IMG/VR virus record: IMGVR_UViG_2534681704_000005 | Coordinates: 1-36,391 of that record | Source of the DNA: a virus | Taxonomy: Duplodnaviria; Heunggongvirae; Uroviricota; Caudoviricetes | Direction: 5' to 3' (one strand) | Length of the DNA stretch: 36,391 bases | In this document: piece by piece, positions 1 through 36,391 of the stretch | How the letters are laid out: each line of letters opens with the position of its first letter | Numbering within the stretch: position 1 is the stretch's first letter | Made by a program: the position numbers and the translations under genes | The notes under the pieces: generated by a model | Told to the model about the DNA's origin: nothing | Databases searched by the model: none | What the model saw: only the letters and a program-made list of their open reading frames with translations

Positions 1-1254
1 ATGCTGGAACAAATGGGCATTGCCGCGAAGCAAGCCTCGTATAAATTAGCGCAACTCTCCAGCCGCGAAAAAAATCGCGTGCTGGAAAAAATCGCCGATG
101 AACTGGAAGCACAAAGCGAAATCATCCTCAACGCTAACGCCCAGGATGTTGCTGACGCGCGAGCCAATGGCCTTAGCGAAGCGATGCTTGACCGTCTGGC
201 ACTGACGCCCGCACGGCTGAAAGGCATTGCCGACGATGTACGTCAGGTGTGCAACCTCGCCGATCCGGTGGGGCAGGTAATCGATGGCGGCGTACTGGAC
301 AGCGGCCTGCGTCTTGAGCGTCGTCGCGTACCGCTGGGGGTTATTGGCGTGATTTATGAAGCGCGCCCGAACGTGACGGTTGATGTCGCTTCGCTGTGCC
401 TGAAAACCGGTAATGCGGTGATCCTGCGCGGTGGCAAAGAAACGTGTCGCACTAACGCTGCAACGGTGGCGGTGATTCAGGACGCCCTGAAATCCTGCGG
501 CTTACCGGCGGGTGCCGTGCAGGCGATTGATAATCCTGACCGTGCGCTGGTCAGTGAAATGCTGCGTATGGATAAATACATCGACATGCTGATCCCGCGT
601 GGTGGCGCTGGTTTGCATAAACTGTGCCGCGAACAGTCGACGATCCCGGTGATCACAGGTGGTATAGGCGTATGCCATATTTATGTTGATGAAAGTGTAG
701 AGATTGCTGAAGCATTAAAAGTGATCGTCAACGCGAAAACTCAGCGTCCGAGCACATGTAATACGGTAGAAACGTTGCTGGTGAATAAAAACATCGCCGA
801 TAGCTTCCTGCCCGCATTAAGCAAACAAATGGAGGAAAGCGGCGTGGCATTACACGCAGATGCAGCTGCGCTGGCGCAGTTGCAGACAGGCCCCGCGAAG
901 GTGGTGGCTGTTAAAGCGGAAGAGTATGACGATGAGTTTCTGTCATTAGATTTGAACGTCAAAATCGTCAGTGATCTTGACGATGCCATCGCCCATATTC
1001 GTGAACACGGCACACAACACTCCGATGCGATCCTGACCCGCGATATGCGCAACGCCCAGCGTTTTGTTAACGAAGTGGATTCGTCCGCTGTTTACGTTAA
1101 CGCCTCTACGCGTTTTACCGACGGCGGCCAGTTTGGACTGGGTGCGGAAGTGGCGGTAAGCACACAAAAACTCCACGCGCGTGGCCCAATGGGGCTGGAA
1201 GCACTGACCACTTACAAGTGGATCGGCATTGGTGATTACACCATTCGTGCGTAA
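1..1254 (+). CDS. proA: gamma-glutamyl phosphate reductase (host gene)
   Basis: 417-aa ORF starting [21 protein letters not shown], recognised as E. coli ProA; followed by thrW as in the E. coli proBA-thrW locus. Confidence 0.95.
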
Positions 1255-1368
1255 ATAAAACCGGGTGATGCAAAAGTAGCCATTTGATTCACAAGGCCAT
1301 TGACGCATCGCCCGGTTAGTTTTAACCTTGTCCACCGTGATTCACGTTCGTGAACATGTCCTTTCAGG

Positions 1369-1444
1369 GCCGATATAGCTCAGTTGGTAGAGCAGCGCAT
1401 TCGTAATGCGAAGGTCGTAGGTTCGACTCCTATTATCGGCACCA
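1369..1444 (+). tRNA. thrW: tRNA-Thr (anticodon CGU)
   Basis: 76 nt GCCGATATAGCTCAGTTGGTAGAGCAGCGCATTCGTAATGCGAAGGTCGTAGGTTCGACTCCTATTATCGGCACCA with cloverleaf features and CCA end; integrase gene starts 14 bp downstream. Confidence 0.95.
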
Positions 1445-1458
1445 TTAAAATCAATAAG

Positions 1459-2622
1459 TTACACATCATTAGTACCTTCCTTATTTTTTGACTGGGACAA
1501 ATTTGGGACCGATGGGTTCAGGATCGAGTCTATTTGCCGTGCGTGTTCGGTAAGGTGATTAGGTGCAAGGTGAGCATATCGACGAACCATTTCGATAGAC
1601 TCCCAGCCTCCCATTTCCTGTAACACTGACAACGGGACTCCGGCTTGAACCAGCCAACTTGCCCAGGTGTGTCTCAAGTCGTGAAATCTGAAATCATCAA
1701 TACCAGCCCGTCTCAGCGCCGCTTTCCAGGCTGTGTTTGCGTCATACCGCATCTTCCTTACTGTTGGCGCTTTCGTTCCGTCTGGTTTGGTACAGCTTTC
1801 CTTGTACACAAATACCCAACGGTGATGATTCCCGATTTGTTTTTTCAATACGCGACATGCAGTATCATTCAGCGCAACGCCAATTGCGCGGTTTGATTTA
1901 CTCTCTTCCGGGTTTATCCATGCCACCCGGCGCTGCATATCTATTTGTTGCCATTCAAGGTTGATGATGTTCGAGCGTCTTAAGCCTGTTGCCAGTGCAA
2001 ATTCAACAACAGACTTTAATGGCTCCGGACATTCATCAATCAGCCTTTGTGCTTCATGGGGCTCCAGCCAGCGGATCCGTTTATTCTTTGGTTGAGGCAC
2101 TTTAATAATTGGTGCCTTATCCAGCATTTTCCATTCACGCTCTGCGGCTCTTAGTAGGGCCTTTATAAATGAAAGATGCGTAGCCTTCGTTGCAACGGAC
2201 GCTGGTTTTGGCGTGTATTCTGGAACAGGTTTCCCTTTTTTTCTGCATGCTTCTGCCCTGAGTTTCCAGTTTTCCTCATGACGCCGGTTTGTCATTTTCT
2301 GCATTGCTGAATAAATTTTTGATTCAGTAATGTCTCTTAGTTGCATTCCTGCGAAATGTTGAAGCCAGAATCCGATCCGGCTTTTGTCATCGTCCAGTGA
2401 TTTTTTATGTGCTTTCTCTTCAAGCCACCTGACACACGCTTCCTCGAACGTTATATCAGGTATTTCACCAAGTTTGCTGACCCGCCATGCTTCAGCCTTT
2501 AGCTTGTCATGGAGTTCTGTCGCCTGCCTTTTGTCCTTTGTTCCAAGAGACTGTTTAAATCTTTTACCGTTCGGCAATGTGAAACTGGCGTACCATATTT
2601 CACCTCTGCGGAAGAGTGACAT
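1459..2622 (-). CDS. int: Tyrosine site-specific integrase (P22/SfV-like)
   Basis: 387-aa ORF starting [23 protein letters not shown]-terminal HDLRHTW...RYAH tyrosine-recombinase motifs; directly adjacent to thrW. Confidence 0.92.
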
Positions 2623-2849
2623 TTTCTTTCCTCTGTTATGCCATCACCCGCGCTCACCTGGACAGTATGCAGCGGAGACTGAAGAGCCGCAATGCAGGCT
2701 TGTCGTGTTGTGAGGTAAGGAGATTTATTCTTAGTGGGATCTTTGCGTGTTGCCTGAAGACGCCCTGTGCGTATCCAGTTAATGGCAGTCGGTCTGGATA
2801 TCTTGAGAAAATGACAGGCCTCATCGAGTGTGAGGCTGTATGGCTCCAT
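2499..2849 (-). CDS. xis: Excisionase (Xis, P22-like), 116 aa
   Basis: Internal Met of the 144-aa ORF ([31 protein letters not shown]) with SD AGAGGTG 5 nt upstream; winged-helix excisionase-like; ATG overlaps stop of upstream gene (TAATG). 3' end overlaps int by about 124 bp. Confidence 0.75.
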
Positions 2850-3154
2850 TATTTCACCTCTTGCTGTGACATTGTTGAAAAATGGATACCAGCTCGTTGC
2901 TGCCAGACGATCCAACCGAGAGTCATATCCCATGCCATGTATTCGTTATTGCCGTTTTTTGCTCTCCGACGATCTACTAAGTCACCGAAACGCTTTTCCA
3001 TGAATAATTCATAAGCTTCGCGTTCATCTGGTTCTACTTCCAGAGATAGGAGTGCGATTTCATAAGCACGGCGCTCAATATCGTCTCGCACGTCAAGGCT
3101 GCTGATACGCTCTTTAATTTCTTTAATCAGTTCTTTGTCGGTAAAAGTGGTCAT
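2849..3154 (-). CDS. Hypothetical early protein, 101 aa (YfdT-like by size and position)
   Basis: ORF with TAATG coupling at both ends; acidic small protein; no recognisable domain. Confidence 0.6.
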   Translation of the reverse strand: MTTFTDKELIKEIKERISSLDVRDDIERRAYEIALLSLEVEPDEREAYELFMEKRFGDLVDRRRAKNGNNEYMAWDMTLGWIVWQQRAGIHFSTMSQQEVK

Positions 3155-3516
3155 TATGCTCCAGCCTCCGGTGCTTTTGGCATTACTGCCCAGTGAGTGA
3201 TATTGACGTTTTCAAGGTCCCCGACCTGAAATGTCCACTGCCATTCTCCGGTTTCTTTTTGTCCCCAGGTGTACCAGAGAGAACGCCAGCCAATTAGCCA
3301 GCCTTCTCCGTTAGCATCGAATAACAAAACACTTTCATTTGCTGGTGGCAGTTCAGTGGACACTGGTATTACTTTGTTTTCCTGTGCTGCACATTTAGCT
3401 TCAAGCGCATCGAATTTACGCACCAGGTATTCAGCATCTGTTTCATTTACTTTCAGATCTCGCGGTACACATCTCCCACGAAGAAACCCTTCCATTTCGA
3501 AAACATTCATGCGCAT
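3154..3516 (-). CDS. DUF551-like phage protein, 120 aa (YfdS-like)
   Basis: C-terminal NITHWAVMPKAPE resembles the DUF551 ITHWMPLP motif; start overlaps stop of upstream gene. Confidence 0.7.
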   Translation of the reverse strand: MRMNVFEMEGFLRGRCVPRDLKVNETDAEYLVRKFDALEAKCAAQENKVIPVSTELPPANESVLLFDANGEGWLIGWRSLWYTWGQKETGEWQWTFQVGDLENVNITHWAVMPKAPEAGA

Positions 3517-4043
3517 TTGCGTAACTCCGATAACTCGTTAAAGCGTTCCATAAACATCCCGTAGGCATGGCCCGGTGCCAGTGGAATCACGTTGAACATC
3601 TCTGTTGCCGGGATACCTTCCAGTACAGGCCAGAAAGAGCCATCATCAAGCCCGAGATCGCGGCGTTCGGTTGCCAGCATGATGAGATCGGCATATTTCA
3701 CGGGCGTACTCATAACTGGGGGTAACCCGTATTTCTCACGGATTACGGCGTCTATTTTTTCTTCCATTTGTTTATAGTCAGGAAGAAGGCGTTTCAGTGG
3801 TGCGGGAATGTCCTGGCAATACGCTTCTGTTGCATCATGCATTAACGCTTCAAAAGCAAATTCCTGCGGCACCAGCTGGCTGCAAAGAACCGCATGTTGG
3901 GCGACGCTGTAGAAGTGCGAAAGATGACCGGCAAAGCGACAGATATTTGAAAGGGAAACCGCGATATCGTTAATATCGATGTCGTCTTTATTTATCCTGT
4001 CATAATAAAAATGCTTCCCGGAAAAAGTTTTAATAAATGACAT
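3507..4043 (-). CDS. HD-domain phosphohydrolase, 5'-deoxynucleotidase-like, 178 aa (YfdR-like)
   Basis: H...HD motif (ALMHDATEAY); start taken at MSFIKTF (ATG 4043) with SD GGAGA 5 nt upstream rather than the GTG at 4070. Confidence 0.8.
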   Translation of the reverse strand: MSFIKTFSGKHFYYDRINKDDIDINDIAVSLSNICRFAGHLSHFYSVAQHAVLCSQLVPQEFAFEALMHDATEAYCQDIPAPLKRLLPDYKQMEEKIDAVIREKYGLPPVMSTPVKYADLIMLATERRDLGLDDGSFWPVLEGIPATEMFNVIPLAPGHAYGMFMERFNELSELRKCA

Positions 4044-4136
4044 TTTGTTCTCCACGTATATGCGCTGCACCGCGCTGAATTCTGGTAAAAAGAATCCCTC
4101 ACCATCCGGCGATTATTGAGTAAATTACGTTTCCAT

Positions 4137-4158
4137 AAATGCCCCCGCAGGGGCATTT
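4137..4158. terminator. Perfect 9-bp hairpin AAATGCCCC-CGCA-GGGGCATTT between two early-left genes (candidate intra-operon attenuator)
   Basis: Perfect inverted repeat with 4-nt loop, 13 nt after the stop of the 274-aa gene; only a short U-tract, so partial termination at most. Confidence 0.45.
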
Positions 4159-4170
4159 GCAGTAATGAAA

Positions 4171-4995
4171 TCAGGCGGTGAAAGTACCAATAAAGGTTTC
4201 TACTTTGCTGTCCTTGAATTTCTCAACAAGCAGATCACGAAATTCGTTAGCCATTTCTTCCTGCACCGCCTCCAGCTGAATAATGCGCAGAACCAGTACA
4301 GGACGATCGCCAGTGATAATACTGAGGCGTAATTTAAACGGACGTTCTTTCAGACCTTCAAACGGAACGCATTTAAATTCAAATGCCACTGGCATAATGT
4401 CTTTGGTCTTCGCTTCGACAGACTCCATCAGGGAGCGTTTGCCGCTGAAGTCATTATCTTCAAAATCAGCGGTCTGGTTTGCTTCAATCGTGATTTTACG
4501 GACAGCCGCAGCCGCTTTTGTTGCCTGAATAGCGTCACCATTAGCATCAAAGCCCACAAGATAGTCTGCCCAGTCTTCAATCCATTCTGCTAGTGACTTC
4601 TGGGAGTTACGCTCGCCGTTAATAGACAACAGAGCAGAGAACGGTGCTGTCTTTTTCAGTTTGAGTGTGGCGGTGTTATCTGCGTGACCTGGTTCATCAA
4701 TAGTACCTAGGTTAAGCACACTGACGGCACGCATATTATCAGCATCGATAAAGCAGCGGGTGCCTTCATCTGCAAGATCTTTAGAATAACGGGTAAAGTC
4801 ATCGATGCTGGCAGTGGAAAGCGCACCACGGAAACGGAAGCGATTTAAATTAAATTTTTCCAGATCATGAATGCGGAAATTCTCAGGCAATGCCACAGCA
4901 TCGGCACCAATCTTACTGATAATTTCATTAACACTCTGAGCAGAAATTAGGGCATGGATTTGATTAATTGCGGTTGCGTCTAAGTTCTGAGACAT
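4171..4995 (-). CDS. DUF2303-like phage protein, 274 aa (YfdQ-like)
   Basis: ORF with SD GAGGA 6 nt upstream of ATG; size and context match CPS-53 YfdQ; function unknown. Confidence 0.75.
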
Positions 4996-5060
4996 AATAA
5001 GTCCTCACTATATAAAGATATTCAGTGATGAGATAAATAATCAGTTAATTAAAAACGATA

Positions 5061-5423
5061 TTAACGACCTGCTGCGCGGAGTCTTCCGTCAGGTTCACCG
5101 GCAAGAGTCAGCAACTGTCCCTGGTCTTCCTGCAGAATAGTCAGGCGACCACCGCGATTGACATACATCGGCGTTTCGGTGGTGTCTTCTTCGGAAATTT
5201 TCCCGCGGTTAGTCGGGCGAACATATGAGAGTTTGTGTTTGATTTTCACTCGGTTCTCATCAAACGGTTCGATTTCTAGGTTGAGCGAGACCTTACCTTT
5301 GGTTTTCGTGTTCATCACACCGGAAGCGACTTCACTGAGAACTGCGCCGATTTTGGTTTCAAATACGCCGCCGTCCAGCTCCCCGATAAATGCCTGCACA
5401 TCAGTACTGCGTTCGCTAGCCAT
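5061..5423 (-). CDS. Hypothetical early protein, 120 aa (YfdP-like)
   Basis: Start taken at MASERSTDVQAF with SD GAGGAG 7 nt upstream; the 226-aa ORF in the track extends upstream through a low-complexity, likely non-coding stretch. Confidence 0.7.
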   Translation of the reverse strand: MASERSTDVQAFIGELDGGVFETKIGAVLSEVASGVMNTKTKGKVSLNLEIEPFDENRVKIKHKLSYVRPTNRGKISEEDTTETPMYVNRGGRLTILQEDQGQLLTLAGEPDGRLRAAGR

Positions 5424-5471
5424 TTTGCTGCTCCTCATCATATCGACCCTGCAAGGTCGGTTAGTTTCTCC

Positions 5472-5560
5472 ACAAAACAGAGAAGAACACCTGCGGTGAC
5501 TGCCGCCCGGATGGATTGGGTTATGAGCCCGTCGTCCGGTGATGCTCTTCTCTGTTTTGT
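5472..5560. repeat. 18-bp imperfect inverted repeat (ACAAAACAGAGAAGAACA / TGCTCTTCTCTGTTTTGT) flanking a 53-bp GC-rich spacer
   Basis: Arms at 5472-5489 and 5543-5560 match 17/18; lies in a roughly 420-bp ORF-poor GC-rich region upstream of the YfdP-like gene. Confidence 0.5.
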
Positions 5561-5861
5561 AAAAAGGACGGTACCAGCCGGAAGCAAGGGTACAAACTGG
5601 TACCGCCAGGACTACACACAGCATAAAGTTGTGGTGCCGGGTGCCTCCCGGTGCCTGGCGAAGGTTGCACACCAGACGGGTGGGTATCCACAGAAGGTCG
5701 ACTGTCAGCCTCAACCTTAACCCGCGTGCGCTGAGCCGCATTCACCACAACGCTAAGGATTCTCTCTGGTTGAAAATACTTAGCTGTTATGTGCCTGTCT
5801 TTTCACCACTTCAGGCTCGGTGGTATCTTGGTGTTTTCATATAGCCAAGAAGGAAATAGTT

Positions 5862-6053
5862 ATGACCAAAGAAGAAAAAATTCTTTATTTATTCCAACTA
5901 TCGGTTAAGACTCACACTGCATATCAGACTGCTGCCATGACATCAGATAAAAATTACAGTACGTCAGAAAACCCGATAGACGACATAAGCAAGCTTTACG
6001 ATAAGTTCGAAGCACTACTCGATAAAAAGTTTGCTGAGGCTGGGCTTGAGTGA
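5862..6053 (+). CDS. Small hypothetical protein, 63 aa (MTKEEKILYLFQLSVK...)
   Basis: ATG 5862 with SD AAGGAAA 5-6 nt upstream; AT-rich; 3' end overlaps the convergent 58-aa ORF by 39 bp. Confidence 0.4.
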   Translation: MTKEEKILYLFQLSVKTHTAYQTAAMTSDKNYSTSENPIDDISKLYDKFEALLDKKFAEAGLE

Positions 6054-6191
6054 TTGTTGAATAATCGACAAAACCCAACTTAAATTTTCGTCAGTGGGCT
6101 CGATGCCATGTGCGGTGAGCTCACTTTTCAAAACTCCAAGCAATTCAGAGCTGATTTTCAATATATCTGCTTGATTTCTAACTATTCCCAC
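6015..6191 (-). CDS. Small hypothetical protein, 58 aa (GTG start)
   Basis: GTG at 6191 preceded by AAGGGAGG with 5-nt spacer, much better than the ATG at 6221; no recognisable domain. Confidence 0.4.
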   Translation of the reverse strand: MGIVRNQADILKISSELLGVLKSELTAHGIEPTDENLSWVLSIIQQSLKPSLSKLFIE

Positions 6192-6280
6192 TTTTTCCTC
6201 CCTTGGTCTACGCGCGGTCATGTTTTACGCCCAAACGACTTCACAGTTATTGTTTAAAATCTGGACTTTCATTTTGTTCT

Positions 6281-6484
6281 TTAACCTCCAGATTTCCGCG
6301 CATCTAAAGGCGCATTCTCATTTGGTGTGAACTGAATAGTTGTGCTGATATTGATTAATGCCCCGACACACAAGACTACGCACTCAGAGCAGATAGCAAC
6401 TTCATCTTTTCCGCCTTTGGCGATGATTTTTTTTGCCTGCAGCTCGTTTGCGCCACAAAACGAGCATGTGAAATAACGGTTCAT
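6281..6484 (-). CDS. Stand-alone ClpX-type C4 zinc-finger (ZBD-like) protein, 67 aa
   Basis: MNRYFTCSFCGANELQAKKIIAKGGKDEVAICSECVVLC matches the CSFCG...ICxECVxLC pattern of the ClpX N-terminal zinc-binding domain; first ORF downstream of the predicted pL. Confidence 0.6.
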   Translation of the reverse strand: MNRYFTCSFCGANELQAKKIIAKGGKDEVAICSECVVLCVGALINISTTIQFTPNENAPLDARKSGG

Positions 6485-6578
6485 TTGCGCTCTCTTACAC
6501 ATAGTATTTAACGAATCATCCGGTCATTCATACGCCACCGGCGGCTACTTCGTGGGCGTCCTGCCTGTTCGTTGTTTT

Positions 6579-6594
6579 AACACCTTTAAGTTGT
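6579..6594. promoter_or_regulatory. OL operator-like 16-mer AACACCTTTAAGTTGT (15/16 identical to the OR copy)
   Basis: Near-identical 16-mers on both sides of cI; region rich in ACAAC/GTTGT half-site repeats. Confidence 0.4.
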
Positions 6595-6623
6595 AATTTA
6601 GTTGTGGTTTTGAATGTTGTCAA
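6595..6623 (-). promoter_or_regulatory. Candidate pL (leftward early promoter): -35 TTGACA, 17-bp spacer, -10 TAAATT
   Basis: Perfect -35 hexamer on the minus strand (plus 6618-6623), -10 at plus 6595-6600; conserved operator 16-mer lies at the predicted start site. Confidence 0.4.
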
Positions 6624-6686
6624 CAACTTTATGTGGTTTGAACGAGTAGCCAAGGAGTGCAAGGATTATCAAAAAAAGGAGGTTGT

Positions 6687-7577
6687 ATGGAAGACGCGCT
6701 TTACGCTTTTAATTACACACAGAACCGGGACAAGTTATTTGCTAACTTGATTAGCATCATTGATGGAATCATTGCAGATGGAGTTGTCCGTGAAGAGGAG
6801 GTTCTTTACTTAGATACATGGTTACTTGAAGCAAAGCAGATTATCAATAATGGAGTTATAAAAAGTCTATCAGCACGGGTGTCGGATATTCTTGCGGATG
6901 GAATAATCACATCAGAAGAACGTGATGACCTTAAAAATAGCCTTCTCCAAATACAGAGGGAAATTCTTGATATCCCTGAAATTGATTTTTACTCCAAGGA
7001 TGTAGATGTCCATTTACTTAATGGACTATGTAAAGGATTAATTGCTGATCGGAACTTAACTCAAGAAGAAATAAGATATCTTAATTGGTGGCTTGAGCAA
7101 AATGGAGCTTTGAAGAACAACTACCCAGGAAAAAAACTTTATGCACTTGTAAAGGAAATTCTTAAAGATGGTGTTATTACTGAAGATGAGAGTTTAACTC
7201 TACATAAGGCATTAGTAGACTTCACAGGATGTGACTTGGAAAGTGGGGTGGTGGATGGTTTGGCGACTAGGCTGCCTATTGATGTAGGGGCTTCGATAGA
7301 GTTAGAGGGTAAAACCTATTGTCTTACAGGCACTTTTGTTGCAGGAAAGAGAGCCGTAGTTGAAAATTTGATTAAAAATGCTGGTGGGAACATCAGTAGT
7401 GGAATTACTCAAAAGTTGGATTTTTTAGTAATTGGGACGCTTTCCTCCCGTGATTGGAAATTCTCAAGTCACGGAAGGAAGATCGAAAAGGCTATATCTT
7501 ATAGGGATGATAATGGTGCAAAACTTAAAATTATTTCTGAAGAAATGCTTTTCGATGCATTACCAAGTTCGCGATGA
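6687..7577 (+). CDS. Accessory protein with four TerB-like repeats and a C-terminal BRCT-like domain, 296 aa
   Basis: Strong SD AAGGAGG (6677-6683) before ATG 6687; repeats IADGVVREEE, LADGIITSEER, IADRNLTQEE, LKDGVITEDE; C-terminus GKTYCLTGTF...FLVIG...LKIISEEMLFDAL resembles BRCT; AT-rich; 3' end overlaps the cI stop by 18 bp (convergent). Confidence 0.8.
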   Translation: MEDALYAFNYTQNRDKLFANLISIIDGIIADGVVREEEVLYLDTWLLEAKQIINNGVIKSLSARVSDILADGIITSEERDDLKNSLLQIQREILDIPEIDFYSKDVDVHLLNGLCKGLIADRNLTQEEIRYLNWWLEQNGALKNNYPGKKLYALVKEILKDGVITEDESLTLHKALVDFTGCDLESGVVDGLATRLPIDVGASIELEGKTYCLTGTFVAGKRAVVENLIKNAGGNISSGITQKLDFLVIGTLSSRDWKFSSHGRKIEKAISYRDDNGAKLKIISEEMLFDALPSSR

Positions 7578-8246
7578 CCAGAATACCCTACCTATAACAT
7601 GAATTCTGGCTCGTCTATCTTCAAAGGTGAGTATTTCATCTGGGTACTCATCTTTGTTGAAGCTTCTAAGAATCAAGCCACCGTCAGGTAAGTTGATAAG
7701 TATTTTAACCCTTAGCAATACACCATCTCGTACGGCATAAAGATCGCCATCACGAATAGGAACGGTTTGAGAAATATCAACGGCAACAAGATCTCCATTA
7801 TTGAGAACCGGTAATAAACTGTTCCCCCATATTTTTACGATCTTGGCATTAGATGCACATACGCCAGATTTTCTCAAATCTGCTCTTCTTAATGGAAACC
7901 AGTCAATAGCTGATTCAACTATTTCAGCCAGACATCCGTTACCTGCCGATAACTCGACATCTAAAACAGGAATGTTTACGAAAATATCGGGGTCTAATGC
8001 GGTGCTTTCTGCTTCTTTTACAACAAGATCAGGTATGGATGCGTTGTCTTCAATACCAAGTTGTAACCACTTTTGTGATACACCTAAAACTTTTGCAATT
8101 TCTTTAATTTTGCGCGGTTGTAGAGTTTCGCCATTCTCTATTTTGGCTACAGATTGTTGTGAAAGTCCAATTTTTTCAGCTAGTTGAGCTTGGCTCATGC
8201 CAGCTTTCTCTCTACCTATCTTTAATCGTTCTGCCAGTGTTTTCAC
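7560..8246 (-). CDS. cI: CI-type prophage repressor (XRE HTH + S24 LexA-like autopeptidase)
   Basis: N-terminal HTH (MSQAQLAEKIGLSQQSVAKIENGE), Ala-Gly cleavage site (LSAGNG), Ser (WGNSLLP) and Lys (LLRVK) spaced as in LexA/CI; GTG start with SD GAGGGA; divergent from cro. Confidence 0.9.
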   Translation of the reverse strand: MKTLAERLKIGREKAGMSQAQLAEKIGLSQQSVAKIENGETLQPRKIKEIAKVLGVSQKWLQLGIEDNASIPDLVVKEAESTALDPDIFVNIPVLDVELSAGNGCLAEIVESAIDWFPLRRADLRKSGVCASNAKIVKIWGNSLLPVLNNGDLVAVDISQTVPIRDGDLYAVRDGVLLRVKILINLPDGGLILRSFNKDEYPDEILTFEDRRARIHVIGRVFWSSRTW

Positions 8247-8298
8247 AACATATCCCTCTCTTTTTTGATGAGGTTACAACTTTATGTTTTAGCTTTCC

Positions 8299-8314
8299 AA
8301 CACCTAAAAGTTGT
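8299..8314. promoter_or_regulatory. OR operator-like 16-mer AACACCTAAAAGTTGT
   Basis: 15/16 identical to the OL copy; lies between the divergent cI and cro starts with further ACAAC/GTTGT repeats. Confidence 0.4.
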
Positions 8315-8340
8315 GATAAAAGTTGTTAATGTTGTATTCT
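8311..8340 (+). promoter_or_regulatory. Candidate pR: -35 TTGTGA, 18-bp spacer, -10 TATTCT
   Basis: Best sigma70-like match upstream of cro, overlapping operator repeats; hexamers are each 4/6 to consensus. Confidence 0.3.
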
Positions 8341-8381
8341 TGCAACTCGTAACAACTTAACTACCTAAAAAGGAGAAAGCT

Positions 8382-8630
8382 ATGACACCTGAGCAATTAG
8401 CCTTATCGGAGGCAATCGCTCTGGCTGGTGGTCAATCAGAATTGGCTCGGAAGCTCACAGCCAGCAGCGGTCATTTAGTAAAGCAACAACATGTCTGGAA
8501 CTGGTTGAACAGAGAAAAGCGTCCCCCTGCAAAGCTCTCGATATTCATTGAAAAGACCACTGGCATATCAAAAGAAAAATTACGTCCAGATATTTTTCAA
8601 AAGATTAAAGATTCATCAGATGAAAAGTAA
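8382..8630 (+). CDS. cro: Cro-like HTH regulator (YdaS/Cro family), 82 aa
   Basis: SD AAAAAGGAG before ATG; small HTH protein divergent from cI. Confidence 0.8.
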   Translation: MTPEQLALSEAIALAGGQSELARKLTASSGHLVKQQHVWNWLNREKRPPAKLSIFIEKTTGISKEKLRPDIFQKIKDSSDEK

Positions 8631-8652
8631 CCACAGTTTTAAGGAGATAGCC

Positions 8653-9204
8653 GTGGGTAAGCATCACTGGAAAGTAGAAAAACAGCCTAAGTGGTACGTG
8701 AAAGCTGTCAGAAAAACTATCGCGGCGTTGCCGGGTGGTTACGCTGAAGCTGCTGACTGGCTGGATGTAACAGAGAACGCATTATTTAACCGCCTTCGTG
8801 CCGATGGCGATCAGATTTTCCCGCTGGGATGGGCAATGGTTTTACAGCGCGCAGCTGGCACTCACTACATTGCGGATGCTGTCGCACAGTCTGCTGGTGG
8901 GGTGTTCGTATCGCTTCCTGAAATTGAGGAAGTAGAGAACGCCGATATAAACCAGCGCCTGCTGGAAGTCATCGAACAGATCGGGAGTTACTCAAAGCAG
9001 ATTCGTTCGGCAATCGAAGATGGGGTAGTGGAGCCACACGAGCAGACAGCAATTAACGACGAGCTGTATCTCTCAATTTCGAAGCTGCAGGAGCATGCAG
9101 CACTGGTCTACAAAATCTTTTGCATTTCAGAAAGTAATGACGCCCGCGAGTGTGCAGCTCCGGGCGCCGTGGCGTGTCGTGACTGTGGAGAAACTAACGC
9201 ATGA
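8653..9204 (+). CDS. Hypothetical regulatory protein in the cII position (YdaT-like?), about 183 aa
   Basis: GTG 8653 with SD AAGGAG 6 nt upstream (alternative ATG 8620 has no SD); function assigned by position only. Confidence 0.5.
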
Positions 9205-9539
9205 ACAGTTTAACAACACACTACCGTCGCTCGCAACTGATTGCGCTTCCTGTACCGGGTGGAAAAGCGAAGGTGGAGTATTGCTATGCAGTTAATGTAC
9301 CTGGTGACAGGGAAATTGTAACCCACAGCTTTGCTGAGTGGGCTGTGGGTGATTTCAACCGGCAGAAGGAGACAGTCCTTTGCGACAAGTTAACCGCTGG
9401 TTCAAAGATCACTACGGAGTGCCCGTCAGAGTCATTCGTTGGGAGCCGGAAACACAACGGGTTATCTACCTCCGCGAAGGCTATGAGCATGAGTGCTTCA
9501 GCCCGCTCGAACAGTTTCGTCGTAAATTCAGGGAAATAG
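9201..9539 (+). CDS. Hypothetical protein, possibly frameshifted (see findings)
   Basis: ATGA-coupled to the upstream gene; C-terminal half is Ser-rich low-complexity while the -1 frame (9353-9559) reads protein-like and couples to the next gene. Confidence 0.4.
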
Positions 9540-9548
9540 AGGTCGGTC

Positions 9549-10490
9549 ATGAGCACTAAATTAACCGGCTATGTATGGGATGGTTGCGCTGCATCAGGCA
9601 TGAAATTATCCAGCGTGGCAATTATGGCCCGCCTGGCTGATTTCAGTAATGACGAAGGTGTGTGCTGGCCATCAATTGAAACCATTGCCCGTCAGATTGG
9701 CGCGGGGATGAGTACCGTCAGAACGGCTATCGCACGGCTGGAAGCAGAAGGCTGGTTAACGCGTAAGGCGTGTCGCCAGGGTAACCGCAATGCGTCGAAT
9801 GTTTATCAGCTTAACGTTGCGAAGCTTCAGGCAGCGGCATTTTCTCAACTGTCAGATTCTGACCCGTCAAAATCTGACGCATCAAAATCTGACCCGTCAA
9901 AATTTGATGCGTCGAAATCTGGCAAAAAAGCGGGTTTTCACCCGTCAGAATCTGGCGGGGATCCGTCAGTAAAATCAAAACATGATCCGTCAGATAAAAA
10001 AACTTCTCGTCCGGACGCTTCGCAACCGGACACGCAGACGGCTGAACAGGAGTTTTTAACTCGCCATCCTGATGCGGTTGTATTCAGCCCTAAAAAGCGC
10101 CAGTGGGGAACGCAGGATGATTTGACCTGCGCACAGTGGCTCTGGAAAAAAATCATCGCCCTGTACGAGCAGGCCGCCGAATGTGACGGCGAGGTGGTTC
10201 GTCCCAAAGAACCGAACTGGACAGCCTGGGCAAACGAAATTCGCCTGATGTGTGTGCAGGATGGTCGTACTCATAAACAAATCTGCGAGATGTACAGCCG
10301 CGTCAGTCGCGATCCGTTCTGGTGCCGTAACGTGCTCAGCCCGTCGAAGCTGCGGGAAAAATGGGATGAGCTTTCCCTGCGCTTATCGCCGTCCGTCAGC
10401 ACGTACACCGAAAAACGCGAAGACCCGTACTTCAAAGCCAGTTACGACAACGTGGACTACAGCCAGATCCCGGCAGGATTCAGGGGGTGA
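9549..10490 (+). CDS. Replication initiator (lambda O-like) with internal iteron origin, 313 aa
   Basis: N-terminal winged-helix DNA-binding region; tandem repeats in the coding sequence appear as SDPSKSDASKSDPSKFDASKSG in the protein, as with ori-lambda inside O. Confidence 0.75.
   Translation: MSTKLTGYVWDGCAASGMKLSSVAIMARLADFSNDEGVCWPSIETIARQIGAGMSTVRTAIARLEAEGWLTRKACRQGNRNASNVYQLNVAKLQAAAFSQLSDSDPSKSDASKSDPSKFDASKSGKKAGFHPSESGGDPSVKSKHDPSDKKTSRPDASQPDTQTAEQEFLTRHPDAVVFSPKKRQWGTQDDLTCAQWLWKKIIALYEQAAECDGEVVRPKEPNWTAWANEIRLMCVQDGRTHKQICEMYSRVSRDPFWCRNVLSPSKLREKWDELSLRLSPSVSTYTEKREDPYFKASYDNVDYSQIPAGFRG
9864..9993. repeat. Iteron array (putative ori): four tandem 15-bp repeats (CCGTCAAAATCTGAC-like) plus three CCGTCAG copies and an AT-rich tract
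   Basis: Repeat starts at 9864, 9879, 9894, 9909, then 9942, 9963, 9987; followed by an A-rich stretch. Confidence 0.6.
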
Positions 10491-10492
10491 GC

Positions 10493-10981
10493 ATGAGTCT
10501 TTTGAATGACGTTCAGAAATTCATTGAAGCCCATCCGGGCTGTACTTCCGGAGATATTGCGGATGCTTTTGCCGGTTACTCACGGCAGCGCGTTCTGCAG
10601 TCAGCAAGCAAGTTACGTCAGAGTGGGCGTGTGGCTCACCGTTGTGAAGGGGATACACGCAGACATTTCCCGCGCCTGACTGAGAGAGCGCAGGAGGCGG
10701 AACCGCAACCAGTTCGTGAAACCAGACCTGTGCGCAATTTCTATGTCAGCACTAACGACCCGCGGGAGATTTTGTGCCTGACCCGCCAGGCTGAAGAACT
10801 GGAGTCCAGGGGCTTATACCGTCGTGCTGCAACGGTGTGGATGGCGGCATTCCGTGAAAGCCACTCCCAGCCAGAACGAAACAATTTTCTGGCGCGTCGT
10901 GAACAGTGTTTACGGAAAAGCAGCAAGCGCGCTGTATCGAGTGATGAGTGGTATCTGTCAGGGAATTACGTGGGGGCGTAA
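10493..10981 (+). CDS. Hypothetical protein, winged-helix N-terminus with PerC/ANR-like C-terminal motif (tentative)
   Basis: ATG 10493 after SD GGGGGTGA; C-terminal LYRRAATVWMAAF resembles the PerC/ANR family motif; stop overlaps next start. Confidence 0.55.
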   Translation: MSLLNDVQKFIEAHPGCTSGDIADAFAGYSRQRVLQSASKLRQSGRVAHRCEGDTRRHFPRLTERAQEAEPQPVRETRPVRNFYVSTNDPREILCLTRQAEELESRGLYRRAATVWMAAFRESHSQPERNNFLARREQCLRKSSKRAVSSDEWYLSGNYVGA

Positions 10982-11307
10982 TGACGACGTTAACTCAATG
11001 CCAGCAGCAGGTGCTGGATATGCTGATTTCTTACCAGAAAGAACGTGGCTTCCCGCCAACCAATCAGGAGGTGGCAACCATGCTGGGATATCGTTCGGTG
11101 AATGCAGCGGTGGAGCATCTTCGCGCACTGGAGAAAAAAGGCGTCATCACGATAAAGCGTGGCGTGGCCCGGGGGATAACGCTTCATACCGCGGTGAAGG
11201 ACGACGACAGCGAGGCGGTCGGGATTATCCGCTCACTGCTTGCCGGTGAGGAAAACGCCAGGCTGCGTGCAGCCCACTGGTTACATGAGAGGGGCCTGAA
11301 AGTATGA
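10981..11307 (+). CDS. LexA DNA-binding-domain-like protein lacking the peptidase domain, 108 aa
   Basis: MTTLTQCQQQVLDMLISYQKERGFPPTNQEVATMLGYRSVNAAVEHLRALEKKGVI parallels the LexA N-terminal domain; no S24 domain follows. Confidence 0.7.
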   Translation: MTTLTQCQQQVLDMLISYQKERGFPPTNQEVATMLGYRSVNAAVEHLRALEKKGVITIKRGVARGITLHTAVKDDDSEAVGIIRSLLAGEENARLRAAHWLHERGLKV

Positions 11308-11693
11308 AGTTGATCCTTCCTTTCCCGCCCAGCGTGAACACGTACTGGCGACACCCCAACAAAGGGGCATTTGCTGGTAAGAGCCTGATAAGCGCGGCGG
11401 GGCGAAAATTTCAGAGCGCGGCGTGTGCAGCAATAGTTGAGCAGTTACGTCGTCTGCCAAAACCAACGTCGGCACCTGCTTCAGTGGAGATCGTTTTGTT
11501 TCCTCCGGATAACCGGATCCGCGATCTGGACAACTATAACAAGGCACTGTTTGACGCCCTGACCCACGCGGGTGTGTGGGAAGACGACAGCCAGGTGAAA
11601 AGAATGCTGGTGGAGTGGGGACCGGTTATCCCGGAAGGGAAGGTCGAGATCACTATCAGTAAGTACGAGAAAACGGCGGGTGCAGCCGCCTGA
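11304..11693 (+). CDS. rusA: RusA-family Holliday-junction resolvase
   Basis: N-terminal LPFPPSVNTYWR motif typical of RusA; nin-region position. Confidence 0.8.
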   Translation: MKLILPFPPSVNTYWRHPNKGAFAGKSLISAAGRKFQSAACAAIVEQLRRLPKPTSAPASVEIVLFPPDNRIRDLDNYNKALFDALTHAGVWEDDSQVKRMLVEWGPVIPEGKVEITISKYEKTAGAAA

Positions 11694-11712
11694 TCAAGAG
11701 GAGAAACGAAGT

Positions 11713-12510
11713 ATGAATAATCTGATGGTTATTGATGGTATTGAAGTTCGTCGTGATGCTTATGGGCGTTACAGCCTGAACGATCTGCACAGGGCTGCTG
11801 GTTCTCTGGATAAGCATAAGCCTGCATTCTGGCTCCGCAATGAGCAAACTGAGCGTTTAATAAGCGAGTTGCAGATTTGCAACTCGGTTAATATAGAGCC
11901 AGTTAACGTTATTCGTGGCGGAAATAACCAGGGGACGTATGTCTGCAAAGAACTGGTGTATGCCTATGCAATGTGGATCAGCCCGTCATTCCATCTGAAG
12001 GTGATCCGTACTTTCGATATGGTAACCAGCGCACCGGAAAAATTATCCGGGCAGGCTGCTGACAAGATGCAGGCTGGTGTGATTCTGCTGGACTTTATGC
12101 GTCGGGAGTTAAACCTGTCTAACTCATCTGTGCTTGGTGCCTGTCAGAAACTCCAGGAGGCTGTTGGCTTACCGAATCTGGCACCGCGCTATGCCATTGA
12201 TGCTCCTGCTGACGCGCCTGATGGCTCAAGCCGCCCGACGCTGTCGCTGAGTGCACTGCTGAAGCAGTATGGTATCCGCCTGACAGCTAATCAGGCATAT
12301 CACCAGATGGTGAAACTGGGGATCGTCGAGCAGCGCGAACGATACAGCCGTACCGCGATTAACAACATCAAAAAATTCTGGTCGCTGACGGCGAAAGGCT
12401 GCATGTTCGGCAAGAACATCACCAGTCCTGCAAATCCGCGCGAGACGCAGCCGCACTTCTTCGAATCCCGATTCCCTGAGCTGTTAAAGCTGCTCGATAC
12501 CGTTCATTGA
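11713..12510 (+). CDS. KilA-N domain protein (antirepressor-like)
   Basis: Start at MNNLMVIDGIEVRRD with SD AGAGGAG; N-terminal KilA-N/APSES-like region. Confidence 0.7.
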   Translation: MNNLMVIDGIEVRRDAYGRYSLNDLHRAAGSLDKHKPAFWLRNEQTERLISELQICNSVNIEPVNVIRGGNNQGTYVCKELVYAYAMWISPSFHLKVIRTFDMVTSAPEKLSGQAADKMQAGVILLDFMRRELNLSNSSVLGACQKLQEAVGLPNLAPRYAIDAPADAPDGSSRPTLSLSALLKQYGIRLTANQAYHQMVKLGIVEQRERYSRTAINNIKKFWSLTAKGCMFGKNITSPANPRETQPHFFESRFPELLKLLDTVH

Positions 12511-12511
12511 G

Positions 12512-13507
12512 GTGACCGTGAGAGCACTACTGACCCCTGAAATTGCCCCGCGTATGGGGATCGTATTGTTCAGACCAGGTTCAGAGCTGATGCCCCTGTT
12601 TATGCAGGGGCGTGTCCTGCTGGAGCCTGAGCCGGAACGTTATTCATCTTTCGCCAGTGGTGCCGTTCCGGCGGCATCACAACCGCTGGCGGATGATCCT
12701 GCCGTTCGGGCCGTGTTCCGCAATGAGGCAGTGATCCGTCGTGCTGGTGGAGTGGAATGTCTTGAAAGCTGGTTACTTCGTGAAAAAGGCTGCCAGTGGC
12801 CTCATTCCGACTGGCACAGCGAGAACATGACCACAATGCGACACGCGCCGGGCGCAATCCGTCTGTGCTGGCACTGCGATAACCAGCTGCGCGATCAGTT
12901 CACGGAACGGCTGGAATCAATGGCAACGGATAACTGTGCCCGCTGGGTGTTATCTGTTGTGCGCCGTGATCTCGGTTTTGATGATAGTCACGTTGTGACA
13001 ATGCCGGAACTGTGCTGGTGGCTGGTTCGTAATGACCTGGCTGATGCCTTACCGGAAAGTGCAGCCCGTAAGGCACTGAGATTACCGAAGCCTGTTGTGC
13101 CGTCTGTCACCCGGGAGAGTGACCTTGTTCCTTCGGTTCCTGCCACCAGCATTATCCAGGATAAAGCGAAAAAGGTGCTGGCGCTGAAAGTGGATCCAGA
13201 GTCGCCGGAGTCTTTTATGTTACGCCCAAAACGTCGCCGCTGGGTTAATGAAAAGTACACGCGCTGGGTTAAGACACAGCCGTGTGCATGTTGTGGAAAG
13301 CCTGCTGATGATCCCCATCACCTGATAGGCCACGGTCAGGGTGGAATGGGTACAAAAGCGCATGACCTCTTTGTGTTGCCTTTGTGCAGAAAGCATCACG
13401 ACGAGCTGCATGCGGATACCGTGGCATTTGAAGAGATGTATGGCTCCCAGCTGGAGCTGATATTTCGTTTTATCGATCGTGCGCTGGCAACAGGCGTACT
13501 GGCGTAA
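12512..13507 (+). CDS. Phage protein with C-terminal Cys/His-rich motif (DUF968-like, tentative)
   Basis: C-terminal CACCGKPADDPHHLIGHG...CRKHHDELH; GTG start assumed, exact start uncertain. Confidence 0.55.
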   Translation: MTVRALLTPEIAPRMGIVLFRPGSELMPLFMQGRVLLEPEPERYSSFASGAVPAASQPLADDPAVRAVFRNEAVIRRAGGVECLESWLLREKGCQWPHSDWHSENMTTMRHAPGAIRLCWHCDNQLRDQFTERLESMATDNCARWVLSVVRRDLGFDDSHVVTMPELCWWLVRNDLADALPESAARKALRLPKPVVPSVTRESDLVPSVPATSIIQDKAKKVLALKVDPESPESFMLRPKRRRWVNEKYTRWVKTQPCACCGKPADDPHHLIGHGQGGMGTKAHDLFVLPLCRKHHDELHADTVAFEEMYGSQLELIFRFIDRALATGVLA

Positions 13508-13521
13508 GTGGAGAACTCTAA

Positions 13522-14100
13522 ATGATTAATCCTTCTGAAATTGGCAAAACGGGTGAAATGGTTCGTCTTCGTACTCTGGAAAGTATCTGGGTTCAGGGTA
13601 AGCTCCGCATGTGGGGACGCTGGTCTTATATCGGCGGTGGTAGTGGTGGGAACATGTTTAACCAGCTACTGGCATCTGGAAAAATTACCAAAACGGCAAT
13701 TAAAGAAGCGCTACGCCGGATGAAAAAAGCGGGTATCAGCAAACCAGAGCTGGAAGCGTTTTTCAAAGAGATTCAGGAAGGGCAGAATAAAAGCGGTCTG
13801 GCGTTCTGTACCGATGAGGAAGCGCTGACCATCAACGCTGTACTCAGCGATGTCCTTGTGCAGTCAGGACATAAGAATTTATACGCTCTTATTGAAGATC
13901 GTTATATCAAACGCCTTAGCAAAAAGGCAATGGCAAGAGACCTAAATAAAAAGCATCCTGAATGGTGTTTGCGAACCTGTGAAAGCCGGATTGATGTTTG
14001 GCTAAATGTAGCAGAATCGATGCTATACAAGCCAATGTGTGATGCATTTGGCACAAATGGCGACAGATTCCGCTTGAATAGTTGCGCGGAAAGTGCTTGA
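13522..14100 (+). CDS. Late-gene antiterminator Q-like protein, 192 aa
   Basis: Position immediately upstream of terminators and lysis genes; SD GTGGAGAA; assignment mostly positional. Confidence 0.55.
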   Translation: MINPSEIGKTGEMVRLRTLESIWVQGKLRMWGRWSYIGGGSGGNMFNQLLASGKITKTAIKEALRRMKKAGISKPELEAFFKEIQEGQNKSGLAFCTDEEALTINAVLSDVLVQSGHKNLYALIEDRYIKRLSKKAMARDLNKKHPEWCLRTCESRIDVWLNVAESMLYKPMCDAFGTNGDRFRLNSCAESA

Positions 14101-14150
14101 ATTATGTTAAGCTCAGAGCGTTAAAGCGAACTGATGCAACAGAACAAATA

Positions 14151-14175
14151 AAAACCCGCCATTGTGCGGGTTTTT
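14151..14175. terminator. Bidirectional rho-independent terminator (AAAACCCGC-CATTGT-GCGGGTTTT plus T-run)
   Basis: GC stem with U-tracts on both strands; 50 nt after Q stop and 7 nt after the stop of the convergent moron. Confidence 0.7.
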
Positions 14176-14181
14176 GCATAT

Positions 14182-14661
14182 CTAGAGCAGACCTATAGCG
14201 CCACCGGCAATAGCAGTAAGTAAAGGATGTTCTGCTAACTTTCTTAGCAGCCCCTTTGCTTCTTCTTTCTGCTGTGGCGTACCCTGAGAGCTATTTATTA
14301 AGTTATTCAGCGTCTCGATGCTATTGGTAATCTCCTGACGGTTATGATCTCCAATCTGTACATTCCCTCCGTGAATGTTGATTTGCTGAGAAGAAATAGT
14401 TGGTTGTATCTTTTTGGGGCCAACCTTGAGTTGGAAGTGTGGGCCAAAACCGCCAATGCTAGTGTCGTAAAAATTAGCTTTATAAATTTCTTTATGTTCT
14501 TCCTTACCGTTTGGAAGGAGTCGAACAACAGTATCCCCGTCATCGATGTCGGCCATTTGGTCGTTTACGATAATTGTATCACCTGCAAACTTGGCCTTAT
14601 ACGGGCCGCATCTGCTGCCATCACGTTTTAAGATGTAGGCATCGTCTTTAGCTGTAAACAT
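14182..14661 (-). CDS. Accessory (moron) protein of unknown function, 159 aa, hydrophobic C-terminal tail
   Basis: Opposite strand to the late operon, SD GGAG 5 nt before ATG, flanked by terminators; ends LLTAIAGGAIGLL; AT-rich. Confidence 0.7.
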   Translation of the reverse strand: MFTAKDDAYILKRDGSRCGPYKAKFAGDTIIVNDQMADIDDGDTVVRLLPNGKEEHKEIYKANFYDTSIGGFGPHFQLKVGPKKIQPTISSQQINIHGGNVQIGDHNRQEITNSIETLNNLINSSQGTPQQKEEAKGLLRKLAEHPLLTAIAGGAIGLL

Positions 14662-14773
14662 TTCTACTCCTGTGTAAAGTCATAGCCAGAAAACGCTGAC
14701 GCTAAACATTTACCGTTAAATGTCAGGGAAGTATGAGATATAGGTCAAAAAAGACAATTTAATGAAACATAAG

Positions 14774-14799
14774 GCCTCGCAATTAAGCGGGGCTTTTTT
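14774..14799 (+). terminator. Rho-independent terminator (GCCTCGC-AATTAA-GCGGGGC plus T6), candidate tR'
   Basis: 7-bp stem including one G-U pair followed by TTTTTT, upstream of the holin gene. Confidence 0.55.
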
Positions 14800-14913
14800 C
14801 ATTTCAGGCTCACGGGAATCATCCGCTACGTGCTTTGGTGATAAATACAGCCCGAGAAACCTGATACACCTTTCATCATTAAGCGCCATCCGAACTATCG
14901 GAGGTGAGAGACC

Positions 14914-15255
14914 ATGAAAATGCATAACGATCCTCATTCCTGGCCTGACTTACTTGAATTGTTTCAGAGCTGGTGGCGTGGAGACACACCGCTGGGCGCA
15001 GTGATTATGTCGATTGTTATGGCTGGTTTACGTATTGCCTATTTTGGCGGTGGTGGTGGCTGGAAGCGAAAAACACTCGAAATTCTACTCTGTGGCGCTC
15101 TGACGCTGACTTTTGCATCCGCTCTTGAGTATGTCGGATGGCCTAAATCACTATCTGTTGCCATTGGTGGTGGAGTGGGGCTGATCGGTGTCGATGCTAT
15201 TCGTGGGGCTGCAATGCGAGTAATCGGTAACAAATTTGGTGGCTCTAAGGAGTAA
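14914..15255 (+). CDS. Holin (lambda S-like, dual-start MKM motif)
   Basis: Strong SD GGAGGTGA; three predicted hydrophobic segments and a charged C-terminus; immediately upstream of the endolysin. Confidence 0.8.
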   Translation: MKMHNDPHSWPDLLELFQSWWRGDTPLGAVIMSIVMAGLRIAYFGGGGGWKRKTLEILLCGALTLTFASALEYVGWPKSLSVAIGGGVGLIGVDAIRGAAMRVIGNKFGGSKE

Positions 15256-15258
15256 TTT

Positions 15259-15735
15259 ATGCAGGTACTAAATTCCCAGCGTAAAGCTTTCCTTGATATG
15301 GTGGCTTGGTCAGAAGGAACGGATAACGGGCGACAACCGACACGTAACCACGGTTATGATGTTATTGTTGGTGGCAAACTGTTCACTGATTACTCCGATC
15401 ACCCTCGCAAACTTGTCACGCTAAACCCCAAACTCAAATCAACAGCCGCCGGACGTTACCAGCTTCTTTCACGCTGGTGGGATGCTTACCGTAAACAGCT
15501 TGGCCTGAAAGATTTTTCTCCAGAAAGCCAGGACGCTGTAGCTCTGCAGCAGATTAAAGAGCGTGGCGCTTTACCGATGATTGACCGCGGCAATATTCGT
15601 CAGGCAATCGACCGTTGCAGCAATATCTGGGCGTCGTTACCAGGTGCAGGTTACGGTCAGTATGAACATAAAATCGGCGACCTGATTGCCCGATTTAAAG
15701 AGGCTGGTGGGGTAGTAAATGAAGCTGAGATATAA
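15259..15735 (+). CDS. R: Endolysin, lambda R-type lytic transglycosylase
   Basis: Near-identical over long stretches to lambda R as recalled (NSQRKAFLDMVAWSEGTDNGRQPTRNHGYDVIVGG...). Confidence 0.92.
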   Translation: MQVLNSQRKAFLDMVAWSEGTDNGRQPTRNHGYDVIVGGKLFTDYSDHPRKLVTLNPKLKSTAAGRYQLLSRWWDAYRKQLGLKDFSPESQDAVALQQIKERGALPMIDRGNIRQAIDRCSNIWASLPGAGYGQYEHKIGDLIARFKEAGGVVNEAEI

Positions 15736-16111
15736 GCTGGTTATTGTTGCCTTCTTTGTTACCGTCATTGGTTCCTTCATCTGGTCTGCCGGGCATTACT
15801 ACAGCAAATATCAGCACGAAAAGGAGCGTGCTGATGAGGCTGTACGAAATGCTGAATCGGCAACTGCCATTACCAATAACGTCCTGCAATCAATACAAAT
15901 CGTAAATACAGCACTGGAGGCTAGCCAGCATGCAAAACAACAAATCGCACTGGAGTCACAGAGAACCCAGGAAGATATCAAAGTGGCTGTTGCGAATGAT
16001 GATTGCGCTTCACGTCCTGTGCCTGCTGCCGCTACTGACCGGTTGCGGAAGTACGCGGACAGTTTACGTGAGCACCCCAGTAGCACCACTGTCAACCACC
16101 CTAACTTCTGA
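15719..16111 (+). CDS. i-spanin (Rz-like)
   Basis: N-terminal transmembrane segment then coiled-coil-like region; overlaps the endolysin stop. Confidence 0.7.
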   Translation: MKLRYKLVIVAFFVTVIGSFIWSAGHYYSKYQHEKERADEAVRNAESATAITNNVLQSIQIVNTALEASQHAKQQIALESQRTQEDIKVAVANDDCASRPVPAAATDRLRKYADSLREHPSSTTVNHPNF

Positions 16112-16244
16112 AACACCGATTCCAATTATACCTAGTCCACTGACATATGGTGCTAGCCTAGACCTGAATGCAAGTTTGTTATCTGCATTAGGGCAGTGCA
16201 ATAGAGATAAAAAGGCTATCCGCAGTATAAACAATGCTAGATGA
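15996..16244 (+). CDS. o-spanin lipoprotein (Rz1-like), embedded in and extending past Rz in another frame
   Basis: Signal peptide with lipobox LLTGC followed by a Pro-rich mature region; classic Rz/Rz1 overlap. Confidence 0.6.
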   Translation: MMIALHVLCLLPLLTGCGSTRTVYVSTPVAPLSTTLTSETPIPIIPSPLTYGASLDLNASLLSALGQCNRDKKAIRSINNAR

Positions 16245-16322
16245 AGATTTTAATTTAAATTGAAGATGCCTATTACTAGACATCTTTATAATTTATGCTC
16301 AAACCAAAGTGGATTTGTAATA

Positions 16323-16697
16323 TTAAAGACTATTTAGGAGACTCTGAATAATAGGCCATAAAGTTAATGTGTTTGCACCAGCTGAGTAAAATCGCTCCAT
16401 CAGTTGTAGAGGTGTTGATGACTGATTAAACTTGATATCATTTAAAATGTCGTATATTTCTTGTAGCTTCTCTGCACCCAGCTTATCGTTAATTTCACTT
16501 AAGTTATTTTGTATGGCGATTTCTGCTTCTTTTATAAGCCGAACTGTTTCTGCTGAGTAATGAATATTGTTGGAAAGAAAAGTATTAGCTGAATCAATAA
16601 TTTCATAACCAACTTCAGCACCAAATGATTTGTTTCCAATCATTTTGATGTTTTCGCATCCCTTAATGCGATAAGCAACGGTTTTCTTTTCACTCAT
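16323..16697 (-). CDS. Accessory (moron) protein of unknown function, 124 aa
   Basis: Antisense to the late operon in a visibly AT-rich block between Rz1 and the HNH gene; no recognisable domain. Confidence 0.6.
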   Translation of the reverse strand: MSEKKTVAYRIKGCENIKMIGNKSFGAEVGYEIIDSANTFLSNNIHYSAETVRLIKEAEIAIQNNLSEINDKLGAEKLQEIYDILNDIKFNQSSTPLQLMERFYSAGANTLTLWPIIQSLLNSL

Positions 16698-16824
16698 GTT
16701 ATAACCTGTGTTTAGTTACTTTTATTAGAACCTTGTTATCAGATTTTTCTCATAAAGGAAAGAGTGAAAGAGAAAAATGAATCTCTTTTGTCAAATATGT
16801 CTATCAGATTAAAGAGAGTATTTT

Positions 16825-17175
16825 ATGCCAGCACTGATACCTAGAGCCTGCCGTGTTCGCGGCTGCCACCATACCACGACTGACCCGTCAGGCTATTGCG
16901 AAAGCCACAAAAGCGAAGGCTGGAAGCAATACAAGCCAGGCCAGTCCCGTCATCAGCGCGGCTACGGTTCGAAGTGGGACAGTATCCGCGCGCGTGTCCT
17001 GAAGCGTGACAAAGGCCTGTGTCAGTTATGTCTGCGTGCTGGTGTGGTGCGTGAGGCGAAAACCGTTGACCATATCATCCCTAAAGCGCATGGTGGCACT
17101 GATGCCGACAGTAATCTGCAGAGCCTGTGCTGGCCGTGTCATAAGGCGAAGACGGCCCGTGAACGGTTAAAGTGA
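16825..17175 (+). CDS. HNH endonuclease (packaging-associated)
   Basis: Cys/His pattern (CHHTTTDPSGYCESH...HIIPKAHGG...CWPCH); directly upstream of the terminase genes as in HK97-like cos phages. Confidence 0.85.
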   Translation: MPALIPRACRVRGCHHTTTDPSGYCESHKSEGWKQYKPGQSRHQRGYGSKWDSIRARVLKRDKGLCQLCLRAGVVREAKTVDHIIPKAHGGTDADSNLQSLCWPCHKAKTARERLK

Positions 17176-17201
17176 TAATAATTCTCAACTGTCTGAGGGG
17201 A

Positions 17202-17261
17202 GGGGCGGGTCAAATCTCTGTGACCTGACGTCTTCCGGACTGCCCGCCCCATCGTTTTTTT
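17202..17261. other. GC-rich inverted repeat GGGGCGGG...CCCGCCCC plus T7 tract; candidate cos-region element or terminator
   Basis: 8-bp perfect arms 33 bp apart between HNH and terS; left arm recalls the lambda cohesive-end GGGCGGCGACC. Confidence 0.3.
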
Positions 17262-17300
17262 ATACCCGCGAAAAATGAAATTTAACCTGGAGTGCCGCAT

Positions 17301-17786
17301 ATGGCTGGAACGGCGGGGCGTTCCGGGCGTCGCCCCAAGCCAACGGCGCGCAAGGCGCTGGCCGGAAACCCCGGCAAGCGAGCCCTGAATAAAGATGAAC
17401 CTGTTTTTACGCCCATCAAAGGTGTTGAGCCACCGGAGTGGTTCGCTGAAGAAGATCTCCCTCTCGCCACGATCATGTGGCAACTGACAACCAAAGAACT
17501 CTGCGGTCAGGGCCTGCTGTGCGTGACTGACCTGGCGGTACTTGAGCGGTGGTGTGTGGCCTATGAGTTCTGGCGACGTGCCGTGAAAAATATTGCCAGA
17601 CAGGGTAACACCATCACCGGTGCAATGGGTGGCATGGTCAAAAATCCGGAGCTGACCGCCAAAAAAGAACAGGAGTCCGAGATGAGCAGCACGGGGGCAA
17701 TGCTCGGACTCGACCCCAGCAGCCGCCAGCGTCTGATTGGCCTGGCGGGGAAGAAGAAAGCCACTAACCCGTTTCTGACAATCTGA
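17301..17786 (+). CDS. Terminase small subunit
   Basis: ATG 17301 with SD GGAG 8 nt upstream; basic N-terminus; precedes the large subunit. Confidence 0.8.
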
Positions 17787-17799
17787 AAATCATCGAATC

Positions 17800-19533
17800 A
17801 TGAGCCGGAAATCTTACCCCAACGTAAATGCTGCCAATCAGTATGCCCGGGATGTCGTGCGCGGAAAGATTGTGGCCTGCCAGTTTGTGATTCAGGCCTG
17901 CCAGCGCCATCTTGATGACCTGATGGCGGAAAAAAGTAAGTCGTTTCGTTACCGCTTCGACAAGGATCTGGCTGAACGGGCCGCCAAATTTATTCAGCTG
18001 TTGCCGCACACCAAGGGTGAGTGGGCATTTAAACGGATGCCCATCACGCTGGAGCCGTGGCAGCTCTTTGTGATCTGCTGCGCGTTTGGCTGGGTCAATA
18101 AAGGCTCCCGGCTGCGCCGCTTCCGTGAGGTGTATACCGAAATCCCCCGTAAGAACGGCAAATCGGCAATCTCTGCCGGTGTCGCCCTGTATTGTTTTGC
18201 CTGTGATAACGAGTTTGGCGCGGAAGTGTATTCCGGTGCCACGACAGAGAAACAGGCGTGGGAAGTCTTTCGCCCGGCGCGACTGATGTGTAAACGCACA
18301 CCCATGCTGACGGAAGCGTTCGGGATTGAGGTTAACGCCTCAAACATGAACCGTCCGGAGGATGGCGCGCGGTTTGAACCGCTGATCGGCAACCCCGGTG
18401 ATGGCTCATCACCCCACTGTGCGGTGGTGGATGAATATCACGAGCATGCCACCGATGCGCTTTATACCACAATGCTTACCGGGATGGGGGCGCGACGTCA
18501 GCCACTGATGTGGGCCATCACCACCGCCGGGTACAACATTGAGGGGCCGTGCTACGACAAGCGGCGGGAAGTCATCGAGATGCTCAACGGCTCGGTGCCT
18601 AACGATGAACTGTTCGGGATCATCTATACCGTTGATGAAGGTGACGACTGGACCGACCCGCAGGTGCTGGAAAAAGCCAATCCAAATATTGGCGTGTCGG
18701 TTTATCGCGAATTTTTGTTAAGTCAGCAGCAGCGTGCGAAAAATAACGCCCGTCTGGCAAACGTCTTTAAAACAAAACACCTCAATATCTGGGTGTCGGC
18801 GCGTTCGGCGTATTTCAACCTGGTGAGCTGGCAGAGCTGCGAGGATAAATCACTGACCCTTGAGCAGTTCGAGGGGCAGCCGTGCATTCTGGCCTTTGAC
18901 CTGGCGCGTAAGCTGGATATGAACAGCATGGCGCGACTTTATACCCGCGAGATTGACGGTAAAACGCATTACTACAGTGTGGCCCCGCGCTTCTGGGTAC
19001 CGTATGACACGGTGTACAGCGTCGAGAAAAATGAAGATAGACGGACAGCCGAACGCTTTCAGAAATGGGTGGAAATGGGCGTCCTGACCGTTACCGATGG
19101 TGCAGAGGTGGATTATCGCTACATCCTCGAGGAGGCCAAAGCGGCGAACAAAATCAGCCCGGTCAGTGAGTCACCCATCGACCCCTTCGGGGCGACCGGG
19201 CTGTCACATGACCTTGCTGATGAAGATCTGAATCCCGTCACTATCGTCCAGAACTTCGCCAATATGTCCGATCCGATGAAAGAGCTGGAAGCAGCGATTG
19301 AATCGGGACGCTTTCATCATGACGGCAATCCCATCATGACCTGGTGTATCGGCAATGTGGTCGGCAAAAACATGCCAGGTAACGATGATGTGGTGAAGCC
19401 CGTCAAAGAGCAGGCGGAAAACAAAATCGATGGTGCAGTTGCGCTGATTATGGCGGTTGGCAGAGCCATGCTGTACGAGAAAGAAGACACGCTGTCTGAC
19501 CACATTGAGTCCTATGGGATCCGCTCGCTTTAA
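17800..19533 (+). CDS. Terminase large subunit
   Basis: 577-aa ORF with ATPase and nuclease layout, between terS and portal. Confidence 0.9.
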
Positions 19534-19544
19534 CTGAGGTAATT

Positions 19545-19727
19545 ATGATCATGCTGATTCTCGCGCCTCTGGTGGGCGTGCTGGGTGCGCTTTTGCTGGC
19601 GTATGGTGCCTGGCTGATTTATCCCCCGGCGGGGTTTGTTGTTGCCGGGGCGCTGTGCCTGTTCTGGTCGTGGCTGGTGGCGCGATATCTCGACCGTACA
19701 CAGCCGTCTGTCGGCGGAGGTAAATAG
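19545..19727 (+). CDS. Small hydrophobic membrane protein, 60 aa
   Basis: Two hydrophobic stretches; SD TGAGGT; between terL and portal. Confidence 0.5.
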
Positions 19728-20968
19728 TGTTCTTTTCGGGATTATTTCAACGAAAAAGTGACGCACCGGTGACCACGCCAGCAGAGCTGGCGGATGCTAT
19801 CGGGCTGTCATATGACACCTATACCGGAAAGCAGATCAGCAGCCAGCGGGCCATGCGACTGACGGCGGTTTTTTCCTGCGTCAGGGTGCTGGCGGAGTCG
19901 GTCGGGATGTTGCCCTGCAACCTGTATCACCTGAACGGCAGCCTGAAACAGAGAGCCACCGGCGAACGTCTGCATAAGCTGATCTCCACGCATCCCAATG
20001 GCTATATGACGCCGCAGGAGTTCTGGGAGCTGGTGGTCACCTGTCTGTGCCTGCGGGGAAACTTTTACGCCTACAAAGTGAAAGCATTTGGCGAAGTGGC
20101 TGAACTGCTGCCCGTCGACCCAGGTTGTGTGGTACCGAAGCTTAACAGTAGCTGGGAACCGGTTTACCAGGTCACATTCCCGGACGGCTCCACGGATGTA
20201 CTGAGCCAGGAAGATATCTGGCATGTGCGCACGCTGACGCTGGACGGTCTGGTGGGACTGAATCCCATCGCCTATGCCCGCGAGGCAATATCGCTGGCAG
20301 CTGCGACCGAAGAGCACGGGGCCAGACTGTTCAGCAATGGTGCGGTGACGTCCGGTGTGTTGCGTACAGAGCAGACGCTGTCGGATCAGGCTTATGAGCG
20401 TCTGAAGAAAGATTTTGAGGAGCGTCACACCGGGCTTGGTAATGCTCACCGCCCGATGATCCTTGAGATGGGGCTGGACTGGAAGTCGATGGCGCTGAAC
20501 GCCGAGGACAGCCAGTTCCTGGAAACCCGCAAGTTTCAGCTTGAAGAAATCTGTCGTCTGTTCCGTGTGCCATTGCACATGGTGCAGAACACCGATCGCG
20601 CCACTTTCAACAATATCGAAGAACTGGGGCTGGGATTTATCAACTATTCACTGGTGCCGTATCTGACCCGCATTGAGCAGCGGATCAACACCGGACTGGT
20701 ACGAAAAAGTAAGCAGGGCGTTTATTACGCCAAATTTAACGCCGGGGCGTTACTGCGCGGGGATATGAAGTCCCGTTTTGAAGCCTACGCCACCGGGATT
20801 AACTGGGGAATTTACTCTCCCAATGACTGCCGCGACCTGGAAGATATGAATCCGCGTCCCGGTGGGGATGTCTATCTCACACCGATGAACATGACCACGA
20901 AACCCTCCGATGGCAGTAAAGCCGGTAAGCAGAAGGATAACGCCAATGCAGACGAAACAACGTCTTGA
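19727..20968 (+). CDS. Portal protein (HK97 family)
   Basis: 413-aa ORF (GTG start after SD GGAGG) in canonical position. Confidence 0.9.
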   Translation: MFFSGLFQRKSDAPVTTPAELADAIGLSYDTYTGKQISSQRAMRLTAVFSCVRVLAESVGMLPCNLYHLNGSLKQRATGERLHKLISTHPNGYMTPQEFWELVVTCLCLRGNFYAYKVKAFGEVAELLPVDPGCVVPKLNSSWEPVYQVTFPDGSTDVLSQEDIWHVRTLTLDGLVGLNPIAYAREAISLAAATEEHGARLFSNGAVTSGVLRTEQTLSDQAYERLKKDFEERHTGLGNAHRPMILEMGLDWKSMALNAEDSQFLETRKFQLEEICRLFRVPLHMVQNTDRATFNNIEELGLGFINYSLVPYLTRIEQRINTGLVRKSKQGVYYAKFNAGALLRGDMKSRFEAYATGINWGIYSPNDCRDLEDMNPRPGGDVYLTPMNMTTKPSDGSKAGKQKDNANADETTS

Positions 20969-21596
20969 TGTACCGCTGAGTCTGAAATCTGTCAGTGACT
21001 CCGGTGAGTTTGAAGGGTATGGCTCCGTCTTTGGTGTAAAGGACAGCCACGATGATGTGGTGATGTCCGGGGCATTTGCTGCTTCCCTGCGGGCGTGGAG
21101 TGACAGAAAAGCGTTACCTGCGCTGCTCTGGCAGCACCGCATGGATGAGCCCATCGGTGTTTACACCGAAATGAAGGAAGACGATGTCGGGCTTTACGTC
21201 AGGGGGCGATTGCTCATTGATGATGATCCCCTGGCAAAACGCGCACATGCACACATGAAGGCCGGTTCGTTAACCGGCCTTTCTATTGGGTACGTCCTGA
21301 AGGACTGGGAATACGACCGGACGAAAGAAGCCTTTCTGCTGAAAGAAATCGACCTCTGGGAAGTCAGTCTGGTGACGTTCCCGTCTAACGACGAGGCACG
21401 GATCAGCGACGTCAAGAACGCGCTGGCTCGCGGGGAAATCCCCGAACAGAAAAAAATCGAAAGAGTCCTGCGTGATGTCGGACTCTCCCGTACCCAGGCC
21501 AAAGCATTCATGGCCGGGGGCTATGGCGCACTGTCCCTGCGCGACGCTGAGGATGTGGGCTCTGCACTGAATGCACTGAAAAATCTGAACTTCTAA
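20946..21596 (+). CDS. Prohead protease (HK97 family)
   Basis: Start at MQTKQRLDVP (ATG 20946) overlapping the portal 3' end; GYGSVFGV...DSHDDVV motif region. Confidence 0.85.
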   Translation: MQTKQRLDVPLSLKSVSDSGEFEGYGSVFGVKDSHDDVVMSGAFAASLRAWSDRKALPALLWQHRMDEPIGVYTEMKEDDVGLYVRGRLLIDDDPLAKRAHAHMKAGSLTGLSIGYVLKDWEYDRTKEAFLLKEIDLWEVSLVTFPSNDEARISDVKNALARGEIPEQKKIERVLRDVGLSRTQAKAFMAGGYGALSLRDAEDVGSALNALKNLNF

Positions 21597-21610
21597 TCAG
21601 GAGAAATACG

Positions 21611-22816
21611 ATGGCGGTTGATATTAAAGATGTCGAACAGGTCGCGCAGGAGCTGCAGCAGAAGTTTGACGACTTCAAAGCAAAGAACGACAAGCGCGTG
21701 GATGCGATTGAGCAGGAAAAAGGCAAGCTTGCCGGGCAGGTGGAAACCCTGAACGGGAAACTCAGCGAGCTGGAAAATCTCAAAAGCGACCTTGAAAAAG
21801 AGCTGCTTGAGCTGAAACGTCCGGCAGGTGGAGCGCAAAATAAACTGGCCACCGAGCATAAAGAGGCGTTTGTGGGCTTTCTACGTAAAGGCCGTGAAGA
21901 CGGTCTGCGCGATCTGGAGCGTAAGGCATTGCAGGTGGGTACCGATGAAGACGGTGGCTACGCCGTGCCGGAAGAACTGGATCGCAACATTCTTAACCTG
22001 CTGAAAGATGAAGTGGTGATGCGTCAGGAAGCCACGGTGATCACCGTTGGCGGTTCCGACTACAAAAAACTGGTGAATCTGGGCGGTACGGCTTCCGGAT
22101 GGGTGGGGGAAACGGATACGCGATCCCAGACTGCCACCTCCAGACTGGAGCTGATTGAACCTCTCATGGGGGAAATCTACGGCAACCCGCAGGCTACCCA
22201 GAAAATGCTGGACGATGCCTTCTTCAACGTGGAGGCCTGGATCAACAGCGAGCTGGCGACCGAATTTGCCGAACAGGAAGAAATTGCCTTTACCACCGGC
22301 GATGGTACCAAGAAGCCAAAAGGGTTCCTGGCGTATGAATCTACTGATGAAACCGATAAGGTCCGGGCGTTCGGCAAACTTCAGCATATTGTATCCGGCG
22401 AAGCGACCGCGGTGACCGCAGACGCCATTATCAAACTGATTTACACGCTGCGTAAGGCACACCGCACTGGCGCGAAGTTCATGATGAACAACAACAGCCT
22501 GTTTGCCATCCGTCTGCTGAAAGACACCGAGGGTAACTATCTGTGGCGTCCGGGGCTGGAACTGGGGCAGCCGTCCTCTCTGGCGGGTTACGGTATCGCT
22601 GAAAACGAACAGATGCCGGATATCGCCGCTGATGCGAAAGCCATTGCATTTGGTAACTTCAAACGGGGTTACACCATCGTTGACCGTATCGGCACCCGCA
22701 TTCTGCGTGACCCGTACACCAATAAACCGTTTGTCGGTTTTTATACCACCAAGCGCACCGGCGGGATGCTGGTCGATTCGCAGGCCATCAAACTGCTGAA
22801 GATTGCAGCGGCGTAA
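21611..22816 (+). CDS. Major capsid protein (HK97 family) with N-terminal coiled-coil delta domain
   Basis: 401-aa ORF, SD AGGAGAAA; typical length and domain order. Confidence 0.9.
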   Translation: MAVDIKDVEQVAQELQQKFDDFKAKNDKRVDAIEQEKGKLAGQVETLNGKLSELENLKSDLEKELLELKRPAGGAQNKLATEHKEAFVGFLRKGREDGLRDLERKALQVGTDEDGGYAVPEELDRNILNLLKDEVVMRQEATVITVGGSDYKKLVNLGGTASGWVGETDTRSQTATSRLELIEPLMGEIYGNPQATQKMLDDAFFNVEAWINSELATEFAEQEEIAFTTGDGTKKPKGFLAYESTDETDKVRAFGKLQHIVSGEATAVTADAIIKLIYTLRKAHRTGAKFMMNNNSLFAIRLLKDTEGNYLWRPGLELGQPSSLAGYGIAENEQMPDIAADAKAIAFGNFKRGYTIVDRIGTRILRDPYTNKPFVGFYTTKRTGGMLVDSQAIKLLKIAAA

Positions 22817-22823
22817 TCACTCA

Positions 22824-22843
22824 GGGGCGCGGAACCGCGCCCC
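22824..22843 (+). other. GC-rich hairpin (GGGGCGCGG-AA-CCGCGCCCC) just after the capsid gene
   Basis: Perfect palindrome 8 nt past the stop; no U-tract, so probably a stability or attenuator element. Confidence 0.4.
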
Positions 22844-22865
22844 CTGTTCTGACGGGTGAAGAATC

Positions 22866-23066
22866 ATGATCCTGAAACAAGATCTGAAATGGTCACCGGA
22901 CGGTATGCGTGTTGAGGTCATTCGGGCCGGTGAGTATGACGACGGGGCGCTTCCTGCCCGGGTGCAGGAGATTGCACTTCAGGCCGGGTTAGCAGAGCGC
23001 GGAATCAGTGCAAAAAGCAGTAAAGCGGCAAAAGAGAAAAAAGCCACGACCAGTAAAGAGGGCTGA
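22866..23066 (+). CDS. Small hypothetical head-module protein, 66 aa
   Basis: ORF between capsid and connector genes; Lys-rich C-terminus. Confidence 0.5.
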   Translation: MILKQDLKWSPDGMRVEVIRAGEYDDGALPARVQEIALQAGLAERGISAKSSKAAKEKKATTSKEG

Positions 23067-23068
23067 GT

Positions 23069-23392
23069 ATGCTTCTGACAATGGAAGAGATTAAAGCCCA
23101 ACTCCGGCTGGATGAGGATTTCGATGCTGATGACCGCCATCTGCAACTGCTGGCCTGTGCGGCACAAAAGCGGACGGAAACGTATCTGAACCGGAAGCTC
23201 TATGCACCGGATGAAACCATTCCGGACAGCGATCCGGACGGGCTGCACCTGCCGGATGATATTCGTCTGGGGATGCTGATGCTTATCAGCCATTTTTACG
23301 AAAACCGCTCGTCGGTTACGGAAGTGGAGAAACTCGACATGCCGCAGAGTTTTGGCTGGCTTGTCGGCCCGTACAGGTACTTTCCGCAATGA
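23069..23392 (+). CDS. Head-tail connector protein (gp6-like)
   Basis: Size, position and acidic character typical of the family. Confidence 0.7.
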   Translation: MLLTMEEIKAQLRLDEDFDADDRHLQLLACAAQKRTETYLNRKLYAPDETIPDSDPDGLHLPDDIRLGMLMLISHFYENRSSVTEVEKLDMPQSFGWLVGPYRYFPQ

Positions 23393-23799
23393 AAATTCGT
23401 CAGGCGCAGACCAGCGCAACCTACATTCTGCCGGACCCCGGTGAACTGAATAAACGCGTCCTGATCCGCCAGCGGGTGGATATGCCCGCGGATAACTTTG
23501 GCGTGGAGCCTCAATACCCGGTTACGTTCCGGACATGGGCGAAGGTTATCCAGACCAGTGCCACCACCTGGCAGGAAACCGCGCAGACCGGGGACGCCAT
23601 CACCCATTACATCACCATTCGTTACCGCCGGGGGATCACCGCTGATTATGAGGTGGTCTGCGGTGACAGTGTGTACCGGGTGAAACGTCAGCGCGATCTG
23701 AACGGGGCGCGGCGCTTTCTGCTGCTGGAGTGTACGGAGCTGGGCGAATGTGGGCAGAGTCACGGAGGCAACAATGACGACTTCCTTTTTGCACGTTGA
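23389..23799 (+). CDS. Head closure / head-tail adaptor protein
   Basis: ATGA-coupled to the connector; typical size and position. Confidence 0.7.
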   Translation: MKIRQAQTSATYILPDPGELNKRVLIRQRVDMPADNFGVEPQYPVTFRTWAKVIQTSATTWQETAQTGDAITHYITIRYRRGITADYEVVCGDSVYRVKRQRDLNGARRFLLLECTELGECGQSHGGNNDDFLFAR

Positions 23800-24280
23800 T
23801 TTTCAGCAGCCCGCGGAGATGCGCTTTAACCGCGCCCGTGTCCGGCGGGCGTTTGTCACGATTGGTCAGCGTCATATGCGTGATGCCCGTCGGCTGGTGA
23901 TGCGCCGTGCGCGGTCGGCACCGGGTGAAAACCCCGGTTATCAGACCGGACGCCTGGCTCGTTCGATTGGTTACATGGTACCCAGAGCCAGTAAACATCG
24001 CCCTGGTTTTATGGCACGTATAGCCCCTAACCAGCGTAATGGAGAGGGAAACCGCCGTATCACCGGTGATTTTTATCCGGCTTTTTTGTTCTATGGCGTG
24101 AGGCGAGGGGCAAAGCGTCGTCGCAGCCATCATCGTGGTGCATCCGGTGGCAGCGGCTGGCGACTGGCTCCACGTAATAACTTCATGGTGGAAACGCTTG
24201 AAAAGAACCGCAGCTGGACACGCTATTTTCTGGCGCGGGAATTGCGTAAATCACTGAAGCCGGAGCGACGACACAGATGA
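23774..24280 (+). CDS. Arg-rich virion protein (HK97 gp10-like, tentative)
   Basis: Start at MTTSFLHVDF with SD GGAGG 5 nt upstream. Confidence 0.6.
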   Translation: MTTSFLHVDFQQPAEMRFNRARVRRAFVTIGQRHMRDARRLVMRRARSAPGENPGYQTGRLARSIGYMVPRASKHRPGFMARIAPNQRNGEGNRRITGDFYPAFLFYGVRRGAKRRRSHHRGASGGSGWRLAPRNNFMVETLEKNRSWTRYFLARELRKSLKPERRHR

Positions 24281-24837
24281 AACTGACGCCTGTTATTGCT
24301 GCACTGCGTGCCCGCTGTCCGTATTTTGAAAACCGGGTTGCAGGCGCGGCCCAGTTCAAAAATCTGCCGGAGGTCGGAAAGCTGAAACTCCCGGCGGCAT
24401 ATGTTGTACCGGGTGATGATTCTCCGGGAGAAAACAAAAGCCAGACCGACTACTGGCAGGAGCTGAAAGAGGGCTTCTCCGTGGTTGTCATACTGAGTAA
24501 CGGGCGTGATGAGCGCGGTCAGTTTGCTTCGTATGATGTGGTGGACGATGTCCGGCAGATGCTCTTTAAGGCCCTGCTGGGCTGGAACCCGGAAGCGTGC
24601 GGTAACCCGATTACCTATGACGGCGGCACGCTGCTGGATCTGAATCGTCATGAGCTGATTTATCAGTTCGATTTTTCGGTCATCAGCGAGCTGACCGAAG
24701 ACGATACCCGCCAGCAGGATGACCTGAACAGTCTGGATGAACTGCGAACGCTGGCGATTGATGTTGATTATCTCGATCCCGGTAACGGGCCTGACGGCGA
24801 TATCGAACATCACACCGAAATAACCCTTCCTTCCTGA
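24277..24837 (+). CDS. Tail completion / terminator-like protein (tentative)
   Basis: ATGA-coupled; position just before the sheath. Confidence 0.55.
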   Translation: MKLTPVIAALRARCPYFENRVAGAAQFKNLPEVGKLKLPAAYVVPGDDSPGENKSQTDYWQELKEGFSVVVILSNGRDERGQFASYDVVDDVRQMLFKALLGWNPEACGNPITYDGGTLLDLNRHELIYQFDFSVISELTEDDTRQQDDLNSLDELRTLAIDVDYLDPGNGPDGDIEHHTEITLPS

Positions 24838-24845
24838 GAATCTTC

Positions 24846-25016
24846 ATGTTTGTGAAACCTGTTAAAGGGCGGTCAGTGCCTGACCCTGCCCGCGGCGACC
24901 TTTTGCCCGCCGAGGGGCGAAATGTTGATGAGAACAACTACTGGCTGCGCCGTGAAGCAGCGGGTGATATCCGGCGCGTGAATGAAAAGGTGAATACCGA
25001 TGACGATAAGCTTTAA
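24846..25016 (+). CDS. Possible small ORF, 56 aa (not in the supplied track)
   Basis: ATG 24846 to TAA 25014-25016, overlapping the sheath start; weak SD; low confidence. Confidence 0.2.
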   Translation: MFVKPVKGRSVPDPARGDLLPAEGRNVDENNYWLRREAAGDIRRVNEKVNTDDDKL

Positions 25017-26496
25017 CACCATTCCGTCGAATACGCTGGTTCCGATTTTTTATGCGGAAATGGATAACTCGGCGGCGAATACTGCACAGGACAGCGGAGC
25101 ATCGCTGCTGATTGGTCATGCCAATAACGGTGCAGAGATTGTTGCCAACAGTCTGGTGCTGATGCCGTCGGCAGACTATGCACGCCAGATTTGTGGTGCG
25201 GGAAGTCAGCTGGCGCGTATGGTCGAGGCTTATCGCCAGACCGACCCGTTTGGTGAACTGTATGTAATTGCCGTTCCTGAATCCACGGGCGCGGCGGCAA
25301 CGGTTACGCTGACGGTGACCGGGGCGGCAACCGAAACCGGCACGGTGAATGTTTATGTGGGACGTACCCGCGTGCAGGCACCGGTGACCAACGGCGATAA
25401 CGTCACGACGATTGCCAGCAGTATCAAAGATGCCATCAATGCCGTTCCGGCCCTGCCGTTTACGGCCTCATCTTCGGCAGGCGTGGTCACGCTGACCGCG
25501 CGTCATAAGGGGCTTTGCGGGAATGAAATTCCTGTCAGCCTCAATTACTACGGCTTTGGTGGGGGCGAAGTGCTGCCAGCGGGCGTACAGATTGCTGTGG
25601 CGACGGGGAGCGCCGGAACGGGCGCTCCGGTTCTCACCGGCGCGGTGGCTGCAATGGCGGATGAGCCGTTTGATTATATTGGCCTGCCGTTCAACGACAC
25701 GGCCTCCGTTAACACGCTGGTGACAGAGATGAACGATACCAGCGGTCGCTGGAGCTATGCGCGTCAGCTGTATGGTCATGTGTATACGGCAAAGATCGGT
25801 ACGCTGTCAGAACTGGTGAACGCAGGTGACCAGTTTAACCAGCAGCACATTACCCTGGCGGGATACGAAAAAGAGACCCAGACGCCTGCCGACGAGCTGG
25901 CGGCAAGCCGTACCGCCCGCGCAGCGGTGTTTATTCGCAACGATCCGGCACGTCCCACGCAGACCGGTGAGCTGGTGGGTATGCTGCCTGCGCCGAAGGG
26001 GAAACGGTTCACGATGACCGAACAACAGACCCTGCTGTCTCATGGCGTGGCAACGGCGTATGTCGAAAGCGGGGTGCTGCGCATTCAGCGTGATGTCACC
26101 ACGTACAGGAAAAACGCTTACGGTGTTGCGGATAACAGCTACCTCGACAGCGAGACGCTGCATACCAGCGCGTATGTGCTGCGCAAACTGAAATCCGTCA
26201 TTACCAGTAAGTACGGGCGTCACAAGCTTGCCAGCGACGGTACCCGCTTTGGTCCCGGTCAGGCGATTGTCACACCGGCGGTGATCAAAGGGGAACTGCT
26301 GGCAACCTACCGTCAGCTTGAGCGTGCGGGGATCGTGGAAAACTACGAACTGTTTAAGCAGTACCTGGTTGTGGAGCGTGATGCCAGCGATCCGAACCGC
26401 CTGAACACGCTGTTCCCGCCTGACTATGTTAACCAGTTGCGTGTCTTTGCCGTGGTTAACCAGTTCCGTCTTCAGTATTCAGAGGAGTCTGCATAA
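25000..26496 (+). CDS. Tail sheath protein (Mu-like)
   Basis: 498-aa ORF, SD AAGGTGA, followed by tube gene with TAATG overlap. Confidence 0.85.
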   Translation: MTISFNTIPSNTLVPIFYAEMDNSAANTAQDSGASLLIGHANNGAEIVANSLVLMPSADYARQICGAGSQLARMVEAYRQTDPFGELYVIAVPESTGAAATVTLTVTGAATETGTVNVYVGRTRVQAPVTNGDNVTTIASSIKDAINAVPALPFTASSSAGVVTLTARHKGLCGNEIPVSLNYYGFGGGEVLPAGVQIAVATGSAGTGAPVLTGAVAAMADEPFDYIGLPFNDTASVNTLVTEMNDTSGRWSYARQLYGHVYTAKIGTLSELVNAGDQFNQQHITLAGYEKETQTPADELAASRTARAAVFIRNDPARPTQTGELVGMLPAPKGKRFTMTEQQTLLSHGVATAYVESGVLRIQRDVTTYRKNAYGVADNSYLDSETLHTSAYVLRKLKSVITSKYGRHKLASDGTRFGPGQAIVTPAVIKGELLATYRQLERAGIVENYELFKQYLVVERDASDPNRLNTLFPPDYVNQLRVFAVVNQFRLQYSEESA

Positions 26497-26852
26497 TGGC
26501 CCGTATCGGGGGAACCTGTTATTTCAAAATTGACGGTCAACAGCTATCGCTGACCGGCGGCATTGAGGTGCCCATGAACAGGACGGTCAATGATGACATC
26601 ATCGGCCTGGACGGTTCAGTGGACCGCAAGGAAACTCACCGTGCGCCTTATGTCAAAGGGACTTTCAAGGTGCCGAAGAATTTTCCGGTGAACAAAATCA
26701 CCTCGTCTGATGAGATGACTATCACTGCCGAGCTGGCGAACGGTCAGGTCTATGTATTGTCGTCCGCCTGGCTGCACGGAGAAGCGAACCATAATGCCGA
26801 AGAAGGCACGGTTGATCTTGAGTTCCACGGTGAAGAAGGGGATTACCAGTAA
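26496..26852 (+). CDS. Tail tube protein
   Basis: 118-aa ORF immediately after the sheath. Confidence 0.8.
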   Translation: MARIGGTCYFKIDGQQLSLTGGIEVPMNRTVNDDIIGLDGSVDRKETHRAPYVKGTFKVPKNFPVNKITSSDEMTITAELANGQVYVLSSAWLHGEANHNAEEGTVDLEFHGEEGDYQ

Positions 26853-27270
26853 TGAAAGAGCTTGAGTTAAAGAAACCGATTATCGCTCATGGTGAGACAC
26901 TCTCCGTACTGGAGTTTGATGAGCCCACCGGGAAGGATGTCCGCGAGCTGGGGTATCCCTACCAGATGAATCAGGATGAGTCCGTCAGACTTCTGGCGCA
27001 TGTGGTGTCGAAATACATTGTGCGGCTGGCGAAAGTGCCGCAAAGCTCTGTCGACCAGATGTCTCCGGCAGACCTGAATGCAGCGGCGTGGCTTGTGGCT
27101 GGTTTTTTCCTCCAGGCCTGACGGCTGAATACCTCACTGATCGCTTCTTTGACTGCGCCAGCTACTGGCGCATTAATCCCTTCGAATTGCTGAATATGCC
27201 GATCAGTGAAATTCCCTTGCTGGTCAGTCAGGCAAACAGGATAGAGCAGGAGAAACGCACACATGGCTGA
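26852..27270 (+). CDS. Tail assembly chaperone pair with programmed -1 frameshift (short product ends 27121; fusion product ends 27270)
   Basis: Slippery heptamer T-TTT-TTC at 27103-27109 near the end of the first ORF; the -1 frame continues FFPPGLTAEYLTDR... to 27270; located between tube and tape measure. Confidence 0.65.
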
Positions 27271-29095
27271 ATTTGAGCTTAAGGCGTTGATCACCGGTGT
27301 CGACAGGCTTTCTCCCGCGCTGTCGAAAATGCAAAAGAAAATCCGGGGATTTAAACGCCAGGCGGAAGAAGCGTCACAGGGTGGGCTGGCGCTTGGTGGC
27401 GGACTGGCAGCGGGTCTGACGCTTTCCCTGAAATCTTATGCTGATCAGGAAAACGCCGCCACCGGGCTGAAAGTCGCCATGATGGATGCGAACGGCGAGG
27501 TCGGAAAGAGCTTTCAGGACATCAATAAACTGGCTATTGGCCTGGGTAACCAGCTACCCGGTACAACGGCTGATTTCCAGAACATGATGCAGATGCTGGT
27601 GCGTCAGGGGATCCCGGCAGAAAATATTCTTGGCGGTGTGGGTAAAGCGACAGCTTATCTTGCGGTACAACTGAAAAAAACACCGGAAGCGGCTGCTGAG
27701 TTTGCTGCAAAGATGCAGGATGCTACCGGAACGGCGTCAGAAGACATGATGGGGCTGTTCGACACTATCCAGAAGGCGTTTTATCTGGGTGTTGACGATA
27801 CCAACATGTTGTCCTTCTTCACTAAAACCAGCTCTGTTCTGAAGATGGTGAACAAGGACGGTCTTCAGGCTGCACAGAGCCTTGCCCCCATCAGCGTCAT
27901 GATGGATCAGATGGGGATGAACGGGGAGTCGGCAGGTAACGCCCTGCGAAAAGTTATCCAGTCCGGATTAAGCGTTAAGAAAATCAGGGACGTCAATAAA
28001 ATCATGGCCCGCCAGAAACTCGGGGTACAGCTCGATTTTACTGACGGCAAAGGAAGTTTTGGCGGTCTTGATAACATGTTCAGGCAACTGGCAAAGCTGC
28101 GAAAACTGACCGACGTTAAGCGAACAGGTGTACTTAAGGCAATATTTGGTGATGATGCCGAAACTCTTCAGGTGGTCAATGCACTAATCGATAAAGGAAA
28201 GGATGGCTACGATCAGATCCAGCAGAAGATGAATAAACAGGCCAGCCTGAATAAACGTGTTCAGGCACAGCTTGGTACGCTGTCCAACCTGTGGGAGGCA
28301 ATGACAGGGACCGCAACTAACGGCCTTGCGGCTATTGGCGGCGCATTTTCTGGTGACGCTAAAAATATCACACAATGGCTGGGGGAGTTGGGGGAGAAAT
28401 TCACGAAGTTTGCGGATGAAAATCCCCGGGTTATTCGCGGCGTCGTCGGGCTTGCTGCCGGTCTTGCGATTCTGAAACTGGGATTGATGGGCGTTGGCGG
28501 TGCCATCAGTATTGTCAGCAGGATTATGTCGATGACGCCGATTGGCATGATTGCGACGGCGATTGCTCTGGCTGCGGGATTAATTATCACTAACTGGGAT
28601 GTTGTCGGACCTTATTTCAAGAAGCTCTGGGAAACCATTGGTCCTTATTTTGAGGCAGGTTGGGAACTTCTGAAGAAGGTTTTTGCCTGGTCGCCGCTGG
28701 GGATGGTGATCAATAACTGGGGACCGGTTGTTAAGTGGTTTCAGGATATGTGGGACAAGCTGAAGCCAATTATTGAGTGGTTTACCGACAGTTCCGGTGA
28801 CACGGTCGATGCCATTAACTCTGCGCAGTGGGGCGCGGGTGCTTATGATGCTTATGGGACGGGAATACCGGCGCGGGGATACACACCTTATCCGGCGGTG
28901 GATCCGGCTCAGTCAAACAACGCCTCCGATGCCACAGGCTCGAATCCCTTCATGATTAACAAAGCTTCTGTGCCAAAAGTTGATGGTGAGATCAAGGTCT
29001 CTTTTGTGAATTCGCCTCCGGGTATGCGGGTTATGGAAACGCGATCCAGCGGTTTTGATGTCAGCCATGATGTTGGCTATACGCGGTTCAGGTAG
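27263..29095 (+). CDS. Tail tape measure protein
   Basis: 610-aa ORF with Ala/Gly-rich helical and hydrophobic segments; canonical position. Confidence 0.85.
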   Translation: MAEFELKALITGVDRLSPALSKMQKKIRGFKRQAEEASQGGLALGGGLAAGLTLSLKSYADQENAATGLKVAMMDANGEVGKSFQDINKLAIGLGNQLPGTTADFQNMMQMLVRQGIPAENILGGVGKATAYLAVQLKKTPEAAAEFAAKMQDATGTASEDMMGLFDTIQKAFYLGVDDTNMLSFFTKTSSVLKMVNKDGLQAAQSLAPISVMMDQMGMNGESAGNALRKVIQSGLSVKKIRDVNKIMARQKLGVQLDFTDGKGSFGGLDNMFRQLAKLRKLTDVKRTGVLKAIFGDDAETLQVVNALIDKGKDGYDQIQQKMNKQASLNKRVQAQLGTLSNLWEAMTGTATNGLAAIGGAFSGDAKNITQWLGELGEKFTKFADENPRVIRGVVGLAAGLAILKLGLMGVGGAISIVSRIMSMTPIGMIATAIALAAGLIITNWDVVGPYFKKLWETIGPYFEAGWELLKKVFAWSPLGMVINNWGPVVKWFQDMWDKLKPIIEWFTDSSGDTVDAINSAQWGAGAYDAYGTGIPARGYTPYPAVDPAQSNNASDATGSNPFMINKASVPKVDGEIKVSFVNSPPGMRVMETRSSGFDVSHDVGYTRFR

Positions 29096-29194
29096 TGTAC
29101 AAAATGATTAATGTGTTTTTGTCTGGCATAATTTGGGTTTTCAGCTTTAAGTAGTTAATATAATCATTCCTTACAAATGATTGAAGGGATGATT

Positions 29195-29689
29195 ATGCGT
29201 ATCTTTGTTTTTTTTATATCTGCACTTTTATCTTTTAACTTGGCTGCGGAAGAGTGTAAGTTCAGCTTTAATGAGTCAGAATTAATCTCTTCTATAGGTA
29301 TTGCACCAGTTAAGCAAGAGATAATAAAGGATGAAGGAATAACTAAGCGGCAATATGAATTCAGAAGAGAATTATCTTCTGAAGAAATGCTTAGTGATGA
29401 CGCTGATGAAAAATATGAGCCGCAGTTTTATATATCTGTTTATAATCCATCATGCCCACAAAAGGTTATTGTTTGGTTTTTCAAAGACAATAAAAACACA
29501 ATGGATTTAAGTAATGAGGTCCTTGCTGGTAGAGCGTTCAAGTATTTAACTGGTGTTAATGAAAGTATTTTTGAAAATAAAATGAAAAAGTTTTTAAAGG
29601 TACAGTCATTTGAATCTTTTGATGAAAGGACAGATTCTAAATTTATAAAGAGTGGTAATATTTATTCCATTGATGTTCAACTCAGATAG
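29195..29689 (+). CDS. Accessory (moron) secreted protein with Sec signal peptide, 164 aa
   Basis: Start MRIFVFFISALLSFNLAA|EE with SD GAAGGGA; strongly AT-rich; inserted between tape measure and baseplate genes and followed by a terminator-like hairpin. Confidence 0.7.
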   Translation: MRIFVFFISALLSFNLAAEECKFSFNESELISSIGIAPVKQEIIKDEGITKRQYEFRRELSSEEMLSDDADEKYEPQFYISVYNPSCPQKVIVWFFKDNKNTMDLSNEVLAGRAFKYLTGVNESIFENKMKKFLKVQSFESFDERTDSKFIKSGNIYSIDVQLR

Positions 29690-29708
29690 TAATTAAAAAT
29701 ATTAGGTT

Positions 29709-29764
29709 CCCGCCACATCTTCTGCGATGTAAATAACTGACAAAGCAGATTTGGCGGGTTTTTT
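29709..29764 (+). terminator. Terminator-like structure (CCCGCCA...TGGCGGG plus T6) after the moron
   Basis: 7-bp GC arms enclosing an inner ACATC/GATGT stem, followed by TTTTTT. Confidence 0.45.
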
Positions 29765-29779
29765 GTATCCGGAGTTTAT

Positions 29780-31108
29780 ATGACGTGGAAAGACAGGCTT
29801 CAGGATGCGTCATTTCGCGGCGTACCGTTTAAGGTTGAAGAAGAAAGTGCGGGAACCGGTCGCCGTGTGGAAACACACGAATATCCGAACCGCGACAAGC
29901 CCTATACCGAAGATCTGGGAAAAGTCACTTTCCGCCCGTCCATCACAGCTTATGTGGTGGGAGATGACTGCTTTGACCAGCGCGATCGCCTGATTGAAGC
30001 GCTGAATAAACCCGGTCCCGGCACGCTTGTCCACCCGACATATGGTGAGCTGAAAGTCTGTGTTGACGGGGAAGTTCGGGTCAGCACATCGAAAAGTGAA
30101 GGGCGTATTGTCCGCTTTGACCTGAAGTTTGTCGAAGCAGGAGAACTCTCTTACCCCACATCAGGTGCGGCGACGGCGCAGACGCTGATGTCATCCTGTT
30201 CTGCACTGGATGACTGCATCAGTGACAGCTTCAGCGGTTTCAGTATCGATGGTGTGGCGGATTTTGTGCAGAACGACGTTATCGGTAATGCCAGCATAAT
30301 GCTGGGGTATGTTTCTGATGCGATGAAAGTGGTGGATTCTGCCGTATCGGATGCCGCCAGGCTGTTGCAGGGGGATATCTCGGTACTTCTGCCGCCGCCA
30401 TCGTCAGGCAAAAATTTCGTTGAGCAGGTGCAGAAAATGTGGCGTACCGGGAAACGCCTTTATGGTAACGCCAGCGACCTGGTCACCATGATCAAAACGC
30501 TTTCCGGTGTCAGCCTCGGCAGCGATCTGCAACCGCGCGGCGTCTGGAAAACGGACAGTAAAACCACCGCCACGGCGACGCAGCAGCGTAACGTGGTTGC
30601 CAGCACCCTTCGTACGACCGCAATCAGCGAAGCGGCGTATGCCGTCACCCGATTGCCTGCGCCAACAACTTCCGCGGTGATGCAGAATTCCGCAGTGGGG
30701 CAGGCAACAACACCTGCGCAGAGCACTGGCTGGCCTTCCGTCACGCATCCGGCACTGAACAATGCACCGGCGGTGAAAAACACAGTTGACCTGCCGACGT
30801 GGGAAGAACTGACTGACATTCGCGACACACTGAATACGGCAATTGATAAGGAGTTGTCCCGTACAACCAGTGATGCGCTGTTTCTGGCGCTGCGCCGGGT
30901 GAAAGCAGATCTGAATGCGGATATCAACACGCGCCTTGAACAGTCTGCACGGATCATTCAGCGCACACCGGATGAGGTTTTACCCGCGCTGGTGCTGGCG
31001 GCGACCTGGTTTGATAACGCGGCGCGTGACGCGGACATTATCCGGCGTAATGCCATTACGCATCCCGGCTTTGTGCCGGTGATCCCTCTGAAGGTGCCAG
31101 TGCAATGA
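29780..31108 (+). CDS. DNA circulation protein (Mu gp43-like)
   Basis: N-terminus MTWKDRLQDASFRGVPFKVEEES matches the Mu DNA-circulation N-terminal signature as recalled. Confidence 0.8.
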   Translation: MTWKDRLQDASFRGVPFKVEEESAGTGRRVETHEYPNRDKPYTEDLGKVTFRPSITAYVVGDDCFDQRDRLIEALNKPGPGTLVHPTYGELKVCVDGEVRVSTSKSEGRIVRFDLKFVEAGELSYPTSGAATAQTLMSSCSALDDCISDSFSGFSIDGVADFVQNDVIGNASIMLGYVSDAMKVVDSAVSDAARLLQGDISVLLPPPSSGKNFVEQVQKMWRTGKRLYGNASDLVTMIKTLSGVSLGSDLQPRGVWKTDSKTTATATQQRNVVASTLRTTAISEAAYAVTRLPAPTTSAVMQNSAVGQATTPAQSTGWPSVTHPALNNAPAVKNTVDLPTWEELTDIRDTLNTAIDKELSRTTSDALFLALRRVKADLNADINTRLEQSARIIQRTPDEVLPALVLAATWFDNAARDADIIRRNAITHPGFVPVIPLKVPVQ

Positions 31109-32184
31109 ACGATAACGTCACGCTACGGGTAAATGGCCGGGAGTGGAATGGCTGGACATCGGTGCGCATCGGTGCCGGTGTTGAACGACTGGCGCGGGAT
31201 TTCAGTGTGGAGATCACCCGCCAGTGGCCGGGAGATGAGGGTATCACCACGCTTCAGCCGCGCATTAAAAACGGTTCAAAAGTGGAAGTGCTGATTGGTG
31301 ATGAGCTGGTGATCACCGGCTGGGTGGAGGCGACGCCCGTTCGTTACGATGCCCGTTCGGTCAGCACCGGTATTGCCGGACGCAGTCTAACCGCTGATCT
31401 GATTGACTGTGCAGCCGAACCGACACAGTTTAACGGACGATCGCTGGTACAGATTGCGCAGGCGCTTGCTGCGCCCTTCGGCATTGAGGTGGTGAACAAC
31501 GGTGCGCCGTCGGGTGTTATTCCTGACGTCCAGCCTGATCACGGTGAAACGGTGATTGAGGTAATCAACAAAATACTCGGTCAGCAGCAGGCACTGGCTT
31601 ACGACGACCCGCACGGCAGGCTGGTGATTGGCGGTATTGGCTCAACGCGGGCACATACCGCGCTGGTACTTGGGGAAAACATCCTTTCCTGTGATACGGA
31701 GAAGAGTATCCGGGAGCGGTTTTCAGTTTACCAGGTGGCGGGGCAGCGTGCCGGAAACGACGATGATTTCGGTGAGGCCACCACCACCGCGCTGCGGGCC
31801 CGCACAGAGGACGCATTTATTGCCCGTTACCGTCCGATGTATATCAGGCAGACAGGGCAGGCCACGGGGGCAGGCTGTATTGCGCGTGCTGACTTTGAAG
31901 CCCGACAACGGGCGGCGCGGACGGATGAAACCACCTATGTGGTGCAGGGCTGGCGACAGGGTAACGGTACGCTGTGGCAGCCCAACCAGCGGGTGATTGT
32001 CTTTGATCCGGTCTGTGGTTTCGACAATACCGAACTGCTTGTTTCGGAAGTCACGTTTACTCAGGACCAGAACGGCACCCTGACGGAAATCCGTGTCGGC
32101 CCGCCTGATGCTTATCTGCCTGAACCCGAAGCCCCCGGCGCGCGAAAAAAGAAAAAAGCCAGAGTACAGGAGGACCCGTTCTGA
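31105..32184 (+). CDS. Baseplate hub protein (Mu gp44 / gpD-like)
   Basis: Position and size within the Mu-like baseplate block; ATGA-coupled. Confidence 0.7.
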   Translation: MNDNVTLRVNGREWNGWTSVRIGAGVERLARDFSVEITRQWPGDEGITTLQPRIKNGSKVEVLIGDELVITGWVEATPVRYDARSVSTGIAGRSLTADLIDCAAEPTQFNGRSLVQIAQALAAPFGIEVVNNGAPSGVIPDVQPDHGETVIEVINKILGQQQALAYDDPHGRLVIGGIGSTRAHTALVLGENILSCDTEKSIRERFSVYQVAGQRAGNDDDFGEATTTALRARTEDAFIARYRPMYIRQTGQATGAGCIARADFEARQRAARTDETTYVVQGWRQGNGTLWQPNQRVIVFDPVCGFDNTELLVSEVTFTQDQNGTLTEIRVGPPDAYLPEPEAPGARKKKKARVQEDPF

Positions 32185-32732
32185 TGAGGGCGATTGAAAC
32201 CATACAGCGACAACTCCTCGGGCTGATTGGGCGGGCCGTGGTGAAAAGCATCAGTGCCGCAACGAAATGTCAGACCGTGGATGTGTCCCTGATTGCCGGT
32301 GAACCCAAAGCCGGGGTTGAACATCTTGAACCTTACGGTTTTACCGCAAGGGCAAACAGCGGTGCGGAAGCGGTGGTGTTGTTTCCGGATGGCGACCGTT
32401 CTCATGCGGTGGTTGTTACGGTGTCGGATCGGCGTTACCGCCTGAAAGGGCTGCAGACGGGTGAGGTGGCTGTCTATGACGATCAGGGGCAGTCCGTGAC
32501 GCTGACCCGGGAGGGGATCGTGGTGGACGGTGCAGGTAAAACGATCACGTTTCGCAATTCACCTAAAGCACGTTTTGAAATGGACCTGGAAGTGACAGGA
32601 CAGGTGAAAGACCTGTGCGACTCCAGCGGCACCACCATGTCAGCGATGCGGCTTGCCTATAACGGGCATCGTCACAGAGAGAACGGTCAGGGCAGTAACA
32701 CCGACAAACCTGATAAAGCGATGGAGGCATGA
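32184..32732 (+). CDS. Baseplate assembly protein V (spike, Mu gp45-like)
   Basis: gpV-like N-terminal beta-rich region; SD AGGAGGA. Confidence 0.8.
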   Translation: MRAIETIQRQLLGLIGRAVVKSISAATKCQTVDVSLIAGEPKAGVEHLEPYGFTARANSGAEAVVLFPDGDRSHAVVVTVSDRRYRLKGLQTGEVAVYDDQGQSVTLTREGIVVDGAGKTITFRNSPKARFEMDLEVTGQVKDLCDSSGTTMSAMRLAYNGHRHRENGQGSNTDKPDKAMEA

Positions 32733-33157
32733 TGGAACTGTGGCTGACGGTGAACGGTAAACGCACCTGCGCCAGCGCACCGCTGGATCCGCTGACCCGC
32801 GCCGTGGTGATTTCCCTGTTTACCTGGCGGCGGGCGGAGCCTGATGACAACGCCGACGTCCCGATGGGATGGTGGGGGGATACCTGGCCTGCGGTACAGA
32901 ATGACCGTTACGGCTCCCGACTGTGGCTGCTTCAGCGCAGCAAACTGACCAATCAGCTGGTGCAGACGGTAAGGGGGTATATCCGCGAATGCCTGCAATG
33001 GATGATTGATGATGGCGTGGTGTCCCGTATTGATCTGGATATCCGCCGCACCGGGATTAATGAACTGGGTAACAGTATCACTCTCTGGCGTCGTGACGGA
33101 CCGGTAATGATTTCTTTTGATGATCTGTGGAGTGCGATAACGCATGGCGGACAGTGA
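32729..33157 (+). CDS. Baseplate wedge protein (gpW/gp25-like, Mu gp46)
   Basis: 142-aa ORF in canonical order. Confidence 0.75.
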   Translation: MMELWLTVNGKRTCASAPLDPLTRAVVISLFTWRRAEPDDNADVPMGWWGDTWPAVQNDRYGSRLWLLQRSKLTNQLVQTVRGYIRECLQWMIDDGVVSRIDLDIRRTGINELGNSITLWRRDGPVMISFDDLWSAITHGGQ

Positions 33158-34202
33158 ATTTCAGCGCCCGACGCTGGCAGAAAATATCAGTATGCTCCGT
33201 AACGATTTATTCGCCAGGCTGGACGTCAGCGACACGCTCCGGCGCATGGATGAAGACGTGCGGGCAAAGGTGTATGCGGCGGCGCTGCATACGGTTTACG
33301 GTTACATCGATTATCTGGCAATGAACATGCTGCCTGATCTGTGCGATGAGTCCTGGCTGGCGCGACATGCTGCGATGAAACGGTGTCCGCGCAAGGGGGC
33401 CACGGCTGCCAGCGGGTATATGCGCTGGGAAGGTGTCAGCGATGGCCTGAAGGTGACCGCCGGGAGTGTTATTCAGCGCGATGACCTGGTTCAGTACACG
33501 GCAACTGCCGATGCAATCAGCACTGGTGGTGTCCTGCGTGTGCCGATCACTTGCTCAACTACAGGCGCGGTCGGTAACGCTGACGACGGTACGGCATTAA
33601 TCCTGGTCACGCCGGTGAATGGTCTGCCGTCTTCCGGTGTGGCTGACACCCTGACAGGCGGATTTGATACTGAAGAGCTGGAAACGTGGCGCGCCCGCGT
33701 CATTGAGCGGTATTACTGGACGCCTCAGGGCGGGGCTGACGGGGACTATGTCGTCTGGGCTAAAGAAGTGCCCGGCATTACCCGCGCATGGACATACCGA
33801 CACTGGATGGGAACGGGGACTGTCGGTGTGATGATTGCCAGCAGTGACCTGATTAATCCCATTCCGGAAGAGTCAACGGAAACGGCGGCAAGACAACATA
33901 TCGAGCCACTGGCCCCAGTGGCAGGCTCTGATTTGTATGTATTCAGGCCGGTGGCGCATAAAGTGGATTTTCATATCCGCGTGACGCCGGACACACCGGA
34001 AATACGGGCTGCCATCACCGCCGAGTTGCGTTCGTTCCTGCTGCGTGATGGTTATCCGCAGGGAGAACTGAAGGTGTCACGTATCAGTGAAGCGATTTCC
34101 GGTGCGAACGGGGAATACAGCCATCAGTTGCTTGCCCCGGCGGACAATATCTCCATTGCAAAAAATGAGCTGGCGGTTCTGGGGACGATTTCATGGACGT
34201 GA
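33144..34202 (+). CDS. Baseplate J-like protein (Mu gp47)
   Basis: 352-aa ORF in canonical order. Confidence 0.85.
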
Positions 34203-34777
34203 CAAACGATGATTATATCCGTCTGTTGTCGGCACTGTTGCCGCCCGGTCCGGCGTGGTCAGTCAGCGATCCGGCGATTGCCGGTGCGGCACCGTCATTA
34301 ACCCGCGTTCATCAGCGTGCGGATGCCCTGATGCGGGAGCTGGATCCGCGCACCACCACTGAACTGATAAACCGCTGGGAGCGTCTGTGCGGTCTGCCGG
34401 ATGAATGTATTCCCGCAGGGACACAGACCCTTCGCCAGCGTCAGCAACGGCTGGATGCGAAGGTTAATCTGGCGGGCGGCATCAATGAGGATTTTTATCT
34501 TGCACAGCTTGCTGCCCTGGGCAGACCAGACGCCACTATCACGCGATACGATAAAAGCACGTTCACCTGCTCATCGGCCTGTACTGACGCAGTGAATGCG
34601 CCGGAATGGCGGTATTACTGGCAGGTCAACATGCCAGCCGCCACCAACACCACCTGGATGACATGTGGCGCTCCCTGTGATTCCGCACTGCGTATCTGGG
34701 GCGACACCGTTGTCGAGTGCGTGCTTAACAAACTCTGCCCTTCGCATACCTACGTAATTTTTAAATATCCGGAGTAA
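34193..34777 (+). CDS. Tail protein (Mu gp48 / YmfQ-like)
   Basis: 194-aa ORF following the J-like gene. Confidence 0.75.
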
Positions 34778-34780
34778 TCC

Positions 34781-35674
34781 ATGCATCGTATAGACACGAA
34801 AACCGCGCAGAAGGATAAGTTCGGCGCGGGTAAGAACGGTTTTACCCGTGGTAACCCCCAGACCGGCACACCTGCCACCGATCTGGATGATGACTACTTT
34901 GACATGTTGCAGGAGGAGCTTTGCAGCGTTGTGGAGGCATCCGGTGCCAGCCTGGAGAAGGGGCGGCACGACCAGCTGCTTACCGCGCTTCGTGCGCTGC
35001 TGTTAAGCCGCAAGAATCCGTTTGGTGATATCAAATCGGATGGCACGGTGAAAACGGCTCTCGAAAACCTTGGTTTACCGGAATTACTGAACCTGAAGAG
35101 AGATAAGACAGATAACAGATTCTCGACTTTCGTGTTTGAGTCTGGCAGGCCAGAGGATAGTCTTTGGCTGGCATATGATGAACAGAAGAAACAATTTGCT
35201 ATCGCTTTTAAAGTCGACGGTGCCGCAAAATACGTATATCTGCAAAACAAAGGAGGAAGTCTTGCTCTTGAAGAACAGGTAACGGCGCAGGCAATACTGA
35301 CAAAACTGCTTCAGGTTGATGGTTCCGGGTCAGGGCTTGATGCCGATTTGGTGCGCGGGCTACCTGCTGATTTTGGTAGTTCACCGTCAACTAATGGATA
35401 TCAGAAGTTACCGTCCGGCATGATTATACAGTGGGGGATGTCAGAGGTTACATCAACGGATATCTACGTAAAATTCCCGGTGGCTTTCACAAGACCACCA
35501 CTGTTTGTCGGCGAGTCTTCGCCGGGCGGCGGACAAACGACATCAGTGTGGACAGCTAATGCTATAACGAATGTCGGATTTAATGCCACACAGATTTGCG
35601 TGTTAAGCAACACATCAGACAGAGTGCTCCTTCCCGATAATAACGCCACCACCTGGCTAGCGATAGGATTTTAA
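34781..35674 (+). CDS. Tail fibre protein (constant N-terminus plus variable C-terminus; contains invertase crossover site)
   Basis: Conserved tail-fibre N-terminus ([40 protein letters not shown]); gix-like site at codons about 93-101. Confidence 0.8.
35058..35083. other. gix/hix-like 26-bp site-specific inversion crossover site
   Basis: Minus strand reads TTCCGGTAAACC-AA-GGTTTTCGAGAG; left half is 11/12 to the Mu gixL half TTCCTGTAAACC as recalled from memory. Confidence 0.6.
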
Positions 35675-35676
35675 TT

Positions 35677-36111
35677 ATGGATATGTGCTTCTCAGCCACA
35701 ACGTTGGCGTTTTATCCTCTGGATATGAAAGACGGCTATATCGCCGCCGGAACATGGCCGGACGATATCGTTAAACTGACGGATTCAGAGCGTGATAAAT
35801 ACTGGATGAAACCGGCTCCGGAAGGAAAAGAACTCGGTAGTGTCAAAGGTCGACCTGCCTGGGTGAATGTCACTCTGCCTACCCATGAGGAATTGGTGCA
35901 TCAGGCGGAAGTCAAAAAAGTATTTCTGATATCAGAAGTGAAATCGGAAACAGAGATGCTACGGACAAGACTGGCGCTCAAACGCATCAAGCCAGATGAA
36001 GAAGCACTTTTGAACGCCTGGTTTGATTATCTGGACGCACTGGAAATGGTTGATATTTCCAGTGCTCCAGATATTGAATGGCCTACGCCTCCGGCTGTTC
36101 AGGCCAGATGA
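35677..36111 (+). CDS. Tail fibre assembly protein (Tfa)
   Basis: 144-aa ORF after the fibre gene; C-terminus shares a motif (DYLDAL..VD.S.APDIEWP) with the convergent copy. Confidence 0.8.
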   Translation: MDMCFSATTLAFYPLDMKDGYIAAGTWPDDIVKLTDSERDKYWMKPAPEGKELGSVKGRPAWVNVTLPTHEELVHQAEVKKVFLISEVKSETEMLRTRLALKRIKPDEEALLNAWFDYLDALEMVDISSAPDIEWPTPPAVQAR

Positions 36112-36391
36112 TATCCGGCTCGGTGCTGGTATCTGTTGCCGTCACCGCGTCAATGTAATCCAGCACGGCGTTAAGTCGGGTTGTTTCTGCCTGCGTCAGC
36201 TTCCGCCCGGCCTGCAATTTCAGTTGAATCAGACTGATGGAAGCCATTGCAGCATCAATCAGCGACTGGCGCTGTGCTTCTGCCGCGTCTACTGCGGCAC
36301 TATGCTGTGCCTCAGTATCTGTCACCCATTTCTCACCATCCCATTTATTGTATGGCGTTAACGGTGAAAGCGTGACATAACCGTCTTTGAT
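36083..36391 (-). CDS. Second tail fibre assembly protein in inverted orientation (5' end beyond window)
   Basis: Minus-strand frame is open to the window edge (...YNKWDGEKWVTDTEAQHSAA...) and ends ...LNAVLDYIDAVTATDTSTEPDIIWPEQPEA, tail-to-tail with the plus-strand Tfa. Confidence 0.7.
   Translation of the reverse strand: MKDGYVTLSPLTPYNKWDGEKWVTDTEAQHSAAVDAAEAQRQSLIDAAMASISLIQLKLQAGRKLTQAETTRLNAVLDYIDAVTATDTSTEPDIIWPEQPEA

Follow-up and report, generated by a model that had tools for sequence, protein, structure and literature searches.

A conserved, structured non-coding RNA module in the early-left operon of an SfV/ST64B-type prophage, with an STnc100-type core and putative RprA- and DicF-type parts

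What does an early-left operon of a lambdoid prophage carry in a stretch that appears to encode no protein? The stretch lies at 5440-5860 of the window (by which we mean the whole 36,391 nucleotides of viral DNA analysed here), in a prophage of the SfV/SfII-like lambdoid type (SfV/ST64B-type). The first-pass annotation described it as a GC-rich, ORF-poor leader of the early-left operon with an 18-bp inverted repeat, and offered a structured RNA element (antitermination site, processing site or sRNA), a recombination or protein-binding site, or a decayed gene as explanations. The description itself holds. The GC content is 0.52-0.58 over 5400-5800 and 0.375-0.455 in the flanks on both sides, and the only ORFs within the stretch overlap one another and are of low complexity. 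The location in the early-left operon, whose sense is the minus strand, is borne out by a yfdP-like gene, a cI-like repressor gene and a candidate pL, and the neighbouring left-operon genes are all on the minus strand:

1459-2622, minus strand: int, reached after yfdP through yfdQ, yfdR ... xis
5061-5426, minus strand: yfdP-like gene (phrog_204), the first gene downstream of the module
6512-6574, minus strand: unannotated near-invariant 62-nt element, (A)ACGAACAGGCAGGACGCCCACGAAGUAGCCGCCGGUGGCGUAUGAAUGACCGGAUGAUUCGUU, just downstream of the candidate pL
6623-6595, minus strand: candidate pL (TTGACA 6618-6623, 17-nt spacing, TAAATT 6595-6600)
7560-8246, minus strand: cI-like repressor gene

The candidate pL is homologous to the pL region of ST64B, and the module described below starts ~800 nt from it. 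An AT-rich island (5862-7577) separates pL from the module and holds four ORFs: one of 63 aa on the opposite strand (5862-6053, plus strand), one of 68 aa (6015-6221, minus strand), one encoding a 73-aa ClpX-type zinc finger (6281-6502, minus strand), and one encoding a 306-aa BRCT-domain protein (6657-7577, plus strand). ST64B is without the AT-rich insert, and its pL lies ~380 nt from the module. The sole Rfam match in the window at gathering thresholds is a tRNA (1369-1441).

The minus-strand RNA of 5427-5800 folds with −158 kcal/mol (z = −5.8) and the plus-strand RNA with −144.2 kcal/mol (z = −4.0), which is ~14 kcal/mol worse, and several pairs can form only in the minus-strand RNA, as G-U. 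We find that 5461-5823 (minus strand) is an unannotated, highly structured non-coding RNA module, a conserved mosaic whose parts are, in the direction of transcription:

5806-5823, minus strand: H0 hairpin, CCACCgagccugaaGUGG, the 5′ edge of the conserved module
5752-5784, minus strand: P(-1) hairpin (stem 5752-5764/5772-5784), adjoining the core
5628-5751, minus strand: STnc100-type core, 124 nt
5743-5751 with 5628-5636, minus strand: P0 closing helix, 9 bp here (family (R)UGGUG/CACCA(Y))
5724-5739, minus strand: P1 hairpin with UNNGC loop
5712-5718 (AAGGUUG) with 5661-5667 (CAACCUU, in the P3 loop), minus strand: pseudoknot
5670-5676 with 5654-5660, minus strand: P3 helix
5637-5651, minus strand: invariant P4 hairpin, CCGGG-AGGCA-CCCGG
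5608-5627, minus strand: single-stranded linker, candidate seed
5559-5607, minus strand: intrinsic terminator (hairpin 5567-5607, U-tract 5559-5566)
5472-5560, minus strand: long three-way hairpin from the inverted repeat
5461-5471, minus strand: conserved tail, GGAGAAACUAA, the 3′ edge, with a mosaic junction right after it
5444-5459, minus strand: small hairpin, CGACCuugcaGGGUCG, preceding the yfdP ribosome-binding site

Both module boundaries are mosaic junctions independent of the neighbouring genes. The 5′ junction is sharp and lies just upstream of CCACC (5823), from which point on loci with differing upstream genes share sequence; on the 3′ side the sequence is kept up to GGAGAAAC(U/C)AA and then diverges before yfdP, yfdR or an unrelated ORF. 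The hairpin at 5444-5459 belongs to the yfdP cassette and is outside the module. A repeat scan returned further exact or near-exact stems that the first-pass annotation had not listed (5569-5577/5597-5605, 5628-5636/5743-5751 and 5752-5764/5772-5784). Hairpins of other sequence stand at the P(-1) position in ST64B (GAUAAGAGUU..AACUCUUAUC) and phiES15 (AUGAAGCGCAUU..AAUGCGCUUCAU), and P(-1) is a candidate processing site. The module is present in a single copy in the window, as neither a motif search nor an Rfam E-value scan of 12500-17500 gave a second copy in the late region. A consensus scan returned no promoter of its own with at least 9/12 matches adjoining it; the best one found by hand (aaGACA-17-TATTTT, 8/12 matches) is not conserved in ST64B or phiES15. 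As no convincing promoter lies by the module, the RNA may be absent from the uninduced lysogen. Three E. coli prophages (L016, L042, L079) carry direct repeats, TTGTTGGGGA(A/T)AACCAG, in two copies ~30 nt apart immediately before the 5′ junction.

The first-pass annotation had proposed an Rfam scan and a covariation check in relatives as tests, and both gave a signal. In an Rfam E-value scan, positions 1-206 of the STnc100 model (RF02076) align to 5781-5559 (minus strand), terminal terminator hairpin included, with 41.2 bits and E = 3.5e-7. The score is below the gathering score of 47; the full-length architecture and the location in a lambdoid prophage are those of STnc100. Standard STnc100 members score 54-165 bits in Rfam and often have two or three tandem core-terminator units, and the two window-type relatives tested (L013 and L081) are also below the Rfam threshold. 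STnc100 and PasD are prophage-encoded sRNAs of Salmonella and pathogenic E. coli whose function is unknown in published work; relatives are Northern-verified, and the stability of PasD is Hfq-dependent, with RIL-seq partners (PMC5331693, PMC8550237). The module has in common with them the UGGUG/CACCA closing helix (extended here), the GAAU junction, P1 with its UNNGC loop, P3, the invariant P4 (CACCGGGAGGCACCCGGCACCA), and a linker followed by an intrinsic terminator. It differs in the P1 stem (GCGGC/GC-CGC here, CCCCC/GGGG in STnc100), in the RprA-like linker, and in position, since STnc100 and PasD lie between Q or stx and the lysis genes whereas the module is in the early-left operon. In addition, extra hairpins precede the core where a promoter or tRNAs are found elsewhere, and a long second hairpin follows the terminator.

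To define the fold, viral contigs were scanned with the invariant 22-mer CACCGGGAGGCACCCGGCACCA, which gave at least 120 loci with 96 distinct cores in 51 sequence clusters. All loci share P0, the GAAU junction, P1, a variable insert, P3 and the invariant P4, and all these core elements were located in the window. In a diverse 26-sequence alignment, 93.5% of the P0 and P1 cells are paired, and double-change cells number 49, compared with 16.3 in shuffles (0/500 shuffles as high); this signal collapses when the partner columns are slid. The P1 stem is wholly different between subfamilies (CCCC/GGGG, CUUU/AAAG, GCGGC/GC-CGC), with shape and loop kept. Among 53 representatives, P3 is formed by 38 different duplexes, and the P3 loop is complementary to 6-11 nt after P1 through 29 duplexes that differ in sequence but not in position, for example CCAGUC/GACUGG, AGACUGACAAA/UUUGUCAGUCU and AAGGCUG/CAGCCUU. 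The mean complementary run is 6.43 nt, compared with 4.58 ± 0.14 for permuted loops and partners (0/2000 as high). Thus P0, P1, the pseudoknot and P3 all covary, and the P3-loop pairing is an H-type pseudoknot that is absent from the Rfam consensus structure of STnc100. The literature searched is silent on the pseudoknot, on the dicF-dicB copy described below and on a phage RprA-like seed. The complementarity between CGCCAGG (5604-5610) and CCTGGCG (5654-5660), pointed out in the first-pass annotation, exists in the sequence but is not a conserved pairing: 5654-5660 is the 3′ arm of P3, with 5670-5676 as its partner, and 5604-5610 varies among E. coli relatives without compensating change. An antiterminator switch built on this pair was rejected for that reason.

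Between P0 and the terminator, the sequence of the window is UUUAUGCUGUGUGUAGUCCU. The 14 nt at 5610-5623 (UGCUGUGUGUAGUC) are identical to nt 62-75 of RprA, a core-genome Hfq-dependent sRNA. The identical block extends to 16 nt in many E. coli copies and to 19 nt in phiES15 (RprA nt 60-78; E = 3.5e-4 in 1.17 Mb of fetched DNA). The 14-nt identity in the window has E = 0.34 in the same 1.17 Mb and is not significant by itself, so the argument is based on the position of the block and its conservation across phages. The block is kept in the window, in Salmonella ST64B and in Cronobacter phiES15, whose terminator hairpins are unrelated, and a conserved linker with changing terminators is the pattern that would be expected for a trans-acting seed. 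In RprA the block lies in the last 47 nt and in the same place relative to the terminator hairpin; the processed 47-nt RprA is active alone and sufficient for one narP branch (PMC9262595). The remainder of RprA (RF00034) is missing here: its model has no match in the window at E ≤ 10, and neither a score of at least 70 bits nor the three stem-loops and the rpoS-pairing region were found. The phage-borne RNA also differs from RprA in not being Rcs-regulated.

We also compared the rprA gene (L128 373-478) with STnc100-type loci, and only the 3′ block and a terminator resemblance are in common. The single-stranded RprA block AUUGCUGUGUGUAGUCUUU matches the early-left subfamily, and there is a likeness between the RprA terminator GCCCAUCUCC..GGGCUUUUU and GCCCCUCUCCGGAGGGGCUUUUU, the STnc100 terminator of the EHEC type (z = 6.5 in a local alignment). 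Such resemblance of the RprA 3′ module to prophage sRNAs could reflect shared ancestry or module exchange. The idea that RprA is a degenerate STnc100 was rejected, as the STnc100 model does not match rprA.

The terminator consists of the hairpin GGCGGUACCAG..CUGGUACCGUC (5567-5607) and then CUUUUUAC (5559-5566; CUUUUU), folds with −23.8 kcal/mol (z = −3.4), and aligns to the STnc100 terminator in the Rfam model. Its 5′ arm matches DicF GGCGGUAUCAGUUU at 13/14 positions (GGCGGUA(U/C)CAGUUU). This arm is all that is shared with the DicF RNA: the DicF model (RF00039) gives 15.7 bits (E = 2.7) on the window, below its gathering score of 48, and the candidate seed is unrelated to the DicF seed (UUUCUGGUGACGUUU), which pairs with ftsZ. 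The setting is nevertheless similar, i.e. an sRNA (a putative one here) inside a repressor-controlled, pL-like operon of a lambdoid prophage with an STnc100-type core adjacent. In K-12 Qin, DicF (76.7 bits) is directly followed by an STnc100-like core (34.4 bits, E = 1.2e-5):

L155 2933-3142: unannotated STnc100-like core of K-12 Qin, in the dicF-dicB spacer, as leader of dicB

In the Qin core, P0 measures 18 bp, the pseudoknot is CAGUUAA/UUAACUG and P4 is compensated (CCUGG/CCAGG). The order of elements differs, being DicF, core, dicB in Qin and core, seed plus terminator, hairpin in the window. DicF is without a promoter of its own and is made from the DicA-repressed, pL-like dicBp transcript by termination together with cleavage by RNase III, which yields a 190-nt form, and by RNase E, which yields a 53-nt form; no longer products of read-through were detected at dicF (bioRxiv 10.1101/2023.04.14.536235). 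The module has the same pL-type operon position, with no adjoining promoter of at least 9/12 matches, though a weak one is conceivable.

Downstream of the terminator lies the inverted repeat emphasised in the first-pass annotation. It is real and longer than the 18 bp noted, with 25-nt arms (5472-5496/5536-5560) that are 84% complementary and 39 nt apart; it is a genuine part of the module but not its core. Alone, 5472-5560 folds with −47.8 kcal/mol (z = −6.5; 0/200 shuffles as good) into a three-way junction with a ~22-bp basal stem and two small hairpins. The repeat begins at the last bases of the terminator U-tract and accompanies the module whichever gene comes after. It is 85% identical to that of ST64B, with one G-C to A-U compensation, two one-sided pairing-preserving changes and one disruption, and the inner hairpin is compensated (GCGG/CCGC to GCUG/CAGC). 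Since RNase III takes part in making DicF, we read this hairpin, by analogy, as a candidate RNase III/processing site; it might alternatively be a back-up terminator.

The distribution of the family shows in which contexts such cores are placed. Most members have a Q antiterminator gene, or else stx2AB, on one side and the lysis genes on the other. The Q genes near relatives belong to four families (PF03589, PF06530, PF06576, PF06323), the downstream genes being holins, and with four different Q families the RNA is not a recognition site for one particular protein. In 10/51 clusters a TTGACx-17/18-TAAATT-type promoter ends 8-9 nt before GGUGAAU (8 nt in nine), so that the RNA begins at P0 in those clusters. 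About one quarter of instances are of the window type: they occupy an early-left operon, where the repressor precedes them and yfdP, yfdR, kil or other genes follow. When genomes were scanned at species level for the P1 pattern of this type, copies turned up in Escherichia, Shigella, Enterobacter, Pantoea, Mixta and K-12; K-12 CPS-53 is without the module. Among complete E. coli genomes, 2785/5426 match the module, 1814/5426 of them over at least 80% of its length.

Judged from sequence comparison, the module thus seems to be assembled from an STnc100-type core, a candidate RprA-type seed and a DicF-type terminator; it falls below the curated thresholds of all three families and is therefore best described as a new mosaic variant. 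Our preferred reading, to which we give a probability of roughly 60%, is that it works like the dicBF locus of Qin, with pL transcripts that end or are cut within it, releasing an Hfq-type sRNA, and a terminator that limits transcription of the genes from yfdP to int. Repressor-controlled pL transcripts, started with the 6512-6574 element, would cross two small ORFs, reach the module and terminate at 5559-5607. They would be trimmed at the flanking hairpins or in the linker, as at dicF, giving a long species of ~200-260 nt with core, seed and terminator, whose length would vary with the site of 5′ cleavage, and perhaps a second species of ~60 nt with seed and terminator. The released Hfq-type sRNA would use the RprA-like seed to base-pair in trans, and the terminator would gate yfdP-yfdQ-yfdR...xis-int, genes that would be reached only by read-through or by a terminator-resistant polymerase. 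As no own promoter is evident, expression would follow induction. Against this reading stands the sub-gathering Rfam score, and the elaborate conserved core exceeds the needs of a base-pairing sRNA, so that its main function could be cis-acting or protein-binding.

Several other explanations have to be weighed. We regard it as scarcely credible that the stretch, read on either strand, is a protein-coding gene in decay or holds a real small ORF. In the region equivalent to 5438-5748 PGAP calls a frameshifted 'hypothetical protein' pseudogene, ORFs in the stretch match phrog_3651 and phrog_33599, and a frame is open from 5741 into yfdP. The 112 ungapped nt that can be compared between the window and ST64B contain 18 substitutions, with flat codon-position counts in all six frames and at most 7/18 synonymous changes, that maximum occurring in a stop-filled frame. 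We read the PHROG matches as spurious: the phrog_3651 match lacks the N-terminal half of its profile (positions 1-87), which, if extended upstream along the plus strand, would overlap yfdP antisense, and the phrog_33599 ORF starts inside the terminator. Pfam gives no match in the stretch, and it is RNA helices that covary. Hence neither a decayed gene nor the intact conserved coding frame that the first-pass annotation had named as evidence against an RNA was found. A DNA-level site for recombination, replication or protein binding is an equally remote proposal for the inverted repeat, which with its 25-nt arms could form a cruciform or bind a dimeric protein and has an interior conserved at the sequence level; pairs that are G-U solely in the minus-strand RNA, the covariation of the inner hairpin, and a start exactly at the U-tract of an RNA module with which the repeat moves all argue for an RNA hairpin instead. 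The structured RNA on the operon sense strand foreseen in the first-pass annotation thus stands, with an sRNA or processing site as its best-fitting form, given the STnc100 homology, the DicF-like terminator and the helix covariation. The antitermination site, nut-like or put-like, that was also proposed there, which would make the polymerase terminator-resistant, is very improbable. In its favour, the module lies in a lambdoid left operon of a phage that, like HK022, has no obvious N gene, the RNA is highly structured with invariant nucleotides, and some relatives begin exactly at the transcription start, as putL does. HK022 putL and putR, however, do not align with 5440-5860 and have no likeness to it in sequence or fold, the STnc100 model has no match in HK022, and the ~70-nt two-stem RNA with put consensus blocks immediately downstream of pL or pR that defines put was not found in the module, which starts ~800 nt from pL and has a terminator of its own behind it. 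The relatives in late operons are placed behind Q genes of four families, a redundancy if termination were already suppressed by the RNA, and 6512-6574, 700 nt upstream, is the better candidate.

A leader or attenuator that acts purely in cis, to control, insulate or stabilise transcription and translation of what lies downstream (yfdP to int here; dicB, kil and holins elsewhere), with any released RNA a by-product that has no trans targets, is unlikely in our judgement. The core stands directly before ORFs with no intervening terminator in Qin (dicB), Enterobacter and Pantoea, it stands at the very start of late operons in the 10/51 clusters with a fixed promoter distance, tandem core-terminator arrays lie between Q and the lysis genes, and with its pseudoknot and near-invariant features it looks less like the body of an sRNA than like a domain that binds a protein or ligand. 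On the other hand, three genera keep the linker although their terminator stems differ, which fits a trans-acting seed and not a spacer, no alternative pairing links core to terminator, and the relatives are abundant, PasD having Hfq-dependent stability and RIL-seq partners (PMC5331693, PMC8550237). In a further reading, which we consider doubtful, an autonomous pseudoknotted core that binds a host protein, polymerase or ligand is fused to a DicF-type 3′ module with an RprA-copy seed, so that induction would release an RprA mimic and the left operon would be run largely by RNA and not by N. Such an autonomous core would be what lambdoid phages place at the heads of late operons and before kil/dicB-type genes. 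The dicBF-like release of an sRNA remains our preferred reading.

If the phage RNA is indeed an RprA mimic, it would rewire the host RprA regulon (envelope stress, biofilm, RpoS), and with a working seed, one in three E. coli strains would harbour, in inducible phage-borne form, some of the regulatory capacity of RprA. The whole or most of the module is present in 1814/5426 complete E. coli genomes, yet it is annotated merely as a frameshifted hypothetical protein, an annotation that can now be corrected. The conserved pseudoknot, the fixed position at promoter starts and the hidden K-12 dicF-dicB copy are new relative to the Rfam structure, and with them STnc100/PasD, until now an entry in sRNA lists whose function is unknown, becomes a defined RNA fold that is testable by mutation.

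The element at 6512-6574 may belong to the same picture. We identified it, unannotated, in 53 phage records of nine or more genera (Escherichia, Salmonella, Shigella, Citrobacter, Klebsiella, Yersinia, Pectobacterium, Providencia and Aeromonas) and, in a separate count, in at least 119 viral contigs. It is always found ~15-18 nt after the −10 hexamer, behind 33 different (repressor-controlled) promoter/operator sequences. This is the position of HK022 putL, although the predicted fold differs, and from its position the element may be an RNA antiterminator or read-through device, which we offer as a lead and not as a finding. If so, together with the module, it would make the SfV/ST64B-type left operon one that is run largely by RNA elements and not by N protein.

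In many family members the RNA begins at a TTGACx-17/18-TAAATT promoter and runs to a terminator ahead of the holin gene, which recalls the pR′-tR′ 6S RNA of lambda, whose pR′ has the same hexamers. There is no detectable homology, and lambda has only a degenerate look-alike downstream of tR′. The lambda late leader was rejected as a member, since its look-alike closing helix and P4-like hairpin give no Rfam match at E ≤ 1. The look-alike (L127 1040-1140, between tR′ and S) reads GUUGUGCUG-AAU...CCGGAAGCAGAACCGG-AUCACCA...CAGCACAAC, with a boxA-like UGCUCUUUCC before it, and boxA-like GUGCUCU(U/C)(U/C)CC motifs precede several Pantoea and Escherichia copies.

Variants in number and size were also seen. 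In seven loci (L019, L008, L025, L074, L021, L035, L005), two or three STnc100 units stand in tandem between Q and the lysis genes, every unit having its own terminator, and some arrays are directly 3′ of three tRNA genes. A 'mini' version with P0 and P4 only, GGUGGAUAAG-CCGGGCAUCAUCCCGG-CACCA, is located ~60-100 nt upstream of the core in L013, L051 and L061, downstream of a strong operator-bearing promoter (TTGACAatagttaccaaaatggTAATAG).

In the late region of the window, 14105-14175 (plus strand) has a sub-threshold isrJ match (27.8 bits; gathering score 37) directly 3′ of a Q-like gene (13522-14100), with further weak leader-like matches there, which suggests a structured late leader or terminator. 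The early-right region of ST64B (L125 5232-5308, plus strand) contains a true isrK match of 64.3 bits (gathering score 50).

Follow-up and report, generated by a model that had tools for sequence, protein, structure and literature searches.

What use might a temperate phage make of a small protein that resembles the docking domain of the host protein ClpX, and why should its gene stand first in the leftward early operon? The question is raised by a 36,391-nt stretch of caudoviricete DNA (IMG/VR record IMGVR_UViG_2534681704_000005, positions 1 to 36,391; hereafter the window) from a temperate phage of the SfII/SfV/e14-like kind, inserted beside a tRNA gene (1369-1441), with its integrase gene at 1459..2622 on the minus strand and a near-twin prophage (99.9%) in Escherichia coli KE58. 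A cI-like HTH/S24 repressor (7560..8246, minus strand) and a cro-like gene (8382..8630, plus strand) mark the immunity region, and downstream of the latter come a YmfL/cII-like gene and then an O-like gene. In RefSeq the product in question already goes under the name 'ClpX C4-type zinc finger protein', so that the domain call is standard annotation and its assignment routine; the value of the gene lies in its early-gene context and in a testable hypothesis about its function.

Coding sequence, domain and predicted fold of the ZBD protein

The gene lies at 6281..6484 on the minus strand, within an open reading frame spanning 6281..6502, and encodes a stand-alone ClpX-type zinc-binding-domain (ZBD) protein of 67 aa, MNRYFTCSFCGANELQAKKIIAKGGKDEVAICSECVVLCVGALINISTTIQFTPNENAPLDARKSGG, an identification to which a Pfam match, the predicted fold and a PGAP coding sequence all contribute. 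A preliminary description of the locus had left the start ambiguous between ATG 6484 and ATG 6502. The choice falls on ATG 6484, because all homologues share the N-terminus MN.Y.TCSFCG, a Shine-Dalgarno-like AAGAGAG read from the sequence (6490..6496, minus strand; AGGAG in the homologues) ends 5 nt before this codon, and PGAP calls the same 204-nt CDS in the KE58 prophage (WP_001083098.1, equivalent to window 6281..6484, minus strand).

The same description had read the frame as a gene carrying the C4 zinc finger of the ClpX N-domain and had suggested alignment to the corresponding profile as a check. Pfam zf-C4_ClpX (PF06689) indeed matches residues 6-40 of the 67-aa protein with E=1.3e-10 and 41.4 bits against a gathering score of 27, a threshold cleared by five of six diverse family members, the remaining one scoring 26.2 bits; in a phmmer search of the PDB, ClpX chains were the sole matches (best 2ds5_A, E=2.5e-4). 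The AAA+ module, with its pore loops and IGF loop, is absent, as had also been proposed: the NCBIfam ClpX equivalogs TIGR00382 and NF003745 stay below threshold (25.8 bits for a cutoff of 359 and 22.7 bits for one of 371), and their alignments cover the N-terminal ~40 residues only. Among candidates considered and set aside, Ogr/Delta, Kil, cIII, anti-sigma and defence families found no counterpart in Pfam, PHROG, NCBIfam and PADLOC, which returned the ClpX domain alone (no PADLOC model at E<=0.1), and YdaE of the Rac prophage, a 'zinc-binding protein' beside kilR entertained as a K-12 homologue, proved unrelated in sequence.

Structure prediction points in the same direction. An AlphaFold2 model built from a seven-sequence family alignment has a core with pLDDT of 70-81 and a disordered tail, and a Foldseek search with this model puts crystal structures of the E. 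coli ClpX ZBD first (2ds5, 2ds6 and 2ds8), including the complex of the ZBD with the XB peptide, at an rmsd of 1.5-1.7 A over 41-45 columns, a target-normalised TM of 0.78-0.81 and a probability of 1.00, with all matches below them at E>1. The 67-aa protein is thus predicted to adopt the treble-clef ZBD fold, in keeping with the zinc finger first proposed, and shares with the ClpX N-terminal ZBD (PF06689; 1OVX, 2DS5-2DS8) the C4 treble clef, the CSFCG...ICxEC signature and a C-terminal helix.

The ZBD core comprises residues 4-45, followed by a variable tail at residues 46-67, and the predicted zinc ligands C7, C10, C32 and C35 are invariant in the family alignment. The gap between CSFCG and ICSEC, earlier given as 17 aa, is 19 residues by actual count; between C10 and C32 the spacer measures 21 residues against 18 in E. 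coli ClpX, a three-residue insertion (the KGGKDE loop) that recurs family-wide as a conserved hairpin insertion, AKGG[KN][DA]E, between the two zinc knuckles and that could, judging from the alignment, change partner specificity. Identity to the E. coli ClpX ZBD is ~36%. The equivalent of ClpX F16 (F9) is invariant in the family and that of A29 (A22) is retained, as are a fifth conserved cysteine (C39, ClpX C43) and the hydrophobic character of I20/I21, I31, V36, L38 and L43 (ClpX L27/I28, I35, V40, L42 and I47), positions that we take to belong to the ZBD core or dimer interface. ClpX I46, by contrast, is replaced by A42 at a position that varies in the family (A/T/V/I/K/L), and Y34, presumably a pocket residue in the ZBD-XB structure, by A30, where family members have a small or variable residue; the C-terminal helix is also markedly more hydrophobic than that of ClpX. 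Whereas ClpX is a host protein with a linker and an AAA+ body, its phage-encoded counterpart is stand-alone and predicted to be expressed only in the lytic state.

Promoter, neighbourhood and distribution of the ZBD gene

That prediction stems from the promoter. A pL-type sigma-70 promoter (TTGACA-17-TAAATT, 10/12 consensus matches; 6595..6623, minus strand) precedes the gene and, with the operator-type sites that flank it, bears out the preliminary placement of the ZBD gene as the first downstream of pL. One such site, ACACCTTTAAGTTGT (6580..6594), abuts the -10 hexamer and start region and has its motif repeated at 8300-8314; the other, ACAACTTTATGTGGT (6623..6637), abuts the -35 hexamer and shares a 12-nt identical block with the copy at 8276. 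The underlying 15-bp motif, ACAMCTWWAWGTKGT, thus flanks pL and has two further copies in the pR/pRM region, which separates the cI-like gene from the cro-like gene (8276-8290 and 8300-8314), with 11 matches in the window against 1.4 expected, a number reached by 0 of 100 shuffles. Because the same motif flanks pL and sits between the repressor and cro genes, pL is repressor-controlled, and for that reason the ZBD gene would be silent in the lysogen and its product would be the first protein of the leftward operon to appear after induction or infection. A fifth copy of the motif, ACAACTTTATGCTGT (5618-5632, one mismatch), lies deep in the leftward operon, upstream of a PHROG 204 gene (5061..5438); it may serve as a secondary site of repressor control or may match by chance.

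The same order of repressor, terminator, promoter, leader and ZBD gene is found in homologous loci of Salmonella phages 118970_sal3 and F1055 and of two contigs (L003 and L004), where a small opposite-strand gene follows the ZBD gene and the leftward early genes then run to xis and int. The terminator in these loci is an intrinsic one behind cI, on account of which their ZBD copies are probably not co-transcribed with the repressor.

A small opposite-strand gene stands right behind the ZBD gene in every ZBD-bearing locus examined (BssS-like in L004), which is a moron-like arrangement. In the window it is a gene of 63-77 aa (5820-6053, plus strand; PHROG 2605), opposed to the direction of the leftward operon, and its 3' end overlaps a convergent 68-aa gene (6015-6221, minus strand; PHROG 15476, N-terminus MTARRPREEK). 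Further along, a 226-aa open reading frame (5061-5741, minus strand) matches PHROG 204 through residues 101-226 only, its first 100 residues being implausible, and in the near-identical KE58 prophage a 'frameshifted' pseudogene is annotated just upstream of the plus-strand gene; the region 5061-5741 is probably a decayed gene or a mis-extended frame.

A gene on the opposite strand (6657-7577, plus strand), which encodes a 306-aa protein, separates the repressor gene from pL and has the position of rexAB in lambda. It had been described as a TerB/BRCT gene; Pfam confirms the C-terminal BRCT domain (E=1.4e-6) and returns no TerB match, and the N-terminal half has four repeats of D-G-(V/I)-I-T-x-E-E-type helices. 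With a weak match to the PADLOC candidate PDC-S48 (E=2.7e-7) and membership of PHROG 3989 (function unknown), the BRCT gene is likely a lysogen-expressed candidate for defence or exclusion. The suggestion that the ZBD gene might belong to the same accessory island must be abandoned, since each gene occurs without the other: ZBD homologues sit directly behind the repressor in four contigs that have no BRCT gene (L003, L004, L007 and L001), identical ZBD copies adjoin other immunity regions (L048 and L120), and the BRCT gene, also found without the ZBD gene, goes with the repressor type. The ZBD gene recombines independently of its neighbour, and among the loci compared it showed no association with a particular repressor, replication protein or BRCT gene.

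The position itself is a changeable one. Among 118 related loci retrieved through the conserved leader element described below, the ZBD family comes first in only 12-15; in the remainder the place is taken by Kil (mEp237), by members of several PHROG families without an assigned function, or by the 68-aa protein whose gene stands second in the window and first in SfII. This distribution argues that the first-gene position is a variable accessory slot and the ZBD gene a dispensable occupant and, therefore, not the regulator of the operon.

Selection has nevertheless acted on the protein where it is present. Over the first 50 codons, comparison with Salmonella and other homologues (58-76% aa identity) gives pN of 0.17-0.22 and pS of 0.76-0.94, with dN/dS of 0.11-0.47 where dS can be estimated and synonymous sites saturated, values indicative of purifying selection. 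Conservation extends from residue 1 to ~50, beyond which the tail differs in length and sequence; a weak motif, [IV]-x-F...[AS]-P, can be discerned there by eye (IQFTPNENAPL, ISFPDAPRL, ITFEHSP, VKFDYAP) and is missing from several members, and some members carry C-terminal extensions of 50-70 residues, in which a scan for known domains found none.

The close family (PHROG 5259, function unknown) is small and enterobacterial, with 15 clusters at 90% identity and ~13 representatives at 50% identity. Only four deposited phage genomes contain the gene, and among 5426 complete E. coli genomes it was found in 98; of 30 sampled E. coli records, about a third show a 1-nt length difference and lack a CDS annotation, which is consistent with the frameshifted-tail variant P0004. 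Beyond this circle, a scan of species-representative genomes for relatives gave two distant and uninformative clostridial matches only. The family profile also matches 632 metagenome clusters at E<=1e-3, most of them of small proteins in which a ZBD-like unit occurs one to four times, on the strength of which stand-alone ZBD-like proteins form a large, uncharacterised class; a literature search for a characterised stand-alone phage ClpX zinc finger found no functional study.

Candidate partners of the ZBD protein

The ClpX N-domain is a zinc-bound dimer on which adaptors and some substrates dock. Lambda O degradation needs this domain (PMC7804408), and the isolated ZBD, supplied in trans, binds RssB and inhibits RssB-dependent degradation of sigma-S by ClpXP (PMC7226468). 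Phages are in turn known to inhibit host AAA+ proteases, T7 gp4.5 and T4 PinA acting on Lon and lambda RexB on Clp proteases (PMC10286901). Because of N-domain docking, inhibition in trans and these anti-protease precedents, the most economical reading of the ZBD protein is as an immediate-early decoy of the ClpX docking domain, and it is advanced here as a tentative proposal. As a small early-lytic accessory protein, made up of a treble-clef zinc module and a short, poorly conserved tail, the ZBD protein would act as a free copy of the domain on which ClpX receives its substrates and adaptors, and, by binding the partners of the ClpX N-domain, keep them away from ClpXP. Such partners might be adaptors of the SspB or RssB type, or N-domain-dependent substrates such as lambda-O-like initiators and antitoxins (both MqsA (PMC8808172) and, as cited in PMC10286901, Phd are ClpXP substrates); as a result, phage proteins would be stabilised or host responses that the protease triggers would be blocked. 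Zinc binding, dimerisation and contact with ClpX partners are properties that we infer for the ZBD protein.

The ClpX-specific domain match, the predicted fold and the retained equivalents of F16 and A29 all favour a decoy, as do the early, repressor-controlled expression, the purifying selection and the occupation of the same slot in relatives by host-directed accessory genes such as Kil. Weighing against it are the modest identity, the replacement of I46 and Y34, the family-specific loop insertion and the more hydrophobic helix. F16 and I46, both shown to matter, form a hydrophobic side pocket used by lambda O, TF, SspB and RssB (PMC7804408), and of the two only F16 is conserved in the ZBD protein. 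The rarity and dispensability of the gene count against a decoy as well, as does the want of any tie to a replication module or repressor type that would indicate a protected phage substrate.

The fold, moreover, serves unrelated partners elsewhere. CsfB (Gin) of Bacillus subtilis, an anti-sigma factor that works by protein binding alone, is small, stand-alone and dimeric, with a treble-clef zinc fold whose nearest structural neighbour is the ClpX N-domain (PMC5890618). Since CsfB uses the same fold for an unrelated partner, a target other than the ClpX partners is almost as likely as a decoy, if itself doubtful when taken alone: the ZBD protein would then be a generic dimeric platform that binds, for example, FtsZ or the division machinery in a Kil-like manner, RNA polymerase or a sigma factor in the manner of CsfB, or some defence protein of the host. 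The presence of Kil in the equivalent slot of mEp237, the loss of I46 and Y34 alongside an invariant insertion of the family's own, and the diverse uses implied by the 632 metagenome clusters of stand-alone or tandem ZBD-like proteins all speak for such a target. Yet the interface of CsfB is another one and its identity to ClpX only ~20%, whereas the phage protein belongs to PF06689 proper and its similarity to ClpX is specific, significant and above the Pfam gathering score, with the equivalents of F16 and A29 kept and with Kil, Ogr/Delta, anti-sigma and PADLOC families unmatched.

It is less probable that the ZBD protein docks on ClpX itself, by forming a heterodimer with a ClpX N-domain or taking the place of an N-domain dimer on the hexamer, and there acts either as an adaptor, its variable tail bringing a specific host or phage protein to ClpXP, or as a poison subunit. 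The ZBD is a dimerisation domain (PMC7226468, PMC5890618). The hydrophobic positions that we place at the core or dimer interface are conserved, the weak tail motif could be a cargo or docking peptide, and some members are extended by stretches lacking a known domain; but the N-domains of the ClpX hexamer are already paired, at high local concentration, and the tail motif, besides being weak, is absent from several members.

Returning to the decoy, its nearest functional parallels lie among phage proteins unlike it in sequence. Lambda cIII, too, is encoded in the pL operon, and RexB adjoins cI. Together with T4 PinA and T7 gp4.5, these are small phage proteins that guard phage proteins or block protease-triggered toxin-antitoxin responses (PMC10286901), the target of cIII being FtsH; none has a sequence relationship to the ZBD protein (Pfam/PHROG) and none copies a domain of its target protease. 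The ZBD protein belongs to the ClpX N-domain family, and its link to phage anti-protease factors is a reasonable hypothesis with backing in the literature. More broadly, temperate enterobacterial phages may use a stand-alone ClpX docking domain to titrate adaptors or N-domain-dependent substrates, which would make it the first viral inhibitor to mimic the recognition domain of its own target protease; at present this generalisation should be thought unlikely. If true, it would add a new way in which phages interfere with proteolysis in the host, namely mimicry of the protease's own receptor domain, by which phage proteins are stabilised or ClpXP-triggered abortive-infection and toxin-antitoxin responses disarmed. 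It would bear on the stability of phage replication proteins, on prophage induction and on protease-triggered toxin-antitoxin defences, and it would offer a natural tool for separating adaptor-dependent from adaptor-independent ClpXP proteolysis in vivo.

The O-like replication protein of the window (9549-10490, plus strand) begins MSTKLTGYVW, a start that seems akin to the N-terminal motif by which ClpX recognises Dps (STAKLVKS) and lambda O (TNTAKI). Were the likeness real, the O-like protein would be a candidate for the protected substrate, but other replication modules are present in ZBD-bearing relatives.

The conserved leader and the question of antitermination

The ZBD gene stands where lambda has N. 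The description of this position as an 'N slot' holds as a matter of location and fails as a matter of role, given the minority of leader-sharing loci in which the ZBD family comes first. A recognisable N-like protein is absent, as was first reported: no Pfam or PHROG antiterminator matches any leftward open reading frame scanned from 3507 to 6484, the integrase-proximal frames being covered by eye only. That the ZBD protein, coming first after pL in an operon without a detected N, replaces lambda N as the leftward early antiterminator is nonetheless very improbable, given that it has no arginine-rich motif of the N type and no accompanying boxA/boxB (lambda N and nutL likewise lie directly downstream of pL), that relatives with the same leader and operon layout have unrelated first genes in its stead, and that the conserved element upstream is an RNA or DNA structure independent of the ZBD gene.

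This element, a 64-nt structured leader (6510..6573, minus strand) recognised by covariation, belongs to the context of the ZBD gene and is not part of it. Its closing helix P1 pairs 6573..6568 with 6515..6510 (5-7 bp across copies), its second helix P2 pairs 6541..6537 with 6524..6520 (5 bp, with a 12-nt loop), and an invariant core at 6567..6542 forms a 26-nt joining strand, CAGGCAGGACGCCCACGAAGUAGCCG. The leader has remained nearly invariant while the flanking operators and downstream genes diverged to synonymous saturation. When 49 distinct copies are aligned, pairing extends to 87.9% of cells (69.0% in shuffles) and double-sided changes number 141 (44.7 in shuffles), a result that 0 of 500 shuffles reach, with slid controls at <=44% paired. 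The window copy scores 92.5 bits with the covariance model, and distant copies (mEp237, ZF40) carry compensatory changes even in two otherwise invariant P2 pairs. Folding of the single sequence is no better than that of shuffles (z=0.16), the structure being revealed by comparative analysis only; a test for the transcribed strand gave G.U and A.C counts of 8 and 12. A terminator-like hairpin on the plus strand (6552-6568) is probably incidental, since its T-run is not conserved in other leader copies.

The leader is widespread and mostly unannotated. Of 5426 complete E. coli genomes, 1388 (~26%) contain it, always without annotation, and further copies lie in >115 IMG/VR contigs and in 53 deposited phages that represent 11 genera; E. 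coli K-12 has it in e14, between ymfK and ymfJ (L128, 6105-6185). Rfam 15 contains no family that matches it, and a literature search for the sequence returned nothing relevant. Copies with fully compensated P1 and P2 also occur in T5-like virulent Providencia phages, in PSTCR5 (L049, 664-745; unannotated) and in vB_PreS_PR1 (5191-5249; under an annotated repeat_region), so that the leader is not confined to temperate lambdoid pL operons.

The nearest analogue is putL of HK022, an RNA of ~70 nt with which the pL transcript begins and which works without a phage protein (PMC9378689); like the leader, it lies directly downstream of pL. Identity with the put elements of HK022 or HK639, with Rac kilS or with an Rfam family was considered and rejected for want of a match: the HK022 pL-nun region shows no blastn similarity to the leader beyond 11 nt, and a search of the HK022 and HK639 loci with R1, the covariance model of the leader, gave no match. 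The architecture differs as well, HK022 put having two stem-loops where the leader has a long-range closing stem and one hairpin, and HK022-type put usually having a second copy after pR, whereas a search of the window for a second leader copy found none. Because its position mirrors that of putL, our leading guess is that the leader is a cis-acting RNA of a new class, with control over early leftward transcription. It may replace the N/nut function in N-less phages, for which it is a better candidate than the ZBD gene. Roughly one in four complete E. coli genomes has the leader, which may matter more than that gene for how N-less lambdoid phages run their early operons. The HK639 record, for its part, has an 'M3-like RNA' annotated after cII (L129, 12911-12970) in addition to a putL-like RNA, which shows that further small annotated RNAs exist in the early operons of other N-less lambdoid phages.

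What the first reader, a model, noticed from the sequence alone, without database searches (positions are those of the whole stretch)
6687..7577. TerB-repeat / BRCT-like fusion protein in an AT-rich island abutting the cI repressor
Seen: a 296-aa ORF with a near-consensus SD and four roughly 35-aa repeats built on ADG-[VI]-[VIT]-x-EE cores, followed by a C-terminus that reads like a BRCT fold. It is convergent with cI (3' ends overlap 18 bp), sits just right of the predicted pL/OL, and is visibly more AT-rich than the phage backbone (GC not computed). Established: in lambdoid prophages the cI-proximal slot (rexAB, sieB-type position) is a recurrent home for lysogen-expressed exclusion or defence genes; TerB-like modules occur in stress systems and BRCT domains bind phosphorylated ligands or DNA ends. 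Inference: a lysogen-expressed defence or damage-sensing factor whose architecture I do not recognise as a named system. No convincing sigma70 promoter could be placed upstream by eye, so its regulation is open.
Basis: partly seen in the sequence, partly recalled or inferred. Interest (0 to 1): 0.8.

Follow-up and report, generated by a model that had tools for sequence, protein, structure and literature searches.

The report
Repressor-linked BRCT protein of prophages
A conserved, uncharacterised prophage protein made of two helical modules and a DNA-end-binding BRCT domain, with no enzyme domain, is inherited as one cassette with the phage repressor and is probably made in lysogens, which makes it a testable candidate for a new kind of superinfection defence.

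Summary

The N-terminus is a tandem duplication of a ~85-aa four-helix module carrying ADG-x4-E motifs. TerB is the best Pfam family, but only below threshold and only over the motif, so membership is not met.

The gene is not a recent insert. It lies between OL/pL and cI and co-diverges with cI in all 80 viral loci examined. In other temperate phages (K139, P2-like) homologues sit inside the cI-int lysogeny operon. Its upstream 60 nt is the window's best match to the cI upstream (putative pRM) region, which suggests repressor-coupled expression.

The same module+BRCT unit is fused to nucleases in PADLOC defence candidates (PDC-S48; a PDC-S37/Hhe-like helicase-nuclease).

Best reading: an accessory protein made in lysogens that binds DNA ends or nicks and probably acts in exclusion or defence. 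The function is untested.

The parts
6687..7577 (+). 296-aa ORF (stop codon included): two helical modules followed by a BRCT domain
   Evidence: RefSeq WP_000389078.1 'BRCT domain-containing protein'. PHROG 3989 over the full length, E 1.5e-128. pN 0.12-0.21 against pS >= 0.79 in comparisons with relatives.
6676..6682 (+). Shine-Dalgarno sequence AAGGAGG, 4 nt before the ATG
   Evidence: Read from the sequence. Conserved in 53 distinct cassettes.
6711..6977 (+). Helical module 1 (residues 9-97): four helices and two A-D-G-x4-E helix-loop-helix motifs (D31/E38, D71/E78)
   Evidence: AlphaFold2 model: helices 10-28, 36-48, 56-69 and 76-93, pLDDT >88. Internal repeat scores. Column conservation: E38 in 82/82, D31 in 78/82, W45 in 81/82.
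6987..7238 (+). Helical module 2 (residues 101-184): paralogue of module 1 (D121/E128, D161/E168). Together with the BRCT domain it forms the conserved core of the family.
   Evidence: Short-form relatives (~210 aa) and PDC-S48 match only module 2 + BRCT.
7302..7559 (+). BRCT domain (residues 206-291) of the RFC1/LigA DNA-binding class. Phosphate pocket: T214, G215, R222, R255. Family-specific invariant residues: D256-W257, G263, K265.
7560..8246 (-). cI-type repressor (HTH_3 + Peptidase_S24), convergent with the ORF; the 3' ends overlap by 18 bp
   Evidence: Convergent cI lies directly downstream in 80/80 viral loci and overlaps in 77. Its identity to the window copy tracks that of the BRCT gene.
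6580..6594 (.). Operator word OL-a, ACACCTTTAAGTTGT, just downstream of the pL -10
   Evidence: A near-identical word, ACACCTAAAAGTTGT, lies at 8300-8314 in OR. Invariant core across 53 cassettes.
6595..6623 (-). pL: leftward sigma-70-type promoter, TTGACA (6623-6618) - 17 nt - TAAATT (6600-6595)
   Evidence: 10 of 12 consensus matches. Both hexamers are conserved in relatives.
6623..6637 (.). Operator word OL-b, ACAACTTTATGTGGT, lying between the -35 of pL and the candidate -35 of the BRCT gene
   Evidence: The same word is found at 8276-8290 (ACAACTTTATGTTTT) and, on the minus strand, at 8314-8300. Invariant in 53 cassettes.
6638..6666 (+). Candidate weak promoter of the BRCT gene, resembling the putative pRM: TTGAAC (6638-6643) - 17 nt - TGc AAGGAT (6658-6666). 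The predicted transcription start is near 6673.
   Evidence: Inference only. The blocks are conserved, with a spacer of fixed length but variable sequence, in 53 cassettes. 6623-6682 has its best ungapped match in the whole window at 8314-8255 (-), directly upstream of cI: 37/60 identical, next best 30, window mean 14.9, sd 3.4, 0 of 20000 shuffles reach 37. The consensus promoter scan does not detect it.
8255..8335 (.). OR region with three operator words, including the stretch upstream of cI that is paralogous to 6623-6682

Best explanation
The gene encodes a cytoplasmic protein with three domains and no enzyme domain. Two tandem four-helix modules, TerB-like only at motif level, precede a single BRCT domain of the RFC1/LigA class. 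In RFC1 and LigA this class of BRCT binds DNA at 5'-phosphorylated recessed ends or nicks.

The gene is a fixed component of the prophage immunity region (OL/pL - BRCT gene -> <- cI - OR - cro) and is inherited together with the repressor.

I think it is most likely transcribed in the lysogen. The candidate promoter is weak and sits next to a repressor operator in the same register as the stretch upstream of cI (the putative pRM).

In the lysogen the protein would recognise 5'-phosphate ends or nicks on incoming or replicating foreign DNA. Examples are the cohesive ends of injected genomes, nicks and rolling-circle intermediates. It would then block their sealing or processing, or recruit a host nuclease. 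The outcome would be superinfection exclusion or defence. The helical modules would provide oligomerisation, partner binding or ligand sensing.

Shown here: domain identities, conservation of the phosphate pocket, cassette linkage, lysogeny-operon context in relatives, and nuclease fusions of the same unit.

Inferred: promoter activity and its coupling to the repressor, DNA-end binding, and the exclusion phenotype.
For: - Phosphate pocket: T214 (78/82 T), G215 (80/82), R222 (80/82) and R255 (61 R + 4 K of 82) are conserved. In the alignment to human RFC1, T214, G215 and R222 fall on its TG motif and arginine. By position in that alignment I equate R255 with the lysine of the phosphate site, and the four with yeast Rfc1 T166, G167, R174 and K209 (PMC9359705). 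The yeast residues were not aligned directly.
- Context in relatives: homologues lie in lysogeny operons. Examples are K139 PL-cI-orf2-glo-int, with an annotated lysogenic transcription start; cI->BRCT; cI->x->BRCT->int; Pantoea cI->BRCT->int and Kosakonia HTH->x->BRCT->int; and an integrase-proximal position in Pseudomonas phage Lodos.
- Cassette linkage: convergent cI is adjacent in 80/80 viral loci, and the two genes co-diverge. In E. coli, 47 genomes carry the gene and 48 carry this cI type.
- The upstream region is paralogous to the cI upstream region and is conserved as a footprint.
- The module+BRCT unit is fused to a DEDDh exonuclease (= PADLOC candidate PDC-S48), to LigA-like HhH2-BRCT, and to an SF1 helicase + MTES_1575 nuclease (PDC-S37/Hhe/Mokosh-like).
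- A short form is followed by a thermonuclease gene in Sulfurimonas phage SNW-1.
- A Chlorobium homologue sits next to an EcoO109I-type restriction enzyme and Wadjet JetC/JetD.
- The gene is under purifying selection.
Against: - No experiment on any family member was found in the searchable literature.
- PDC-S48 is itself only a candidate, and the window protein matches just its non-catalytic part.
- The protein has no effector domain, so a killing or blocking mechanism has to be assumed.
- The proposed promoter matches only 7 of 12 consensus positions plus TGn, and the promoter scan does not call it. Repressor bound at OL-b could just as well repress it, which would make the gene an early lytic gene.
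- Here the gene is convergent with cI rather than in its operon.
- The gene is dispensable for carriage of the prophage: there is an internal 715-bp deletion in RMDEC465 and truncated ORFs in L049 and L050.
- Slots next to cI also hold genes unrelated to defence.
Confidence: 0.4

Rival explanations
1. Lysogeny or induction modulator. The protein senses DNA damage (nicks or ends) through its BRCT domain and tunes the switch, for example repressor stability, pL/pR activity or the timing of excision. It would not act on foreign phages.
For: - Strict, co-diverging linkage with the repressor over long evolutionary distance, and adjacency to cI and int in unrelated temperate phages.
- A shared operator-promoter organisation with cI.
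- Convergent 3' overlap with cI, conserved in 77/80 loci, which would allow antisense or collision effects.
- The BRCT class recognises damaged-DNA structures.
Against: - The association also holds with short HTH repressors that lack an S24 domain, in P2-like Kosakonia prophages, so a role specific to RecA-dependent cleavage is unlikely.
- Relatives occur outside prophages, in defence-island-like contexts and fused to nucleases.
- A prophage carrying an internal deletion of the gene persists in E. coli RMDEC465.
Confidence: 0.2
2. Accessory factor for phage DNA metabolism. A LigA-like BRCT adaptor brings host ligase, clamp or repair proteins to phage DNA nicks or cos ends, or protects those ends, and so helps the phage's own replication, circularisation or integration.
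For: - The BRCT domain is closest to those of LigA and RFC1.
- Some relatives carry the LigA C-terminal HhH2-BRCT arrangement.
- The gene is adjacent to int in several phages.
Against: - It is located in the immunity or lysogeny module rather than in the replication or recombination modules.
- It is absent from all cultured enterobacterial phages in a collection of 50,697 records, so it is not a core function.
- It is dispensable for carriage of the prophage.
Confidence: 0.13
3. Anti-defence decoy. A nuclease-free copy of the sensing or targeting part of host nucleases that carry the module+BRCT unit (PDC-S48 or PDC-S37-like). It would compete for the same DNA structures or partners and so protect phage DNA.
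For: The window protein is homologous only to the non-catalytic module+BRCT portion of PDC-S48. Phage-borne copies lack nuclease domains, whereas chromosomal relatives carry them.
Against: - In this window the gene lies in the immunity region, outside the leftward pL operon and the rightward cro operon. In several relatives it sits in the repressor/integrase operon. Anti-defence genes are, from general knowledge, usually early lytic genes.
- No PDC-S48-type nuclease was shown to co-occur in the E. coli hosts; this was not tested systematically.
Confidence: 0.12
4. TerB-type stress protein, in which metal or tellurite sensing gives the lysogen stress resistance.
For: TerB is the non-BRCT Pfam family matched most often, always below threshold (14 of 82 relatives, best E 9.5e-5; consensus 19 bits). 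The acidic D/E motif residues are conserved.
Against: - All hits are below the curated cut-off and limited to a ~30-residue motif.
- hhalign against the TerB structure 2JXU gives 1.3% probability.
- No ter-operon genes are nearby.
- The module is always coupled to a DNA-binding BRCT domain.
Confidence: 0.03

Closest known systems
PADLOC phage-defence candidate PDC-S48 (DEDDh exonuclease + helical module + BRCT, ~411 aa)
   Same: Homologous helical module 2 and BRCT domain. The window protein's residues 119-251 align to profile positions 239-377 of 411 (E 2.4e-7). Exonuclease-bearing relatives of the family match the same model at 1e-30 to 1e-41.
   Different: The window protein has no exonuclease domain; a second copy of the helical module takes its place. 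PDC-S48 is itself only a computational candidate, and I found no published test.
Vibrio phage K139 Orf2 (lysogenic operon PL-cI-orf2-glo-int) and PHROG 3989
   Same: Same full-length architecture: 33% identity over 95% of the query. PHROG 3989 matches over the full length at 1.5e-128. Both genes lie next to the repressor.
   Different: In K139 the gene is co-directional with cI and inside its operon. Here it is convergent with cI and needs its own promoter. Function is unknown in both. The neighbouring gene glo, not orf2, is the K139 gene annotated as involved in phage exclusion.
BRCT domains of RFC1 (p140/Rfc1) and of bacterial NAD-dependent DNA ligase LigA
   Same: Single BRCT domain of the same subclass, with a conserved TG motif, Arg, and basic residue forming the phosphate site (PMC9359705).
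   Different: There is no clamp-loader or ligase catalytic domain. NCBIfam LigA models score 20-30 bits against cut-offs of 369-1051. The family has its own invariant S-R-D-W ... G-R-K-I-E signature. DNA binding was not tested.
Lambda rexAB, 933W stk and P22 sieB-type exclusion genes of the immunity region (comparison from general knowledge)
   Same: Position inside the immunity region between OL/pL and cI, and likely expression coupled to the repressor.
   Different: No sequence or domain similarity. The gene is oriented opposite to cI. No exclusion phenotype is known.
TerB (PF05099; Klebsiella TerB structure 2JXU)
   Same: Helix-ADGxxxxE-helix motifs with conserved acidic residues. TerB is the top Pfam family, but below threshold.

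Membership tests
BRCT (PF00533) | Score above the Pfam gathering threshold | tested here: met
   29.0 bits against 21.3 for residues 206-290. 76 of 82 relatives also match.
BRCT (PF00533) | BRCT fold (beta-alpha-beta-beta-alpha-beta-alpha) | tested here: met
RFC1/LigA/PARP1 subclass of DNA-binding single BRCT domains | Conserved TG motif plus Arg and Lys forming the 5'-phosphate site | tested here: met
   T214, G215, R222 and R255 (K replaced by R) are conserved in the family. The alignment to human RFC1 is, and the residue roles come from PMC9359705.
RFC1/LigA/PARP1 subclass of DNA-binding single BRCT domains | Binding to 5'-phosphorylated recessed or nicked dsDNA | not testable with these tools
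   Needs EMSA or fluorescence anisotropy with purified protein.
TerB (PF05099) | Score above the Pfam gathering threshold (24.4 bits) | tested here: not met
   The window protein has no hit at E<=1. The family consensus scores 19 bits and the module consensus 16 bits. Hits below threshold occur in 14/82 relatives and 6/42 modules.
TerB (PF05099) | Fold or profile similarity to a solved TerB structure (2JXU) | tested here: not met
PADLOC PDC-S48 | Full-length architecture including the N-terminal DEDDh exonuclease | tested here: not met
   Only profile positions 239-377 of 411 are matched. Pfam finds no RNase_T domain. True members such as P0189, P0221 and the L016 protein match from position ~1.
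NAD-dependent DNA ligase LigA (the name some sources give to relatives) | Adenylation, OB-fold, zinc-finger and HhH domains; NCBIfam cut-off | tested here: not met
   Only the BRCT part matches, at 20-30 bits against cut-offs of 369-1051. No other ligase domain is found in Pfam.
Immunity-region exclusion genes (rexAB/sieB-type positional class) | Location between OL/pL and the repressor gene | tested here: met
   pL lies at 6595-6623 (-), with operator words shared with OR. cI is at 7560-8246.
Immunity-region exclusion genes (rexAB/sieB-type positional class) | Expressed in the lysogen and excludes superinfecting phages | not testable with these tools
   The evidence is indirect only: relatives lie in lysogeny operons, and the upstream region resembles the putative pRM.

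The most novel reading that the evidence does not exclude
The module+BRCT protein is a new class of repressor-coupled, nuclease-free superinfection immunity. It would be transcribed from a second repressor-dependent promoter at OL, organised like the one upstream of cI. It would act as a LigA/RFC1-BRCT mimic that captures the 5'-phosphorylated ends or nicks of invading phage DNA and prevents their ligation or replication. The same sensor unit would have been recruited repeatedly as the targeting domain of defence nucleases (PDC-S48; PDC-S37/Hhe-like).
Probability: 0.2. Interest if true: 0.75.

Novelty: new variant of a known kind. Interest (0 to 1): 0.55.

Why it matters
The family is large: 2,857 clusters at 50% identity reach E<=1e-3. 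It has no characterised member, yet it occupies the lysogeny module of unrelated temperate phages (lambdoid, P2-like, Vibrio, Pseudomonas).

If it is a defence or exclusion factor, it would add a mechanism based on recognising DNA ends or nicks without an enzyme. It would also explain what the non-catalytic part of at least two PADLOC candidate systems does.

If instead it tunes the lysis-lysogeny switch, it would be a new widespread component of immunity regions. Either outcome can be tested directly with a small cloned fragment (about 6560-7600).

The duplicated operator-promoter arrangement, upstream of cI and upstream of this gene, is also a simple test case for repressor-activated accessory promoters.

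Tried and rejected
- Foldseek of the N-terminal model against viral structures (BFVD) gave nothing with E < 0.6. The afdb50 library was not available.
- Literature searches found no study of this family: BRCT + prophage/anti-phage, TerB + BRCT, K139 orf2, PDC-S48, BRCT + repressor/lysogen, BRCT + exonuclease + defence. The K139 control-region paper and the Ter-systems paper are not held in the library.
- The genome-contig scan with the broad alignment failed for lack of a conserved stretch. A narrower alignment returned only 11 loci.
- The idea of a recent AT-rich insert was rejected, because the gene shares composition with cI and co-diverges with it.
- The 'empty site' comparison found only an internal deletion, not an empty site.
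- The alternative GTG start at 6657 was rejected.
- The consensus promoter scan found no promoter on the + strand. The candidate promoter rests only on the conserved footprint and on paralogy to the cI upstream region.
- No Rfam family other than the tRNA was found in the window.
- The small neighbouring genes (ClpX zinc-finger protein, 68-aa and 63-aa ORFs) have no PADLOC hits and are not specifically linked to the BRCT gene.
Full report
OBSERVATION

The ORF is real. It runs from ATG 6687 to the stop at 7577 and encodes 296 aa. An AAGGAGG Shine-Dalgarno sequence at 6676-6682 precedes it. RefSeq annotates exactly this product (WP_000389078.1, "BRCT domain-containing protein") in identical E. 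coli prophages.

The gene converges on a cI-type repressor (HTH_3 + Peptidase_S24, 7560-8246, minus strand), and the two 3' ends overlap by 18 bp.

GC content is 0.379 for the ORF against 0.511 for the window. However, cI (0.399) and the whole 5800-8400 stretch (0.392) are just as AT-rich. The AT-rich unit is therefore the whole immunity region.

The window starts in proA and carries thrW, tRNA-Thr(CGT), at 1369-1444, so the prophage is integrated at thrW. The identical immunity cassette also occurs in an e14-like prophage integrated at icd, in strain KE58.

INTERNAL REPEATS AND THE N-TERMINUS

The four ADG-x4-E motifs are present and exceed chance: BLOSUM window scores are 55 and 53, against a shuffle maximum of 33. 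The real repeat unit is a ~90-aa unit present twice (residues ~9-97 and ~101-184). Each unit holds two helix-loop-helix motifs.

An AlphaFold2 model built on 82 relatives is confident (pLDDT 93.9, pTM 0.91). It shows two four-helix modules followed by a BRCT fold.

I tested the TerB idea in several ways.
- The window protein has no Pfam TerB hit at E<=1.
- TerB is the non-BRCT family matched most often among relatives, but always below threshold: 14/82 full-length proteins (best E 9.5e-5) and 6/42 isolated modules.
- The family consensus scores 19 bits against the 24.4 cut-off, over profile positions 10-38 of 118 only.
- hhalign of the module profile against the solved Klebsiella TerB (2JXU, sequence verified) gives 1.3% probability.
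- A profile search of PDB sequences gives only weak partial matches to EF-hand loops.

I therefore describe the N-terminus as tandem four-helix modules with TerB-like ADG...E motifs. TerB membership is not met. Distant homology remains possible.

THE BRCT DOMAIN

- Pfam BRCT passes its threshold, at 29 bits against 21.3.
- The family profile hits the BRCT domains of human RFC1 (2.4e-8) and of bacterial LigA (7e-7 to 4e-6).
- The NCBIfam hits are only to the BRCT ends of LigA and of an epsilon-like exonuclease, far below their cut-offs.

In yeast Rfc1, the residues T166, G167, R174 and K209 bind a DNA 5' phosphate, and this BRCT subclass (RFC1, prokaryotic ligases, PARP1) binds DNA (PMC9359705). 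In the alignment to human RFC1, T214, G215 and R222 fall on its TG motif and arginine. By position in that alignment I equate R255 with the lysine of the phosphate site; the yeast residues were not aligned directly. These positions are conserved in the family: 78/82 T, 80/82 G, 80/82 R, and 61 R + 4 K of 82. DNA-end or nick binding is thus a well-founded inference, but it has not been shown.

FAMILY AND ARCHITECTURES

The protein matches PHROG 3989 (function unknown) over its full length at 1.5e-128. An exhaustive HMMER search of 1.84 billion cluster representatives finds 2,857 relatives at E<=1e-3.

Among the best 150 representatives:
- 87 have the module-module-BRCT arrangement.
- 30 have module-BRCT only (~210 aa), corresponding to module 2 + BRCT.
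- The remainder are truncated forms or carry additional regions.

The conserved core of the family is therefore one module plus the BRCT domain. Additional domains found fused to this core are:
- a DEDDh exonuclease at the N-terminus (P0189, P0221, P0227, L016 protein);
- a LigA-like HhH2-BRCT at the C-terminus (P0161, P0209);
- in one 2,042-aa protein, an SF1 helicase plus an MTES_1575 restriction-type nuclease and DUF3320.

In PADLOC, the exonuclease fusions correspond to the candidate PDC-S48 (1e-30 to 1e-41). The window protein matches only the non-catalytic part of that model, positions 239-377 of 411. The giant protein matches PDC-S37, Mokosh helicase models and Hhe.

GENOMIC CONTEXT

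In E. coli complete genomes, 47 of 5,426 carry the gene, always overlapping the same repressor gene. The cI type occurs in 48 genomes. The one exception, strain RMDEC465, has a 715-bp internal deletion of the gene, with window 6720-7434 missing.

In 80 of 80 IMG/VR loci (69-100% protein identity) a convergent cI lies directly downstream, and it overlaps the gene in 77. BRCT-gene identity and cI identity fall together: 100/100, 91/93, 83/85, 76/81, 72/78, 69/72. The pair is therefore an old, co-inherited cassette and not a recent insertion.

The gene is under purifying selection, with pN 0.12-0.21 against saturated pS >= 0.79.

In more distant relatives the gene again sits in the lysogeny module, but co-directional with the repressor:
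- K139 has PL-cI-orf2-glo-int, with an annotated lysogenic transcription start.
- A 45%-identical relative lies directly after an S24 repressor gene.
- A short form lies in cI->x->BRCT->int.
- Pantoea has cI->BRCT->int, and Kosakonia P2-like prophages have HTH->x->BRCT->int.
- Pseudomonas phage Lodos has int->lipoprotein->BRCT.

Other relatives lie next to defence-type genes:
- an EcoO109I-type restriction enzyme and Wadjet JetD/JetC in a Chlorobium genome;
- a small RelA_SpoT synthetase;
- an NYN protein;
- a thermonuclease directly downstream in Sulfurimonas phage SNW-1.

No cultured enterobacterial phage in a 50,697-record collection carries the gene.

REGULATION

A leftward near-consensus promoter, TTGACA-17-TAAATT at 6623-6595, is pL. 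It is flanked by operator words at 6580-6594 and 6623-6637, which recur in the cI-cro intergenic region at 8276-8314.

A footprint across 53 distinct cassettes shows two invariant blocks downstream of OL-b: GTTTGA(A/T)(C/T)G and TG(C/T)AAGGAT. They are separated by a spacer of fixed length but variable sequence. This fits a weak extended -10 promoter: TTGAAC at 6638-6643, 17 nt, TGc-AAGGAT at 6658-6666.

In addition, the 60 nt from OL-b to the Shine-Dalgarno sequence (6623-6682) have their best ungapped match in the whole window, on either strand, at 8314-8255 (minus). That stretch lies directly upstream of cI. The match is 37/60 identical; the next best is 30, the window mean is 14.9 with sd 3.4, and 0 of 20,000 shuffles reach 37. 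The cI-side stretch is also conserved across cassettes.

Both genes are thus preceded by the same arrangement: an operator, a weak -35, 17 nt, a weak -10, and an ATCAAAAAA-GAGG leader. I infer that the BRCT gene is driven by a promoter like the one upstream of cI, next to a repressor operator and divergent from pL, and is therefore probably co-expressed with cI in lysogens. This is an inference only. Repressor bound at OL-b could instead repress it.

MECHANISM

Shown:
- a protein without enzymatic domains, made of a module pair and a DNA-binding-class BRCT domain with an intact phosphate pocket;
- inheritance as one cassette with the repressor;
- recurrent placement in lysogeny operons;
- reuse of the same unit as a C-terminal appendage on nucleases of defence candidates.

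Inferred: the protein is made in lysogens and binds 5'-phosphorylated ends or nicks of incoming or replicating foreign DNA. It then either blocks ligation or processing, for example by competing with LigA at cos nicks, or recruits a host nuclease. The result would be exclusion or defence (confidence 0.4).

Rivals:
- a modulator of the lysis-lysogeny switch or of induction (0.2);
- an accessory factor for phage DNA metabolism or integration (0.13);
- an anti-defence decoy of nucleases that carry the module+BRCT unit (0.12);
- a TerB-type stress function (0.03).

COMPARISON WITH KNOWN SYSTEMS AND VERDICT

The protein is a member of the BRCT superfamily, RFC1/LigA subclass, and of PHROG 3989. It is not a member of TerB, LigA or PDC-S48 by their defining features. 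By position it parallels lambda rexAB-type immunity-region genes, but without any sequence similarity.

I found no functional study of any family member.

I rate it a new variant of a known kind, namely accessory genes of the lysogeny module, related to a computational defence candidate. Interest is moderate, at 0.55. It is a large, conserved, uncharacterised family with a clear and cheap experimental path, but there is no direct evidence of function yet.

Noticed in passing
window 6284-6502 (-): The first gene downstream of pL encodes a 73-aa protein that consists essentially of a ClpX C4-type zinc finger (PF06689, E 1.4e-10; PHROG 5259, function unknown). A phage copy of the ClpX N-domain alone could interfere with substrate or adaptor recognition by ClpXP.
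   Followed up: partly
L020 2860-2900 (E. coli RMDEC465), equivalent to window 6720-7434: A related prophage with an 83%-identical cI carries a 715-bp internal deletion of the BRCT gene and keeps only its first ~33 and last ~140 nt. The gene is therefore dispensable for carriage of the prophage.
   Followed up: yes
L049 2237-2962 and L050 5001-5726: In two IMG/VR contigs the 92%-identical gene is open for only ~242 codons. It ends 148 nt before cI instead of overlapping it, which suggests a truncating mutation.
   Followed up: no
window 5800-8400, compared with L001 (KE58, icd) and L003 (CT02, thrW): The same immunity cassette, 99.9-100% identical over the compared stretch, is present in prophages integrated at two different sites: thrW with a CPS-53-like left arm, and icd with e14-like intE/xisE. 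This is a clear case of modular exchange of the immunity region.
   Followed up: partly
P0236 (2,042 aa, metagenomic representative): A giant protein combines an SF1 helicase (AAA_11/AAA_12), an MTES_1575 restriction-type nuclease and DUF3320 with the module+BRCT unit at its C-terminus. Its best PADLOC matches are PDC-S37, Mokosh MkoA/MkoC and Hhe.
   Followed up: partly
L013 5923-12656 (Chlorobium MAG): A 40%-identical homologue lies between a phage small-terminase gene and an EcoO109I-type restriction endonuclease gene, which is followed by Wadjet JetD and JetC-like genes. This looks like a defence island on a mobile element.
   Followed up: partly
L022 3429-4486 (Sulfurimonas phage SNW-1): The short-form module+BRCT gene is annotated as 'DNA polymerase' and is followed 3 nt later by a thermonuclease-family gene. 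This may be a two-gene sensor-nuclease pair, and the annotation is probably wrong.
   Followed up: no
Relatives P0012, P0042, P0059, P0103-P0107 and phage records H5, H11, H13, H15, H17: Many database entries name these ~295-aa or ~210-aa proteins 'NAD-dependent DNA ligase'. Only the BRCT end resembles LigA, so these names are misannotations.
   Followed up: yes
L006 (record titled Pseudomonas lundensis I31, 760-kb contig end): A cassette 77% identical to the enterobacterial BRCT-cI pair, with identical operator words, sits in a genome labelled Pseudomonas. This could be horizontal transfer, or a mislabelled or contaminated assembly.
   Followed up: no
window 8255-8335 and 6580-6637: The operator words share half-sites ACAAC/GTTGT separated by 5 nt. 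There are three copies in OR and at least two in OL, about 1.7 kb apart. The BRCT gene and cI both lie inside the potential OL-OR loop.
   Followed up: partly
window 5061-5741 (-): The 226-aa mechanical ORF here spans what RefSeq annotates in identical prophages as yfdP plus a frameshifted hypothetical gene, so this stretch probably contains a pseudogene.
   Followed up: no

Follow-up and report, generated by a model that had tools for sequence, protein, structure and literature searches.

Lodged between the lysis genes and the packaging genes of a lambdoid prophage, the gene that we name ORF124 is very probably a horizontally mobile, single-gene moron which encodes a functional cytoplasmic protein. 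It belongs to a small family that is undescribed in the libraries or the literature that we searched, and this holds as well for the combination of folds predicted for its product and for the strict conservation of its position. The kind of element, a moron in the slot of the bor and tai genes, is itself textbook, and the lysis/packaging junction is a recognised cargo hotspot. The invariant position of the family is the most informative result of this analysis: in every context that was recovered, the homologue of ORF124 is antisense to the late genes and converges, tail-to-tail, on the final lysis-module gene. The explanation that appears best to us as a whole (a gene expressed in the lysogen, damped by convergent late transcription after induction, and protecting its host cell against other phages) has a probability of about 0.4 once the functional inference is included. 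The sequence-only reading that had drawn attention to this region missed the hotspot, the predicted fold and the fixed position and orientation of the family.

Prophage setting and cargo cassette

The window, by which we mean the whole stretch of DNA that was analysed (36,391 nucleotides, positions 1 to 36,391 of IMG/VR record IMGVR_UViG_2534681704_000005), is a lambdoid prophage next to proA, integrated at a tRNA-Thr gene (1369-1444). The element hosting the cassette thus belongs to the lambdoid prophages that carry a contractile-tail module: HK97-type head genes and contractile-tail genes are found downstream of TerL, all of them on the plus strand. The features that matter for what follows are these:

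1459-2622: integrase, from the gene order of the window
7560-8246: CI-like repressor, from the gene order of the window
13522-14100 (+): Q-type antiterminator
14914-15255 (+): lambda-type holin
15259-15735 (+): GH24 endolysin
15719-16111 (+): Rz spanin
15999-16244 (+): Rz1/LysC o-spanin, last lysis gene (Pfam LysC, 2.4e-14; PHROG Rz-like spanin; coordinates of RefSeq lysC transferred from locus L001, the prophage of E. coli APEC 102026)
16229-16822: variable one-gene cargo cassette (moron) at the lysis/packaging junction (homology breakpoints, GC about 31%, alternative cargo)
16263-16286 (-): hairpin past the ORF124 stop, which probably ends or stabilises the antisense transcript (inverted repeat and folding)
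16323-16697 (-): ORF124, 124 aa, ATG at 16697 and stop at 16323 (ORF call and RefSeq CDS)
16705-16709 (-): Shine-Dalgarno-like ACAGG, ending 7 nt before the ATG (read from the sequence)
16733-16762 (-): conserved non-coding block located 36-65 nt ahead of the ORF124 start codon, minus-strand reading CTTTCCTTTATGAGAAAAATCTGATAACAA
16825-17175 (+): HNH endonuclease, first gene of the packaging block (Pfam HNH, 4.2e-16; PHROG 144)
17292-17786 (+): P27-type TerS
17800-19533 (+): TerL

Rz1/LysC is the convergent neighbour of ORF124, with 78 nt between the two stop codons, and on the other side the start codon of the HNH gene directly adjoins the cassette. Related prophages share the backbone up to about 16228, which falls within the 3' end of Rz1, and share it again from 16822-16825, the start of the HNH gene. 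Matches to the lysis and packaging DNA on either side occur in 2959 genomes, and the insert is present in only 15 of these; a 651-nt region is recovered at at least 98.8% identity in 15 of 5426 complete E. coli genomes, on the chromosome every time. The same Rz1-HNH junction is empty in LWY6, where 26 nt separate the two genes; one relative has two antisense hypothetical genes there, one has a GrlR-family gene in the sense orientation, and further relatives have, again in the sense orientation, an S1 peptidase, a DUF2441 gene or other hypothetical genes. One related prophage holds an antisense iss, the bor homologue, at exactly this place. The S1-family peptidase of locus L037 (E. coli TW10828; 1237-2097, plus strand) matches the PADLOC defence candidate PDC-S45 (E 1.5e-40). 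The alternative cargo that was checked is AT-rich too, at 38-41% GC. The closest matching prophage, that of APEC 102026, keeps both the lysis cassette and ORF124 at 99.7% identity; it is broken by two copies of ISKpn26 and by an IS1203 in the tape-measure gene (11974-16434 and 28808-31953), and this IS-riddled prophage is evidently defective. Comparison with related prophages, suggested at the outset, has thus revealed both presence/absence and exchange of cargo, and the idea of a horizontally acquired accessory gene is borne out by deviant composition, by homology breakpoints and by the empty or otherwise occupied junctions.

Morons have been described as added DNA of deviant GC content which comes with its own expression signals (PMC3594210). 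Presence or absence at the junction and a deviant GC content are both observed here; as for a promoter and a terminator of its own, the cassette displays a 3' hairpin lacking a U-tract and a conserved upstream block of 30 nt, and no consensus promoter was found.

Several other places in the window deserve mention in their own right. A second antisense, moron-like ORF of 159 aa lies between Q and the holin gene (14182-14661, minus strand; phrog_16834, E 7.6e-62, unknown function). On one side of it stands a bidirectional hairpin that follows Q (14150-14175), on the other a plus-strand terminator-like site located before the holin gene (14771-14796). Comparison led us to reject this ORF as a relative of ORF124, and a beta-helix-like ORF of 96 aa that occupies the Q-holin slot of locus L025 reached a probability of 12% when compared with ORF124. 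Between the tape-measure and DNA-circularisation genes, an AT-rich island (about 28871-30000) harbours an ORF of 170 aa (29177-29689, plus strand) in the most AT-rich part of the window, where GC falls to its 580-nt minimum of 30.3%; it has no Pfam or PADLOC match, and its slot is another cargo hotspot, since the APEC 102026 prophage has an antisense 'OB-fold protein' there. Beside the CI-like repressor, in the AT-rich island 6441-8100, an ORF of 306 aa (6657-7577, plus strand) has a BRCT domain at its C-terminus (Pfam, 1.4e-6) and weakly matches the PADLOC candidate PDC-S48 (2.7e-7); it is possible to see it as a candidate defence gene expressed in the lysogen. Finally, between the HNH gene and TerS, where an HK97-type phage would be expected to have its cos site, inspection by eye discloses at about 17203-17262 an inverted repeat, GC-rich and with a long loop (GGGGCGGG...CCCGCCCC), and after it a run of seven T.

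Composition and coding evidence

An open reading frame of 124 aa on the minus strand between Rz1 and the HNH gene had been proposed from the letters alone, and its coordinates are confirmed; RefSeq agrees, with an identical ORF annotated as a hypothetical protein (WP_040091768.1). A literature search with this accession returned no match. The segment had also been called conspicuously AT-rich, and the computed composition upholds this: GC is 31.0% over 16245-16824, for a window mean of 51.1% (standard deviation 6.2%, 580-nt windows). Within ORF124 itself GC amounts to 33.9%, and GC at third codon positions to 28%, against 41-65% in the adjacent genes. This bias accompanies the gene wherever it is found, as the close homologues all remain at 32-34% GC within loci of about 50% GC.

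When 16229-16822 was shuffled 5000 times with its dinucleotides preserved, only 0.1% of the shuffled sequences contained an ORF of 124 codons or more. Between ORF124 and its homologues at 69% identity, pN is 0.19 and synonymous change has reached saturation (pS 0.77-0.80); for a closer pair of homologues, L002 and L007, dN/dS is 0.21-0.25. Judged by these comparisons, ORF124 is a real gene, with purifying selection acting on the protein, so that the protein itself would matter and not the RNA alone. Lack of conservation would have spoken against the gene; the homologues are conserved, and constrained in this way.

Protein family and predicted fold

The family is small. A word-indexed search of 5.8 billion proteins retrieved only seven clusters (at 90% identity), which are 56-98% identical to ORF124, all unnamed, and all 122-125 aa long save for one fragment of 86 aa. 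An exhaustive profile search of 1.8 billion representatives gave 26 matches, mostly of 120-130 aa and of 21-51% identity, so that the homologues span 98-21% identity; the contexts of three borderline longer matches (P0025, P0027 and P0029) were uninformative. Pfam, PHROGs, NCBIfam and PADLOC contain no match at threshold, either for ORF124 or for 23 family members, and neither an enzyme nor a regulator signature is seen in ORF124 with these four libraries. ORF124 has no Pfam match even at E<=1, and no match at E<=1 in PADLOC-DB v2.0.0 (a library of 2023), where the 23 family members yield scattered single matches, all with E>0.003. The PDB, searched both by sequence and by profile, returned no match, and ORF124 resembles no solved structure of known function. 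With blastn and tblastn, no match was found among 50,697 GenBank phages or the PLSDB plasmids, and we saw no member of the family in defence islands, satellites or plasmids; a pattern scan of genome contigs gave no confirmed relatives, and Rfam nothing significant in or near the segment.

The product of ORF124 is acidic (pI 5.15). It has no signal peptide, no transmembrane segment and no N-terminal hydrophobic segment, its highest 19-residue hydropathy being 0.86, at residue 103. The input given to AlphaFold matters: with seven sequences pLDDT was 57, and with an alignment of 23 sequences it rose to 87.6, with a pTM of 0.75. The resulting model has six short strands in residues 7-47, which make two three-stranded coils of about 22 residues each, followed by a bundle of five helices at residues 49-123. 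As modelled, residues 7-47 have the look typical of a right-handed PbH1 beta-helix. This reading is supported by sub-threshold NosD or Beta_helix matches in 8 of the 23 family members, and by matches of the family profile to repeats within giant proteins (1174-3161 aa). We can therefore retain the early statement that the protein has no recognisable motif insofar as nothing matches at threshold, and must amend it in that its relatives do give these faint matches. Similarly, the homology and fold searches that had been recommended brought homologues and a confident prediction, and no counterpart in a library or in the PDB.

Among close homologues, conservation is highest in the C-terminal third (85%, compared with about 69%), which bears the conserved motif S-x-G-A-N-x-L-T-x-W-P. 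This third is always the most hydrophobic stretch of the protein, and it reaches a transmembrane-like hydropathy in several distant members. In P0029, a borderline profile match (E 6e-4) aligned over residues 2-44 only, a region resembling the N-terminal part precedes a clear transmembrane helix.

Fixed position and orientation

The tail-to-tail placement holds at 69% identity, at 52, 39, 36 and 30%, at 31, 25 and 21%, and at about 22% (BLASTP). The distance between the stop codon of the homologue and that of the lysis-module gene varies between 15 and 360 nt; in some relatives it is only 15-20 nt, so that there the transcripts must overlap the lysis-module gene. The lysis cassettes which accompany the family are diverse (lambda S/GH24/Rz-Rz1, holin_8/holin_3_7/GH19, GH108, Phage_lysozyme/Phage_lysis), and so is the far flank, where we find HNH and P27-TerS, lambda GpA terminase with assorted small genes, Terminase_2/3, or an integrase. 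Other cargo at this junction goes in either orientation, so that the fixed orientation has to be understood as a property of the ORF124 family, not of the slot.

In GH19-type cassettes a conserved gene of 76 aa, on the late strand, lies between the lysis genes and the ORF124 homologue (L002, 6418-6648, minus; L022, 6473-6703, minus). We considered and rejected a two-gene module: this neighbour is absent from the window, and it is about 90% identical where the morons beside it are only about 40% identical, and we therefore assign it to the lysis module, not to the moron.

Expression signals and late transcription

A hairpin had been noticed just past the stop codon, and it is indeed present at 16263-16286, 36 nt beyond that codon, with a stem of 10 bp and a loop of 4 nt. 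Its folding energy is -13.3 kcal/mol (z -5.9) in the RNA sense of ORF124. Read as late transcript it reaches only -8.8 kcal/mol, because one G-U pair turns into a C-A mismatch. The hairpin lacks a canonical U-tract and was not picked up by the terminator scan. The 69%-identical homologues (L002, L003, L007 and L014) have a different and stronger hairpin at the same place after the stop, and the loci at 21% identity (L008 and L011) have none better than shuffles; the 3' hairpin, then, recurs among close relatives.

Upstream of the gene, the block of 30 nt at 16733-16762 is about 90% identical to that of the 69%-identical homologues, despite the saturation of synonymous sites in the coding sequence. 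Conservation of this kind implies a constrained element acting in cis, which might be a promoter, an operator or part of a 5'UTR. A consensus scan detected no sigma-70 promoter of consensus quality upstream of ORF124 in this copy. A scan with a position weight matrix found good extended -10 elements in L002, L008, L011, L022 and L025 and only weak candidates in the window; the element of L002 is not conserved in the window copy. An AT-rich cassette such as this one (31% GC) may be silenced by H-NS in E. coli.

On the opposite strand, no plus-strand promoter-like site was found in 13900-17400, the interval between Rz1 and TerS included, so that the HNH gene, the terminase genes and all the structural genes appear to need a Q-modified polymerase that runs head-on through the cassette. 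It had been surmised that transcription of the late operon passes through ORF124 in antisense, and the plus-strand disposition of Q, the lysis genes, the HNH gene, the terminase genes and the structural genes, with no plus-strand promoter-like site between Rz1 and TerS, concurs.

Comparison with known systems

The junction has precedents. The bor gene of lambda and iss of E. coli occupy the same slot, after Rz/Rz1 and before the packaging genes, in the same antisense orientation, and they too are single-gene, AT-rich cargo; bor is expressed from the lysogen (PMC7067206). Their product, however, is an outer-membrane lipoprotein that confers serum resistance, whereas that of ORF124, devoid of signal peptide or lipobox, is predicted to be cytoplasmic. 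We rejected a Bor/Iss lipoprotein as the identity of ORF124, given the absence of a Pfam or NCBIfam match and of an N-terminal hydrophobic segment.

Another precedent is TaiEcA of phi80, which the lysogen produces, and of which there is less once Q is expressed, in an arrangement that has been termed a non-contiguous operon (PMC11364771). In the annotated genome of phi80 its gene, orf63, is antisense between Rz/Rz1 and cos, that is, like ORF124, between lysis genes and cos/packaging and inside the Q-dependent late unit. TaiEcA is also a small soluble protein that lacks a catalytic motif, and we may take it as a working model for the regulation and the role of ORF124. The two differ in length (204 aa against 124 aa); phi80 has an adjacent anti-Tai gene on the late strand, whereas no such partner is evident beside ORF124; and PICIs and P4-like satellites carry Tai genes too, whereas the ORF124 family is seen only in one prophage slot. 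Homology of the two was rejected, as hhalign of the family profile against TaiEcA gave a probability of 0.1% (E 0.46).

Gp15 of HK97, which is responsible for superinfection exclusion (PMC3594210), is likewise a single small moron in the late operon of an HK97-type phage, directed against incoming phages. It differs in its place, which is the tail operon, and in being an inner-membrane protein, whereas ORF124 has no transmembrane segment; the two are compared here by description. PbH1 repeat proteins (Pfam Beta_helix PF13229 and NosD PF05048), lastly, share the coil architecture predicted for residues 7-47 of ORF124, which differs from them in having only two coils, fused to a helical bundle, and no enzyme or adhesin context.

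Proposed role and rival explanations

We propose that ORF124 would be transcribed leftward from its own signals in the lysogen, as far as the hairpin, and that upon induction the Q-antiterminated late transcription would run head-on through the gene and damp it, following the logic of the non-contiguous operon. That the repressed prophage expresses ORF124, and that convergent late transcription damps it, seems to us about as likely as not; expression in the lysogen is put forward by analogy with lambda bor (PMC7067206) and phi80 taiEcA (PMC11364771). That the protein would then protect the lysogen against other phages is a tentative suggestion, which we hold with low confidence and at less than even odds. 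It might do so by binding a protein of the incoming phage, as an inhibitor of assembly or entry; alternatively, it might combine a sensor domain with a hydrophobic effector at the C-terminus. What leads us to defence is the precedent of the slot (Tai, and the PDC-S45 candidate at the same junction), the absence of a catalytic or secretion signature, and the pattern of a variable N-terminal part with a conserved C-terminal part. Counting against it, ORF124 resembles no known defence protein, its family was not seen in the defence islands, satellites or plasmids in which portable defence genes are usually encountered as well, and other cargo of this slot (iss/bor) is not anti-phage. A more elaborate version, doubtful as it stands, would have ORF124 found an undescribed family of single-protein anti-phage systems, working by superinfection exclusion or abortive infection: a variable mini beta-helix would sense or bind a phage component, the conserved hydrophobic C-terminal helix would be the effector, and the obligatory tail-to-tail placement would allow Q-dependent late transcription to switch the gene off on induction, thereby avoiding self-targeting.

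The same slot invites us to consider a factor of lysogenic conversion or host fitness, apart from defence, which would, like Bor/Iss, modulate some host process for the lysogen. Related prophages hold iss/bor in this very place, bor is expressed in lambda lysogens (PMC7067206), and ORF124 has been kept at 99.7% identity in the evidently defective, IS-riddled prophage of APEC 102026; yet the lack of signal peptide, lipobox or transmembrane segment leaves no room for a Bor-like action at the surface, there is no enzyme or regulator signature, and a gene carried by 15 of 5426 complete E. coli genomes is rare, all of which makes this reading unlikely. The invariant adjacency to the last lysis-module gene, maintained over many types of cassette while the other flank varies, might rather speak for a function linked to lysis, in which the protein or the convergent transcript would tune or guard the lysis cassette, for example against leaky spanin or late expression, or in the timing of lysis. 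Overlap of transcripts is unavoidable in those relatives where the stop codons are 15-20 nt apart, and there is a precedent in STnc6030 of BTP1, an antisense RNA within prophage late genes that acts in trans (PMC7067206). Against this, the same lysis genes are found in close relatives whose junction is empty or differently filled, and the cassette is therefore dispensable for lysis; in the window copy the hairpin precedes Rz1, so that overlap is not needed; and purifying selection at the protein level points away from an RNA acting alone. We consider such a function distinctly unlikely.

It may also be asked whether the gene has any function at all. A junction that tolerates many unrelated inserts in both orientations, between conserved phage genes where recombination can move cargo, could well shelter a selfish or near-neutral hitchhiker, and the rarity of the family would fit; long-term purifying selection down to about 22% identity and the conserved orientation argue for function, however, and make this highly improbable. 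As for a chance ORF in AT-rich spacer DNA, which the lack of a database family match might have suggested, it is refuted by the length of the frame (0.1% of shuffles), by a dN/dS well below 1 and by the confident structure prediction. Protection of the lysogen against other phages, under the control of convergent late transcription, is the reading that we favour, with low confidence.

Significance

It is established that morons which lambdoid prophages carry in their lysis/packaging slot can supply virulence factors (bor/iss) as well as anti-phage factors (Tai). Were it to have no phenotype, ORF124 would be one more hypothetical moron. As it is, with a predicted fold that is both confident and unusual and with its strikingly constant placement, it constitutes a well-defined single-gene candidate for screens of prophage defence or of lysogenic conversion, and a natural test case for the question of whether head-on late transcription is a general off-switch for genes of this kind.

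Follow-up and report, generated by a model that had tools for sequence, protein, structure and literature searches.

In complete Escherichia coli genomes, the junction between the tail tape measure gene and the gene for a Mu gpN-like DNA-circulation protein is a polymorphic cargo site. It is empty in most prophages, and at least five small genes of unrelated sequence, the majority encoding envelope proteins, can take its place. One of these cargos, named X here, lies at 29195-29689 on the plus strand of the window, i.e. the whole 36,391-nucleotide stretch of viral DNA that was analyzed. Among temperate phages of Enterobacterales, X is an accessory gene that is specific to this slot in contractile-tail modules of the SfV/Mu type, and its product is predicted to be a Sec-exported, signal-peptidase-I-processed soluble periplasmic protein.

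The window covers most of one temperate E. coli phage. A prophage located beside dusA in strain 19-5 was 100% identical to the window across the region 29096-29779, and Escherichia phage SKA5 was also a close match to the window. In the strain 19-5 prophage, the early genes are lambdoid, with a Q-type antiterminator, the head is of HK97 type and the contractile tail is of Mu/SfV type. The region 29096-29779 is precisely the gap from the tape measure stop codon (ending at 29095) to the gpN start codon (from 29780), with a single ORF inside (Table 1), and the baseplate hub gene comes next after gpN. Just 5′ of the tape measure gene, two overlapping ORFs at 26852-27121 (89 aa, tail assembly protein) and 27088-27270 (60 aa) showed the arrangement expected for a programmed-frameshift tail chaperone pair. 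In L001 (25686-27711, corresponding approximately to window position 34781 onwards), the tail-fibre genes were followed by an inverted second fibre-tip/assembly set and a serine recombinase, which resembles a Gin/Cin-type switch that changes host range by inversion.

Table 1. Features of the tape measure/gpN junction in the window and alleles of this slot in complete E. coli genomes
Feature	Location	Strand	Details	Genomes
Tail tape measure gene, left slot flank	27263..29095	+	PF10145, E 1.3e-26; RefSeq annotation	
AT-rich spacer 5′ of X	29096..29194	+	99 nt	
Predicted signal peptide codons of X	29195..29248	+	MRIFVFFISALLSFNLAA; 18 residues, Sec/SPase I type; n/h/c architecture in 11 of 11 members	
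Predicted mature X	29249..29689	+	146 aa; stop codon included in end coordinate	
Intrinsic-terminator-like element	29709..29764	+	CCCGCCA 29709-29715 / TGGCGGG 29752-29758; T6 29759-29764	
Ribosome-binding site of gpN	29771..29774	+	GGAG; conserved right slot boundary (CCGGAGTTTAT-ATG)	
DNA-circulation (Mu gpN/gp43-like) tail protein gene, right slot flank	29780..31108	+	PF07157, E 3.7e-34	
X allele	this window			85
Empty allele	L002 1300-1359		60-bp junction; flanks ~97% identical	most of the other E. coli genomes with the flanks
bPH_1 (PH-domain) protein allele	L003 1352-1729		PF08000	28
OB-fold/tRNA_anti-like protein allele	L004 1329-1775	- (opposite strand)	N-terminal membrane anchor	72
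Lipoprotein-like protein allele	L005 1387-2064		225 aa; phrog_1353; lipobox-like LLLGGC	55
176-aa protein allele	L006 1388-1918		N-terminal hydrophobic/TM segment; phrog_5485	178

In the list of ORFs, X was entered as 29177..29689 (170 aa). We adopted the 164-aa reading from the ATG at 29195, which is the start used by RefSeq (WP_023277704.1) and lies five bases 3′ of an AAGGGA Shine-Dalgarno sequence (29184-29189). This confirmed a preliminary description of the window, which had placed an AT-rich ORF of 164 aa here: the GC content was 31.1% in X, as opposed to 51.7% in the tape measure gene and 56.0% in gpN. The dN/dS ratio of X was 0.15-0.18 between E. coli alleles that are ~5% apart in protein sequence, and those of its neighbours were ~0.1 (tape measure gene) and 0.06-0.17 (gpN). 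X is thus a real gene under selection, and these values rule out positive selection as a gene-wide signal. The reading frame was intact in 41 of the 44 viral-contig copies, and one further copy was clipped by a contig end. The remaining two, IMG/VR copies L048 and L060, lacked one T (near position 3510) of the T8 run that occupies 29208-29215 within the signal-peptide codons, and the resulting frameshift truncates the protein at 35 aa. Because L048 and L060 share one project series, the T7 run is likely a homopolymer sequencing error; slipped-strand on/off switching of X could also account for it.

The Sec signal peptide that had been proposed for X was borne out by its family. The N-terminal 18-20 residues are poorly conserved in sequence across members, but the signal architecture is kept: all 11 aligned members have a basic M(R/H) n-region, a hydrophobic core of 10-12 residues with a Kyte-Doolittle mean of 2.5-3.7, and a cleavage motif of the form (small)-x-(A/S) before x-(E/Q)-C. 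In X itself the N terminus reads MRIFVFFISALLSFNLAA followed by EEC. The predicted mature protein is acidic (~17.1 kDa, pI ~5.0) and contains no further hydrophobic segment (maximum 19-residue hydropathy, 0.70). It has exactly two cysteines, C21 and C87, both of which are invariant. They fit a periplasmic disulfide, and X is probably disulfide-bonded. Because the first cysteine is the third residue (+3) of the predicted mature protein and not the first (+1), there is no lipobox and X is not expected to be a lipoprotein.

Structure prediction, which the preliminary description had suggested as a check, gave a confident model when AlphaFold2 was run with the family alignment (pLDDT 86.9, pTM 0.79). 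The model has a compact alpha+beta body made up of a helix and seven strands, and residues 1-20 have low pLDDT. Of the two locations that had been considered for the product, periplasmic or outer-membrane, the prediction of a soluble exported protein retained the former. An outer-membrane protein of the lom or bor type was rejected, as was any lipoprotein, since the model is a soluble helix-plus-sheet sandwich and X has no lipobox, no beta-barrel and no Pfam match.

The family of X is small. Profiles of phrog_8976, a PHROG without known function, matched X over its full length (residues 1-164 of 164, E 4.4e-107), and 11 full-length members were 54-67% identical to X. The family comprised 14 clusters among 5.8 billion proteins, an exhaustive profile search recovered 12 proteins among 1.84 billion representatives, and a scan of GTDB species genomes yielded two loci. 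Searches of Pfam (to E <= 1), NCBIfam, PADLOC and PDB sequences produced no match for X. Structural comparison of the model gave no informative match; Spackle, Llp, Ltp and the inhibitor families showed no fold match, and neither sequence nor fold homology was found to HK97 gp15/YebO, T4 Sp and Imm, P22 SieA, Llp, Cor or Ltp. X is a novel sequence, and its modelled fold has no recognisable relative among characterised proteins.

To place X among related prophages, a 2.7-kb query across the tape measure/gpN junction was run against 5,426 complete E. coli genomes. The query matched 1,099 of them, with X covered in 84 of the matches; by a search for X itself, 85 of the 5,426 genomes carried it. 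About 90% of the E. coli prophages with 95-98% identical tape measure/gpN flanks had no X; they carried the empty allele or one of four alternative cargos (Table 1). X is therefore dispensable for the tail and not a structural component of it, in agreement with the preliminary description. N-terminal membrane or lipoprotein signals were found in three of the four alternative cargos, or in four of five when X is counted. The OB-fold cargo matched phrog_8545, annotated as 'superinfection exclusion Sie-like' (E 1.5e-49), and none of the slot cargos matched a PADLOC defence model. The left boundary of the slot, as judged by alignment, is formed by the last 4-6 codons of the tape measure gene, which vary among the cargo alleles; the right boundary is formed by a conserved hairpin, a T-run and CCGGAGTTTAT-ATG. 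In strain EC21Z-014 (L007 1669-2474), an IS5 element with a frameshifted transposase splits the gene for the 176-aa cargo.

The slot resembles the cargo hotspots of prophages and satellites such as P2/P4 (Rousset et al. 2022, as cited in PMC11364771). Both the slot and these hotspots are fixed intergenic sites of a conserved phage backbone at which unrelated small cassettes interchange among near-identical genomes. The tape measure/gpN slot differs from them in lying inside the tail operon and in holding single small genes, mostly for envelope proteins, without a PADLOC match. In our literature searches, we found no description of this slot or of phrog_8976. The prophage of an Atlantibacter MAG (L015 7980-9778) has two extra genes between gpN and the baseplate hub gene, encoding proteins of 506 aa and 93 aa for which Pfam gave no matches; this junction is a second variable slot of the same tail module.

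Outside the window, all 55 further X loci lay immediately between the tape measure and gpN genes, with both flanks readable in 53. These loci come from Escherichia and Kluyvera, from the prophage of an Atlantibacter MAG, and from Pantoea phage AH07, where X is 42% identical. The most distant slot members from the profile search, P0018 (39% identity) and P0024 (28%), occupied the same slot. The only placed homologue outside the slot was the chromosomal P0022 (profile E 3e-15), which has a non-phage context. P0022 (L068/L069 5001-5471) has no signal peptide, is missing the first invariant Cys, has a GC content of 37% versus 52-59%, and sits 60 nt 3′ of the terminator of a gene for a 1,079-aa pertactin-type autotransporter. 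P0022 could be a copy that has decayed or been repurposed.

Over 91 lineage pairs, the identity of X tracked that of the tape measure and gpN proteins (Spearman 0.88-0.89), and X diverged at ~2-fold the rate of these neighbours. Superimposed on this co-divergence, whole X alleles have been exchanged between near-identical tails. In the pair L011 and L018, the tail proteins are 90-98% identical (tape measure, 94%) and X is only ~60% identical; the divergent block takes in the final ~130 nt of the tape measure gene and reaches ~400 nt into gpN. Co-adaptation of X with the tape measure C-terminus and the gpN N-terminus was considered for this block and rejected: because the allele boundaries in E. 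coli are tight, the block is explained by recombination breakpoints. The GC content over all related loci was 31-42% in X versus 45-59% in the flanks. Because X is AT-rich in every background, this composition is a stable property of the gene rather than a mark of recent arrival. The earlier proposal that X was acquired independently of the tail genes is thus only partly sustained: X is compositionally foreign and optional, but it is restricted to the slot, with the one chromosomal exception, and correlates closely with the tail genes. On these comparisons, X behaves as an old, slot-faithful, losable and exchangeable cassette and not as a recent random insertion.

A terminator-like hairpin with a T6 run had been noted before gpN, and this element is present. 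It has a 7-bp G+C-rich stem and a 36-nt interior with a second short helix, and a 97-nt segment containing it folds at -24 kcal/mol (z = -2.8 relative to shuffles). With a loop of more than 8 nt, it escaped a simple terminator scan. In position, the element is homologous to the canonical ACCCGCTTCGGCGGGT-T7 hairpin found in the other alleles and at the empty site, and both the hairpin and the T-run recur in all plus-strand alleles, the empty allele and Pantoea phage AH07 (window 29709-29774; L002 1300-1359; L009 9472-9516), with stems that vary by compensatory changes (CCCGC/GCGGG versus CCCAC/GTGGG). Because the empty allele and the Pantoea phage have the hairpin, it is a backbone element and not the cargo's own terminator. 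A terminator is thus kept inside a Q-antiterminated late operon even when there is no cargo. It could serve as an mRNA 3′-end or stability element, in the control of stoichiometry, or as a stop for transcripts that are not antiterminated.

From the predicted cell location of X, the Sie-like neighbouring allele, the fast evolution and cassette exchange, and documented precedents, we tentatively infer that X is a periplasmic superinfection-exclusion factor acting at DNA injection; this is our leading reading, and it may well prove wrong. Transcription of X would take place at least with the late tail operon, antiterminated by the Q-like protein of the phage; weak transcription in the lysogen may add to this. 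Once exported, X would interfere with the envelope-crossing step of incoming phages by binding either one of their ejected tail proteins (a tape measure, gpN-type or spike protein) or a periplasmic factor of the host that these proteins need. Exclusion would then fall after adsorption and before DNA entry. Fast evolution and allele swaps are as expected for a gene involved in conflict. Counting against exclusion, the defence-model, protein-family and fold searches drew no match for X, and its gene-wide dN/dS points to purifying, not diversifying, selection. In addition, the Sie-like label of phrog_8545 comes from database annotation, and arguing from one allele to another by association is weak.

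Several characterised systems offer precedents. HK97 gp15 is encoded by a tail-operon moron next to the tape measure gene; it is an inner-membrane protein of the YebO family that is expressed by the prophage from its own promoter, and the exclusion depends on the tail of the incoming phage (PMC3594210, Cumby et al. 2012). Like gp15, X would be a small envelope-targeted protein encoded by an optional, compositionally distinct tail-operon gene adjoining the tape measure gene. Unlike gp15, X is predicted to be soluble with a cleavable signal peptide, is unrelated in sequence and fold, has no demonstrable promoter, and lies on the other side of the tape measure gene in a tail module that is contractile and not of the siphovirus type. 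T4 Spackle (Sp) is a small soluble periplasmic exclusion protein that acts on the incoming tail tip after adsorption; T4 is virulent, the Spackle gene is an early one, and the protein works by inhibiting the gp5 tail lysozyme (PMC7677548). X resembles Spackle in its small size and predicted soluble periplasmic location and, if it excludes phages, would likewise act after adsorption. No muralytic domain was detected in the tape measure, gpN or hub proteins of the present phage.

T5 Llp, Cor of phi80/N15, and Ltp are exported lipoproteins that block superinfection at the envelope, where Llp and Cor mask the outer-membrane receptor FhuA (PMC9586334, PMC3594210, PMC3952083). These proteins and X are alike in being exported phage proteins, by prediction in the case of X, that are encoded near tail or receptor-binding genes; X differs in having no lipobox and no similarity to them. 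X would be comparable to T4 Spackle in location and to HK97 gp15 and Ltp in logic. By such analogies, X looks like a gene in the manner of tail-operon morons and exclusion genes, yet it has no homology to any characterised exclusion family. A bolder form of the exclusion proposal, which we regard as doubtful, is that X is the founding member of a new family of anti-phage proteins that are soluble and periplasmic, have a previously unseen fold and capture a tail-tip protein (tape measure or gpN type) upon its ejection, and that the junction is an undescribed hotspot of single-gene, envelope-acting exclusion factors in about one-fifth of complete E. coli genomes. Contractile-tailed phages, and possibly others, would then be the ones stopped at injection.

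The timing of expression bears on these proposals. The spacer 5′ of X (29096..29194) contains a perfect TATAAT at 29159-29164 with a poor -35 element, and a TGnCATAAT at 29124-29132. A sigma-70 consensus scan upstream of X found no match, and the best score of a relaxed promoter scorer in this spacer was equalled by 15% of shuffles. Across all X lineages, a fraction of 0.15-0.9 of the shuffles scored as well, and the corresponding fraction was slightly better for three other slot cargos (0.05-0.10). The spacer between the tape measure stop codon and X was 64-133 nt in the Escherichia, Kluyvera and Atlantibacter group. In Pantoea-type and other distant lineages it was only 7-16 nt, holding only a ribosome-binding site, and X must therefore be part of the late operon there. 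What can be deduced for X is limited to late expression, together with the tail genes and under Q antitermination; because a Q-type antiterminator is present, late transcripts should extend into X and past it. The lack of a promoter signal for expression in the lysogen and the embedding of X in the late operon of distant lineages count against exclusion, and late expression is poorly suited to exclusion by a resident prophage.

These results also qualify the classification of X as a moron in the preliminary description. The absence of X from close relatives and its foreign composition agree with that classification, but no promoter of its own, which a moron in the strict sense would have, was detected above shuffles and the terminator belongs to the backbone. 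By the moron definition of Juhala/Hendrix, as summarised in PMC3594210, which also includes expression from the repressed prophage, three of the four features that can be assessed from sequence were found for X, namely presence/absence, composition and a terminator, the last being that of the backbone.

Late expression would suit a helper of the phage's own cycle that is exported before lysis and has a periplasmic or lysis role, such as conditioning the envelope or keeping progeny from wasting DNA on the receptors or debris of the lysing cell. The latter role has been proposed for T5 Llp. The short distance to the tape measure stop codon in distant lineages, the lack of a detectable independent promoter, the expected Q-dependent read-through, and a conserved slot in which X co-diverges with the tail module (rho 0.88) are all consistent with such a helper. 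However, X is dispensable, with most close prophages lacking it and some carrying an unrelated cargo instead. Moreover, a soluble periplasmic protein would be diluted at lysis, and the invertible alternative tail fibres argue against a single receptor-masking partner. We therefore consider a late helper unlikely.

Less likely again is the alternative raised in the preliminary description, that X is a lysogenic-conversion factor with a non-phage benefit for the host (stress tolerance, serum resistance, colonisation or adhesion), like lambda Bor and Lom. The Bor protein is a lipoprotein, and Lom belongs to the Ail/Lom family of 8-stranded outer-membrane beta-barrels. All three are optional tail-region genes of temperate coliphages with exported products, by prediction for X, and the AT-richness of X, the terminator 3′ of it and the many animal and human sources of its carriers fit such a role. 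Moron-encoded envelope proteins with roles of this kind are documented (PMC3594210). X differs, however, from Bor and Lom in having neither a lipobox nor an outer-membrane beta-barrel nor any similarity to either, and there was no promoter signal to support lysogenic expression. Furthermore, the family occurs in the phage slot only, apart from the one signal-less chromosomal exception, and never as a chromosomal virulence gene.

X might alternatively be a periplasmic immunity or inhibitor protein that counters a toxin or enzyme attacking the envelope; T6SS peptidoglycan or lipid effectors, colicins, tailocins and lysozymes are examples. Orphan immunity proteins are typically small, acidic, disulfide-bonded, periplasmic, AT-rich and fast-evolving. 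This profile matches that of X, whose disulfide and location are predicted and whose alleles are replaced. However, no toxin gene adjoins X, neither its fold nor its sequence matched the Ivy, PliC, MliC, Tsi, Tai or Tli families, and the exclusive linkage to a phage tail slot would go unexplained, which together make an immunity role improbable. Finally, a structural or assembly component of the tail, or a spurious ORF, is close to refuted: the constant position between two tail core proteins would suit a structural component, but X is missing from most prophages with near-identical flanks and its signal peptide would send it out of the cytoplasm, the site of tail assembly, and a spurious ORF is excluded by the purifying selection and the confident fold.

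If the exclusion reading of X is true, the slot would be a compact natural library of single-gene, envelope-acting phage-exclusion factors, with at least five unrelated cargos at one site across ~1,100 of 5,426 complete E. coli genomes. Such factors would be invisible to standard annotation, because current defence-finder models recognise none of the cargos. Few molecular mechanisms are known in this class (Spackle, Llp and gp15), and X would contribute one based on a soluble periplasmic protein of new fold, with a bearing on phage therapy and the prediction of E. coli host range. Should X turn out to be a late-phase helper or a host-fitness factor, it would be an ordinary accessory gene. Either way, the hotspot and its conserved terminator would be useful for prophage annotation.

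Follow-up and report, generated by a model that had tools for sequence, protein, structure and literature searches.

The question raised by this locus is whether the tail-fibre gene at the right end of an Escherichia coli prophage carries one end of an invertible host-range switch and, if so, which of the known switches it is related to. The DNA analysed, hereafter called the window, is a stretch of 36,391 nucleotides that makes up the last 36.4 kb of contig AQEV01000003.1 (GCA_000354795.2, E. coli MP021561.2). A preliminary description of these letters had proposed a switch with the layout of the Mu G and e14 P segments, with a gix-like crossover site inside the fibre gene, two tail-to-tail Tfa genes, and the remaining parts lying just beyond the right edge. 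According to our analysis, the right end of the window very probably represents one half, the left, of an invertible tail-fibre segment of the Pin type (Din family), located in an apparently complete SfV/e14-like myovirus prophage. The features of the window that bear on this reading are collected in Table 1.

Table 1. Features at the left end of the window and around the tail-fibre gene (positions are those of the window).
Feature	Position	Strand	Evidence or remark
Aldehyde-dehydrogenase-family gene	1-1254		RefSeq name proA in genomes 100% identical over window 1-3200
tRNA-Thr(CGT)	1369-1444
Tyrosine integrase gene	1459-2622
ORF upstream of the fibre gene	34193-34777		Mu gp48/YmfQ protein
Tail-fibre ORF	34781-35674	+	297 aa; contains the crossover site
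Constant N-terminal part of the fibre gene, codons 1-97, common to both orientations	34781-35071	+	Residues 1-101 98% identical to K-12 e14 StfP
Left crossover site, pix/gix-type, 26 bp	35058-35083	+	CTCTCGAAAACC TT GGTTTACCGGAA; exchange at TT 35070-35071
Variable fibre C-terminus (arm A), residues 98-297, gp53-like receptor-binding tip, fused to the constant part (ON)	35072-35674	+	Pfam Gp53-like_C E = 7.5e-12, residues 209-296
Tfa, tail-fibre assembly chaperone paired with arm A	35677-36111	+	144 aa; Pfam Caudo_TAP E = 7.7e-26; 42% identical to e14 TfaP
Tfa', C-terminal 102 codons, chaperone of the alternative arm	36083-36391	-	Open reading frame of 103 codons between 36083 and the window edge; truncated where the contig stops

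Upstream of the fibre gene and of the adjoining Mu gp48/YmfQ gene, the window encodes Mu-like gp47, gp45 and gp44 proteins, a DNA-circularisation protein, the tape measure, sheath, capsid and portal proteins, and the large terminase. Because this tail and head gene set is combined with proA, tRNA-Thr and an integrase at the left end, the element in E. coli MP021561.2 is apparently a complete myovirus prophage of the SfV/e14-like type, which has thrW, adjacent to proA, as its integration site. Its position at thrW beside proA is shared with the serotype-converting Shigella phages SfV, SfII, SfI and SfIV, to which the DNA is 96-97% identical through the baseplate genes and the constant part of the fibre gene. 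Together, the thrW and proA context, the Mu-like baseplate module and the DNA identity to the SfV group place the element among the SfV/e14-like, thrW-integrating myovirus prophages. Indeed, the SfV group, for which a relationship to e14 is described as well, reportedly integrates at thrW, and a myovirus morphology has been reported for SfI (PMC3636060). One thrW prophage, that of strain 2013C-4991, is 100% identical to the window over 1-3200 but has a lambdoid tail, and is thus uninformative on the right end.

The palindrome proposed as a crossover site was found where it had been placed, and it is unique in the window. Its sequence is CTCTCGAAAACCTTGGTTTACCGGAA, a 26-bp imperfect palindrome with an AAACC-NN-GGTTT core in which 8 of 13 positions are complementary, as counted from the sequence. 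A single copy of the core AAACCNNGGTTT is present in the 36.4 kb of the window, where shuffles lead one to expect 0.02. When the window was scored with a Din-type consensus that we wrote ourselves (TTCTCNNAAACCAAGGTTTNNGAGAA, 22 scored positions), this site on its two strands was the only 26-mer with at least 17 of 22 matches, and 30 first-order Markov random sequences yielded none at this level. The site had been estimated to lie about 95 codons into the fibre gene; it corresponds to codons 93-101 (A-L-E-N-L-G-L-P-E), with the central TT in codon 97.

For comparison, crossover sites were extracted from K-12 e14 and from phage Mu, and the published table of Din-family sites was added (PMC3241671). 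Read on the minus strand, the site is TTCCGGTAAACC AA GGTTTTCGAGAG. Its constant-side half, GGTTTTCGAGAG, is identical to the right half of pixL at 12 of 12 positions, while the variable-side half agrees with the left half of gix (TTCCTGTAAACC) at 11 of 12 positions, one base being different. The core is AA in pix, hix, cix and mix and GA in Mu (PMC3241671); the AA read here is thus of the pix/hix/cix type. The site also shows the arrangement typical of the Din family, that is two imperfectly inverted 12-bp half-sites (TTC...AAAC.) around a 2-bp core. We therefore classify it, by its sequence, as a Din-family (Hin/Gin/Cin/Pin) crossover site that is a pix/gix hybrid, nearer to e14 pix than to gix. 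The preliminary description would have been refuted by a failure of the site to match gix/hix; the alignment gave a match. Its label "gix-like" fits the variable-side half, whereas the site as a whole is closer to e14 pix, and the locus is homologous to the e14 P segment and PinE. Moreover, SfV, SfII, SfI and the E. coli prophages that match best share DNA homology with the window only as far as 35076, within the site; SfIV also matches part of the Tfa/Tfa' region.

The genes downstream of the site are arranged as in invertible segments of the Din family, where two convergent arms are each followed by their own Tfa gene, here Tfa on the plus strand and Tfa' on the minus strand. Both had been called Tfa in the preliminary description, and both assignments hold: the first matches Caudo_TAP, and the second, an open frame that runs off the window, has a full-length form of 197 aa in two near-identical sequences described below (L011 and L001), with a Caudo_TAP match (E = 7e-28) and 62% identity to e14 TfaE. 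The two genes overlap tail to tail by 29 bp. The relationship that had been noticed between their C-termini amounts to 35% identity over 78 residues. The overall order, a constant N-terminus, the site, a variable C-terminus, Tfa, and an opposite-strand Tfa', is that of e14 and Mu, as had been proposed. A scan of 34000-36391 for promoters and terminators gave counts that were not above those of shuffles.

Only 2 nt of the source contig lie beyond the window, so that the other half of the switch could not be read from it. A second assembly with identical sequence, Logan SRR446879, breaks 340 nt earlier, and exact-match scans of genome contigs and viral contigs with the last 52 nt of the window returned no match. 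The continuation could nevertheless be followed in two near-identical sequences: L011, a Logan contig (ERR2760088) that departs from the window at only 2 of 7611 nt, and L001, the complete genome of TUM9754, whose identity to the final 2.5 kb of the window is 99.2%. Past the window edge both carry a full Tfa' gene, an alternative fibre C-terminus (arm B), an inverted second site with core AA, and a serine recombinase gene; the last three are the parts that had been predicted to lie beyond it. In L011, Tfa' is encoded at 7303-7896 on the minus strand, and arm B then extends to the second site at 8358-8383 (TTCTCCCAAACC AA CCTTTTAGAAAA), whose left half and core are identical to pixR at 14 of 14 positions and whose invertase-side half agrees at 9 of 12. 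In L001 the second site lies at 10287-10312. Since the cores read TT at the first site and AA at the second on the same strand, the two sites are inverted relative to each other; they have only about 17 of 26 positions in common, less than the 16-bp perfect repeats of e14.

The recombinase gene follows the second site after a spacer of 54 bp in L011, and of 54-59 bp across L011 and L001. The L011 invertase (8438-8992, 184 aa) is identical to K-12 PinE at 178 of 184 residues (97%) and 81% identical to Mu Gin. Furthermore, the L011 DNA from the second site to the end of pin is 90.6% identical (575/635) to the pixR-pinE stretch of e14, which is experimentally active. The L001 enzyme, of 187 aa, is more distant (55-56% identical to PinE), with matches to Resolvase (E = 3e-36) and HTH_7 (E = 7e-12). 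The segment measures 2080 bp from core to core in L011. A multi-site system of the kind represented by Min of p15B or by a shufflon was ruled out, as only two sites with at least 15 of 22 consensus matches are present in L011 and in L001. When the segment was inverted in silico, the exchange within codon 97 gave an in-frame fibre in both cases: in L011 a 254-aa protein made of constant residues 1-97 continued by GLGEGAPAIGVPFFWP...VRAK, and in L001 a 270-aa protein, each directly followed by Tfa'. The site thus lies inside a fibre ORF whose C-terminus would be swapped in frame by inversion, as in other Din-family segments.

Among known systems, the closest is the e14 P segment with PinE (stfP-tfaP / tfaE-stfE-pinE). 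The two share a nearly identical constant fibre N-terminus (98% over 101 residues), an identical constant-side half-site and AA core, and the same 29-bp tail-to-tail overlap, found in e14 between tfaP and tfaE. In L011 the resemblance extends to the left half and core of pixR, to the 54-bp spacer and to the PinE-like invertase. Relative to e14, homology breaks off in the first site and picks up again at the second. The variable parts differ: arm A is a 200-residue gp53-like tip with a gix-like half-site, whereas e14 StfP has about 112 variable residues and a pix-like half-site. Tfa is 42% identical to TfaP, Tfa' 62% to TfaE, and arm B 52% to StfE. The segment is also longer: its core-to-core length is about 2080 bp in L011, while that of e14, measured in the same way, is 1827 bp (e14 has been reported as 1797 bp). 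In addition, the e14 element is defective and sits at icd, unlike the apparently complete thrW prophage of the window.

The Mu G segment with Gin (S/U vs S'/U') resembles the locus in architecture, in the Mu-like baseplate genes gp44-48 upstream and in the ...NLGL... encoded by the site in both, as well as in the gix-like variable-side half-site and the 81% identity of the L011 invertase to Gin. It differs in having a GA core instead of AA, a fibre of 504 aa instead of 297 aa with the site at about codon 170 instead of 97, fibre and Tfa proteins that are only 30-35% identical locally to those of the window, and U and U' genes that do not overlap. On these comparisons, the homologue of the locus is the e14 P segment with PinE, and not the Mu G segment.

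The invertible segments of the H genes of P2-like E. coli prophages offer a third comparison. They contain the very same pair of cassettes, arm A-Tfa and Tfa'-arm B, at 97-99% DNA identity and in both configurations. Their constant part, however, is a fibre of the P2 H type, about 350 residues long, and has the half-site TTCTCGCATACC, and they have another invertase and another tail module. What is new at the present locus is the combination of cassettes, within a long-known system.

Both orientations of the cassettes are found across genomes, which, together with the homology breakpoints inside the site, speaks for its use as an exchange point. Arm A is ON in the window and in L001, L003 and L014, and OFF in L004, L015 and L016, and the joints fall at the core; where it is ON in other tail types it is fused to P2-like H genes, and where it is OFF it lies beside invertases. 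Among P2-like prophages, the configuration H.A + B.I occurs in ZF31 (L003) and TUM9754 (L014), and the configuration H.B + A.I in ZF34 (L004) and in L015, with joints exactly at the core. The thrW prophage remnant L016, with 98.3-98.7% identity to the window, has arm A flipped beside the recombinase; its homology to the window begins at 35070, the first base of the core. Conversely, it is arm B that is ON in strain 30EVA1, where a dusA prophage carries it joined to the constant part. In the 90% cluster of the window fibre, ON fusions are found alongside arms in the OFF state, the latter joined at ...G|LPELL. ZF31 and ZF34 were considered as one locus in two orientations, and this was rejected: both strains carry an A.I prophage, ZF31 a second one too, and their reciprocal states thus belong to different prophages and do not represent an inversion caught in the act. 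The reciprocal configurations are spread over different prophages and strains, and may have arisen by exchange of cassettes and not by a programmed inversion in the recent past.

Enzymes of the Hin/Gin family bind as dimers to the two 26-bp sites; staggered cuts of 2 bp are made at the core, and the DNA is religated after rotation of the subunits. Because of the near-identity with e14, inversion by a Pin-type serine recombinase is expected here. A small serine invertase encoded just past the segment would bind the site at codons 93-101 and the inverted second site some 2.08 kb downstream, cleave both at the central AA/TT dinucleotide and rotate the strands, so that the segment would flip. In the sequenced orientation, the 97-residue constant N-terminus is joined to the 200-residue gp53-like tip, arm A, and the gene of its chaperone Tfa comes next. 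After inversion, arm B, another tip of about 157 residues, would continue the same N-terminus in frame, with the Tfa' gene behind it. Virions of the two states would then carry different receptor-binding tips and may infect different hosts. From the precedents of e14, Mu and P1, we infer that the invertase would be active in MP021561.2, that it would depend on Fis and an enhancer, and that inversion would change the host range. For e14 itself, inversion of the P segment is seen in cultures of K-12, which contain its two orientations side by side (PMC4272514).

The alternative that survives best is that the Pin-type switch no longer flips in MP021561.2, the invertase or the second site having been lost or mutated, so that the fibre would permanently carry arm A and the site would only mark an evolutionary boundary between cassettes. 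We consider this unlikely, even though several observations speak for it. The source contig stops short of the invertase, and frameshifts are annotated in the recombinase genes of DETEC-P61 and 30EVA1, that is in two of the four dusA relatives whose right end was examined, so that decay of the switch is common; the remnant L016 illustrates the decay of such prophages by large deletions. In addition, the exact flipped-state fibre predicted from L011 or L001 was absent from a collection of 15 billion proteins in an exact look-up, and thus no flipped copy of this exact element was seen there. Against permanent loss, the nearest relative, L011, has an intact second site and an intact invertase that is 97% identical to the functional PinE, and the prophage in the window looks complete. 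Moreover, PinE, PinQ and PinR all act on the e14 P segment and flip it, Pin-family invertases of other prophages acting in trans on e14 sites (PMC12529663), and loss of the invertase gene in cis would therefore not necessarily lock the segment. An invertible segment of the Pin type hence remains our preferred reading.

The hybrid nature of the site leads to a wider proposal that extends the Pin-type reading, which we advance tentatively and regard as improbable. The pix/gix site may make the cassette pair portable, so that invertases of co-resident prophages could shift it between tails as unrelated as the SfV/e14-like and the P2-like ones, and flipped, orphan arm A could be expressed from a leader in the spacer as an adsorption blocker resembling StfE2. 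If this were true, the switch would serve the lysogen as well as the phage.

A separate alternative is that the segment serves host defence, instead of or besides host range. Flipped arm A would be placed behind a short leader ORF in the spacer beside the invertase and yield an orphan gp53-domain protein like e14 StfE2, blocking the adsorption of other phages. There is a precedent, as inversion of the P segment in K-12 creates StfE2, composed of the stfE leader and the gp53-like C-terminus of StfP, which blocks T2 adsorption (PMC12529663). OFF-state arm-A ORFs with spacer-encoded leaders also occur in other genomes, namely P0012, with the e14-like leader MPVSHYLCIFINVG|LPELL..., P0003 and P0004. 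The spacer of L011, however, has a TAA in frame, three codons ahead of the joint, which would prevent a leader ORF from forming there, and since the prophage appears intact, the host range of its virions is a simpler selective reason. We judge a defence function very improbable for this locus. Finally, a chance palindrome in an ordinary, non-switching fibre gene is excluded, for apart from the shortness of AAACC..GGTTT nothing favours it, and it is contradicted by the rarity of the core and the lack of random 26-mers at this match level, by the exact identity of one half-site to pixL, by the homology breakpoints of many phages and prophages inside the site, and by the second site and invertase in near-identical DNA.

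Since the mechanism of such switches has been known since the 1980s, the locus described here opens no new question. For phage biology, it adds a rare cassette combination to the e14/Pin system, and shows that the same cassette pair serves both SfV-like and P2-like tails. For genome annotation, it illustrates that switches of this kind are systematically mishandled, with fibres split by the annotation pipeline and assemblies broken: two independent short-read assemblies break inside the segment, and half of the switch is therefore lost.

Two minor observations concern the fibre gene. PGAP splits the intact 297-aa fibre into a "pseudogene" and a fragment. The 90% cluster of the window fibre comprises 16 sequences, and the cassette combination is rare.

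In E. coli TUM9754 the cassette pair is present twice, in an SfV-like prophage at dusA (locus L001) and in a P2-like prophage (L014), the two prophages being unrelated to each other. The two copies are 97.3% identical over 2.3 kb (L001 8160-10483 and L014 3976-6295), and this homology begins at crossover site 1 and ends some 110 bp inside the recombinase gene. Such a pattern suggests that cassettes have been traded between co-resident prophages. Prophages that share this constant fibre and cassette system differ in the invertase next to it, of which there are two lineages: the PinE-like type, found on the Logan contig L011, and a second type, found in L001, which shares only 55% identity with it.

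Copies of arm A in the OFF state, that is, lying beside the invertase, are annotated as ORFs that begin with a short leader from the spacer adjoining the invertase gene (P0003, P0004, P0007 and P0012, from the 90% cluster of the window fibre). The joint between leader and arm A reads, for example, MPVSHYLCIFINVG followed by LPELL... These ORFs are direct analogues of StfE2, the e14 chimera of K-12, which reportedly blocks T2 adsorption (PMC12529663). In TUM9754 and DETEC-P61 (locus L002), PGAP annotates the fibre gene as an "stfP pseudogene, missing C-terminus" and a separate "gp53-like domain protein". The 297-aa fibre ORF is unbroken in TUM9754, the one of the two genomes in which it was examined, and the split annotation looks like an artefact of cassette chimeras.

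The invertible segment is in the flipped orientation in L016 (GCA_018806295.1, regions 5062-6390 and 7206-10681), a thrW prophage remnant in which a deletion of about 32.5 kb joins window position 3809 to 36382. What survives is int with a small number of early genes, part of Tfa', and Tfa, arm A and the recombinase. L016 resembles a cryptic element of the e14 type that is still taking shape.

Contig AQEV01000003.1 physically ends 2 nt past window position 36391, and a second short-read assembly, identical in sequence to the window, breaks 340 nt earlier, within tfa (loci L012 and L013). The invertible segment seems to be a place where assemblies break; Tfa ends present in several copies, or a mixture of orientations, may be the cause.

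Coordinates of the features discussed
Feature	Location	Strand	Remarks
Fibre gene	L001 7882-8775; L002 7882-8775		corresponds to window 34781-35674
PinE-like invertase	L011 8438-8992		184 aa
Second-type invertase	L001 10372-10935		187 aa
ORF with C-terminal BRCT domain	window 6657-7577	+	prophage early region; Pfam E = 1.4e-6
S24-peptidase/HTH repressor-like gene	window 7560-8246	-	
Aldehyde-dehydrogenase-family gene	window 1-1254		fills the interval exactly; RefSeq name proA
thrW tRNA-Thr(CGT), attL	window 1369-1444		followed by prophage integrase

Host DNA is found at the left end of the window (1-2622, a stretch including the prophage integrase after attL). The name proA comes from RefSeq, which uses it in several complete E. 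coli genomes; these match window 1-3200 at 100% identity but have other prophages at thrW. Further into the prophage, the BRCT-domain ORF lies just upstream of the repressor-like gene, the two being convergent.
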